Of a stretch of 64,000 bases of DNA, positions 1 through 64,000 are shown piece by piece. Under the pieces are notes generated by a model. That model made no database searches. It was not told the DNA's origin and saw only the letters and a list, made by a program, of their open reading frames with translations. Within the stretch, counting starts at the first letter, position 1; every line of letters begins with the position of its first letter. The stretch spans positions 372,001-436,000 of the forward strand of contig NIVC01000084.1 in NCBI GenBank assembly GCA_002269645.1. The letters are read 5' to 3'. The stretch comes from Macrostomum lignano (lineage: Eukaryota). The translations under genes and the position numbers were made by a program.

Positions 1-3805
<3,805 letters not shown>

Positions 3806-3834
3806 CCACTTTACCCCACCTTGCACCCGAGCAG

Positions 3835-5463
3835 ATGCACAATCAGCCAGTCAGGCTTGTGGGCCGATTCATATGAGTGCGTATGCAAGGCTGGTCACTA
3901 CTGGTCGAGAAGCACTCACGATTGCGTTCCCCAGCTGCTGTGCAACCGGCCGCGCGACTCCTCTGAGTATCCCTGTTCGCCACGATACACATTGTACTGC
4001 GAGAGTCGCGTGACCAAAGTTGGAAAGAACGGCACGGAGGCGGAAGCAGAAACTGAGACGATCTGCGTCTGTAAAGAAGGCTACGGCGGCAGTCGTTGTG
4101 AACGTCTGGCCGATCCGTGTACCGATCGGCATCCGTTTTACAGTGTGTCCGGGAACTTCGCATGCGCCACGTATGATGGTAAGTGCGTGTGAAATTTGCT
4201 TTGCCGTATTTTATTAGGCTTCGATGCGTGTGATATGACCATCGGTACATGAAGAAGCTGACACAAATATCGAACACGTGGAAACACGATTTGACGCGAA
4301 TCCTATCTGAATATGAATCCTAGTGAGACATGAATTCTATCACTTTTGAAAGCTTTCATCCATTCCTATAATGTTTCAGGCCTGGGCACTTGTCGTAGGA
4401 GCAAAACAAGTAACTCCATCCCCAATTGGGAGTGCGTCTGCTCGTTTCAACGAGCTCGGGACCTAGCTCTAGTCTACGATAACTGCGCTGCCTATAGGAA
4501 CGTGTGCCTGTCAATGAACTGCATTAATGGATATTTCATTTCGTCGAAAATTGGAAATTTATGCAAGTTCATTGCGTTTTTTTATGTTTATTAGGGTAGA
4601 AAGCAAAGATCTGACTTATGAATGGCTTGATAGAAGTGTCTCTATAGTGGGCTCAGATCATGTGTGTTCGGTGCCTGTGTCTCTGCGGTCATTAGGTATG
4701 TAATTGCACTGGGTGCTTGTGTCTCTGCGGTCATTAGGTGTGTCTTTGCACTCGGTGTCTGTGTCTCTGTGGTCATTAGATGTGTCTGGTCATTAGGTGG
4801 TCATTAGGTGTGTCTTTGCACTCGGTGCCTGTGTCTCTGTGGTCATTAGGTGTGTCTTTGCACTCGGTGTCTGTGTTTCTGCGGTCATTAGGTGTGTTTT
4901 GCACTCGGTGTCTGTGTCTCTGCGGTCATTAGGTGTGTCTTTGCACTGGGTGCCTGTGTCTCTGCGGTTATTAGATGTGTCTGGTTATTAGGTGGTCATT
5001 AGGTGGAAATATGTGCATTTCCACACCTGCTTGCTATTCAGGTCGCTGCAAATGTAACCCTGGCTACAGCGGGCCAACTTGCGCACAATGGACTGGCGTT
5101 TGGAGTCCCTGGTCGCAGTGGGACCGCTGCCGACCGGAGTGCGGCAACGCCGACGGCAACAGGCGTTCGATTTCGCTGCGCAGCTGCATCAACAAACGCG
5201 TGCTGGGCAACGCTACGCCGCACGACTTCTGCGTTGGCGAAGCGCAGCGATGGACGAATTGCGATCCGGCTGCGTGTTGGCTCGGCGGCGACCAGCCGGT
5301 GTCGAAGAGCTTCAGGCTGAGGGGGCATTTCCTGCTTTCCTCGGCTACTTTGGCCTGCGTTCTGGCTGCCGTGAGCGTTGGAGCCACGTTTTTGTTTTGC
5401 CGATATCGGGGATACAATATCGGACCGAGGCCGCCATTCGAGTCCGTTTATCAGCAGGGATGA
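3835..5463 (+). CDS. 3' exons of an EGF-like repeat + thrombospondin type-1 + single TM protein (5' end outside window)
   Basis: Exon 3835-4178 (cag|...|gtaagt) encodes [28 protein letters not shown] (EGF-like). Exon from 4380 (ttcag|) encodes GLGTC..WECVC..NC..C; its donor is uncertain. The last exon (~5042-5463) encodes [12 protein letters not shown], then [14 protein letters not shown] (TSP1 WxxWxxW), a hydrophobic segment [23 protein letters not shown] and a short tail, with stop at 5461-5463. Confidence 0.85.
4660..5000. repeat. Degenerate ~42-bp intronic minisatellite (GTCATTAGGTGTGTCTTTGCACTCGGTGTCTGTGTCTCTGCG)
   Basis: About 6-7 imperfect copies read directly. Confidence 0.85.
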
Positions 5464-5889
5464 GCGCTAGTGCTTGGTGCGTTCCAGTTTGTTCTGATTG
5501 AATCCGTGAACAATTGTACCGCAAGCTCCTACGTTGTTCAATGAAATACTTTGTCCTTACATCCTCAGTTTCGTTGTTAACGAAAAATTCAATTCCATGA
5601 TCCATTTTTGCTAGGGTTTTTTGTTCTTTACTAGAAATATGTTTCTTTACTTGTTGTACTCATAGCACAAACTAACTCATTCAATTTAGTACAAAATCGA
5701 CCACTGCCTATGACCACGCGACCTGCAGCTAAAAAATCTATTACACTATGAAGCATAGCTGTTAAAATCCTACGTTTCAAAGCAAATCTGTTAAATCATT
5801 ATTCCTACAGTTTATGAAATAATTCTATACTTAATGAACTTACTTTATTATCAGTGACTAATAAATCGATTATTTAATACATTACACAA

Positions 5890-6501
<612 letters not shown>

Positions 6502-7802
6502 CATTGCTTGTTGAGTAACGGTATTTCACTGACCTAAATGGCCTATATGTTGGCCAGAGAAAAGCTCCATCGCACAGCCCTCTCAAAGGTTGCCATTGAC
6601 TGCCACTCGTAGACCTGCCAAATTTCAGACAGCAAACTCAATGCAGAATTTGCATTGCAGCAGAAGAAAGAAAAGCAAGAGAAGAGAGCATCTCAACTTC
6701 CTTTTCCCGCGCATAGTGTAACAATACGTCTCCGCAAACTGCGCGATGGAACTTGATGAATGAATGAGTGCTGCGTCTCTGCCTATCCCGAAGCTGTGGC
6801 AGTCGCTTTGAGCTGAGGTTCATTTCATCCCCAATTTATTTATATGGATAGGCAAAAAATACTCAGCTTTAGGAGTTTGAAAGAAACTAGTCCAGTAAGT
6901 CGACGTCATGTCGGAGATTCGGTCTCCCAATGCCAGGTTTACTGACGTTAGACTCCCTCCACTTTTGCCAACCTACACGCTACATGTAAGAAATATGTGT
7001 TTGTTTGATTTATTGTATATACATGTAATGGTTACAGCCATTGCGCTGCAATCGCATTATTCCTCATACGACATATATATGGCTTTATGACATCTATATG
7101 GCTTTATGAATCACAGAACAACAGAGAATCTATGCGTTTTGTCCGAGGACGCTAAAACTATAACAGTCGTATTTTTTACGGTTTGATGTGAGCGTATGTC
7201 ATGTATGTTTGTTTTAATGAGGTTTCCTTATAGACGAAAGTTATTTTAGTTCGGAAAACTAAAAACGGAAAGTTTTTCGCCTGGCTTATTGTTTCAAATG
7301 TAAAAAAATTCTCCTCGCATACCGAACCACGCGTAGAGAGTCTCAACACAGCTAGAGTACGCCAGCCTATGCCAGCGCTACCCAACTCGACTTAAGTTGC
7401 GCGAGAGACCCCAGGACCGACCTGCAGCCAGTACTGCCTACTCTACGAAGACGCGCACTACCAAGACGACAGAAGTAGATAGTAGACACTCGCCAAGGCG
7501 ATCAAGATTGCGTATAATAACGCCCGTAGTCGAAAGTACGTGTGGAAACGAAGCCTACCGAGGGAAGAGTAGCAGCAGAAGCAGTAGTAGCGGTAGCAGA
7601 TGCGATAGCACCAACGACCTGAGGGAGGACAGCTCCTCAGGAGCCGAAATGGACAAGGGGACCGGAAAGTCAAGAAAACGACGGCGTTTGAAGCCTTGGC
7701 GACTATGCAAACTGCTTCGGGGCTGCGGACTAGGCGATCCTCGAGCAGCCGGGTCTTCTCAGTCTGCGTCTTTGTCTAATTCGCTCTATTGCCACCGGGT
7801 TC

Positions 7803-7816
7803 GTTTCCATGACAAC
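7803..7816. promoter_or_regulatory. RFX X-box-like palindrome GTTTCCATGACAAC in a CpG-rich segment, a candidate promoter or first exon of the FERM gene
   Basis: Close match to the GTNNCCATRGNAAC consensus, immediately followed by a possible donor ACCG|GTAATT. Function is inferred. Confidence 0.35.
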
Positions 7817-9921
7817 ACCGGTAATTGCCTGTCGCGACGCTTTGCGAATCGCGATTTAATTTTTACCGCTTCTAGATCCGCTGCATTGAGGCGTAAAGAA
7901 ATTATGGATGCCAACAGTACTGCTATTGGTCAGGCCACTGTTACTGAGTGTGAGGCATCATGGATTGACGATACTTTTTAGCAGTCAATTAGCTGGATTA
8001 TGACGTAAAAACTTTTTAGCATTAATTTTATAGCAATTAATCGTACTATCCTTTCAAAGGAAATATTGATTATAAATTATATATCTTTCGATACGATCGT
8101 AAAATATAATGAGTAAGACTCAAATACTTAAGGCTAATTTTCCCTTTTGACAGATTTTTAGAAGCCTTCATAGCAAAATTCGTCGAGAAGCTCTACATTA
8201 TTATCTGTTTGTACATTTTGCACGTGTATTCCACACACTTTAAACAGTGTACAGTGTATTTTACGCATAACAATTGCATTGCACAGTGATTTTTTGTTAG
8301 GTACGTTAAAGGTCCTGAGATAAAATAGGTAAATTTAAATAAAAAACAATCGATGAAAGTCTCCAAGTTTCCCATAATCATTTCTCATAAAAGGTTTTTG
8401 AAATTGTCAATAATTTGCAATAATTAATTCAATTGCTGCAGAATCTGCCCTCCTAAAAACTGACTGCAAGCGTAAATTTTATATTTGCATCCGTGAAGGC
8501 CAGAAGAACAATTCTTCAATTAGCCTTTTCTGAGATTTTTATGAAATAACCGTGGGTAAGAAATTGAAAATGAAGTGAATATGAATTCTATTTACATGTA
8601 AGTCCGTTAGTTTAAAACAGGTACACTGGACTAACTAATGCATGATCATACGTGCATACTACTGCTAGGAAGCCTATTGTTGTAATTACATAATCAGAGT
8701 GTAACGAGCCGCGGTAGTAAAAATAGTCGCGTAAAATCTTATTTGATTTTTCGTCCTCGCTTTAAGATAAAACAAAACGGTTTTGCGCTAGAAAAAATGC
8801 TGCTTTAAAATACCCTCAAAGTCAGACCTTATTTACAGAAATTTTTTTTAAAACGGTTTTTAATAAACTTTAAAACAGCTATTTTTTAAATTTGTTTAGC
8901 GGCTATGTAGCCCAGAAATGTTACATTTTTAACTTGTAATTTGTCCTTAGAAATGAATGCATGTGGGCCCCATGTTCCGTCTACGAGCGTACAGTGGTTA
9001 AAAAAACGATAAATTAGCATAATCTTACAAAACTCCTCCCTCGTCAGGTTCGTTTTTATAGTATAAAATCACTGTATTATACAAATGTTTATTAGAATTA
9101 CTATATTATGAAACCAGTCCTGACAAGAGTGTAAATGGTTAATTGGTGGATGGTGATGAATTCAATATTTTTTATTGAATCAAAACTTAGAAATTGGGCC
9201 AATCTATATAAAAGGAGAAATGATATAATTACAACTTTCTATTAAGACAATCTGATTTTTTACTTTTTTAAATTGAAGGCCAAGAAAAGCTATAGTTATA
9301 CAAATTTTACATTATAATAATTTATTTACAGCCATATTTAACTATAGTTTTGCCTGTAGAAAAAATTTCTAAAAATTTAAATGGCTAATTTTATTTTATT
9401 CTGTCATTTATTTTTTCTTTTGCCAAACATTCTTTATACTTCCCCTGCAATCTAGTGCATTTTGTATTTAAATAAAATATACAATAATTTGATTATGTTG
9501 CTTAATAAAATTATACTTTAATATAGGACTAAATTTCTCACAATATTTAAAAAAAATATTGTTTTTATATTCCTAAAAAATTTTAATGCATATACATATT
9601 GTTAGCTTATCCTTTCAGTTAAGTTATAAATACAAAAAACTATATTTAAGATATATACTAAGAGTTCAGCCCAATGCCTCTTATCAATCAATCAATGTAC
9701 ACAATATTTTATGCAAACAAATTAATTTTCAACTATTTTACTCCAAAAATATACCTAATTGTTTCAAATATCTATTTCCTTGCTAATTCATAAGCAATCA
9801 GAAGATGAGAAGAATTTTACTCAGACTTAAAATTTTCCTGACTAATATATTAAAAAAACCTACTTTCAGCATCTGACAGCAAAGTTGCAGTCTAATTTTT
9901 ATATTCCTTCTTCGAGCTCAA

Positions 9922-22744
<12,823 letters not shown>

Positions 22745-24177
22745 ATGAATTCTTTCCATATATTTTTGCGACAATTGTACCTATTTATCGACAAAAAGCC
22801 ATCGAGCCATATGTTTGTAATGAGTCCTTAAACTTTAGTTGGGGTCAACTAGTTCTATTTGTTTAATTATTTTATTAATTTGCTCAATACGATACGAAGT
22901 GTGGAGAAGTTTCGAAAAATTTAACGACTTTTCTAGCCGAGCAGAAACTGATTCTTGATTTATTCTTTCACTATTTTCATAGAGATATACATATATTTTT
23001 TAACCTTTCAATATTTTCCTTACTATATAATTTTGAGCGAGAGTTCTGAGCTTACTTAGTAAGATCATTCTGAATTGTGTAGTTACCCAACCTATCTCAT
23101 GGTAAAATTTGCACAGCTTAGGTGACAAATCAATTGATAAAAACGTGGGGAATGCTTTTTTTAAGCAAAATGGAGGGACAAATGAATGTCAATCTAAAAC
23201 TCGTCTCTTTCATTAGATAGCACACTCGGTAATTTCTTTCTTATTTTTAACTATATCCATGTACCATAAAACTTTTGGGTTTCATACGAACCTCTATCAT
23301 TTTCTACTTTTTGGTGTCGGATAAAACTATAGAAAACCAAAGCAGTTTATTTTTTTGCTTCGCGCTGCTCTGCTTCTATTCGCTCAAAGCGAGGTTTTTT
23401 ATTGTGTTCGCGATTGGTATTTCGTTTCTCAAAGCCGGGGCCACATCACCTGCACAGCAACGGCAGTTTATAAGCACCAGGTACGTATTTTTTGAATATT
23501 GGAAAACTCACTTTACTCAATGTAAAAATTAGTGTCGTTTAAAAAACTTAATGTTTAAATGGGCTTCTCTCTCGTTGTGGAAAATGTTCGCGTGAACCAA
23601 AAAGAGAAACAAAAAAAAACCGGAAAAAGTTGGATTCGGATTTCGTGTAGTTAATTTTATCATTAGTAAGATTGGAGAGGGTGATTGTACCCATCAGTAC
23701 TAGATTTTTGCATTAATTGCCTCGTTGTTTGCGCGCAGTCTGTTGTTGGTTTAAGGCTTAATTTCGCTATTTATAACAAATCTATGAAACCGGAATTTCC
23801 GGCTTTGTGATGCGTTGAAAATTCGCTGTATCGACCTGGATGCTTTTGTTGCTGAATTTTGAATAAAATTTTAGTTTTAATTCTTTCGAAAATGGCATGC
23901 AAAGCATTATTTATCATGTGTTCAAATCATTTGTTTCCTCTTATTCATGGTACTTCCTAAATTTTTTCAGCAAAGTTGTATTTGTTGTTTTATGTAATGC
24001 TATAAATCCTAAAAAAATTCTGCACTGTGATATATGATGTATATTAGTAAGCAATATATTTATGTAACCAAGTAATTAATATTACGAGCGTACTTCGTGC
24101 TAATAATAATATTAGGTAATTTAAAATTACCCTGTATTTTACACTTATTGTACTATACACACTGTACATGTGTCAAG

Positions 24178-24721
24178 CAAGGACGACTTAAGTAGAAGGA
24201 CGGGAAAGCTCGTTTCTTGGAAAATTTTGGAAGGCAGGCTTTCCCGAAAAAATACAGTACGGAGATAGGAAGTTTTCATTTTCAGCACATGAATTGCTAT
24301 TGCTTTTGATAGGAGGCAGATCCAGTGTTCATCTTTTGATATGCTGTGCCTTTCTTATTGCTCTATCGATATTCATGGAGCTTTTCGTTCATTTTTATTC
24401 TACATACATTTGCACGTGTCTTGTGCCTAAAAACGATTAAAATGGCACAGCTAGGCTCTTGGTTTTATGAGTCTATTTAATCATTCTTAGCTGACTGTGT
24501 AACAAATATTTGCAACAAAGATGATAAAATAAGATTCATAAAACCAAAGCTTCGAGCTGTGTCATGTATTTTTAGGTGATCCTATCAAAAGCAATAGCAA
24601 TTTTTGTGCTGACAAAATGAAAACTTCCTATCTCCGTAGTGTATTTTTTTCGGGAAAGCCTGCCTTTTGAAATTTTCTAAGAAACGAGAGGTTTCCCGTC
24701 CTTCTACTTAAGTCGTCCTTG
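24178..24721. mobile_element. Non-autonomous TIR (foldback) element, P-superfamily-like; ~135-bp inverted arms starting CAAGGACGACTTAAG; 8-bp TSD GTGTCAAG/GTATCAAG (7/8 match)
   Basis: 24178-24314 is the reverse complement of about 24577-24721. The flanking 8-mers at 24170-24177 and 24722-24729 differ at one base. Confidence 0.75.
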
Positions 24722-25594
24722 GTATCAAGGACTACTAGACTATAACGAAGTGTTCCTAGTGGTCCTTGACATGTATGCTGTTCACTAGATATAATTTGAT
24801 ATGATGTACTTTTATGCATACAAGTAAAGGCAGATAAAATATCGTTATGATTTATTTAGATATATTTTTACAATAAAGCAGCACTAAATTGGACATTTAA
24901 AGTAAAAACTGTTTTAGATATATGTATACAACCCATTCTGTTCCCGTATTTGGCTGTTGTTCTGATTTATTTTATATACAAAACAAATTTAAAATCAGTT
25001 ATTTGTTTATCTAGAATCTCATTTTTCAGAATATATTTTATCAAGCAGATTTTAAAGCGTTTTAACTTCGATTCGTGATTAAAATTAAAACAAAACCGTT
25101 TAGTTTGTTTTATCAAACGGTGTCAGTAATTTAGCTATATCATTTGCATAAAATTCGCTTTGCAATTTTGTTTTATCAATTGATCGTAATGCTGTTTTAT
25201 TATTAATATTATTTCTAGTTATTCCATCAACAGTTGCTTCTTGCCTTTGGGAAGAAATTAGCTAGCTCGTACTTTGCAAATAAGAAATAATGTATTTTGT
25301 TATAATCTTACAATGGCTTTTCGCTTTAAACCAAAGTAACGAACAGAAAAGTTTTGTCATAAAATTGATAGCGAATGCGTCTTTTAGCTGCCACGCTACG
25401 GTGGGGGCATCCGGTTTAAAAAAACAAATATATAATTAATTTTCAAGCACGGACATTCGTTATATATAGCTACTGGTTTTGGCGTGGATTCAAATTTCCG
25501 GCTTATAATGCTTTTTGTGTGACTTTCATTTTGAACCCGTCTACTTTAAGTACACGTGTATCTATGAATTCGCAGTGAAGGTAGGGGGTAGATT

Positions 25595-25920
25595 AGGCAA
25601 ACGAGGGTAGATTAGGCAAAAGGGGGTAGATTAGGCAAACGAGGGTGGATTAGGCAAACGAGGGTAGATTAGGCAAACGAGGGTAGATTAGGCAAACGAG
25701 GGTAGATTAGGCAAATGGTTGTAGAGAAGCAAACGAGGGTAGATTAAGCAAACGAGGATAGATTAGGCAAACGAGGGTAGATTAGGCAAACGAGGGTAGA
25801 TTAGGCAAATGGTTGTAGAGAAGCAAACGAGGGTAGATTAGGCAAACGAGGGTAGATTAGGCAAACGAGGGTAGATTAGGCAAACGAGGGTAGATTAGGC
25901 AAACGAGGGTAGATTAGGCA
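25595..25920. repeat. 19-bp minisatellite (GAGGGTAGATTAGGCAAAC)
   Basis: Direct reading. Confidence 0.95.
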
Positions 25921-26896
25921 GTGGAGGTAAAATAAACAGCAGAAGTAGATCCGAAGTTGATATAGTTGTGAGGTAGAGTACAAGCAGTTGTACGTCTTGC
26001 TGGCAAAATGAGCATACGCTTATTCGGACTAATGGATCTGCATTGCTTAGCAGGACAGTCTTCATTCCCAATGGGCACCTCATGCCTGCTGAGCCGCTGT
26101 AAGAAGTTTAGAATATAAGCTTATACAATTGCATACACTTCGCATTTGGATTGGGACTTGAAGACGTCTTGATCGATGGGCCTGCATGGTGTGCGAAGGC
26201 AAACAAGAAAAGAAAGTTTTTTACGCACGCCAAGCTGCTGACTGAAGCTCGAGTCCGTTTTTAAGTACATTTATAATGTACAAATTAATGAGGGCTTAAC
26301 ACTCGGCACTCATACATGACCTGAAGTTGATTAGGAATAGGATTGGACGCAGAAGAAATGAGAGGAAGATCTTTATAGGAACTGATTTTACAAAGTCGAA
26401 TTCCGCATTCCGGGTGGTCGATAATTTGCTAATTGGATAGTCATGTCGCTTTGATTGAGCTGCAGCCTCATTATGGATTTGAGATGGCTTCATAGTGAAC
26501 TCTATAAATCTGCAGTCGGGTGCAACTTCAACGATTGATAAACTCGCGCATAATAAACGTTGGTTGACTATAGCTGGTGTGAGTTGTCACACGATGAAGG
26601 GGCCAGCTCCATATGGTCTATGCAGTTATTTCAGAAGGAAATGAGGAATCCATCAACCAAATTGGATTTTCAACCCCTTTCACTGTCTCTTGGGCGCTTC
26701 AGCTTTATACTGAATCAGCAATTCACTTTTAGAATAGAGTGACGCAGCAGTGAAGCAACCTTATCCAATTTAAACGATTGCTTTTAGACAAAAGGTTACA
26801 TGGAGAACTAGAACTATAGGCATCTGGAGTAGCGACTAGGACTGGCTGCTGCAGGGTTGTGAGCTCCCTTCGGTGACATCCGTCCCACAATCAGCG

Positions 26897-27118
<222 letters not shown>

Positions 27119-27119
27119 A

Positions 27120-27480
27120 TTTTTTTTTATTAGAGGCAGGGGGTTGTGTGCACCCTGGCGCACTTTAAGCGACATAGGCACACAACCGGCGAGAGGCATT
27201 ACTGCCCATTCCGCCGACTCCCCTGAGCAGGCACACAAGCGCGCGGATACGTACGCAGGCACACACTCACACAGGAGTGTACAGCGGCCCTAACTTTATT
27301 TTATCGTTAGGCATGTACACTTCACTGCGCCTTGGGGGTTGGCTCTCAAGGCCGTTAATTACACGAGCAGAGCCAAGCCGAGATTCCAATTCAGCCCCAA
27401 ATTAATGTGACTGCACTTGGAATCGAGCCTGGGTCGCTGGCACACCAGAGCAGCTGCGCTACCGCTGGGCTACGGCCCCC
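27120..27480 (-). mobile_element. tRNA-derived SINE, apparently full length
   Basis: The minus strand begins GGGGCCGTAGCCCAGCGGTAGCG (A box) ... GGCTCGATTCC (B box), has a central core GCCAACCCCCAAGGCGCAGTGAAGTGTACATGCCT, and ends AATAAAAAAAAA. Confidence 0.8.
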
Positions 27481-28064
27481 CTAACTTAAAAAAAAACTAA
27501 GTAAGTAACTGACTAACTAACTAACTAACCAACTATCTAAGTAAGGAAATAACTAACTAAGTAACTAACTAACTAACTATCTAACTAACTAACTATAAGA
27601 AACTAACTAATTAACTGACTCTGTAGAATTTTGTGGAGTAAATCTCAGTTACTAGAGTTTGTATTGATACAAAAACACGATTACTTGTTTGCTTTGGGCT
27701 TCAGAATTTTGGCTGTGCCTACACTGCCGGCAGAATACTCACTGTATCAATAAAATCTGAGCAGACTCAGCGCTGTGCCTCGTACTCGCAGATAGTCTCA
27801 GTGCCAATTGTATGTTGTCAATGTAAACAATACATTTTGGCCAGCTATTTTAGTAGTTATAATTATCATTGGAAAGGCATGGATGGAGTTTTTGTGCTCA
27901 TTCGCGCGCGCAGACATCTATGAGAATCAGTTATAGTTTGGGATATCTAGAGAGCATCTATAGGTCATCTGGATACGAATAGCTTCATCGGAATCTGTAT
28001 AAAAATGTAGCATAGATAATCTACATCGACATTTGCTAAGTCATCTATAACTTAAGCATCTACA

Positions 28065-28525
28065 GATATATCTACAGAGATATCTACAGGGGATATCTAC
28101 AGAGATATCTACAGGGGATATCTACAGAGATATCTACATGATGTCTACAGGGATGACTACAGGGATATCTACAGTGATATCTACTGGGATATCTACAGAA
28201 ATATCTACAGGGCTATCTACAGAAATATATGCAGGGATATCTACAGAAATATATGCAGGGATATCTACAGAAATATCTACAGGGCTATCTACAGAAATAT
28301 ATGCAGGGATATCTACAGAAATATATGCAGGGATATCTACAGAAATATCTACAGGGCTATCTACAGAAATATCTGCAGGGATGTCTACAGAAACACCTGC
28401 AGGGATATCTACAGGGATATCTACAGAAATATCTGCAGGGATGTCTACAGAAACATCTGCAGGGATATCTACAGGGATATCTACAGAAATATCTGCAGGG
28501 ATATCTACAGGCATGTCTACAGGGA
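28065..28525. repeat. 12-bp-based minisatellite (ATATCTACAG[AG/GG]N) with higher-order units
   Basis: Direct reading. Confidence 0.93.
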
Positions 28526-28857
28526 TGGCAACCACTCAACTGAAAGTCTCCTAAAATCCACAGGTATGTCAACAGAATTTCTATACACTCTGTAACAGCG
28601 GCAGTTGACAGCATCAAACTTGGTGCAGTTGGTAAAAACCTGAGAATTTCTTATAGCTCAAAGCACTCTGCTCTTAAATATCTGGGAAAAATTGCTAGCA
28701 AATTTACAAGCTCCTTGCAAAAGCAATCTTTACAATCACCTTGCTTCTCCTCTCTGCTCCCTGGAAGGGGGGCTCATGCAGAAAGCTGTTTTTAATCGAT
28801 TTCGTATTTTATGACGGGTTCAGTTATATATTTTATGGCCTAGCCAAGGTCTCGAAG

Positions 28858-29160
28858 CAGAGGCAGCTCAGATCGGTGAACGCGTCTGATTTTCTCGTCA
28901 CGACCCCTGGGTTCGAATCTGTGCGCCCTGCTACAATACATTAATTTGAGGCTTGCATGTGCACTAAACATTGTCCAATGGGTTGTCGATCTACACCCAT
29001 GAGGGGCCAGCCCCCAAGGCACAGAAAGTGTACGTGTCTGACCGATTGAACAGTCAGGGCTGCTGTACACCCTGTGTGAGCGTGTTGAACGAGTGCGTTC
29101 CCTCGTGCAGAGCTGGTTGTAGGCCCGATGTCGCCGGGGATCCCGCAGTCCTTCTCCTGC
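28858..29160 (+). mobile_element. Second, diverged tRNA-derived SINE of the same core family
   Basis: A box GCAGCTCAGATCGG, B box GGGTTCGAATC, core GCCAGCCCCCAAGGCACAGAAAGTGTACGTGTCT...GGGCTGCTGTACACCCTGTGTGAG shared with the 27120-27480 copy. Confidence 0.7.
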
Positions 29161-29596
29161 AATTATTTTTCTAATTGACAAGTCTAAAATGCAATTTAGC
29201 CCGCAGGCTAGTGTGATTTTCGTTGTACACGCCGTTTTTTGTGGTTTCCGCTGCTCTCTCAGCGCCCACATCTCTTCCCGGGACACCGCATCCCTGATAT
29301 CTGCCAGGCCGATGGATGATCTTGCTCTTCTTTGCTTCTCGGCCCTCAGGAAGGGAAAAAGGCTGGGGAAAAAAGCTCATTAATTATTCATGAATCGATA
29401 GCCAGGCCGAACGTTAAATTAAAGCGAACGAGAGACAAAGCAGAGATAGGCCTGGGCAGTGTTTTTGTTGCTTCTCTCTTTTGCAGTCGGCTTTTTTTCT
29501 GGCGCCGCCTGTTGCGACCGAAGACTACCGCAGTCGAGTGTCTGGACTGGAAGGATGTTAATCAGCCGCAAATACTGAATTACTACTTAACTTAGC

Positions 29597-31390
29597 CCCG
29601 ATTAGACCTTGGTGTCTCTGAGTCCCGATTAGACCTTTTTGGTGTCTCTGAGTCCTGATTAGACCTTGGTGTCTCTGAGTCCCGATTAGACCTTTTTGGT
29701 GTCTCTGAGTCCTGATTAGACCTTGGTGTCTCTGAGTCCCGATTAGACCTTGGTGTCTCTGAGTCCCGATTAGACCTTTTTGGTGTCTCTGAGTCCCGAT
29801 TAGACCTTGAAGTCTCTGAGTCCCGATTGGACCTTGGTGTCTCTGAGTCCCGATTAGACCTTGGTGTCTCTGAGTCCCGATTAGACCTTGAAGTCTCTGA
29901 GTCCCGATTGGACCTTAGTGTCTCTGAGTCCCGATTAGACCTTGGTGTCTCTGAGTCCCGATTAGACCTTGAAGTCTCTGAGTCCCGATTGGACCTTGGT
30001 GTCTCTGATTCCCGATTAGACCTTGAAGTCTCTGAGTCCTGATTAGACCTTGAAGTCTCTGAGTCCCGATTGGACCTTGGTGTCTCTGAGTCCCGATTAG
30101 ACCTTGAAGTCTCTGAGTCCCGATTAGACCTTGAAGTCTCTGAGTCCCGATTAGACCTTGGTGTCTCTGAGTCCCGATTAGACCTTGAAGTCTCTGAGTC
30201 CCGATTAGACCTTGAAGTCTCTGAGTCCCGATTAGACCTTGGTGTCTCTGAGTCCCGATTAGAAATTTGGTGTCTCTGAGTCCCGATTAGACCTTGAAGT
30301 CTCTGAGTCCCGATTAGACCTTGAAGTCTCTGAGTCCCGATTAGACCTTGAAGTCTCTGAGTCCCGATTAGACCTTGAAGTCTCTGAGTCCCGATTAGAC
30401 CTTGAAGTCTCTGAGTCCCGATTAGACCTTGAAGTCTCTGAGTCCCGATTAGACCTTGAAGTCTCTGAGTCCCGATTAGACCTTGAAGTCTCTGAGTCCC
30501 GATTAGACATTTGGTGTCTCTGAGTCCCGATTAGACATTGGTGTCTCTGAGTCCCGATTAGACATTTGGTGTCTCTGAGTCCCGATTAGACCTTGGTGTC
30601 TCTGAGTCCCATTTAGACCTTGGTGTCTCTGAGTCCCGATTAGACCTTGATGTATCTGAGTCCCAATTAGACATTTGGTGTCTCTGAGTCCCGATTAGAC
30701 CTTGATGTCTCTGAGTCCCGATTAGACATTTGGTGTCTCTGAGTCCCAATTAGACATTTGGTGTCTCTGAGTCCCGATTAGACATTTGGTGTCTCTGAGT
30801 CCCGATTAGACATTTGGTGTCTCTGAGTCCCGATTAGACATTTGGTGTCTCTGAGTCCCGATTAGACATTTGGTGTCTCTGAGTCCCGATTAGACATTTG
30901 GTGTCTCTGAGTCCCGATTAGACCTTGAAGTCTCTGAGTCCCGATTAGACATTTGGTGTCTCTGAGTCCCGATTAAACATTTGGTGTCTCTGAGTCCCGA
31001 TTAGACATTTGGTGTCTCTGAGTCCCGATTAGACCTTGAAGTCTCTGAGTCCCGATTAGACATTTGGTGTCTCTGAGTCCCGATTAGACATTGGTGTCTC
31101 TGAGTCCCGATTAGACATTTGGTGTCTCTGAGTCCCGGTTAGACCTTGATGTCTCTGAGTCCCGATTAGACATTTGGTGTCTCTGAGTCCCGATTAGACA
31201 TTTGGTGTCTCTTAGTCCCGATTAGACATTTGGTGTCTCTGAGTCCCGATTAGACATTTGGTGTCTCTGAGTCCCGATTAGACATTTGGTGTCTCTGAGT
31301 CCCGATTAGACATTTGGTGTCTCTGAGTCCTGATTAGACCTTGGTGTCTCTGGGTCCCGATTAGACCTGGGAGTCTCTGGGTCCCGATTT
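29597..31390. repeat. 27-bp minisatellite (TTGGTGTCTCTGAGTCCCGATTAGACC, with TTGAAG and ACATTTGG variants)
   Basis: About 65 copies with regionally clustered variants. Confidence 0.97.
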
Positions 31391-32245
31391 TGCATATTTT
31401 GCATTCTTCATGTCTTCTATGCGTTCTAAGGCTTAAAGACACTTGGAGACTCCCTATAACTTTAATCGACTCTATATGCATTTGCACTAGCTCGCTGTCC
31501 AGATATTATCCTGCAGCAGTCCATGGACTCGCACGCAAACTATAACTCCACTGTTTGTTCACTGCAGTCAGGACTCGCCCTCGGCTTTAAGCACGGTTGT
31601 GCGGAGCACAGCAGCTAATCTGTGGGAGCAGACTGGTCTAAGCATAGCTAAAGCATAGCTACGAGTATACGGAAGTGGAGGACTTCGCGAGCGCATACCC
31701 GCACTTCTAGCTCGCACGGGTTTACTGTCTGACAGAGCATTAATCCCCTTTGTTAGTTCCTGCAACAAAAATGCTTCTGTCATTTCCTTAAAGCGGAGAG
31801 TTCAATGATTTGAGTAGCCAATAGTTGTAGTCAGACCGCGTTAGAATCTGTGTCGCTCATAAACAGGTCCTTTTTAAGCTCCTTTAATCGCACTACCAAC
31901 CGCTGGACAATTTTTTTCGGGCACACACACCATGCCCTAGTAATTTTAGAGCCCCACGATCCGCTCCTGGCAATAGAGCTTCCTCTCCAGATTGCTGAAT
32001 CTGGATCTCCTTGGCTCAGTACTCAACTCCGGCTCTGACAACTGCTTTTGGCCAATGAGCTTTAGCGCGAGGTCTGGCGCCCCTCAAATCTCACCCTCTC
32101 CCCTACTCCAAACGATCCAGCGGGGGGGGGGATAAAACTGCCCCCACAGGCCGGGCGCTCCCGAGCCCTTGCTGCTGCTGCAACCATTCCTTCAGTCGGT
32201 TTCCTTCAAGCTCCATTGTAGACTCGAAAATTAAAAAGCCAAATC

Positions 32246-32707
32246 ATGGCCAGCGAGAGTGAACAAGTTCTGAAGAAGGTGTTCGACAGCGCCGATGCTA
32301 ACGGCAACGGCACCATCGAGGCCAAGGAGCTGGTGAACCTGATCCGCGCCGCCGGGCACACCATCACCCGAGTTGAGGCCGAAGCTCTCATCAAAGAGTT
32401 CGACAAGAACGAGAACGGCACCCTGGAATTTGGCGAGTTCGTCAACATGATGAACAGCTTCCTGTCCAAGGGTGGGCACCGGCCCCAGTCCGAGAAGGAG
32501 AAGATCTTCCAGCTGCTGGACCAGAACAAGGACGGCGTGATCTCCCTGCAGGAGCTCCGGGCCGTCATGAACGACATCCTGAAGGAGGGCCTCTCCGACG
32601 AGCAGCTGCAGCAGATGCTGAACGAGGCTGACACCGACAAAGACGGTGCCATCAGCTTCGACGAGTTCAACAACATGGCTGCCAAGATGAAGATCTTCCA
32701 CGCCTGA
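32246..32707 (+). CDS. Intronless calmodulin-like protein, four canonical EF hands, 153 aa
   Basis: Loops DANGNGTIEAKE, DKNENGTLEFGE, DQNKDGVISLQE, DTDKDGAISFDE; strong GC3 codon bias. Too diverged to be canonical calmodulin. Confidence 0.95.
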   Translation: MASESEQVLKKVFDSADANGNGTIEAKELVNLIRAAGHTITRVEAEALIKEFDKNENGTLEFGEFVNMMNSFLSKGGHRPQSEKEKIFQLLDQNKDGVISLQELRAVMNDILKEGLSDEQLQQMLNEADTDKDGAISFDEFNNMAAKMKIFHA

Positions 32708-34044
32708 GCAACTACTGACTGATGGCTTGATGAGGCTATGCCCGATTATTATTTGAGCAAACTGAAACTATAAATATTTATAATCTGAAAAAAACTGACT
32801 GCATTGTTAGAAGCTAATGCATTGCTATTCCTATTGCTACTATCATTATTTATACCAATCTGTCACGGCCCTCTAATCCAAAGCTGTCATCACTGTGTTT
32901 GAACTGCTTTTTTGACCAAATCTAAACCTTAAAAATTAATCTCCGTTCTCTCTAATTAACTAAATAAGTCTTATGATTATGAATAATTTTAAATAAATAC
33001 ATTAGTAAACTAGCGACGAATGCTATTTATGGTGGTTGAATCGTTATAACTATAACTATCCTATTAATAAACGACTGTCCTGTTGCAATTCATTTTCGTA
33101 CACCCTGCCAATTTAGGGAGATATGAAACTGTCAGTTTTGATGGCACTGAAATCCCCGTTATCTCACCTACTGAACTTTGAATCCCAAATTATAAAATTG
33201 TCCTCTGTCGGCAAAGGTCCAGACAAAGAATCTAGATCATTGTAATTATACTTTTACCTAGACGCAATAACAAAATATTTTGGCCATTATTTTACAGTTT
33301 TGATGTAGTAGCATAGACATTTGGATTGAAAAAATCATTGCACAGTATTTTTGTTAGTAAATGCATAACAGCAAGGAGTAAATGATCAAAAAGGAAAAAT
33401 CATTAAAACTAAAGTACCAGCTATACGAAAATAGTTCATAATAAATGTCACAGCTAGTGCAGTTCATCAGTTTGTAGTCGAAATTTGACAATGTAAAAAT
33501 CAATTTGTCACCCAAAGTGAAACATGCACAGTTCTCAAAGCCGCAGTTTCCAAAGATGCTCGACACTTTAGCCTGATGATTTGGCACTGCAAAAGGAGTT
33601 GGTCTATTTTGAATGTTTTCTATGAAAGAGAAATACAGGTGCTCAAGTATAGTTGCCGAACATACCATTTGAAAGATGCACGTCTTGGTTGGCTTGCGAC
33701 TGATGAGCTTCGTCTGATGAGCTTCTTTGGTACCGCAGTATCCAAGTTGGTATTCTTTGGAACTGTCGGCTGCTCGAATGAATCGATTGGCCGCTTTCAG
33801 GCATCGTTTATAGCCGTCGAGGCGTTGAAGACTGCATGGTCGCGTTTTCTTCCTAGGTAGCGCCGCACGGCTCGTTCAGTCGTCGACAGGAAGATTTTTT
33901 CAATTAATAAGCGCGGCTGTTTGACGAGATGCACCATAGCCATAGTTGTTTGACAAGACAAATAGCTTTTTCTCCCACTACTCGCTTTCCTGATTTCTTG
34001 CAAGACGCAAGCGAAACCAGCACTGCGATGGATGAGAGCTGCGA

Positions 34045-34450
34045 TGAGAGAAGAAATAAGAGAGAAGATAATACGAGATAAGAAAGGATAGGAAAGAGAT
34101 GAGAAGAGAAAGGAGGAAGGAGAGGAGAGGAGAGATGAGAGGAGAAAGGGGAGAGGAGAAAGGAGAGGAGAGATAAGAGGAGAGAGAAGAGGAGAGAGGA
34201 GGATAGAAAAGATGAAAGGAGAGAGGAGAGATAAGAGATAAGATGAGAGGAAGGAGGAGAGAGGAGTGATAAGATGAGATGAAGGGAGAGAGGAGAGATG
34301 AGAGATAATATGGGAGGAAAGAGGAGAGAGGAGAGAGGAGAGATAAGATGAGAGGAAAGAAGAGAGAGGAGAGATAAGATGAGAGGAAAGAGGAGAGAGG
34401 AGACATGAAAAGACCGAGGAGAGAGGAGAGAACCGAGAAGAAAGATGAAA
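34045..34450. repeat. GA-rich polypurine low-complexity tract
   Basis: Direct reading. Confidence 0.93.
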
Positions 34451-34607
34451 AGATGCGAACCCTGGATTGCTATTGTGAAGTTTCAAAGGACCCGAGGGCC
34501 GGATAGAGAGGCTTCGCGGGCCTTTGCCGACCCTTGGTCGACAGAGACAGGAACAGCTGGAATCTCGCCAGAACTTTGCATTTTATTTTATGCATTTGAC
34601 AAAATCT

Positions 34608-35235
34608 CTGTAATGTAACTGGTGACTCTGTAATGTAACTGGTGACTCTGTAATGTAACTGGTGACTCTGTAATGTAACTGGTGACTCTGTAATGTAACT
34701 GGTGACTCTGTAATGTAACTGGTGACTCTGTAATGTAACTGGTGACTCTGTAATGTAACTGGTGACTCTGTAATGTAACTGGTGACTCTGTAATGTAACT
34801 GGTGACTCTGTAATGTAACTCGTGACTATGTAATGTAACTGGTGACTCTGTAATGTAACTGGTGACTCTGTAATGTAACTGGTGACTCTGTAATGTAACT
34901 GGTGACTCTGTAATTTAACTGGTGACTCTGTCATGTGACTGGTGACTATGTAATGTAACTCGTGACTATGTAATGTAACTGGTGACTCTGTAATGTAATT
35001 GGTGACTCTGTGATGTAACTGATGACTCTGTAATGTAACTGGTGACTATGTAATGTAACTGGTGACTCTGTGATGTAACTGATGACTCTGTAATGTAACT
35101 GGTGACTATATAATGTAACTCGTGACTCTGTAATAGAATTGGGGACTCTAAAATAGAATTGGTGACTCTAAAATAGATTTGGTGACTCTATGATAGTATT
35201 GGTGACTCTAAAATAGAATTGGTGACTCAATTTGG
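34608..35235. repeat. 20-bp minisatellite (TGTAATGTAACTGGTGACTC)
   Basis: Direct reading; degenerates toward the 3' end. Confidence 0.96.
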
Positions 35236-35924
35236 TGACTTTAGGTACAAGTATCGTAAGTGATGCTTCAATTTTTAGGAACTGATGTGTGATGTAGCTG
35301 GGGAATAAAAATAATTGCATCAAAATTCGAAAATTCCTTTTTGTATCCGAGGGGAGCGATACAGCTACCAGCATACGAGTAATGTTGATCGGGTGAACAC
35401 GAGTGGAGCATGAAATATAAAAGTGCAGTACACGCTCTGCTCAAGGGGCAGAGCTGTGCTGCTCCTGGGTAGAACAATAACAAAAAACTCTGGAAGCAGC
35501 AATATTGGTCTCGGATAGCTATAGCTTAACCCGTTGTTGGCTGTGCTAGAAATTTGATAATACGGCGCCAATTCCACCTATCGCTCAAAACTCTGTTTGA
35601 GTCATGCAAACTGGCACACCCAAGCCATGACCCATGCTGCAATTATTGCTGTAGTGTAAAAAAGAATTATAATTTAGTCTCACTTTCACTGCAGGCCACA
35701 GAGAGCTGAGAAACTCTGCATTAGAGCTAGGAACACTGAGCAGCTTTGCTTAGATTAATTGATGAAAATCTTCTCCTACTCAATTGTCTGCTCCAGTTAA
35801 GTCTGGTAAACAGAATGTCAGGCTTGAAACAATGGCCTTATTTCAAGTCATCAGTTTGCTTTCTAGCAAAGCAGCCATCTATCATTAAAGTTTTATGTTC
35901 TATGAACAAAACTGAATCCTACAG

Positions 35925-36215
35925 TCTTCATTATCTATCCTATATTCCTCCTTATCTATCCTATATTCCTCCTTATCTATCCTATATTCCTCCTTATCTA
36001 TCCTATATTCCTCCTTATCTATCCTATATTCCTCCTTATCTAACCTATATTCCTCCTTATCTATCCTATATTCCTCCTTATCTATCCTATATTCCTCCTT
36101 ATCTATCATATATTCCTCCTTATCTATCCTACACTCTTCATTATCTATCATACACTCCTCATTATCTATCCTACTCTCTTCATTATCTATCATACAACCC
36201 TCATTATCAATGCTA
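35925..36215. repeat. 21-bp minisatellite (CTATCCTATATTCCTCCTTAT)
   Basis: Direct reading. Confidence 0.94.
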
Positions 36216-36711
36216 CACTCCTCAATATCTAGCCCAGGACCATTGATCACAATAAGCATATTGTCTTATTATTAAACAAAACCAGTTAAGAGCTTGGCTC
36301 TATAAAACCGACTCAATAATGTTCATGGCAGCCTCCCTATTATGATAGTATCCGAGGCAGCATCCCAGTTCATTGTTGTTCTGTCTCAACCATTCCGGCT
36401 AACTTCAGACCCCAGCACTGCTTAAATATTCAACGCGTTGGACTCAGAAACTGACTCAAACTGGGCCAATGCTGGCCAACTAGGAAACTGCACGATTGGG
36501 GACGTGTTGCCGGACAGGGAAACTGGGGGAGAAGGGAAGCAAATATCCAGTTCGATCCAGCTATAGTTGCCCTGTGGGATGGCTTGAGGGAAAGAATGGT
36601 AAAGAAATGGGAGAATGGGGATAGTAGGAAAAACTTTGGGAGGAATAATAATGCAGCCATTCACTCTCACCCCGGCTTGCAGCGCTTAAATGGAGAGGAA
36701 AATTCTCCCAC

Positions 36712-37293
<582 letters not shown>

Positions 37294-37971
37294 CCTGTGT
37301 GCATTTGAGTCAGCTGACTAAGAGGGCCACACACGTCGCTAGGGTTGCTGGAGCAATATGTTTACAGTGACACTAGCTGTTGGGGAATGCAACAAGCAGC
37401 AAGACAAAAGGAGAGACAGGAAGAGAGAGAGAGTGGTTGAAAGCAGCTGCTTCTAAAAGAAAGAATCCAAAAATGGAACGCCTTTCTTTTATGCGTCTTG
37501 CAAAAAATTGAAGTAAAGAATATGCGCGCACACGCTGCCAGTGTGAGCTGGGAATGATGGCAATAGCGAAAGCAGAAAGCTGACAAACTATAGTATTCAA
37601 CTGTTCAATCGATTTCAACTTCAGTCAAATTTATCTATTTCATTCAGATTGAGACAATTTGCTCAGCAGAAGAGCGAGTCTGAGACCTGTTGGGATTTTC
37701 GGGATTAATTCTTTGCTACATACAACACGGAGGGCTGGTTGTCAGGCTTACCATCTGCTAGCGTCTGTTCGTGTTCCCAGACGAGATAAGAGCTCGCAGC
37801 TTCTTCTAGTAGAAGATTGCACTGGGCCCCGAGAGAAGAGCGGAGCCATGCTGCAATATTTGCTTAGCTGCCTGGCGTTGCAAGTGCTGCACTAGAGAGA
37901 CTGGCGCTGTACCGGAGATGAGATAGTACTCGAGATACTGCTGCTTGCTAAGATCGCCTTTGGTGTGTGGT

Positions 37972-38590
37972 GGGGTAGATATTTGCTGTAGTAGATACAC
38001 TTGTAGTAGGGTAGATATTTGCTGTAGTAGACACACTTGTAGTAGGGTAGATAGTTGCTGTAGTAGATACACTTGTGGTAGGGTAGATAGTTGCTGTAGT
38101 AGACACACTTGTGGTAGGGTAGATAGTTGCTGTAGTAGACACACTTGTAGTAGGGTAGATATTTGCTGTAGTAGACACACTTGTAGGAGGGTAGATATTT
38201 GCTGTAGTAGACACACTTGTGGTAGGGTAGATAGTTGCTGTAGTAGACACACTTGTAGGAGGGTAGATATTTGCTGTAGTAGACACACTTGTAGTAGGGT
38301 AGATAGTTGCTGTAGTAGACACACTTGTAGTAGGGTAGATAGTTGCTGTAGTAGACACACTTGTAGTAGGGTAGATATTTGCTGTAGTAGATACACTTGT
38401 GGTAGGGTAGATATTTGCTGTAGTAGATACACTTGTGGTAGGGTAGATATTTGCTGTAGTAGATACACTTGTGGTAGGGTAGATATTTGCTGTAGTAGAC
38501 ACACTTGTAGGAGGGTAGATAGTTGCTGTAGTAGACACACTTGTAGTAGGGTAGATAGTTGCTGTAGTAGACACACTTGTAGTAGGGTAG
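37972..38590. repeat. 36-bp minisatellite (GGGTAGATATTTGCTGTAGTAGACACACTTGTAGTA)
   Basis: About 17 copies. Confidence 0.96.
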
Positions 38591-38859
38591 CTAGTTGCGG
38601 TACATTAGATACACTCTGGCCCCCTACTCACCGACATACTTATTCCTCTTCCCTGAACTTTGACTCTTAAACTTAAGGAAGACGAACAATGCCCTATAGA
38701 AATTTCGATCATAAACTAGACTATGAGTGGAAATGTTTCATTGCTAGATTTCAAAAATCGTACATCACTTTCGCGAAAAATGTCAACTAAAGTGTCCCTT
38801 TGTGTCTCTTCTGTTCAGAGCCTTGCATGGGATTAATGGAAGAATAGGTGCCACTGGAG

Positions 38860-40375
38860 TTGCTGAGATGCCAAGACTCACGGGGGAAGTTGCTGAGATG
38901 CCAAGGCTCACGGGGGAAGTTGCTGAGATGCCAAGGCTCACGGGGGAAGTTGCTGAGATGCCAAGGCTCACGGGGGAAGTTGCTGAGATGCCAAGGCTCA
39001 CGGGGGAAGTTGCTGAGATGCCAAGGCTCACGGGGGAATTGCTGAGATGTCAAGGCTTTCTGGGGGAATTGCTGAGATGTCAAGGCTTTCTGGGGGAATT
39101 GCTGAGATGTCAAGGCTTTCTGGGGGAAGTTGCTGAGATGCCAAGGCTCACGGGGGAAGTTGCTGAGATGCCAAGACTCACGGGGGAAGTTGCTGAGATG
39201 CCAAGACTCACGGGGGAAGTTGCTAAGATGCCAAGACTCACGGGGGGGGGAGTTGCTGAGATGCCAAGACTCACGGGGGAAGTTGCTGAGATGCCAAGAC
39301 TCACGGGGGAAGTTGCTGAGATGCCAAGACTCACGGGGGGGGGAGTTGCTGAGATGCCAAGACTCACGGGGGAAGTTGCTGAGATGCCAAGACTCACGGG
39401 GGAAGTTGCTGAGATGCCAAGACTCACGGGGGAAGTTGCTGAGATGCCAAGACTCACGGGGGAAGTTGCTGAGATGCCAAGACTCACGGGGGAAGTTGCT
39501 GAGATGCCAAGACTCACGGGGGAAGTTGCTGAGATCCCAAGGCTCACGGGGGGAGTTGCTGAGATGCCAAGGCTCACGGGGGGGGGAGTTGCTGAGATGC
39601 CAAGGCTCACGGGGGGGAGTTGCTGAGATGCCAAAGCTCACGGGGGGAGTTGCTGAGATGCCAAGGCTCACGAGGGGAATTTTTGAGATGTCAAGGCTTA
39701 CTGGGGGAATTGTTGAGATGTCAAGGCTGATGGGGGGAATTGCTGAGATGTCAAGGCTTACTGGGGGAATTGCTGAGATGTCAAGGCTTTCTGGGGGAAT
39801 TGCTGAGATGTCAAGGCTTTCTGGGGGAATTGCTGAGATGTCAAGGCTTTCTGGGGGAATTGCTGAGATGTCAAGGCTTTCTGGGGGAATTGCTGAGATG
39901 TCAAGGCTTTCTGGGGGAATTGCTGAGATGTCAAGGCTTACTGGGGGAATTGCTGAGATGTCAAGGCTTTCTGGGGGAATTGCTGAGATGTCAAGGCTTA
40001 CTGGGGGAATTGCTGAGATGTCAAGGCTTTCTGGGGGAATTGCTCAGATGTCAAGGCTTTCTGGGGGAATTGCTGAGATGTCAAGGCTCATAGGTGAATT
40101 ACTGAGATTTCAAGGCTTTCTGGGGGAATTGCTGAGATATCAAGGCTTTCTGGCGGAATTGCTGAGATGTCAAGGCTTACTGGGGGAATTGCTGAGATGT
40201 CAAGGCTCATAGGGGAATTGCTGAGATATCAAGGCTTTCTGGCGGAATTGCTGAGATGTCAAGGCTTACTGGGGGAATTGCTGAGATGTCAAGACTTACT
40301 GGGGGAATTGCTGAGATGTCAAGGGTCATGGGGGAATTGCTGAGATGTCAAGGCTCATGGGGGAATTGCTGAGAG
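38860..40375. repeat. ~30-bp minisatellite (GGGGGAAGTTGCTGAGATGCCAAGGCTCAC and TCAAGGCTTTCT variant)
   Basis: About 50 copies in two variant blocks. Confidence 0.96.
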
Positions 40376-41152
40376 GCCAAGCATCAAAGAGAGAGAGTTA
40401 GGCTTCGGTCATGACTTAAGGGGAGTTGCTAAGGTGCCATCAATCAATGTGAAATCCTGCAATGCCAAGGCTTAAAGGGGATGCTGATATCTTAGGCTAG
40501 AAAACAGACTTTAAGGGCTTAAGGAGCCGACTTGAAAAATGCCTTTCTTCTCAAAGACTTAACTGAAGCATTTTAATCTTTAAAAACTTTTAAATACGAC
40601 TCATTGTCTGTACAAAGCTTTATACTAGCTCACATGTGAATTTCTCTTTGGAAGCATTTTACTTATACAGAGTCTACAGCGGCCCCGGATTTTAAATCGT
40701 GAGGCATGCTGGCTCAGTCCCTGTACCCTCGATTCGCGTGCGCAATAGCCCAGCAAAAAGTTTAATAGTCCTCCATGATTTGAGGAGGAAATTTTTCCCA
40801 AGCGTATTCGAACTCGTATAAAAAGTGCTCAAAATCCAGAGATTGTGTGGGCTGAATCCCAGGCTGTGCATTACATTTCTGGGTTTCCTGTGTGTGGGTA
40901 ACTGCAATTAATGACGATATTAGGAAGCATAATTGTGAGGTGTGGCTAAAATTCTCTCTTTCTCGCATTTATTGCCAGCATGATCAATTACCTATCGATT
41001 TGTGTAGGCTCATAAGAAAGTTTTCTTTTAGTATTCAATTATCAGAACCCCGGGCCTGAACTATAATTAATCTGACTGTTAAATTGGAATTTACATGATG
41101 ACTGACCTTGTGATCTACGGTGTAATTCTATGTTTTATGTGCCTTAATTAGA

Positions 41153-41200
41153 CACCATGAGGGGCCAACCTCCCAAGGTGCAGAGAGTGTACATGCCTGG
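41153..41200 (+). mobile_element. Fragment of the SINE core (CCATGAGGGGCCAACCTCCCAAGGTGCAGAGAGTGTACATGCCT), truncated
   Basis: Matches the core of the 27120-27480 and 28858-29160 SINEs. Confidence 0.6.
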
Positions 41201-41385
41201 GGCCTATTTCATGAAGCACATGTCGGACAAAATTTACAACTTGACAAATCGACAAGTGACAAAGTGACAAGCGAAATTCGACAAATTACAAGCGCTTCTT
41301 CGGGGGTTTCGTCCATAGACAGCTTTATTTAATCTGTGTATTAAAGTCCAAGAAGAACTCAGAGGCCGTTTTTTAAGCAAGTCTG

Positions 41386-41546
41386 TAAATAATAAACGCC
41401 GTTTAATTCACATTCTGTGATTAGAATGTCCGAGGCTGCGTTTAATGGTCTCGAGGCGAGCGTAGCGAGCCGAAAACCATTGATTGCAGCCGAGGATATT
41501 CTAACCATAGACTATGATGAATTAAACGCGGCGTTTATCATATATT
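41386..41546. mobile_element. Palindromic ~160-bp MITE-like element
   Basis: Nested inverted matches ATAAACGCC(GC)GTTTAATTCA, GAAT.TCC..GGCTGC and AATGGT..CG around the centre GAGGCGAGCGTAGCGAGCC. Confidence 0.6.
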
Positions 41547-41727
41547 AAATTCGATTGCTCCTGATTTCGAGGAGATTATATGATATAATATCCTAGTTTT
41601 TGTTTACCACAGACAACACATTCCCCGGCTCAGAATAGTACAATTTTTTAACGATTAAATAAGCAATCGTATTTTATGTCTAAAACACAGATCCTAAAAT
41701 TGTGGTCTGTGGTCTAAAGGCTGGATC

Positions 41728-42587
41728 CAAAGAGTATTGAGGTCGCCTAGTATAGAGTGCCAATAAGGATGAAAATCTGAAGCCGATTTTTAGAATCCAC
41801 CCACCCCCTCCGGTCACCAAGCTGTTTAGTCTATGGCACAAGTTGTGGCTAGAATGGTGTACAAAGCCGATGCTCAGAAATATAAGACATTTCACACTTA
41901 GAAAATGAAATGTCTCAGACTCAGTCACCAGACTCAGTTGCCGTCGTCGATACACAACTCCGTAACAGCCATGCCATATAGCCCTTACGTCTGAACAACA
42001 AAAGCCATGCCACTAAAGTGCGCGGTAGCTAATTGCAATAACTGCGTTTCTGATGCATCTGTATCCTTCTTTCGTCTGCCTTTCAAGGACGTCGATCGTC
42101 TGAGAGAGTGGCGAGCACGGGTGCCACTAAGATCTGCTGGAGATGTCAAATGGATGCATATCATCAACCATCAGAGATATTGTAATTCGACAAGCCTATC
42201 AGGTTTTTTGCTTTTCCTACTGCTGCACCTTCACTCTGCCTGTTTATCACTTATGTTTTTTGTCTTTCCGACTCTGCTGCAAGTATCCTGCTCAACTTCT
42301 TTTCTCCTTACACAATTCAATCAATGTACGTACGGTTACAGTATAGATACAGAAATAAAGTCTTGAGGACGTTTTAAGCATACATGGTATTCGTCCAGCT
42401 ACATTAGCTACTTGTGTTTTTCTCATGTATATTTCTGAGCATCGGCTTTGGACACCATTCTAGCCACAACTTGTGCCATAGACTAAAAAGCTTGGTGACC
42501 GGATCGGGGGGTGGGTGGATTCTAAAAATCGGCTTCAGATTTTCATCCTTATTGGCACTCTATACTAGGCGACCTCAATACTCTTTG
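41728..42587 (+). mobile_element. Internally deleted P-superfamily-like DNA transposon (860 bp): ~160-bp TIRs starting CAAAGAGTATTG, perfect 8-bp TSD GCTGGATC, THAP remnant
   Basis: 41728-41884 is the reverse complement of 42428-42587. GCTGGATC occurs at 41720-41727 and 42588-42595. The internal ATG at 42007 gives MPLKCAVANC...FFRLP...W. Confidence 0.88.
42007..42200 (+). pseudogene. Truncated THAP zinc-finger coding remnant of a transposase
   Basis: C-x4-C, FFRLP and the conserved W are present. The terminal C-x2-H-F is not recognisable and the downstream ORF is low quality. Confidence 0.7.
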
Positions 42588-43968
42588 GCTGGATCGATTT
42601 CATTTGGTGTCTCAACCATAGACATAAAATTGAGTTATTTTTAACACGAGTAAGGACCAATGTTTATGGAAAACCAAAATCGTTGACGCTTGACACTTGT
42701 CAACCCAACAGAACGGATCAGAGGACAGTGGAATGGGCGTAACTTGCTTGACGACCAGTGCCCAAAACTCATTGAGATACTCAAAAAAATTGGAGATTAT
42801 GGCAATTTAGCCTTCAATAATTATCTACATATGATATAGTGCATGTAAAATTCCGATAGTTACTCTCAAGTGTCTCTGAGACGCAAAAAAGTGGACAGCG
42901 CCAAGTGCAAAATGAAACTTTGGATACAATATTTTTTGCATTTTTCCTAGCAGAGAAAATCTGCTTCTACAATGGGTCGGGTTTCAAACTTGGCAGCTCA
43001 GTCTGTCACTGTCTCGCTCACAGCTCCGCAGCTCATTCGGCGTCAGCAGTTTTTGATTTTTTTCTCGCTTAGGAATTTCTATAATTTTTCCTTTCTCCCA
43101 TTTATAGTTATAGGAATTCGCTAGCTGTTCAAGCATTTTACAGAGCCGCCACACCTGCCGCCACTCCTAGCTGCCTGTGCTGCAGCAACCGCCTCTCCTT
43201 TTTACAGTTTCCTGTCTGCAATTCACAGGGTTAGGGTTGGGAAGCATAAGCCCATTGAGCTGTGCCTCTCACAGTTCTCTCCCTTATATCGATTCTCAAT
43301 GTGGCTAGTAAGGCTGGCCAAGGGGATCCTATAGAAACTAGAAACAGGATTAGCAAATCTGACTCCAAGAATAGTTTTGCCATAGACAAATTGGCGTTGG
43401 GGTTTATATAGGAAGCCAAGAGACTCAGCGAGACCGATGCATCGGTTGTATAGCCGCATGGGGGTGTAAAAAATTATGATCATTTAGTGGAAAATTTGGC
43501 AACTCCAAATTCTGATTGTGGATCTCCTTGAACTGGCTGTTGAGTTTGGGAAGGATCGGAGCTGCTGTCAGGTACTCAGACGAATATCCCAGCTCAGTGC
43601 AGAGCCGAGGAAACAGGGGGGGGGGGGGTTGTGGGGCTGGGGTGACAGCTGTGTCTGCTTGTGCTACAGGATCACACTTGGGATTTGAATATTGCAAATT
43701 CCGCACACGAAATTCAACCAAGATTCGTGGAGCGAGACTCAAACCTCATTTACCAGCGTCTACTAACAGTAGACCATGCAGTAAATAAATTTAGATTCAT
43801 CTCAAAAGCTAAAATACGCTCGTAGTTACGAGATAGGAATACCTGATAATTTACTGGTACATTAAATAATAAAATCTGAATACATTACTCTTAAATATTC
43901 TTGCGTAATCTGGATGGATGTTTTATTAAACAATGAAACAATAGATATATTTCTTTAATAAATATTTT

Positions 43969-45216
<1,248 letters not shown>

Positions 45217-45598
45217 CGTACTTTGCAGTCCCTAACTCTCCCCAGCAACAATGCGGCTGTCAAGCAGGGCTCAGGCAGCGGGAAGAGCTGTGACAGGCTA
45301 CCGCGGGAGCAACAGCTGCAAGGGGAAGGAGAAACAGACGGAGACGAGTTGGAAGCTGCATGCAGGAGGAGTAGCAGAGGCGTGTACCAGTCACAGCTGC
45401 AGAGAGGTGAAGCAAACGCATCTCGCAGTGCTGAGAAGCAGCATTGGCTGCAGGCCAACCCCAACACGGCACTCAGAACACTGCCAAGAGCTGCCTTCCA
45501 CTCAGCATATTTTAGAGCGGTGGCAGAATTCAATGCATTCCCAGTCGGCCGGATAAGGCGCTGCAATAAAAAAATCGACAGACAGCCACTGGTGTGAA

Positions 45599-46099
45599 AT
45601 GTCCAACCAGAGCGTCACTGGGGGCGTCAGTCAGGAGATTCTACGCGAAGTGTTCGACAAATTCGATGTCGATGGCAGCGGAGCGATTGAGGCTCGCGAA
45701 CTCGTCAGGCTGATGCGGTCTGCCGGGCAGGCCCTGACCCGAGCTGAGGCCGACTCGCTAATCCGCGAGTTCGACAAGAACTCCAACGGCCGGTTGGAAT
45801 TCTCCGAGTTCGTAGCCATGATGGACGCCTTCGCCGAGAAAGCTAACGGCAAGTCGACATCGGCATCGACAGATGAAGATGTCGACGAGAGAAAGCGAAT
45901 TTTTGAGCTGCTGGACAGAAACAGGGACGGCTTCATCTCCAGGGCTGAGCTGGCTCACGTGATGAACGACCTGTTAGAGGAGGGTCTGAGCGAGCACGAC
46001 CTCGACCAGATGATGGCGGCCGCTGACACCGACGGAGACGGTCAGATCAGCTTTGAGGAGTTCAGCAGCCTGGCGGCCAGCATGAGGATCTTCCGCTAA
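45599..46099 (+). CDS. Intronless calmodulin-like protein, four EF hands, 166 aa; paralog of 32246-32707
   Basis: Loops [48 protein letters not shown]. Shares IREFDKN, VMNDLL.EGLS and M.IF motifs with the upstream copy. Confidence 0.95.
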
Positions 46100-46174
46100 G
46101 ACCGAGGGGATTCTACATAATCGGAGCCTGCGCTTTGAGCAGCCGGCTCGTTTTTGGCCAGCCAGCTTCTCCTA

Positions 46175-46865
46175 AACCCTTTCCCATCTCACTCTCTCCC
46201 CATCTCACTCTCTCCCGTCTCACGCTCTCCCCGTCTCACTCTCTCCTTATCTCACTCTATCCCCATCTCACTCTCTCCCCGTCTCACTCTCTCCCCGTCT
46301 CACTCTCTCCCCATCTCACTCTATCCCCATCTCACTCTCTCCCCATCTCACTCTCTCCCCATCTCACTCTCTCCCCGTCTCAATCTCTCCCCATCTCACT
46401 CTCTCCCCATCTCACTCTCTCCCCATCTCACTCTCTCCCCATCTCACTCTCTCCCGTCTCACGCTCTCCCTGTCTCACTCTCTCCTTATCTCACTCTCTC
46501 CCCATCTCAATCTCTCCCCATCTCAATCTCTCCCCATCTCACTCTCTCCCCATCTCACTCTCTCCCCATCTCACTCTCTCCCCATCTCACTCTCTCCCCA
46601 TCTCACTCTCTCCCCATCTCACTCTCTCCCCATCTCACTCTCTCCCCATCTCACTCTCTCCCCATTTCATTCTTCCCCATCTCGCTCTCTCCCATCTCAC
46701 TCTCTCCCCATCTCACTCTCTCCCCATCTCGCTCTCTCCCCATCTCACTCTCTCCCCATCTCACTCTCTCCCCATTTCATTCTTCCCCATCTCGCTCTCT
46801 CTCCATCTCACTCTCTCCCCATTTCATTCTTCCCCATCTCGCTCTCTCCTCATCTCACTCTCCCT
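46175..46865. repeat. 16-bp pyrimidine-rich minisatellite (CCCCATCTCACTCTCT)
   Basis: Direct reading. Confidence 0.95.
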
Positions 46866-47627
46866 TCTATCTCACTATTCTCACTAAGCTGCTAAAAAAG
46901 TGAGATTAATACTCACTGAAACTGTGGCAGTCGGTTTTGTTCTACTAATCAATCTTTTTGGTTGAATTTTTTTTTCTATTGTGTTTGCTTCTGTGGTTTT
47001 TGGTAAAATCTGCTTCTGCATATTTACAGACATAAACTGGCCTTATAAGTATACAGACCCTACTTGGGTTTTTCATTCTTATTAAATAATTTTGGGACTT
47101 GAAAATCAATATGTTCTCTTACGAGCGTATTAAATTAACAAAAAAATCTTATTTTTTGTTTGCAAATGTAAAATTACTTTTAATACTTCAGTTGTTTATT
47201 AATATATATGATGGATTTAAATTATCACTTAATATAAAAACAACGAGAATTTTGCTTATAGTAGGCGAATACTACTTGATTATTATTATACTACTTTTAC
47301 TTTTAAAATATTACTTTTATCAATAATCGCTGTTATTTTTACGATTTACAGTGTACAGTCATGGCCACGGGAAGGAACTGATTTCCCGCGGGAAACACAT
47401 TTGATTGGCTCGCTCCACCCACCCCCACCGAGACGCGACCCTCTGTTGCGTCACCCTACCCCTCATTATCGTCTCTACTGTGCTCAGATTTAAAACTTAA
47501 ACGAGAAAGCACATTAAGGAATTGTTATTTAGCAACTATTTGAACTCGTTTTCAGCTATAACTGCTCTATTAATCACTTCTACTAATGAATTCTGGTTCT
47601 CGTGGTCGAGTCGCCCCTATAGAGCGC

Positions 47628-48128
47628 AGAATGTACACCTTCTGGTGCTTTTTGATTCAGACGGTTTACTTGACATTTTCAAGTGGGAAAAATCTGAGGA
47701 AGTTCGATCTGGGCAACGTCTGACTATCAATTATCAAAATGAGCATCATGTGGTCGAAGTAATTGACGTTGCTGGTAAGTTTGCTTGTACATTTTTAACT
47801 TGCAGACAATGAGACTTCACTGCGGCAATCAGAATATGCCTTCATCAAGATGCAGCGATGGAAGCAGATTTTGTCCGAGCGAGCACGGCGGCAGCGTGAC
47901 CAAGACGAACCGAATGGGGTATTTCTCAGTAGCTGTTGGCACTCAGAGTGACAACACTGAACTGCAAGAGCCGTCTGTGAAGAAAAGGAAAGTGGGCGTG
48001 ACCTCCAGCGACATCTACATTCAGCGACATCGCTGAAACATCTGCAACTCAGCGGGCAGCTAGCAAGATAAAAAAACTACGGCATCAGAATGCTGGATTT
48101 CGTCCTTTTCGTTCCGTACATGTACAGA
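47628..48128 (+). pseudogene. Two-exon coding-like fragment with apparent frameshifts, unknown family
   Basis: LLVLFDSDGLLDIFKWEKSEE...VIDVA|gtaagt ... ttgcag|DNETSLRQSEYAFIKMQRWKQILSERARRQ. The ATG and a downstream VAVGTQSD..KKRK segment lie in other frames. Confidence 0.4.
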
Positions 48129-48482
48129 TGTAAGTTAAACTAAATAATGAAGACAATAAAGTTGAACTCATCTCATTAGGAATGCAAAAGAATAAAAGAT
48201 ACGTGGACATGTAAATTAGTAATAAAAATACTCGTGTATTGTTTTCATTCGGTCATCTCGTTAACATAGAAAATTGAAATATATTTGCTTATTTCGCATA
48301 TTAGAACAGTTCAAATCCTGTTCTATACGGGAACACGCAATGAACTCTATATCAAACATTATTTAGTAATATAATTAAACAAAAAACTGTTGGCTTATTA
48401 TAACAAGAATAGAATTAAGGAAAGAGAAAATTTCGTGGCTGTAAATTAGTTAACAAATATGGTTGAGCGTTTGAACCTTTAT

Positions 48483-49391
48483 CTACACCTTGTGCCCATT
48501 GATCTCCGTGCCGTTTCGCCTGTAGAACTCTGACTGAACGATTCCGATGCGGCAATGCGCCCGATCCGGGGGGTCCAGCTGATTCGATAGCCGCTTGCCG
48601 TATACAGACGAGTAGAGAGTCGGTACCGGCTTTGAAATTTCCTGGAAATCGTTTTCCAGGAACCGTGTTAAAACGGATCATCAACGACCAAGCCGTCAAA
48701 ATGTAATTATTTGCAGTAGTGTAAATGTTTTGAACTTATAAAGTTCACTACTAGCCGTTACAAAACATTTAAATTACCTCCTGATGCACTTGAAGGCCTT
48801 GAGACTTTGCATGCTCCCTGTCGTCTCTGTGCAGCTTGGCATTGAAATCGCGCTCCTGGTGAAAAATCCTATCGTAGCCATAGGCCGAGTAGCGTTCCTG
48901 TGGGGATGGGCGGTAAAGGCAATAGCTAGGGTGAGAGAGGAAATGTATTGAAATTTGAATCTATTTTTACTGTATACTGCGCTGCATCTATAGGTTAGTT
49001 GTAGTATTCAATTTTGCCTTTCCTTTATTTATATATCATCTATTTTCAAAGTCTCGTGGGTTTTTAAATAAAATTAAATAAGCGTTAAAAACTGACAAAA
49101 AATTTACCAACTCTATATTATTTCGTCTGTTCTAACTTTAGAGGGTTTAAGCCAGTATTACTTTAGGACAGCTGGGCATGTAAAATGCTTATATATGGTC
49201 TGGAAGCAACTTTCATACTAGTGGCAAAAACTTACATTTTTATCCACGTTGAAATATGTACGTTCCCTCGGTGCATGGCGCTCTGGAGGGACAAAAGAAA
49301 ATGAGGAAAGCTCGCAAGGGCGACCTCGCAAGACGAATTCGTCAGTATCCGTCTTTACGGGAATAACAAAATCGCTTTGCTCTTCTTCCAT
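48483..49391 (-). CDS. CFAP90: Cilia- and flagella-associated protein 90 (C5orf49) ortholog; 3 exons, 144 aa
   Basis: Exons 49391-49236, 48897-48778 and 48641-48483 (GT-AG, all phase 0). Encodes SSFSFVPPERHAPRERTYF, YDRIFHQERDFNAKLHRDDREHAKSQGLQVHQEE and LYSSVYGKR...QSEFYRRNG, which match the CFAP90 signature LHRDDREHAK / SSVYGKR / FYRKN that I recognise. Confidence 0.92.
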
Positions 49392-49796
49392 TAGAAGCTT
49401 TGCTTCTCTTGTCAGTAGGAAAATACAAAGGAGCTGGTATAGATCAAACCGGTGATTTGATTACTGCATATAGCCGAAAACATATTCAAATTTTAAACTG
49501 AATAGAAGCGACACTATTAGCTACAACAAGTAAAACAAAACTTCTAAAAAAAATTACTTCACCTTTGATTCTATAGTAATATCGCAAGTATAAAATAAAA
49601 AAAAAAGTTTTTTAATATGTAAAGTTGAAAATAAAACAAATTTATGTAAATATTTTTCTGCTTGGGGTAACGATTTTAAGCTTAATAAGACTATATTTTA
49701 AATATAGTAGCTCACGGCACTTGTGGGGTACTCTAGCAGTTTTGGATACTTTGCGTGTGTTTAAAAATAAGACTACTGGATACTTTTTAAGAGGAA
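49392..49796. promoter_or_regulatory. Putative bidirectional promoter between CFAP90 and the CARD-TPR-Rab gene
   Basis: The divergent ATGs at 49391 (-) and 49797 (+) are only 405 nt apart. Confidence 0.55.
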
Positions 49797-52700
49797 ATGA
49801 GCAGAAATTTTCCAACTTTGCAAGAGAAAGTTGGCAATGCTTCTTCGAGGTAATCTAATCTTCAATGTTTTTCATTTTAAGATATTCGTGTTCTCCATGT
49901 ACTAAAATGGTTTGTCGGTAGGTATCTATCTAGGTACGTGATCGACTTTACCTCTCTACTAAAGCAGCTAATTTTTAGATATATGTTCTGTTTATTTGTT
50001 GACTGCTGCTTTTAAAAGGCTCGTACATCATTTAAGAAGAATTTACATTACTAACATTGTCTAGTCATTAAGTGCAGAACATCAGAATTCAGATGGCATG
50101 TGCTAAACTAAAAACCTTATTAATATTACTTTTGGTCAACTGGTTAAAAATATAATTGTATATTAATTGTCACAAGGTAATATATGTATACATAGATTTT
50201 TTGTTTTATTAGTAATAGCTTTAATAATTGCAATAATGCTTTTATAGCATTTTGTTTAATATCTTTGTTTTAGGTTGTTATGCTATTTATCAATAACTGC
50301 CATACCTTCTTAGGAATAAAAATTACTGAAAATCAATTTTCTAACTTTTCCTCTTAAACTATGCACTTAAAACTTATTTTATAATTATCATACATTAAAC
50401 ATAGAAAACGAAATTAAAAGTTAGACATTTTGCTTTGCATGGCTATCAAAATTCAAATGAAAGAATGTCTTTGAAAAAAAGCTATTTTTGCATTCAAAAC
50501 CCAAATCAAGATCTGTGCAAGACCGCGTCAGCTCAGTGAGTCAACGAGAGGCCCAAAATGTTCTTCGACTTCGCGTCAATCGAGTCTGCCTTGTACAGCA
50601 GCTCAATGTAGATCCCGTGGTTGATTACCTGAGACGTGAAGGTATTCTCAGCGACACCGATGTTCGCTTTGTGTCCCGCGGTGCCAACAGGTCTGAGAAG
50701 ACGCGAATGCTGCTGGACATGCTGCCCAGCAAGGATCCCAGCACCCAGTGGTACAACAAGTTCAGGTGGGAATGTGAGCTGCAAGTATTGCCGAATGAAC
50801 GCCCTTCTGTTCTTCGAAGCTCTTCTGAGAATCGCCCTCGAATCTCTATTCTGAAAATCGTTCTCTAATCTCTATTCTGAAAATCGCCATCTAATCTCTA
50901 TTCTGAAAACCAGCCCCTAGATCTAATCTACACCAGAGAATGCCCCCTAGATCTAATCTACACCAGAGAATGCCCCCTAGATCTAATCTACACCAGAGAA
51001 TGCCCTCTAGATCTAATCTGCACCAGAGAATGGCCCTCTAGATCTAATCTGCACCAGAGAATGGCCCTCTAGATCTAATTTGCACCAGAGAATGGCCCTC
51101 TAGATCTAATCTGCAATAGAGAATCGCCCTCTAGATCTAATCTGCAATAGAGAATCGCCCTCTAGATCTAATCTGCACCAGAGAATCGCCCTCTAGATCT
51201 AATCTGCACCAGAGACTCGCCCTCTAGATCTAATCTGCACCAGAGAATCGCCCTCTAGATCTAATTTGCACCAGAGAATGGCCCTCTAGATCTAATCTGC
51301 AATAGAGAATCGCCCTCTAGATCTAATCTGCACTAGAGTTGCCCTCTAGATCTAATTTGCACCAGAGTTGCCCTCTAGATCTAATTTGCACTAGAGTTGC
51401 CCTCTAGATCTAATCTGCACTAGAGTTGCCCTCTAGATCTAATTTGCACTAGAGTTGCCCTCTAGATCTAATTTGCACTAGAGTTGCCCTCTAGATCTAA
51501 TCTGCACTAGAGTTGCCCTCTAGATCTAATCTGCACTAGAGTTGCCCTCTAGATCTAATTTGCACCAGAGTTTCCCTCTAGATCTAATCTGCACCAGAGT
51601 TGCCCTCTAGATCTAATTTGCACCAGAGTTGCCCTCTAGATCTAATTAGCACCAGAGTTGCCCTCTAGATCTAATTTGCACCAGAGTTGCCCTCTAGATC
51701 TAATTTGCACCAGAGTTGCCCTCTAGATCTAATCTGCACTAGAGTTGCCCTCTAGATCTAATCTGCACTAGAGTTGCCCTCTAGATCTAATCTGCACTAG
51801 AGTTGCCCTCTAGATCTAATTTGCACCAGAGTTTCCCTCTAGATCTAATCTGCACCAGAGTTGCCCTCTAGATCTAATTTGCACCAGAGTTGCCCTCTAG
51901 ATCTAATTTGCACCAGAGTTGCCCTCTAGATCTAATTTGCACCAGAGTTGCCCTCTAGATCTAATTTGCACCAGAGTTGCCCTCTAGATCTAATCTGCAC
52001 TAGAGTTGCCCTCTAGATCTAATCTGCACCAGAGTTGCCCTCTAGATCTAATTTGCACCAGAGTTGCCCTCTAGATCTAATCCACACCAGAGGAACCTCT
52101 AGAGCAAGCGATCTAGAAGCAAGTCCCGTCACCTACCCAGGACGTCTCTATCGGCAACATCCACCGTCGACGCCACCACCGCTCGGAATCATCAAATCTT
52201 GGTTGACTTTCTAGACAGCACAAATCTAGCCAATCTGAAATCGAGTTCCACAGACTCAGTGCAACACTCTGAGCAGCAGCAGCAGCCGCCGCTGCCGCCG
52301 ATTCAACCTCAAGAAGACGATCCGACGTCTGCAGAGCATCGTCAGCGTTGGAAGGCGCTACGCTCGGCGGCCAAGTCCAGACTGAGTCAGCTCGAAGCCA
52401 ATCCGTCTATTCGATTGAGTCGCCTACCGGAGGACTTGCCCGAGCACCTGGCTCGAACTTACGAAGCCTGGACAGCTAACGGCGGCAGCGGTCGCTCCGC
52501 GGCCAAGCACGAGCGTCGATGCCTGTCGCGATTGCGAACCGCCGACGACTTCGCCTTGCAAGCTGCCGGTTCAGCCAATTCCGAACGACTCATGCTGGTC
52601 TGCTTCATTTCGCCGCTGCACCGTCTGCTGTGCGACATTCGCAAGCGTCATCTGGCTTATAAATACTTACTAGCCGATGCGCCTAGCCTTGGCAACGCCT

Positions 52701-55700
52701 TAGCAACCGCGTTTGCTAACCTATCTGCCGGGCCGGACGGTCGACGACTTTTTACCGACGGTCGATGGTCGCGGTACGCGGCTACTAAGCTGGCAAATTT
52801 GGCCGGCCGACTGTTCGACTTTCTGGCCGGAGTCAATCTGTTTAGAGAGTGCGAGACGGTTGCCGGGTCTTTGTGCGACTATCTGAATAGGTGAGGCTGC
52901 TTAAGTATCTGAGCTGTCTGAAGTAAAACTTGTTTCACACGTTGGTGTAACTCTCGGCGATCTAGTGACAAAATAATTCCATCACAACATCCGATGATAC
53001 AGGTATTGGCTTAGCTCAGGAGTCACTGGAATAATGTCGCCGAAGATGTACGTTAAGCCATGTTCATACATTCGCAATCCCCCCGATGTACATCGGCCGT
53101 GCAACTTACCTATGAAAGAAACCTAAGCAAAAATTAACAAAATTTTGGGTAAACGGCAGGAGTAACTATAGCTTGATTATTAAGGCTAAATGTCTCGGCA
53201 CCTAATTAGTGCTATGTCTATTTTGGGTTGGCATTTTTGTCACTTACCTTGGCTAAGCCCTTCGCCAGGGCGTTGCACATGTATGGCCATGTTGCCATAT
53301 TTATTACATCCATGTGACACACAAAGCCACCGACGTACGACGTACAAGCGACTGTATACAACCCTCACTAATCTCCTTGAAAAGGTTCGGCGGCGACTGC
53401 GTGGAAGCCCTGCTGCCAACCTACCGCGCCAGCGTCAGGCTGATGGAAGCCCGGCTCAACAACGCCGACTACCAGCTGGCCGACGCTGCCAGTCAGGCGG
53501 CCCAGGCCACGGCGGCCAGAATCAACCGCTTGTCATTTGGCCAAAAAGTGATGGACAACCAGGCCCTGTTGCAGGCACAGATTGGTCGGATGCTGCTGGA
53601 CCAGGGTAGCCTGGCGTCCGCGTTGGGTGCTTTTGGTAGCGCCATCTCGGTGAGTGCATGCTAATTTGTTTTTAGAAGTTTTTAGAATATGCAAGCATAA
53701 GAATATTAATTTTGATTAATTATTTGCCAAGTGCCGGCCGTCTGCGGGAGGCCTGCAGAGTTTTAATTCCTACTCTTTACAACTCATTCTTAGTCTAATA
53801 ATTAAACAAATTATAGAATATAGTTTTCTTTTATTAAACAAGAGTCATTATTAATTGTTTTACTTATAGTTTTAAATGGTAAAATAAATGATCAATAACT
53901 TTATTAAATATTTAGTTATAATATATTTTTCCTACGTTTTTAAGTATTAAAAAATAAATAATTATACAAAAAAGTAAGTAAAAATTTAAATCAAAAAGAC
54001 TTATTAAATTAAAATTATGGTAATTATACATAAATTGCGTTGTCTCTTGAGCAAATATAGAAAAGATTTCTTTTATACTTGGAAAATTTAATAAAATATC
54101 AATTTCAGACTGTGGACCTTAATGATACAGAGGCCGTATTCAAAATTCTCTACCACGCTTTGCAACTTTACCTAACAAACTCCGATGAAGGAAAAGCCGA
54201 AAAATTAGCTGTTGCTTGCGTTCAGCATGCTTAGTAAGTACTTTTTTGTAATTTCCATACCCGCCTTATTTAATAGTAACATAAATTTAAATTTATTATT
54301 ATTTCAGCAAATTTTACAAAACAGAATCGCCGGAATACATCAAGTCGTTGTTGAACTTTGTCAAATTTTCAAACGCCTTCTGTCAAGATGATTTTGGAGT
54401 CGAAGTTGCTGTGGTAAGTTTGGCCACGGGTGTGCAAAGTGTCATTTTCTACAGTTTAGAAATATTTCAACAACATTCTTAGAAAACTATATTGTCTCAT
54501 TTGTATGAAAATCGAATTTTATTTCTACTGTATCGAAATACGATGTCTTTCTAAAAAAACAAACCGAAGTCATAGAAAATTTTGTTTTTATGCAATATTT
54601 ACTGTGGTGTAATTTTTTTAGCTTTTTAGTAAGTAATTCGGTAATTCTTAAGTATCTCGTGATTTAAGAACCATGTAAGTATCTTAAAACAGTCCAATGC
54701 AAATTTTGAATACGAATCAATTTGATACTGTGGCGCCCTTCGTTCGAGAAACTTTAATTAACCGTATATTAATCTAACATTCTATAAATCATGCACAAAT
54801 CCAAATGTCGCGATCTTTGCAGAAGTTTATCTTCACCTAATAATATTCTACGAGCTAGTTTCAAACATTTATTAATGAATACTAAATTATGTACTATATG
54901 AAAACAGCATAGTAAATATCTGTGTAATTATCGATAAATTATCAGCACGTTGAATTTGTTATACTGTAGGAATTAATATTTTTAGAACTTTCTCGAAAAC
55001 CAAGTCATATCTATAAATATACGGCAGGCGCATCGTCATTTCTTCATCTTCCCCATTTTCTTTATTCGTTCCTAATACACCAATAAACAAAGGAACCACT
55101 GATTTCATTTGCTGACGAATGCTAACATCAATCCAACTAATTCCGCCAATGTCGTTCTGTTCTAACAAAATATAATTTTTAGATTACACCTAATTCTTAG
55201 AAAATATCGCATCAGCTAAAAAACTTCGTTCTTTTCGTAAAAATTGGATCTCATTCTATAGGAAACTTATTCTCTCTTTCTAGGAAAAATCAATTCCGGT
55301 TCTAAGGCTAATTCTCACCTCATTCTTATAAAACTTGATAAATTTCCTATCCATCAAATTCCAGAACGCGTCTTTATTCGCTCAGCTCATCCTGGGCTAC
55401 CAGCACCCGCTACTAGCCGAAGTCCAGTCGCACCTGTCGTTGGCGCAGCTTCTACGGCTCCGTCATCGCAGCCGCCGCGGTCAGGGTGCAACTGCGGAGC
55501 CCCAAGAAGTTGTCGCTCACGTGGAAGCTTCTCTAGCCGCAGTCAGAATGAGCTCTGGCGAGTCGGCATCTCAGCATCCCAACGCTGCCTCCTTGATGAC
55601 TAATCTAACCCAAGCTGCTCGCCTAGCGAACCCCGCCATCCTGCCAGTTGAACTGCTTCAAGTCGCCATCGAATTCGGTAGAAAATCTGTTGAAATTTTC

Positions 55701-58700
55701 TCGAATACCATCGGTCGGCACAGTCCGGCAGCTGTGCAAGCCAGAATCTGTCTGGGCAGGCTTCTGGCCGATGTGCCTTCGGGGGAGTACCGTCCGGAGG
55801 CTGAGCAGCTGGCTGATGAAGCTCTAGAAGCGCTGATTGACAGCCAACCAGCTCAAGGGCACCTGCTGCTCAGAGCTAAACTCCAGTTGGCTAAGTAGGC
55901 CATTTTTTAGTCTGTCAGATTTTTTATTCTGAGATTTTTAGTCTGAAATATTTGAGTCTGAGGTTTTGAGTCTGTGGGATTTTGAGCTGTGAGATTTTGA
56001 GTCTGTGAGATTTTGAGTCTGTGAGATTTTGAGTCTGAGATGTTAAGTCTGGGATTTGGATAATGAGATTTTGAGTCTGTGAGATTTTGAGTCTGGGTGA
56101 TTTTGAGTCTGAGATGTTAAGTCTGGGATTTGGATACTGAGATTTTGAGTCTGTGAGATTTTGAATCTGGGAGATTTTGAATCTATGAGATTTTGAATCT
56201 GGGAGAGTTTGAGTCTGGGATTTTGAATCTGTGAGATTTTGAATCTGTGAGATTTTGAATCTGGGTGATTTTTAGTCTCTGAGATTTGAGCCTTTGAGAT
56301 TTTGAATCTGAGAGATGTTGAATCTATGAGATTTTGAATCTGGGAGAGTTTGAGTCTGGGATTTTGAGTATGAGATTTTGAATCTGGGAGAGTTTGAGTC
56401 TGGGATTTTGAATCTGTGAGATTTTGAATCTGGGAGAGTTTGAGTCTGGGATTTTGAATCTGTGAGATTTTGAATCTGGGAGAGTTTGAGTCTGGGATTT
56501 TGAATCTATGAGATTTTGAATCTGGGAGAGTTTGAGTCTGGGATTTTGAATCTGTGAGATTTTGAATCTGTGAGATTTTGAATCTGTGAGATTTTGAATC
56601 TGTGAGATTTTGAATCTGTGAGATTTTGAATCTGAGAGATGTTGAATCTATGAGATTTTGAATCTGGGAGAGTTTGAGTCTGGGATTTTGAGTATGAGAT
56701 TTTGAATCTCGGAGATTTTGAATCTGGGAGAGTTTGAGTCTGGGATTTTGAGTATGAGATTTTGAGTCTGTCAAATTCTGAGTCTGGGATTTTGAGTCTG
56801 GTTGATTTCGAATCTATGATATTTTGAGTCTGATATTTTGAGTCTGCTAGTCACTGCATGAGTCTGTCAATTTTAATTGTTTAACTCGGCTATTAGATCA
56901 ACATTTGGTAAACTTGGGTCATCTAATTGAGATTCAATAATTTAAATACTTTTTTCATCTCTAAAGGCTGCACCGAGCCGCCGGCAATCCCAAACGAGCC
57001 CTTGCCCTGGCCAATGACGTCATCGAACAGACTGAATGCTACGGCTCTTATATTCGATGGCTAGACCAGGCCTACATTCTCGCTATTGAGTTGGTAAGCG
57101 AGTCCAAAGACTTGGCTGAAGCTGCTGCTGCAACGACGACAAGCGATGAGATGACGGCTAAACGGCAAGATTGGCTGAGCAGGCATCCGATGTCGCGGTC
57201 TGCTCAGGGCCTGGATTGGGCCACTTTGCACGATCGACCCGACAAAGAGTTCTTTCGGCGATTCCGGGCCTGGGGCGACGACAGGAAGGAACTGGTGAGG
57301 CAGGTCGCTGCCGCCGCAGCCGCTGCCGCTGCCACCACGGCAGATGGTCAGGGAGCTGAAGGCAGCAAAACTGAGTGAGTTTGAGCGCGCTCTAAACAGC
57401 TCTACCCTGGTCTGATTCTGTTAGAATGTGTTTTCACTCTGTGAATCAAGGTGTCTAGTTTGGTTAAGAACGTGTCTAGCTCGGTTGAGAACGTGTCTAG
57501 TTCGGTTAAGAACGTGTCTAGTTCGGTTAAGAACGTGTCTAGTTCGGTTAAGAACGTGTCTAGTTCGGTTAAGAACGTGTCTGGTTCGGTTAAGAACGTG
57601 TCTGGTTCGGTTAAGAACGTGTCTAGTTCGGTTAAGAACGTGTCTGGTTCGGTTAAGAACGTGTCTGGTTCGGTTAAGAACGTGTCTGGTTCGGTTAAGA
57701 ACGTGTCTAGTTCGGTTAAGAACGTGTCTGGTTCGGTTAAGAACGTGTCTAGTTCGGTTAAGAACGTGTCTGGTTCGGTTAAGAACGTGTCTGGTTCGGT
57801 TAAGAACGTGTCTAGTTCGGTTAAGAACGTGTCTGGTTCGGTTAAGAACGTGTCTAGTTCGGTTAAGAACGTGTCTAGTTCGGTTAAGAACGTGTCTAGT
57901 TCGGTTAAGAACGTGTCTAGTTCGGTTAAAAACGTGTCTAGTTCGGTTAAAAACGTGTCTAGTTCGGTTAAGAACGTGTCTAGTTCGGTTAAGAACGTGT
58001 CTAATTCGTTTAAGAACGTGTCTGGTTAAAAACTCACTTTACCAGAACTCACTTTGAACATTCTTTTCAGACAAAATAAAGCCAAAGCAGCTCAAAACCC
58101 AGAGTCCAGAACTGCTGTTGACGGATCCGAGACGGCAGCTGAAGCAAAACAGCAACGCGTGATAAAATGTGCGATTTCTTTCAGTTTAAATTAAGAATAT
58201 TTGTCCTTAAAAGGCTTTTTATATTAAGAAATCATCTTGTTTATCTTTAATTCCACAGTGCTGCTCATAGGCGATTCCGGAGTCGGGAAATCCTGCATGT
58301 TGCGCAGATTTGCTGAAAACTCATTTGACGAAAGTCAAAACGCGACGCCAACAATTGGTGTGGACTTCAAAATTGTTCAAAATGAAATCGATGGGTTAAG
58401 CATCAAGTGCCAGATCTGGGACACCGCTGGACAAGAGAGGTGATTCCTTGCATTTTTACTTGTGCGCACTTGCCTCTGATAAACCCCGAATCTCTACCCC
58501 CTAATGTACACTTATCTCTTACCTACCCCATTCAATCTCTACCCCTCCAAATGTACAATTGTCTCTTATCGACCCATTCAATCTCTACCCCTTCCAAATG
58601 TACACTTGTCTCTTATCAACTCATTCAATCTCTACCCCTTCCAAATGTACACTTGTCTGACCAACCCCATTCAATCTCTACCCCCTAATGTACACTTGCC

Positions 58701-61700
58701 TCTGACTTCAACAAAACTCCAGATTCCGCACGATAACATCATCCTACTATCGAGGCTGCGCCGGCGCTCTGCTGGTCTTCGACGCCTCGAACCGCGACAG
58801 CTTCGACAGCTGCGAGCGCTGGCTGCAGGAGCTGCGGGCCTCCGCGCCAGAGTCCGTGCACGTGGTTCTGGTGGCCAACAAGAGCGACTCGGATGAGGCC
58901 GCCGTGACTCAGGAGGAGGCGGCCGAGTTCGCCAAGTCGCACGGCATCGAGCTGTGCTGGGGCGTCAGCGCCCGCACCGGACAGAATGTCGGCCAGGCAT
59001 TCAGGGGCCTGCAGAGTCGGGTGCTGCAGAGCAAAGTTGATGGGTTAGTTATTGAACTACCGAAAGTTTCAAAATAGAAAGCATAGCAACACTATAGTCT
59101 CGCATAGCAACACGCTAGTCTCGCATGGCAACACGATACTCTCGCATGGTAACCAAGAACTTAGAGTTTCGCCTTCCCACAGACTGAGTTCAAATCAGGC
59201 TCCAATGAATTCAACTGACATGCGACAATTGCCTCAGTTGGTGCCTAAGAAAAGTGAAAATTCTAACGAACATATTGATTATCAGATAAAAGGTAAGCAG
59301 GATTGAACTTTTTTATTGTAGAAGGTAAAAATAAAGAATTATTGTATTACGCTCATTCAATTTATCATTCAGTTCTTCTAATTGGCGACTCCGGTGTTGG
59401 AAAGTCCAGCTTGCTTCAGCGATTTGCAGACAAAGAATTTGATGCCACTAACGAAATGCAACAAACCATTGGAGTGGAATTTCGAGCTGTGAAAGACAAT
59501 ATTGATGGCTGTCGAGTCAAGAGTGTGTTCTGGGACACAGCTGGTGCGGAGAGGTAAGTTTGAGATGGAATTACGCTAGCCTGAGAAGGCTTATATGCTA
59601 GACAGAGGCCTCACACCTGTTAGACTGGGGCTTCACACTTGTTAGACAGAGGCCTCACACCTATTAGACTGGGGCTTCACACTTGTTAGACAGAGGCCTC
59701 ACACCTGTTAGACTGGAGCTTCACACTTGTTAGACAGAGGCCTCACACCTGTTAGACTGGGGCTTTAATCTGTTAGACAGAGGCCTCACACCTGTTAGAC
59801 AGAGGCCTCACACCTGTTAGACAGAGGCCTCACACCTGTTAGACAGAGGCCTCACACCTGTTAGACAGAGGCCTCACACCTGTTAGACAGAGGACTCACA
59901 CCTGTTAGACAGAGGCCTCACACCTGTTAGACAGAGGCCTCACACCTGTTAGACAGAGGCCTCACACCTGTTAGACTGGGGCTTCACACCTGTTAGACAG
60001 AGACACCTGTTAGACTGGGGCCAAACCCTTCCATAAATTACCCGAAATCCGCAGGTTCCGCTCCATCACGAGCGCCTACTACCGAGGCTGCGCCGGCGCT
60101 CTGCTGGTCTTTGACGCCTCGAACCGCGACAGCTTCGACAGCTGCGAGCGCTGGCTGCAGGAGCTGCGGGCCTCCGCGCCAGAGTCCGTGCCCGTGGCTC
60201 TGGTGGCCAACAAGAGCGACTCGGATGAGGCCGCCGTGACTCAGGAGGAGGCGGCCGAGTTCGCCAAGTCGCACGGCGTCGAGCTGTGCTGGGGGGTCAG
60301 CGCCCGCACCGGACAGAATGTCGGCCAGGCATTCAGGGGCCTGCAGAGTCGGGTGCTGCAGAGCCAGAGCCAGCAATTCGGGTTGGTATTTGGCCTTCGC
60401 AACAGCATTTCATCCATTTAGCTATACATTCTCATCGTCATAGCAACACAACGTCATCCACATAGCAACACAACTTCGTCCCATGGCAACACAATCTCAA
60501 GCACATAGCAACACGATTTCATCCCCATAGCAACACAACTTCATCCCCATAACAACGCAAATATTTTCTCTTTAAAACCGATTCCTAGTTTGGCACAGAC
60601 CCAGCAGTCAAACGAATCGGCTACTTTCGCTCCGAAGGCCATCAATACGAGTAAATCTACTGAGCAGTCGAAGGAGTCTCCCATTTCGAAGCCAGCAGCA
60701 GTGGGACAGGCAAACCTGAACGATGATCGCTCTCCTGACTATGTGATAAAAAGTGAGATATAGCATCCTTGTCTTTACCATCTGACTGTTACGTGGGTGC
60801 GAAGTGAGATGGATATGCGGAGTGAGCTGGGTGCGGAGTGCGGCGGGTGTGGAGTGAGGTGGGTGTGGAGTGAGGTGGGTGTGGAGTGAGCTGGGTGCGG
60901 AGTGCGGCGGGTGTGGAGTGAGGTGGGTGTGGAGTGAGCTGGGTGCGGAGTGCGGCGGGTGTGGAGTGAGGTGGGCGCGGGGTGAGGTGGGTGCGGAGTG
61001 AGGTGGGTGCGGAGTGAGGTGGGTGCGGAGTGAGGTGGGCGTGAAGTGGGGTGTGTGTGGAGTGAGGTGGGTGTGGAGTGAGGTGGGTGTGGAGTGAGGT
61101 GGGTGTGGAGTGAGGTGGATGTGGAGTGAGCTGGGTGCGGAGTGCAGTGGGTGTGGAGTGAGGTGGGTGTGGAGTGAGCTGGGTGCGGAGTGCGGCGGTT
61201 GTGGAGTGAGGTGGGCGCGGGGTGAGGTGGGTGCGGAGTGAGGTGGGTGCGGAGTGAGGTGGGTGCGGAGTGAGGTGGGCGTGAAGTGGGGTGGGTGGAG
61301 TGAGGTGGGTGTGGAGTGAGCTGGGTGCGGAGTGCGGCGGGTGTGGAGTGAGGTGGGCGCGGGGTGAGGTGGGTGCGGAGTGAGGTGGGTGCGGAGTGAG
61401 GTGGGTGCGGAGTGAGGTGGGCGTGAAGTGGGGTGTGTGTGGAGTGAGGTGGGTGTGGAGTGAGGTGGGTGTGTAGTGAGGTGGGTGCGGAATGAGGTGA
61501 GTGCGGAGTGAGGTGGGTGCGGAGTGGAGTGAGGTTCGGAGGTGGGTGCAGAGTGAGGTGGGTGTGAGAATGCTCACAATGCCCACACCCACACGCAGCG
61601 GTGCTAATCGGAGACTCCGGCGTCGGCAAGTCCTGCCTGGTCCGCCAATTTATTGACCAGGAATTTGACGAGAGCCTCAAGGCAACGCCCACCATCGGAG

Positions 61701-64000
61701 TGGACTTTCGCGTGGTGAACAGCGACATTGACGGGTCGCGAGTGAAAACTCAGATTTGGGATACGGCAGGACAACAGAGGTGAGGTTGAAGTTGGATAGC
61801 TCGCTCTTTCCTTTATTAACTTTATTTTTGGACGAAATTGTGTTATAAAACCCATTAGATTTACACATAAGTTACTATCATTAACTCATTAGACAGCAAG
61901 GACCTTAACACCTGGATCATAATAACTGAATCATGAATCTAGGCTCATAAACCTATATTAAAACACCGGAATCATGACACTCAAATTATAAATCTTGGAT
62001 CATAATTATCTGAATCATAACACCTGGATCATTACACCTGGATTATAACACCTGGATTATAACACCTGGATTATAACACCTGGATCATAACACCTGGATT
62101 ATAACACCTGGATTATAACACCTGGATTATAACACCTGGATCGTACCACCTGGATCATAACACCCGGATCATAACACCCGGATTAGAACACCTGGATCAT
62201 AACACCTGGACCATAATACCTGAATCATAACACCTGGATCATAAAACTTAAACCATAACACCCCTTAGACCGCCCTTCGCCCCTCCCCGACATCCGCAGG
62301 TTCCGCTCCATCACGAGCGCCTACTACCGAGGCTGCGCCGGCGCTCTGCTGGTCTTCGACGCCTTGAACCGCGACAGCTTCGACAGCTGCGAGCGCTGGC
62401 TGCAGGAGCTGCGGGCCTCCGCGCCAGAGTCCACGCCCGTGGCTCTGGTGGCCAACAAGAGCGACTCGGATGAGGCCGCCGTGACTCAGGAGGAGGCGGC
62501 CGAGTTCGCCAAGTCGCACGGCGTCGAGCTGTGCTGGGGGTCAGCGCCCGCACCGGACAGAATGTCGGCCAGGCATTCAGGGGCCTGCAGAGTCGGGTGC
62601 TGCAGAGCCAGAGCCAGCAATTCGGGTTGGTATTTGGCCTTCGCAACAGCATTTCATCCATTTAGCTATACATTCTCATCGTCATAGCAACACAACGTCA
62701 TCCACATAGCAACACAACTTCGTCCCCATGGCAACACAATCTCAAGCACATAGCAACACGATTTCATCCCCATAGCAACACAACTTCATCCCCATAACAA
62801 CGCAAATATTTTCTCTTTAAAACCGATTCCTAGTTTGGCACAGACCCAGCAGTCAAACGAATCGGCTACTTTCGCTCCGAAGGCCATCAATACGAGTAAA
62901 TCTACTGAGCAGTCGAAGGAGTCTCCCATTTCGAAGCCAGCAGCAGTGGGACAGGCAAACCTGAACGATGATCGCTCTCCTGACTATGTGATAAAAAGTG
63001 AGATATAGCATCCTTGTCTTTACCATCTGACTGTTACGTGGGTGCGAAGTGAGATGGATATGCGGAGTGAGCTGGGTGCGGAGTGCGGCGGGTGTGGAGT
63101 GAGGTGGGTGTGGAGTGAGGTGGGTGTGGAGTGAGCTGGGTGCGGAGTGCGGCGGGTGTGGAGTGAGGTGGGTGTGGAGTGAGCTGGGTGCGGAGTGCGG
63201 CGGGTGTGGAGTGAGGTGGGCGCGGGGTGAGGTGGGTGCGGAGTGAGGTGGGTGCGGAGTGAGGTGGGTGCGGAGTGAGGTGGGCGTGAAGTGGGGTGTG
63301 TGTGGAGTGAGGTGGGTGTGGAGTGAGGTGGGTGTGGAGTGAGGTGGGTGTGGAGTGAGGTGGATGTGGAGTGAGCTGGGTGCGGAGTGCAGTGGGTGTG
63401 GAGTGAGGTGGGTGTGGAGTGAGCTGGGTGCGGAGTGCGGCGGTTGTGGAGTGAGGTGGGCGCGGGGTGAGGTGGGTGCGGAGTGAGGTGGGTGCGGAGT
63501 GAGGTGGGTGCGGAGTGAGGTGGGCGTGAAGTGGGGTGGGTGGAGTGAGGTGGGTGTGGAGTGAGCTGGGTGCGGAGTGCGGCGGGTGTGGAGTGAGGTG
63601 GGCGCGGGGTGAGGTGGGTGCGGAGTGAGGTGGGTGCGGAGTGAGGTGGGTGCGGAGTGAGGTGGGCGTGAAGTGGGGTGTGTGTGGAGTGAGGTGGGTG
63701 TGGAGTGAGGTGGGTGTGTAGTGAGGTGGGTGCGGAATGAGGTGAGTGCGGAGTGAGGTGGGTGCGGAGTGGAGTGAGGTTCGGAGGTGGGTGCAGAGTG
63801 AGGTGGGTGTGAGAATGCTCACAATGCCCACACCCACACGCAGCGGTGCTAATCGGAGACTCCGGCGTCGGCAAGTCCTGCCTGGTCCGCCAATTTATTG
63901 ACCAGGAATTTGACGAGAGCCTCAAGGCAACGCCCACCATCGGAGTGGACTTTCGCGTGGTGAACAGCGACATTGACGGGTCGCGAGTGAAAACTCAGAT
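49797..64000 (+). CDS. CARD - helical/TPR-like - tandem multi-Rab GTPase protein (at least 4 Rab domains; runs off the window; 1-bp frameshift at ~62540)
   Basis: Exons 49797-49849, 50511-50765 (CARD), ~52117-52890, 53385-53649, 54109-54233, 54308-54413, 55365-55894, 56967-57374, 58071-58168, 58259-58439, 58723-59043, 59183-59292, 59373-59553, 60055-60381, 60589-60752, 61599-61779, 62300-62625, 62834-62997, 63844-end. Every junction is GT-AG and phase-matched through 61779. The first ATG exon and the 52117 acceptor are less certain. Confidence 0.8.
50511..50765 (+). other. CARD (death-fold) domain exon
   Basis: [35 protein letters not shown]...[15 protein letters not shown]...WYNKF follows the CARD pattern (L..NR..LV..L.V..V.DYL....IL....; R..K.R.LLD.LP.K). 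Confidence 0.85.
50910..52085. repeat. ~29-31-bp intronic minisatellite (CCCTCTAGATCTAATTTGCACCAGAGTTG)
   Basis: About 39 copies. Confidence 0.96.
55930..56850. repeat. Degenerate 15-16-bp-based intronic repeat (GAGATTTTGAATCTG[T/G])
   Basis: Direct reading. Confidence 0.92.
57452..58027. repeat. 21-bp minisatellite (AAGAACGTGTCTAGTTCGGTT) in the intron joining the TPR and Rab regions
   Basis: About 27 copies. Confidence 0.97.
58259..59043 (+). other. Rab domain 1 (exon A 58259-58439, exon B 58723-59043)
   Basis: [49 protein letters not shown]. Confidence 0.95.
58490..58700. repeat. ~46-bp intronic minisatellite (TACACTTGTCTCTT..CCCATTCAATCTCTACCCC..AAATG)
   Basis: About 5 copies. Confidence 0.85.
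59373..60381 (+). other. Rab domain 2 (exon A 59373-59553, exon B 60055-60381)
   Basis: DYQIK|[46 protein letters not shown]. Confidence 0.95.
59590..60020. repeat. 22-bp intronic minisatellite (CACCTGTTAGACAGAGGCCTCA)
   Basis: Direct reading. Confidence 0.93.
60790..61565. repeat. 16-bp G-rich intronic minisatellite (GGTGGGTGCGGAGTGA)
   Basis: Direct reading; duplicated at 63035-63810. Confidence 0.95.
61599..62625 (+). other. Rab domain 3 (exon A 61599-61779, exon B 62300-62625 with a 1-bp deletion)
   Basis: DYVIK|[32 protein letters not shown]. The G-run at ~62536-62540 has 5 G versus 6 G in domain 2. Confidence 0.9.
61905..62250. repeat. 14-bp intronic minisatellite (CCTGGATTATAACA)
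   Basis: Direct reading. Confidence 0.9.
63035..63810. repeat. Second copy of the G-rich 16-bp intronic minisatellite
   Basis: Apparently identical to 60790-61565. Confidence 0.95.
63844..64000 (+). other. Rab domain 4, exon A (truncated by the window end)
   Basis: cag|CGGTGCTAATCGGAGACTCC..., identical to 61599 onward. Confidence 0.92.

Follow-up and report, generated by a model that had tools for sequence, protein, structure and literature searches.

The stretch of DNA analysed here, termed the window in the following (64,000 nt; Macrostomum lignano, assembly Mlig_3_7, contig NIVC01000084.1, ~372001-436000), contains exons for a CARD, for a long run of helices and for several Rab-type GTPase domains, and raises the question whether these exons form a single gene, as claimed in a preliminary description of the sequence, or several. 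In our judgement they probably do belong to one gene, with an ORF of 2,247 codons that encodes a RAIDD-like CARD, a helical region and six Rab-type G domains. That CARD, helical region and Rab chain are encoded by one gene is the best-supported reading of the locus, and it is supported in part.

The gene model comprises 25 exons on the + strand and extends over ~18.9 kb, from an ATG at 49797 to a stop codon at window-equivalent position 68706, which leaves 4.7 kb of the gene, including the stop, beyond the window end. The exons past this point are carried by L004, which is the same contig as the window (6,900/6,900 overlapping bases identical). Along the ORF the CARD is followed by the helical exons, Rab1, Rab2, three near-identical Rab3 units (Rab3, Rab3′, Rab3′′) and Rab4, which is divergent and carries a tail; three complete Ras-family domains and the N-half of a fourth lie inside the window, six in the whole gene. 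The N- and C-halves of the G domains are denoted by a and b, respectively, and the linkers by L0 to L3. The model was compared with two duplicated loci, L001 and L002, and with three annotated proteins, namely P0001 (PAA53536.1, BOX15_Mlig018981g1, UniProt A0A267DWG7 'CARD domain-containing protein'; 1,063 aa), P0002 (BOX15_Mlig031168g2; 1,003 aa) and P0124 (BOX15_Mlig023764g1; 344 residues), the last of which lies in the window locus. The features are as follows.

49797..49849, + strand: exon 1 with the start codon; GT donor; N-terminus identical in P0001; conserved in L001 and L002
50511..50765, + strand: exon 2, CARD (residues ~38-106); Pfam CARD and RAIDD matches; dN = 0 against L001
52141..52890, + strand: exon 3, helical, 250 residues, no known domain; junction as in P0001
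53385..53649, + strand: exon 4, helical; splicing as in P0001/P0002; AG/GT conserved in L001 and L002
54109..54233, + strand: exon 5, helical; splicing as in P0001/P0002; conserved in L001 and L002
54308..54413, + strand: exon 6, helical; splicing as in P0001/P0002; conserved in L001 and L002
55365..55894, + strand: exon 7, helical; the sole TPR_12/TPR_14 matches, sub-threshold
56967..57374, + strand: exon 8, helical, then Ala-rich; donor just 5′ of the in-frame stop met by read-through
58071..58168, + strand: linker L0, ends ..QQRVIK and opens Rab1; no Met; phase 1 at the 3′ end
58259..58439, + strand: Rab1 N-half (P-loop GDSGVGKS, switch I, WDTAGQE); Pfam Ras; in P0001/P0002
58723..59043, + strand: Rab1 C-half (RFRTIT, YYRGC, NKSD, SAR); Pfam Ras; donor used by P0001 and P0002
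59183..59292, + strand: linker L1; homologous acceptor used in P0001 and P0002
59373..59553, + strand: Rab2 N-half, G3 = WDTAGAE (catalytic Gln to Ala); purifying selection against Rab1a and Rab3a
60041..64000, + strand: tandem repeat, 2,245-bp unit of Rab C-half, L2, Rab3 N-half and introns; 99.6 % identity
60055..60381, + strand: Rab2 C-half; at the nucleotide level 95 % identical to that of Rab1
60589..60752, + strand: linker L2, 54 residues, ends ..DYVIK; no in-frame ATG
61599..61779, + strand: Rab3 N-half, WDTAGQQ; no Met
62300..62625, + strand: Rab3 C-half, in the second copy of the 2,245-bp unit; contains the frame-breaking G5 run
62834..62997, + strand: linker L2, second copy
63844..64000, + strand: Rab3′ N-half, cut by the window end; exon to window-equivalent 64024 (L004)
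64545-64871 and 65080-65243 (window-equivalent), + strand: Rab3′ C-half and L2 (L004)
66090-66270 and 66791-67347 (window-equivalent), + strand: Rab3′′ N-half, and Rab3′′ C-half plus L3 (L004; the latter exon also in P0124)
67527-67701 and 68094-68706 (window-equivalent), + strand: Rab4 N-half, and Rab4 C-half, tail and stop (L004, P0124)

All junctions of the model are of the GT-AG type with compatible phases, including the five listed in the preliminary description (57374|58071, 59043|59183, 59292|59373, 60381|60589 and 60752|61599), which are thereby confirmed (5/5), and every one of the AG/GT dinucleotides is kept in L001 and L002. The junction 57374|58071 is found in P0001 (..GSKTEQNEAKAAQ..) as well as in P0002. 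The splice-model translation is one ORF after restoring a single G. The restored base belongs to a run of five G residues (62536-62540), where the sister copy at ~60297 has six, and this 1-nt deficit breaks the frame in the third Rab C-half; the assembled reading frame consequently meets a stop after codon 1503. No further lesion is present in the 2,247-codon model at the window locus, and G-run indels are a typical residual error in PacBio assemblies. The string at the run, CTGGGGGTCAGC, is identical to the one that breaks Rab1b in L002.

The linkers joining the G domains comprise 32-86 residues. As described previously for DY.IK-type endings, the linker exons end in ..RVIK, DYQIK or DYVIK, always in phase 1, and provide the start of the first β-strand of the next domain, while a further intron splits each Rab domain after DTAGQ(E/Q)R. 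The units contain a stop codon only if one of the introns is retained. In-frame methionines are lacking from residue 1097 to 1903 (~800 residues, Rab2 to Rab3′′), from L0 and from every Rab3 unit, and Rab1 has no usable one; L1, on the other hand, holds two in-frame ATGs (..PMNSTDMRQ..). The earlier statement that no Rab unit possesses its own start exon is hence correct for Rab1 and all Rab3 units, but not strictly so for Rab2.

Exon 2 is matched by the Pfam CARD family PF00619 with E 3.5e-9 over residues 38-106 (37 bits, cut-off 23.9), in agreement with the proposed CARD exon, and its best PDB sequence match is the CARD of RAIDD (E 4.9e-5). AlphaFold2, run on P0001 with a two-sequence alignment (pLDDT 42.6, pTM 0.31), places five helices at residues 29-108, a CARD being a six-helix bundle, with a pLDDT of only ~50-60, and at low confidence ~28 helices of 15-20 residues each in the helical region. 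An α-solenoid is likely for this region. The preliminary description had assigned TPR-like helices, reminiscent of the kinesin-light-chain/NPHP3 type. The helical exons are six in number, and both peptides quoted for them are located in exon 7, but TPR_12 (E 0.008, 16.7 bits, cut-off 30.1) and TPR_14 (14 against 23.5) stay below their Pfam cut-offs in that exon, so that a TPR assignment is weakly suggested by the profiles. Comparison of the 705-residue helical region with PDB sequences gave no match below E 0.37. An exhaustive HMMER search with exon 3 returned only P0001 and P0123, a UniParc entry that is collinear with the exon at 38 % identity (E 1e-60); exon 3 is the sole part of the gene with a distant homologue. 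Within residues 1-863 there is no Pfam match to NACHT or NB-ARC. NACHT/nSTAND matches in the C-terminal part were rejected, being ~20 residues long each and covering Rab P-loops only.

The C-terminal part contains six Ras-family stretches in Pfam with 919 bits in total. Roc also matches each G domain (609 bits), and the COR family is absent among the Pfam matches. The G1, G3 and G4 motifs are present in 6/6 domains, with G3 variants in Rab2 (WDTAGAE) and Rab3 (WDTAGQQ); judging from its Gln to Ala exchange, Rab2 is probably locked in the GTP-bound state. Rab-family motifs can be read in the translation (IGVDF/IGVEF, K.QIW, RFR(T/S)IT, YYRGC, LVFDA), and the top PDB matches are Ypt31/32, Rab11A/B, Rab2 and Rab1 (E 1e-41 to 1e-37), with Ypt31/32 and Rab11A/B best for the whole Rab2 unit (E ~1e-41). 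Rab4 is more divergent than the other G domains by its Pfam match. The units do not have the format of a stand-alone Rab, which comprises ~200 residues between a start and a stop codon of its own. Prenylation cysteines (CC, CXC, CCXX, CAAX) occur neither in any unit nor at the true C-terminus outside the window, ..SSSSSAESAE, which ends a basic, acidic and Ser-rich tail; their absence had been noted before and thus extends to the entire protein.

The segments 60041-61755 and 62286-64000 are copies of each other with 99.6 % identity, differing by 5 substitutions and 2 indels. The underlying 2,245-bp unit is present in three copies at the window locus and in one copy each in L001 and L002, which corresponds to six and four G domains per locus, respectively. 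For the window locus we infer an in-frame triplication of this unit (Rab C-half, linker, Rab N-half), made possible by the position of the intron after DTAGQ(E/Q)R in every Rab domain. The preliminary count of at least four tandem Rabs in the window therefore has to be qualified: three complete domains and an N-half are there, but the third and fourth are not independent and the third carries the frame break. The fourth Rab in the window was rejected as an independent old domain, as it is a 99.6 % copy.

Selection was assessed by comparing the window with L001, with a dN/dS of 0.29 for Rab2 (P 0.002) and 0.38 for L1 to Rab3a (P 0.003), and by comparing the N-halves of Rab1, Rab2 and Rab3 with one another (pS 0.69-0.77, pN 0.21-0.28, P <= 2.5e-4). 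The N-halves of the Rab domains go back to old duplications, have saturated synonymous sites and have evolved under purifying selection. The likeness of the Rab2 C-half to that of Rab1 is due to gene conversion, and the conservation of the C-halves reflects in part gene conversion rather than independent selection. Between L001 and L002 the 3′ part differs at 3 positions in 1,336 nt, with a non-coding flank that is equally similar, and this comparison has no power for selection. Relative to the full ORF a lesion is found in 3/3 loci: apart from the G5 run, L002 lacks 1 nt in Rab1b and 4 nt in Rab3a, and a repeat of 306 bp is inserted behind the L1 acceptor of L001, where the ORF ends after Rab1 and the downstream ORF from L1 to the stop is open over 769 codons.

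The duplicates of the gene are 96-98 % identical, and the three GenBank models, all named 'hypothetical protein' and none with more than one G domain, are pieces of one gene family. P0001 and P0002, from two duplicated loci, contain CARD, helical exons, L0 and Rab1 within a single ORF, and both join the Rab1b donor to the L1 acceptor; the tail of P0002 reads ..LMD*, that of P0001 stems from the repeat inserted directly after this acceptor. P0124 uses the junctions L3|Rab4a and Rab4a|Rab4b at the window locus. It starts with MKLQ.., at the first Met of an exon that also encodes the Rab3′′ C-half, and has no partial flag. The GenBank models were built from RNA-seq and transcript assemblies, and transcripts overlapping repeats were removed from the set (PMC5730564). 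The remaining junctions, L1|Rab2a, Rab2a|Rab2b, Rab2b|L2, L2|Rab3a and Rab3a|Rab3b, are predicted from the sequence. Searching with Rab1b-L1-Rab2-L2-Rab3a yielded an excess of ordinary Rabs and missed the M. lignano models; P0124 was recovered with a query built largely from linkers and the divergent Rab4. The fragment models are broken by repeats, by the insertion of a repeat element and, probably, by homopolymer errors.

A single gene is thus inferred from the transcript-based models that join CARD, helical exons and Rab1, from the P0124 junctions L3 to Rab4a to Rab4b at the window locus, from the Rab3 units without methionine, from the long retention of the Rab N-halves as coding sequence, and from the spliced leader (SL). 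The M. lignano SL ends in ATG and ~15 % of the genes are organised in operons (PMC8629364), which is what would favour an operon-like array of independent Rab genes, co-transcribed and resolved by SL trans-splicing, as would the suffix g2 in the name of P0002, which shows that its transcriptional unit had been divided into at least two genes. At the L1, Rab2a, L2 and Rab3a acceptors, however, the ATG contributed by the SL would be out of frame, and at every L and Rab N-half acceptor a stop follows within 3-22 codons; L0, L2, Rab3a and the Rab3 C-halves provide no in-frame Met of their own, no unit acquires a stop codon except by intron retention, and the first β-strand, being split in the same phase between linker exon and next exon, makes each unit dependent on the preceding exon. 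Such an array is therefore most improbable. Rather unlikely, but less so, are separate products as annotated in GenBank, namely a CARD-helical-single-Rab protein of ~1,000-1,500 residues ending at or after L1 or at the frameshift and, in addition, P0124 from an internal start, with the middle Rab units serving as 3′UTR, 5′UTR or being decaying exons. This would agree with the ends of P0001 (1,063 aa) and P0002 (1,003 aa) after Rab1, with the MKLQ.. start of the non-partial P0124, with a truncating lesion in 3/3 loci and with the in-frame ATGs within L1. The two ends, however, are due to a repeat insertion and a 1-nt indel, and both models still splice into the L1 acceptor; the GenBank set lacks repeat-overlapping transcripts, assembly of RNA-seq data breaks up where loci are duplicated and filled with repeats (PMC5730564, PMC8629364), and the genome assembly, PacBio/Canu with short-read polishing (PMC5730564), is unreliable in 95-99 % duplicates. 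Furthermore, the N-halves of Rab2 and Rab3 have been under long-term purifying selection, the Rab3 units are Met-free and the downstream ORF of L001 is open over its 769 codons.

The lesions in all three assembled loci, tandem copies of 99.6 % identity and the redundancy of the assembly, 180 Mb of which lie in blocks >=95 % identical (PMC5730564), could also mean that the downstream Rabs were recently inactivated or are decaying, that the repeat number is partly an artefact and that no living allele encodes the six-Rab ORF. The identical CTGGGGGTCAGC breaking two different C-halves could in that case represent a true variant that gene conversion has spread. This possibility appears improbable, since beyond single indels no stop occurs in 2,247 codons, 48/48 splice dinucleotides are intact and dN/dS is well under 1, while 5 substitutions and 2 indels between the copies identify them as distinct rather than as a collapsed or expanded repeat. 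Indels in G-runs, as stated above, are moreover a common residue of PacBio sequencing. The claim of a single CARD-helical-poly-Rab gene is supported in part by the junctions of P0001, P0002 and P0124, the Met-free Rab3 units and purifying selection, and is burdened by the assembled frameshift.

If one gene is assumed, the CARD would be followed by helix-turn-helix repeats over ~720 residues, among which no NTPase is recognisable. The protein would be a soluble scaffold, not membrane-anchored given that geranylgeranylation cysteines are missing, in which the CARD would recruit a CARD partner and the G domains would act as nucleotide-dependent interaction or oligomerisation switches in place of the NACHT/NB-ARC of CARD-containing STAND proteins or the ROC of the death-domain protein DAPK1. 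As switch I and the specificity regions reside in the diverged N-halves, each domain might have a distinct partner. Platyhelminths possess APAF-1 as well as a CARD caspase of the caspase-2 type, but neither CRADD nor FADD (PMC11463336). As proposed earlier, the protein may combine death-fold signalling with multivalent Rab-effector binding or with membrane or ciliary traffic; nothing in the present data points to cilia. More speculatively, and improbable in our estimate, it could be an innate-immune 'tripwire', with the non-prenylated Rab-like domains as integrated decoys for pathogen effectors that target host Rabs by binding or modification, and whose engagement would free or oligomerise the RAIDD-like CARD and activate the flatworm caspase-2-type caspase. 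The copy number of four versus six, the concerted C-halves, the diverged effector-facing N-halves and the altered G3 motifs are compatible with such a function. If true, it would amount to an NLR-like guard built on Ras-superfamily G domains instead of NACHT/NB-ARC, in a phylum without CRADD and FADD.

In order to place the predicted protein among known systems, it was compared with proteins sharing parts of its architecture. With STAND/NLR-type platforms (APAF-1, NOD1/2, NLRC4) it has in common an N-terminal CARD suited to homotypic recruitment, a P-loop NTPase, helical repeats and large cytosolic size, whereas it contains no NACHT/NB-ARC but four to six Ras-superfamily G domains, which follow the repeats on the C-terminal side instead of lying between these and the CARD. 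ROCO proteins and DAPK1 (ROC-COR plus death domain) likewise combine a death-fold and a Ras-like G domain in one signalling protein; here, in contrast, COR is missing, the linkers have 32-86 residues, Ras/Rab outscores Roc (919 versus 609 bits), a CARD stands in place of the death domain of DAPK1, and several G domains are present. The large Rabs CRACR2A/Rab46, Rab44 and RASEF/Rab45 resemble it in the long non-GTPase N-terminal extension preceding a Rab-type domain. They have one Rab domain, extensions with EF-hands and coiled coils and a C-terminal prenylation site, unlike the four to six domains, CARD and absent prenylation site found here. Concatenation of several G domains in one polypeptide is known from GIMAP8 (three AIG1 domains), tandem IRGs and Miro (two G domains), GIMAPs and IRGs being immune-related and variable in copy number; these are other GTPase families and to our knowledge contain no death-fold domain.

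Tandem multi-Rab ORFs were also found elsewhere, in Rotaria spp. models (P0125, P0006), in Logan contig SRR22388065_663197 (P0005) and in MGnify (P0129). They resemble the present gene in having three to six Rabs, short linkers ending ..(D/E)Y(D)..(F/L)K and no internal prenylation sites, and in at least one case the ORF is contiguous and mRNA-like, but they lack CARD and helical region and are only ~32-38 % identical; from their sequences they are probably independent inventions. A literature search on tandem or multi-Rab proteins and on M. lignano CARD proteins found nothing on this gene. The novelty claimed in the preliminary description is therefore upheld for the full combination of CARD, helical region and four to six Rabs, which has not been described before and has so far been annotated as fragments only, but not for its parts, as a CARD with one Ras domain is already in GenBank/UniProt and CARD-less multi-Rab ORFs occur in the predicted proteomes of other eukaryotes.

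Provided that the long ORF is expressed, it would be the first death-fold/Rab-type GTPase fusion found and would join the few proteins that contain three or more Ras-superfamily domains, employing Rab domains as soluble, concatenated switch modules and not as prenylated membrane identity tags. The RAIDD-like CARD on a new scaffold would then be a candidate alternative caspase-2 activation platform, in view of the lack of CRADD and FADD in flatworms (PMC11463336), an idea that is testable in M. lignano, which is amenable to RNAi and transgenesis. At the level of gene structure, the intron at the same place and in the same phase of every G domain shows in-frame domain gain by tandem duplication, and the exon design shows one domain half being homogenised while the other half diverges.

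All five exon junctions quoted in the preliminary description (57374|58071, 59043|59183, 59292|59373, 60381|60589 and 60752|61599) carry GT and AG with fitting phases, and AG...GT borders are found at all 19 exons within the window. The CARD exon is recognized by Pfam above threshold (E 3.5e-9) and three full Ras-family domains lie in the window part of the gene. Sequence past the window end was read from locus L004 (NIVC01000084.1:429101-450706, assembly GCA_002269645.1), the coordinates of which convert to window coordinates by adding 57,100 and which is identical to the window at 6,900 of the 6,900 overlapping bases; this places the window at about 372001-436000 of the contig. Here, a third copy of a tandem unit is followed by a Rab C-half continuing within one exon into the 86-residue linker L3, by two exons coding for a fourth, divergent type of G domain, and by a 95-residue tail rich in basic, acidic and Ser residues before the stop codon. 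Once a single missing G is restored, joining all 25 exons yields one ORF of 2,247 codons with six Ras-family stretches, in agreement with the proposed chain of at least four Rab domains.

All six G domains have intact G1, G3 and G4 motifs, and the closest solved relatives of a Rab unit are Ypt31/32, Rab11A/B, Rab2 and Rab1. The G3 motif reads WDTAGQQ in the Rab3 units and WDTAGAE in the second domain of the chain (unit Rab2), where Ala replaces the catalytic Gln, a change suggesting a GTP-locked domain. As described previously, prenylation cysteines are absent from the end of every unit; the C-terminus of the protein lacks them too. The first β-strand of every G domain starts in the linker exon (..IK) and is completed by the following exon, in phase 1 throughout, and a second split follows DTAGQ(E/Q)R in phase 2.

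Segments 60041-61755 and 62286-64000, with 99.6 % identity to each other, are both copies of the 2,245-bp tandem unit, which comprises a Rab C-half, linker L2, a Rab3 N-half and introns. Nearly each intron of the gene holds its own distinct minisatellite with 14- to 47-bp units in up to 62 copies (50913-52092, 55904-56846, 57451-58027, 58489-58703, 59599-60002, 60793-61564 and 61906-62262), the exons forming GC-rich islands in between.

The TPR-like nature suggested for the helices between CARD and G domains is weakly supported, the TPR_12 and TPR_14 matches in Pfam being sub-threshold only. This region has no sequence relative among solved structures, and its AlphaFold model is of low confidence (pLDDT 42.6), showing only about 28 predicted helices of 15-20 residues between residues ~206 and 770, for which an α-solenoid would be a reasonable reading.

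The spliced N-terminal model as query retrieved only two proteins, both M. lignano 'hypothetical proteins' with 97-98 % identity; a third model was found in a later search:

P0001: BOX15_Mlig018981g1, 1,063 aa, UniProt 'CARD domain-containing protein', from contig L001
P0002: BOX15_Mlig031168g2, 1,003 aa, partial, from contig L002
P0124: BOX15_Mlig023764g1, 344 aa, from the present locus (L004)

L001 and L002 are two other contigs with duplicated copies of the locus. The domain order is the same with one unit copy only, giving four G domains, and the flanking genes are shared as well: CFAP90 (minus strand) on the upstream side, a beta-TrCP-like gene on the downstream side. Between L001 and L002 the similarity is mosaic: exons 1-6 are nearly identical, divergence amounts to 3-6 % between exon 7 and Rab3a, and near-identity returns from the last Rab C-half on, including the non-coding flank (98.9 %). 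This pattern suggests recombination or gene conversion between the copies.

The GenBank annotation of the assembly draws on RNA-seq together with a de novo transcriptome (StringTie/TACO), with cuts at trans-splice and poly(A) signals and ORFs called by TransDecoder; repeat-overlapping transcripts were dropped before submission (PMC5730564). P0001 and P0002 therefore document splice junctions, namely those from exon 1 through exon 8, L0|Rab1a, Rab1a|Rab1b and the claimed 57374|58071 (exon 8|L0), and their exon structure equals that of the reading frame opening with ATG 49797 as far as the end of Rab1. In both models the Rab1b donor is, in addition, spliced to the L1 acceptor. The P0002 tail (..AKLMD*) is Rab1b with a 1-nt deletion joined to the first bases of L1. 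The L3|Rab4a and Rab4a|Rab4b junctions are documented by P0124, which opens with the first Met within the exon also coding for the preceding Rab C-half. The junctions from L1 to the last Rab3 C-half are covered by none of the three RNA-derived models. The Mlig031168g2 model is 5'-partial and begins inside the CARD exon at L002 10001 (approximately window 50545), just past an internal AG (window 50541). Its transcriptional unit is cut into at least two 'genes', which may reflect trans-splicing within exon 2 or have been introduced artificially by the annotation pipeline.

A multi-copy repeat, ~150-300 bp long and probably representing a non-autonomous mobile element, occurs at window 53100-53251 (minus strand), at L001 17705-18010, 20624-20800 and 12438-12560, and at L002 11696-11818. 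In L001 a 306-bp copy placed directly after the homologous L1 acceptor supplies the stop codon and the last 31 residues of P0001 (PAA53536.1).

Operons occur in M. lignano and are resolved by a spliced leader with a terminal ATG (PMC8629364). Methionine is absent from L0, L2, the Rab3 N-halves and the Rab3-type C-halves, and the 2,247-codon translation contains no in-frame Met from residue 1097 to 1903. A spliced-leader ATG would be out of frame at the L1, Rab2a, L2 and Rab3a acceptors, with stops after 11, 2, 21 and 2 codons, respectively. Together with the split β-strands this excludes independent cistrons for the Rab1 and Rab3 units and renders one unlikely for Rab2; the claim that no unit has its own start thus holds for Rab1 and Rab3 but not strictly for Rab2, as L1 contains two in-frame ATGs. 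All splice dinucleotides are kept in L001 and L002, and the L001 ORF is open over 769 codons from L1 to the stop. Relative to L001, dN/dS ratios are 0 (CARD), 0.22 (helical part), 0.35 (Rab1), 0.29 (Rab2; binomial P 0.002) and 0.38 (L1 to Rab3a; P 0.003). The N-halves of Rab1, Rab2 and Rab3 share only 56-66 % protein identity with saturated synonymous sites (pS 0.69-0.77), while pN is held to 0.21-0.28 (P <= 2.5e-4); judged by these rates, they are old duplicates retained as coding despite lacking their own start. DNA identity among the C-halves, in contrast, is ~95 %, which indicates gene conversion.

The assembled frame is nevertheless broken. The second unit copy has GGGGG at 62536-62540 versus GGGGGG in the first, and the frame is lost in the third Rab domain with a stop after codon 1503. 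L002 shows a 1-nt deficit in Rab1b giving CTGGGGGTCAGC, the same string as at the G-run deficit of the window, and a 4-nt deletion in Rab3a; with the repeat insertion of L001, all three assembled loci carry a lesion. Since the assembly is PacBio/Canu with short-read polishing, of a genome with 180 Mb in blocks at least 95 % identical (PMC5730564), residual indels are expected in such regions. Those of the window locus and L002 could also be real, and the L001 insertion certainly is, that copy yielding a product composed of CARD, helical region and a single Rab domain. For these reasons two other explanations are retained: separate shorter products instead of one long protein, to which the lesions at all three loci and the L001 product point and which we consider rather unlikely, and decay or artefact of the long ORF, which would account for a lesion in each locus and appears improbable. 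A single gene, its middle junctions resting on sequence instead of RNA reads, is the best explanation and is held with moderate confidence. The observed chain of CARD, helical and Rab exons with fitting junctions is real, with the broken frame, the near-identity of the tandem unit copies, the weak TPR matches and the L1 ATGs as caveats.

Lacking prenylation sites, the G domains are unable to function as Rabs anchored to membranes. The protein is most readily interpreted as a putative soluble scaffold, whose CARD would recruit another CARD protein and whose G domains would provide nucleotide-dependent binding or self-association. Such logic resembles that of CARD-STAND proteins or of DAPK1 (ROC and death domain), but the M. 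lignano protein belongs to neither family, as it lacks NACHT/NB-ARC and COR. The closest solved relative of the CARD is RAIDD/CRADD, which binds caspase-2. In platyhelminths, a caspase-2-type CARD caspase and APAF-1 were reported to be present, and CRADD and FADD to be absent (PMC11463336), and therefore an alternative caspase-2 platform is a concrete, testable idea for this flatworm protein. The diverged N-halves (switch I, interswitch) versus homogenised C-halves suggest partners specific to each domain. A decoy-type immune sensor of Rab-targeting effectors is a doubtful candidate role.

An exhaustive HMMER scan with exon 3 over 1.84 billion representatives matched only P0001 and the UniParc entry P0123 (386 aa), which aligns collinearly with residues 17-369 (38 % identity) and likewise carries a CARD; the helical region thus seems lineage-restricted. 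The Rab chain is not unique, because tandem multi-Rab ORFs exist in other eukaryotes: several Rotaria (bdelloid rotifer) gene models such as P0125 and P0006 containing as many as five or six Ras stretches, the MGnify ORF P0129 with three Rab domains, and L003 (Logan SRR22388065_663197, 328-2037), a complete 569-codon ORF with three Rab domains, which with its upstream stop and an AATAAA signal near the 3' end looks like a complete mRNA. These ORFs (three to six Rab domains) lack a CARD and are unrelated to the M. lignano gene. What stands of the claimed novelty is therefore the fusion to a CARD and helical region, unique within these searches; a literature search found no paper on multi-Rab chains or on this fusion. 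The architecture is a new combination of known domain kinds, part of which had already been deposited as unnamed fragments.

Elsewhere in the window, positions 1 to ~4200 are a (TCTG)n microsatellite of ~4 kb, which accounts for the extreme AT skew of -0.98 at the window start. Two single-exon ORFs (32222-32704 and 45557-46096, both plus strand) are calmodulin-like with four EF-hands (Pfam EF-hand_7, E ~1e-33) and, 13 kb apart, appear to be a duplicated pair. An ORF at 41995-42363 (plus strand), opening with MPLKCAVANCNN, matches the THAP zinc finger barely at threshold (E 6.6e-5, 24.0 bits versus 23.9) and may derive from a transposon.

Follow-up and report, generated by a model that had tools for sequence, protein, structure and literature searches.

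In a gene of Macrostomum lignano that encodes a CARD, a helical region of about 700 aa and Rab-like domains, in this order, a very recent unequal crossover between homogenized exons probably added one exon unit to a frame-neutral Rab array. We analyzed a window of 64,000 nucleotides of contig NIVC01000084.1 (draft assembly Mlig_3_7), to which it aligned over 20,462 nt with 100% identity. The interval 58071-64000 of the window corresponds to the 3' part of this gene of at least 19 exons. Each Rab domain is encoded by a linker exon (L, phase 2-1), a 181-nt A exon (phase 1-2) and a B exon (phase 2-2), and all introns are of the GT-AG type (Table 1). The putatively added unit is a second L3-A3 pair.

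Exons E1 to E8 (49797-57374, + strand) encode the CARD and the all-helical region. The CARD was recognized by Pfam with an E-value of 1.1e-9 (38.6 bits, cut-off 23.9), while TPR_12 gave only 2.4e-4, below its cut-off. The best protein matches were the annotated M. lignano proteins P0001 and P0002, with which the spliced translation of E1-E8 shares 98% identity over 808 aa. A word-index search with the N-terminal region retrieved these two proteins only, and an exhaustive HMMER search with exon 3 as the query added P0169 (39% identity), the sole distant homolog found, which is also CARD-positive (1.4e-8). The helical character of residues 29-822 was read from an AlphaFold2 model of P0001, which was built on a two-sequence alignment (mean pLDDT 42.5) and served for secondary structure only. 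The splices E8-L1-A1-B1 in the annotations of P0001 and P0002 agree with our exon model, and in both products the CARD/helical part is fused to domain 1, their single Rab domain; domains 2 onward are absent from every annotated product accessible. On the minus strand between 58 and 64 kb no credible gene was found, only stop-free reading through minisatellites. A beta-TrCP-like gene lies downstream, an EF-hand ORF lies 26 kb upstream, and the ORF at 45599-46096 has no gene record.

Table 1. Features of the CARD/Rab gene and of its repeated Rab units, in window coordinates.
Feature	Position	Strand	Remarks
E1	49797-49849	+	start ATG
E2	50511-50765	+	encodes the CARD
E3	52141-52890	+	upstream part of the CARD/Rab gene
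E4	53385-53649	+	upstream part of the CARD/Rab gene
E5	54109-54233	+	upstream part of the CARD/Rab gene
E6	54308-54413	+	upstream part of the CARD/Rab gene
E7	55365-55894	+	upstream part of the CARD/Rab gene
E8	56967-57374	+	joins L1 in phase 2
Module 1 (Rab-like domain 1)	58071-59043	+	Pfam Ras; Rab1A/B closest solved relatives
L1	58071-58168	+	98 nt; module 1; AG acceptor, GT donor
A1	58259-58439	+	181 nt; module 1
47-mer minisatellite	58489-58703	.	A1-B1 intron
B1	58723-59043	+	321 nt; module 1
B1 homogenized core	58745-59032	+	about nt 23-310 of the exon; blastn of B1 21-310 against B2/B3
Module 2 (Rab-like domain 2)	59183-60381	+	DTAGAE motif
L2	59183-59292	+	110 nt; module 2
A2	59373-59553	+	181 nt; module 2
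22-mer minisatellite	59599-60002	.	A2-B2 intron
Repeat copy 1	60041-62285	+	14 nt of intron, B2, intron, L3, intron with 16-mer minisatellite, A3, intron with 14-mer minisatellite
B2	60055-60381	+	327 nt; module 2
B2 homogenized core	about 60077-60364	+	blastn, identity matrix
Module 3	60589-62625	+	L3-A3-B3
L3	60589-60752	+	164 nt; module 3
16-nt minisatellite GTGGGTGCGGAGTGAG	60793-61564	.	48.4 copies; L3-A3 intron; Tandem Repeats Finder
A3	61599-61779	+	181 nt; module 3
14-mer minisatellite	61906-62262	.	A3-B3 intron
Repeat copy 2, incomplete	62286-64000	+	1715 of 2245 nt inside the window
B3	62300-62625	+	326 nt; module 3; hybrid exon
B3 homogenized core	about 62322-62608	+	blastn, identity matrix
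G5 run	62532-62536	+	G6 in copy 1 (60286-60291); shifts the B3 frame
Duplicated unit L4 + A4	62834-64000	+	identity with L3 and A3
L4	62834-62997	+	164 nt; identical to L3
TGA stop	62962-62964	+	met in L4 in the shifted frame
Identical 16-mer array	63038-63809	.	L4-A4 intron; same length and score, no alignment differences
A4	63844-64000	+	cut by the window end; equals A3 over 157 nt

Pfam placed the array in the Ras family (2.9e-140, three stretches). Matches to Roc (4.2e-97) sit beneath these stronger matches and, as Pfam gave no COR match, the protein does not belong with the ROCO proteins. All top solved-structure matches were Rabs; for domain 1 they were led by Rab1A/B (2e-47), followed by Rab35, Rab8 and Rab10. 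The Rab-family motifs (IGVDF, RFRxIT and a YYRGA-like sequence) are also readable, and these features identify the domains as Rabs. Every domain carries the G1-G5 motifs (GDSGVGKS, the T in TIGV(D/E)F, DTAG(Q/A)(E/Q), NKSD and SAR), domain 2 being without the catalytic Gln.

The module structure proposed in the earlier note was largely borne out: A1-A3 all have the expected length and phase 1-2, and the linkers are in phase 2-1. The phase 2-2 that it assigned to the B exons applies to B1 and B2, but not to B3 as assembled, in which one G is missing. Its claim that a whole module can be duplicated without breaking the frame agrees with lengths of 600, 618 and 672 nt between phase-2 introns, each divisible by 3, so that the modules are symmetric in phase; the duplicated unit as assembled measures 671 nt owing to the G-run loss. 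L1-L3 are open solely in the frame that the splice phases require, as happened in 0.085% of shuffles (p about 0.001).

The exons of a module differ in their apparent age. The A-exon paralogs show 62-67% nucleotide identity with dS above 1.9 or undefined, and in domains 1-3 the divergence of both the A and the L exons is old. According to the identity matrix, pairs of B exons share 90-99% identity, and the dS of their cores is 0.05-0.13 (0.047 for codons 8-98 of B1/B2), about equal to the dS between loci (0.09). GC content is 65-69% in the B exons versus 46-57% in the A exons. The cores form direct repeats of about 290 nt that are 95-99% identical within the window and spaced 1.3-2.2 kb apart; their boundaries are inside the exon, and the exon ends beyond them are diverged. 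Low-dS tracts set within anciently diverged flanks are the mark of concerted evolution, which points to gene conversion as the process that keeps the B cores alike and that would thereby create a substrate for recombination. Purifying selection as the source of this likeness was rejected, since synonymous sites are alike too. Domains 1-3 had been assigned earlier to older duplications, with diverged A exons and different linkers and minisatellites, a description that fits these parts but does not extend to the B exons. The lengths of the minisatellite introns also vary among three loci (e.g., 501, 1047 and 344 nt for the A2-B2 intron).

The near-identical 2245-bp tandem repeat that the earlier note saw in the last two modules was recovered, with 99.6% identity between 60041-61755 and 62286-64000 (1716 columns, 5 substitutions, two 1-nt indels); however, it starts 14 nt 5' of a B exon and its unit runs B-intron-L-intron-A-intron, not L-A-B. 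The period is 2245 nt (2244 between the two indels). All substitutions between the copies are within the first 149 nt, and the four exonic ones are all 5' of the G run. The next 1566 nt, including the 772-nt minisatellite, contain two homopolymer-length changes and 0 substitutions. When the nine B exons of three loci were aligned, B3 emerged as a hybrid: it has an upstream intron and a signature (TCCACGCCC) of B3 type, followed by a 3' end (QSQSQQFG) and a downstream intron of B2 type. Colinearity with L002, one of two sister loci, switches within B3 (60909-62595 corresponds to L002 19471-21112, and 62286-63686 to L002 18696-20114), the upstream flank being orthologous to that of the sister third B exon and the downstream flank to that of the sister second B exon. 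The junction of the repeat is thus a hybrid element with flanks from two parental repeats, as unequal recombination produces. At two alignment sites (columns 46 and 53) the 5' part of B3 is B2-like where the sister third B exon differs, which counts against this reading.

The assembly contains this gene at two more loci, L001 and L002, each of which has L3-A3 once; therefore, the number of modules differs between assembled copies. In both of them, no intron separates the third B exon from 87 more linker codons, after which a phase-1 splice leads to a fourth P-loop exon, and this physical continuity makes the B exon and the linker one ORF. The last Rab domain of the sister arrays, the fourth, is divergent and is followed by a tail; the best solved relative of this domain 4' is Rab11 (1.5e-26). 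A prenylated final Rab (CC, CXC or CAAX) had been expected, but no such motif occurs in the sister loci, where the end of the ORF, ...SSLSSSSSAESAE before the stop, follows a polybasic stretch and has no terminal Cys. The inter-domain linkers contain neither Cys nor C-terminal cysteine motifs.

The window contig differs from both sister contigs (NIVC01003072.1 and NIVC01000483.1) by about 4-6% substitutions, the sisters differ from each other by 1-3%, and four copies of the region exist. Judging from this divergence, we read the window contig as a diverged duplicate and not an allele, and it probably derives from the other subgenome of a hidden tetraploid. As a comparison of probable diverged duplicates, it provides no evidence of variation between individuals, and the accordion-like variation between individuals or haplotypes that had been proposed finds no backing here. 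Loss of the unit in the sisters instead of a gain was rejected because of the 0 substitutions between units versus 4-6% between contigs. The related idea that the array is still expanding is partly upheld, by the very recent last unit and by the module number that differs between copies; nevertheless, the unit is out of frame as assembled, which leaves expansion at the protein level unproven.

The frame shifted by the G run leads to the stop in L4, and the ORF as assembled has 1503 codons. The same G6-to-G5 loss is present in B1 of L002, and the annotated P0002 ends in that shifted frame; L002 also has a 4-nt deletion in A3, and L001 an insertion at the L2 acceptor that carries a stop and AATAAA. 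In three of three copies, then, truncating features follow domain 1-3. No substitution-type stop codon was found in the L, A and B exons across the three loci. The 1-nt loss in the G run seems to us somewhat more likely to be an error made by the PacBio draft in a homopolymer than a biological change. In that case, the window copy encodes five Rab domains versus four in the sister copies.

The difference in module number could be an artifact of assembly: either the assembler or the polisher created a false tandem duplication at the near-identical B exons, or all copies truly have two units and the sister contigs are collapsed. In neither case would the difference be biological. This is possible, though on balance unlikely. 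The default minimum overlap in Canu is 500 nt, and the homology between B2 and B3 extends for only about 311 nt, which counts against a false join; in addition, reads of several kb would cross a 2.2-kb unit, and the window has no Ns or gaps. The paralog-specific substitutions of the hybrid exon are confined to one of its sides, the pattern that a genuine crossover leaves, and the two homopolymer differences suggest a separate consensus for each copy. On the other hand, the two units are identical even in a hypervariable minisatellite, the switch point coincides with a homopolymer indel, and other exons of these contigs show homopolymer or short indels. The M. lignano assembly paper describes a PacBio CLR/Canu/Pilon draft, with Canu run at default parameters except errorRate, 64% error-free bases by REAPR and 872 coverage errors within contigs, and in the genome simple or tandem repeats make up 15% and near-identical copies number up to four. 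It is rather unlikely that the duplication is real but dead, that is, that decay after polyploidization left a genuine frameshift, a 1503-aa protein with an incomplete third domain and an eroding array. The truncations in all copies would agree with such decay, as would the single Rab domain of P0001 and P0002, the dN/dS of about 1 for A1 and A3 taken singly, and the four copies of the region, which should relax the constraint on each. However, each copy is disrupted in its own way. Of the four disruptions, three are short indels, and both 1-nt losses fall in a G6 run, which is what uncorrected CLR errors would produce in multi-copy sequence. Furthermore, stops of the substitution type are missing, the linker lengths (98, 110 and 164 nt) and open frame are kept in all loci, the G1-G5 motifs are intact, and the pooled dN/dS of the window against L001 across the array is 0.36, a value derived from only 59 differences.

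Two further alternatives appear much weaker. We regard it as very improbable that each Rab unit is a gene of its own within a tight and possibly trans-spliced cluster, the phase compatibility being fortuitous. Many M. lignano mRNAs are trans-spliced according to the assembly paper, L2 has in-frame ATGs, reading on past the B1 and B2 donors without splicing meets stops after 11-13 codons, and no accessible annotated product spans two Rab domains. These observations are countered by the linkers, open only in the splice-phase frame and devoid of C-terminal cysteine motifs, by the annotated P0001 of L001, which joins the B1 donor to an L2-type acceptor, by the continuity of the sister third B exon with the next linker, and by the fusion of domain 1 to the CARD/helical part. 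It is hardly credible that an older L3-A3 duplication was kept identical by the kind of gene conversion seen in the B exons and was lost from, or never present in, the sisters. Conversion is clearly active in the array, but its tracts elsewhere measure about 290 nt and end inside the B exon, whereas here at least 1566 nt are free of substitutions, including two introns and the 772-nt minisatellite, and the unit is absent from both sister loci.

We therefore favor the recent unequal crossover, which may have proceeded as follows. An ancestral three-exon unit would have given rise to each Rab domain, with the L exon supplying the tail of the preceding domain and DYxIK, with which strand beta-1 starts; the A exon would cover the stretch from the P-loop through DTAGQE, and the B exon the remainder of the domain. 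Phase-2 introns around the unit would allow units to be gained or lost in frame. The A and L exons would have diverged long ago while homogenization turned the B cores into direct repeats at distances of 1.3-2.2 kb. The B exon of domain 3 would then have recombined unequally with that of domain 2 in the window-copy lineage, presumably within the G run at 62532 or immediately 5' of it, so that a second L3-A3 unit was inserted and the hybrid B3 was formed. The distal junction of copy 2 is beyond the window end, past which we expect the rest of A4, the 14-mer intron, an unrearranged B3 with the long linker, a divergent Rab11-like domain of the fourth type, and a non-prenylated acidic/serine tail. 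As for the function of the protein, our guess is a cytosolic CARD-linked scaffold of GTP switches.

The duplication of symmetric-phase exon units and unequal crossover between homogenized repeats are textbook processes, and the mechanism is not new. A familiar case is the kringle IV type 2 repeat of human LPA, an in-frame exon module whose copy number varies through unequal recombination. Both arrays consist of a multi-exon, one-domain unit with same-phase introns arranged head-to-tail, in which near-identical repeats allow in-frame unequal crossover. In contrast to LPA, the M. lignano array is homogenized in a 290-nt part of one exon only, the other half-domain being anciently diverged; it comprises one extra unit in one assembled copy, and its domain is a GTPase and not a kringle. 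What is unusual is that within each domain one exon is ancient and the other homogenized, as if gene conversion were building its own recombination substrate in a coding array, and that the duplication, in a neopolyploid genome, seems to have been caught when its age was still close to zero. If the extra unit and its transcript are confirmed, the gene would be a compact natural case for domain-number evolution and could reveal the role of a chain of Rab switches on a death-fold adaptor. If the unit is an assembly error, what is left is a fixed four-Rab gene with concerted half-domain evolution, an undescribed architecture of modest interest.

The architecture is unusual as well, combining a CARD with a helical region that is lineage-restricted and with four to five complete Rabs without a lipid anchor. 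The large Rab GTPases CRACR2A/Rab46, Rab44 and Rab45/RASEF have a single Rab, an EF-hand and coiled-coil N-terminus and mostly a prenylated tail. They resemble the M. lignano protein in being long and multidomain, with interaction domains at the N-terminus and the Rab at the C-terminal end; however, the M. lignano gene has four or five Rabs, a CARD N-terminus and, in the sister loci, no prenylation motif. DAPK1/ROCO proteins combine a Roc GTPase and COR with a death domain, and Apaf-1 and NLRC proteins a CARD with a STAND NTPase and repeats. Like them, the M. lignano protein joins a death-fold adaptor, nucleotide switches and a helical-repeat region in one polypeptide, and by analogy this suggests that it could take part in the nucleotide-controlled assembly of a signaling complex. 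Unlike them, it is without COR, NACHT or NB-ARC, and its GTPases are true Rab-family members, several in a row and C-terminal. Full-text literature searches, which covered tandem-Rab and multiple-Rab proteins as well as CARD + Rab architectures, found no paper on a CARD/multi-Rab protein. We propose, very tentatively, an undescribed class of cytosolic non-prenylated "Rab-chain" proteins that have a CARD and four or five GTP switches, in which the N-terminal halves of the domains would be diversified and the C-terminal halves kept identical by exon-limited conversion, and whose number of switches, evolvable by unequal crossover, would already differ between duplicates in one neopolyploid genome. 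Tandem-Rab proteins are also predicted in rotifers and other organisms. One of them, from Rotaria socialis (P0003, 991 aa), likewise has several complete Rab-like domains, each with a DYLxK-type start, linkers of 25-60 aa and no cysteine tails between or after the domains. It differs in its sequence (38% identity) and in having no CARD/helical N-terminus, and these tandem-Rab proteins are gene predictions only; if the Rab-chain class is real, the similar predictions in rotifers would mean that the architecture is wider and has been overlooked.

Using the annotated M. lignano proteins P0001 (BOX15_Mlig018981g1, 'CARD domain-containing protein') and P0002 as guides, both of which were the best protein matches of the spliced Rab region, we built a 19-exon gene model in which every intron is GT-AG. 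The region of ~700 aa between the CARD and the Rab array was all-helical in a low-confidence structure model, and its TPR match in Pfam was sub-threshold. A word-index search with the N-terminal part returned no relatives beyond M. lignano, and an exhaustive search returned one CARD-plus-helical protein, 39% identical.

Exons and regions of the Rab-array gene (window positions)
Feature	Position	Strand	Remark
E1	49797-49849	+	carries ATG
E2	50511-50765	+	CARD domain, Pfam 1.1e-9
six more exons	after E2, to 57374	+	~700-aa region
Rab array	from 58071	+	3' part of gene

Each Rab unit comprises a linker exon (L), a P-loop-bearing exon (A) and a remaining exon (B), numbered in module order. As claimed in the earlier note, the three complete A exons are all of 181 nt and whole modules are frame-neutral, with phases 2-1 for L, 1-2 for A and 2-2 for B; this pattern stands, with module lengths of 600, 618 and 672 nt, but B3 as assembled has 326 nt and a shifted frame. 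The linker exons are open solely in the phase-dictated frame, which is matched by 0.085% of shuffles, and they close with (D)YxIK, where the first Rab strand begins. Each module is thus a full Rab unit of three exons, and its tail has turned into the linker to the next one. G1-G5 are kept in all Rab domains. In domain 2, DTAGAE replaces DTAGQE in three of the three gene copies (window 59534-59551; L001 about 18361; L002 about 17643) and the catalytic glutamine is thus absent; GTP hydrolysis by this domain is probably slow.

The loci of P0001 and P0002 (sister copies L001 and L002, respectively) both hold L1-A1-B1, L2-A2-B2 and L3-A3-B3, with introns and minisatellites orthologous to those of the window, and L3-A3 is present just once in each. 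Their third B exon ceases to match B2 after nt 297 and continues without an intron through 87 linker codons; a phase-1 splice then leads to a 175-nt P-loop exon (IVVGNAGVGKS...DTAGQE). The next intron keeps the A|B position and precedes a terminal exon ending ...SSSSAESAE*. This fourth domain belongs to the Ras family (Pfam 1.2e-35), its nearest relative being Rab11. A final domain ending in CC, CXC or CAAX had been anticipated, but the sister-locus tail has none of these and carries a polybasic stretch. Since the sister loci have L3-A3 once plus the fourth domain, the reference state is four Rab domains; the window copy has at least four, and five if its continuation resembles the sister loci. 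A G-rich 16-mer minisatellite, GTGGGTGCGGAGTGAG, lies in the L3-A3 intron (60793-61564) and in its second copy (63038-63809), and is resembled by a 17-mer, GGGAGTGAGGTGGGTGC, in the sister-locus A4'-B4' intron (L002 about 21790-22580); hence related minisatellites occupy different introns of the array.

There is good support for a single multi-Rab ORF, because the splices from E8, the last exon upstream of the array, through L1-A1-B1 agree with annotated products, the linkers are open in one specific frame, and B3 is fused to a linker at the sister loci. P0001 joins the B1 donor to a homologue of the L2 acceptor. This protein ends at a ~300-nt insertion in the B1-L2 intron of L001 (17708-18009), right at the L2 acceptor and flanked by a 7-nt target duplication (CACAGAT), because the insertion supplies a stop codon and AATAAA; the L001 copy may make mainly a one-Rab isoform. 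None of the accessible annotated products spans two Rab domains, and all three gene copies have a truncating feature after domain 1-3. Comparison of the window with L001 gives a pooled dN/dS of 0.36.

The near-identical tandem repeat reported earlier was recovered (60041-61755 vs 62286-64000, period 2245, 99.6% identity), but its unit is not the L/A/B module: it is offset, beginning 14 nt upstream of a B exon, in the order B-L-A. B3 is a hybrid: on its 5' side, it shares with the third B exon of the sister loci both the upstream intron with the 14-mer array and the signature TCCACGCCC (S-T-P), and on its 3' side the end (QSQSQQFG) and the downstream intron match B2. An unequal crossover between B3 and B2 would yield the extra L3-A3 unit, with a hybrid B3 as its expected product. 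All four exonic substitutions between the repeat copies lie 5' of a G run; from 60190 on, a stretch of 1566 nt that takes in two introns and a minisatellite of 772 nt shows 0 substitutions, two homopolymer-length changes being the sole differences. The duplication must be much younger than the split between the contigs, because minisatellite introns otherwise vary (the A2-B2 intron has 501, 1047 and 344 nt among gene copies) and the window's contig differs by ~5% from the sister contigs; with 95% confidence, its age is roughly under 1/25 of the window-sister divergence.

The extra unit could instead be an artefact, as it comes from the draft assembly of a polyploid genome rich in repeats. Mlig_3_7, a Canu assembly of PacBio CLR reads that was polished by Pilon, is highly redundant, with only 64% of bases error-free by REAPR, and simple or tandem repeats make up 15% of the genome (PMC5730564); M. 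lignano is a hidden tetraploid (PMC5704211). However, the window has no gaps and the junction shows clean paralogue-specific differences. Moreover, the stretch common to B2 and B3 (~311 nt) is under the minimum overlap of Canu, which is 500 nt by default. A very recent gain of one unit in one gene copy is the probable explanation. As for the frame of B3, the G6 run (60286-60291 in copy 1) is short by one G at 62532-62536, and the shifted frame reaches a stop at 62962, in L4. L002 shows the same loss in its B1, and annotated P0002 terminates in the frame that results; A3 of L002 has a 4-nt gap. A three-exon CFAP90 homologue on the minus strand (about 48641-49391) has a 1-nt homopolymer frameshift in its last exon relative to the L001 copy, a further sign of either residual indel errors or duplicate decay. 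Short indels are what usually stays uncorrected in CLR assemblies where multi-copy sequence is beyond short-read polishing; we rate the B3 frameshift as more likely an error than real.

The earlier note described the A exons of domains 1-3 as diverged. This holds, with 62-67% identity among them and synonymous divergence at saturation, but it does not extend to the B cores (nt ~23-310), where identity across modules is 90-99% and dS is 0.05-0.13, about equal to that between gene copies (0.09). The B-exon ends (first ~22 nt, last ~15 nt) have diverged to the A-exon degree, and GC content is 65-69% in B exons vs 46-57% in A exons. Purifying selection for B-exon similarity was ruled out, since synonymous sites are alike too. 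As judged from sequence comparison, the B exons are under concerted evolution by gene conversion, with the tract confined within one exon.

An intronless EF-hand gene (32246-32707, 153 aa) has an exact coding match on four contigs of GCA_002269645.1, which indicates four copies of the region. Around it, the three other contigs are mutually 98.6-99.3% identical, against ~94% between them and the window's contig; within the Rab-array gene the latter is 94-96% identical to the sister contigs. On this basis we take the window for a duplicate locus that has diverged, not for an allele; it probably represents the other subgenome of the hidden tetraploid. Rab copy number thus varies between assembled gene copies, with L3-A3 once in the sister loci vs twice in the window, but these copies are apparent duplicates and probably not alleles, and the comparison is not one of individuals as the earlier note proposed.

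A repeat scan showed that micro- and minisatellites crowd the whole window. A (TCTG)n microsatellite of 3.8 kb (about 950 copies) opens it at 1-3804, (GATA/AGAT/ATCT)n arrays of 0.3-1.2 kb lie at 5890-6501, 10741-11417, 12490-12772, 36712-37293 and 43969-45216, and nearly every intron or intergenic stretch has its own minisatellite. Both intronless EF-hand ORFs of the window are calmodulin-like; the second (45599-46099, 166 aa) has no called gene on record. The N terminus of an ORF at 42007-42366 matches the THAP zinc finger (Pfam 5.6e-5, just over the cut-off), and this ORF may be a piece of a transposase, either domesticated or in decay. ORF fragments at about 3800-5500 and about 10140-10440 look cysteine-rich, of EGF/thrombospondin type, and have a FERM-like fragment upstream, at whose corresponding position a sister contig has an annotated FERM_C gene; the ORF at 4975-5463 had no Pfam match.

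The modular Rab array is real and well defined, with half-domain concerted evolution. Because the protein has no lipid anchor and bears a CARD at the opposite end, its likeliest role would be that of a cytosolic adaptor with interactions gated by several GTP switches. A literature search found no paper on tandem-Rab proteins; such proteins are also predicted in rotifers, Stentor and others. The large Rab GTPases resemble the Rab-array protein in general logic only, their prenylation features being absent from it, and general logic is likewise all that it has in common with ROCO or Apaf-1/NLR scaffolds, since it contains neither COR nor NACHT. The kringle IV-2 of LPA is a known copy-number-variable exon module, and its duplication mechanism is like that of the Rab array.
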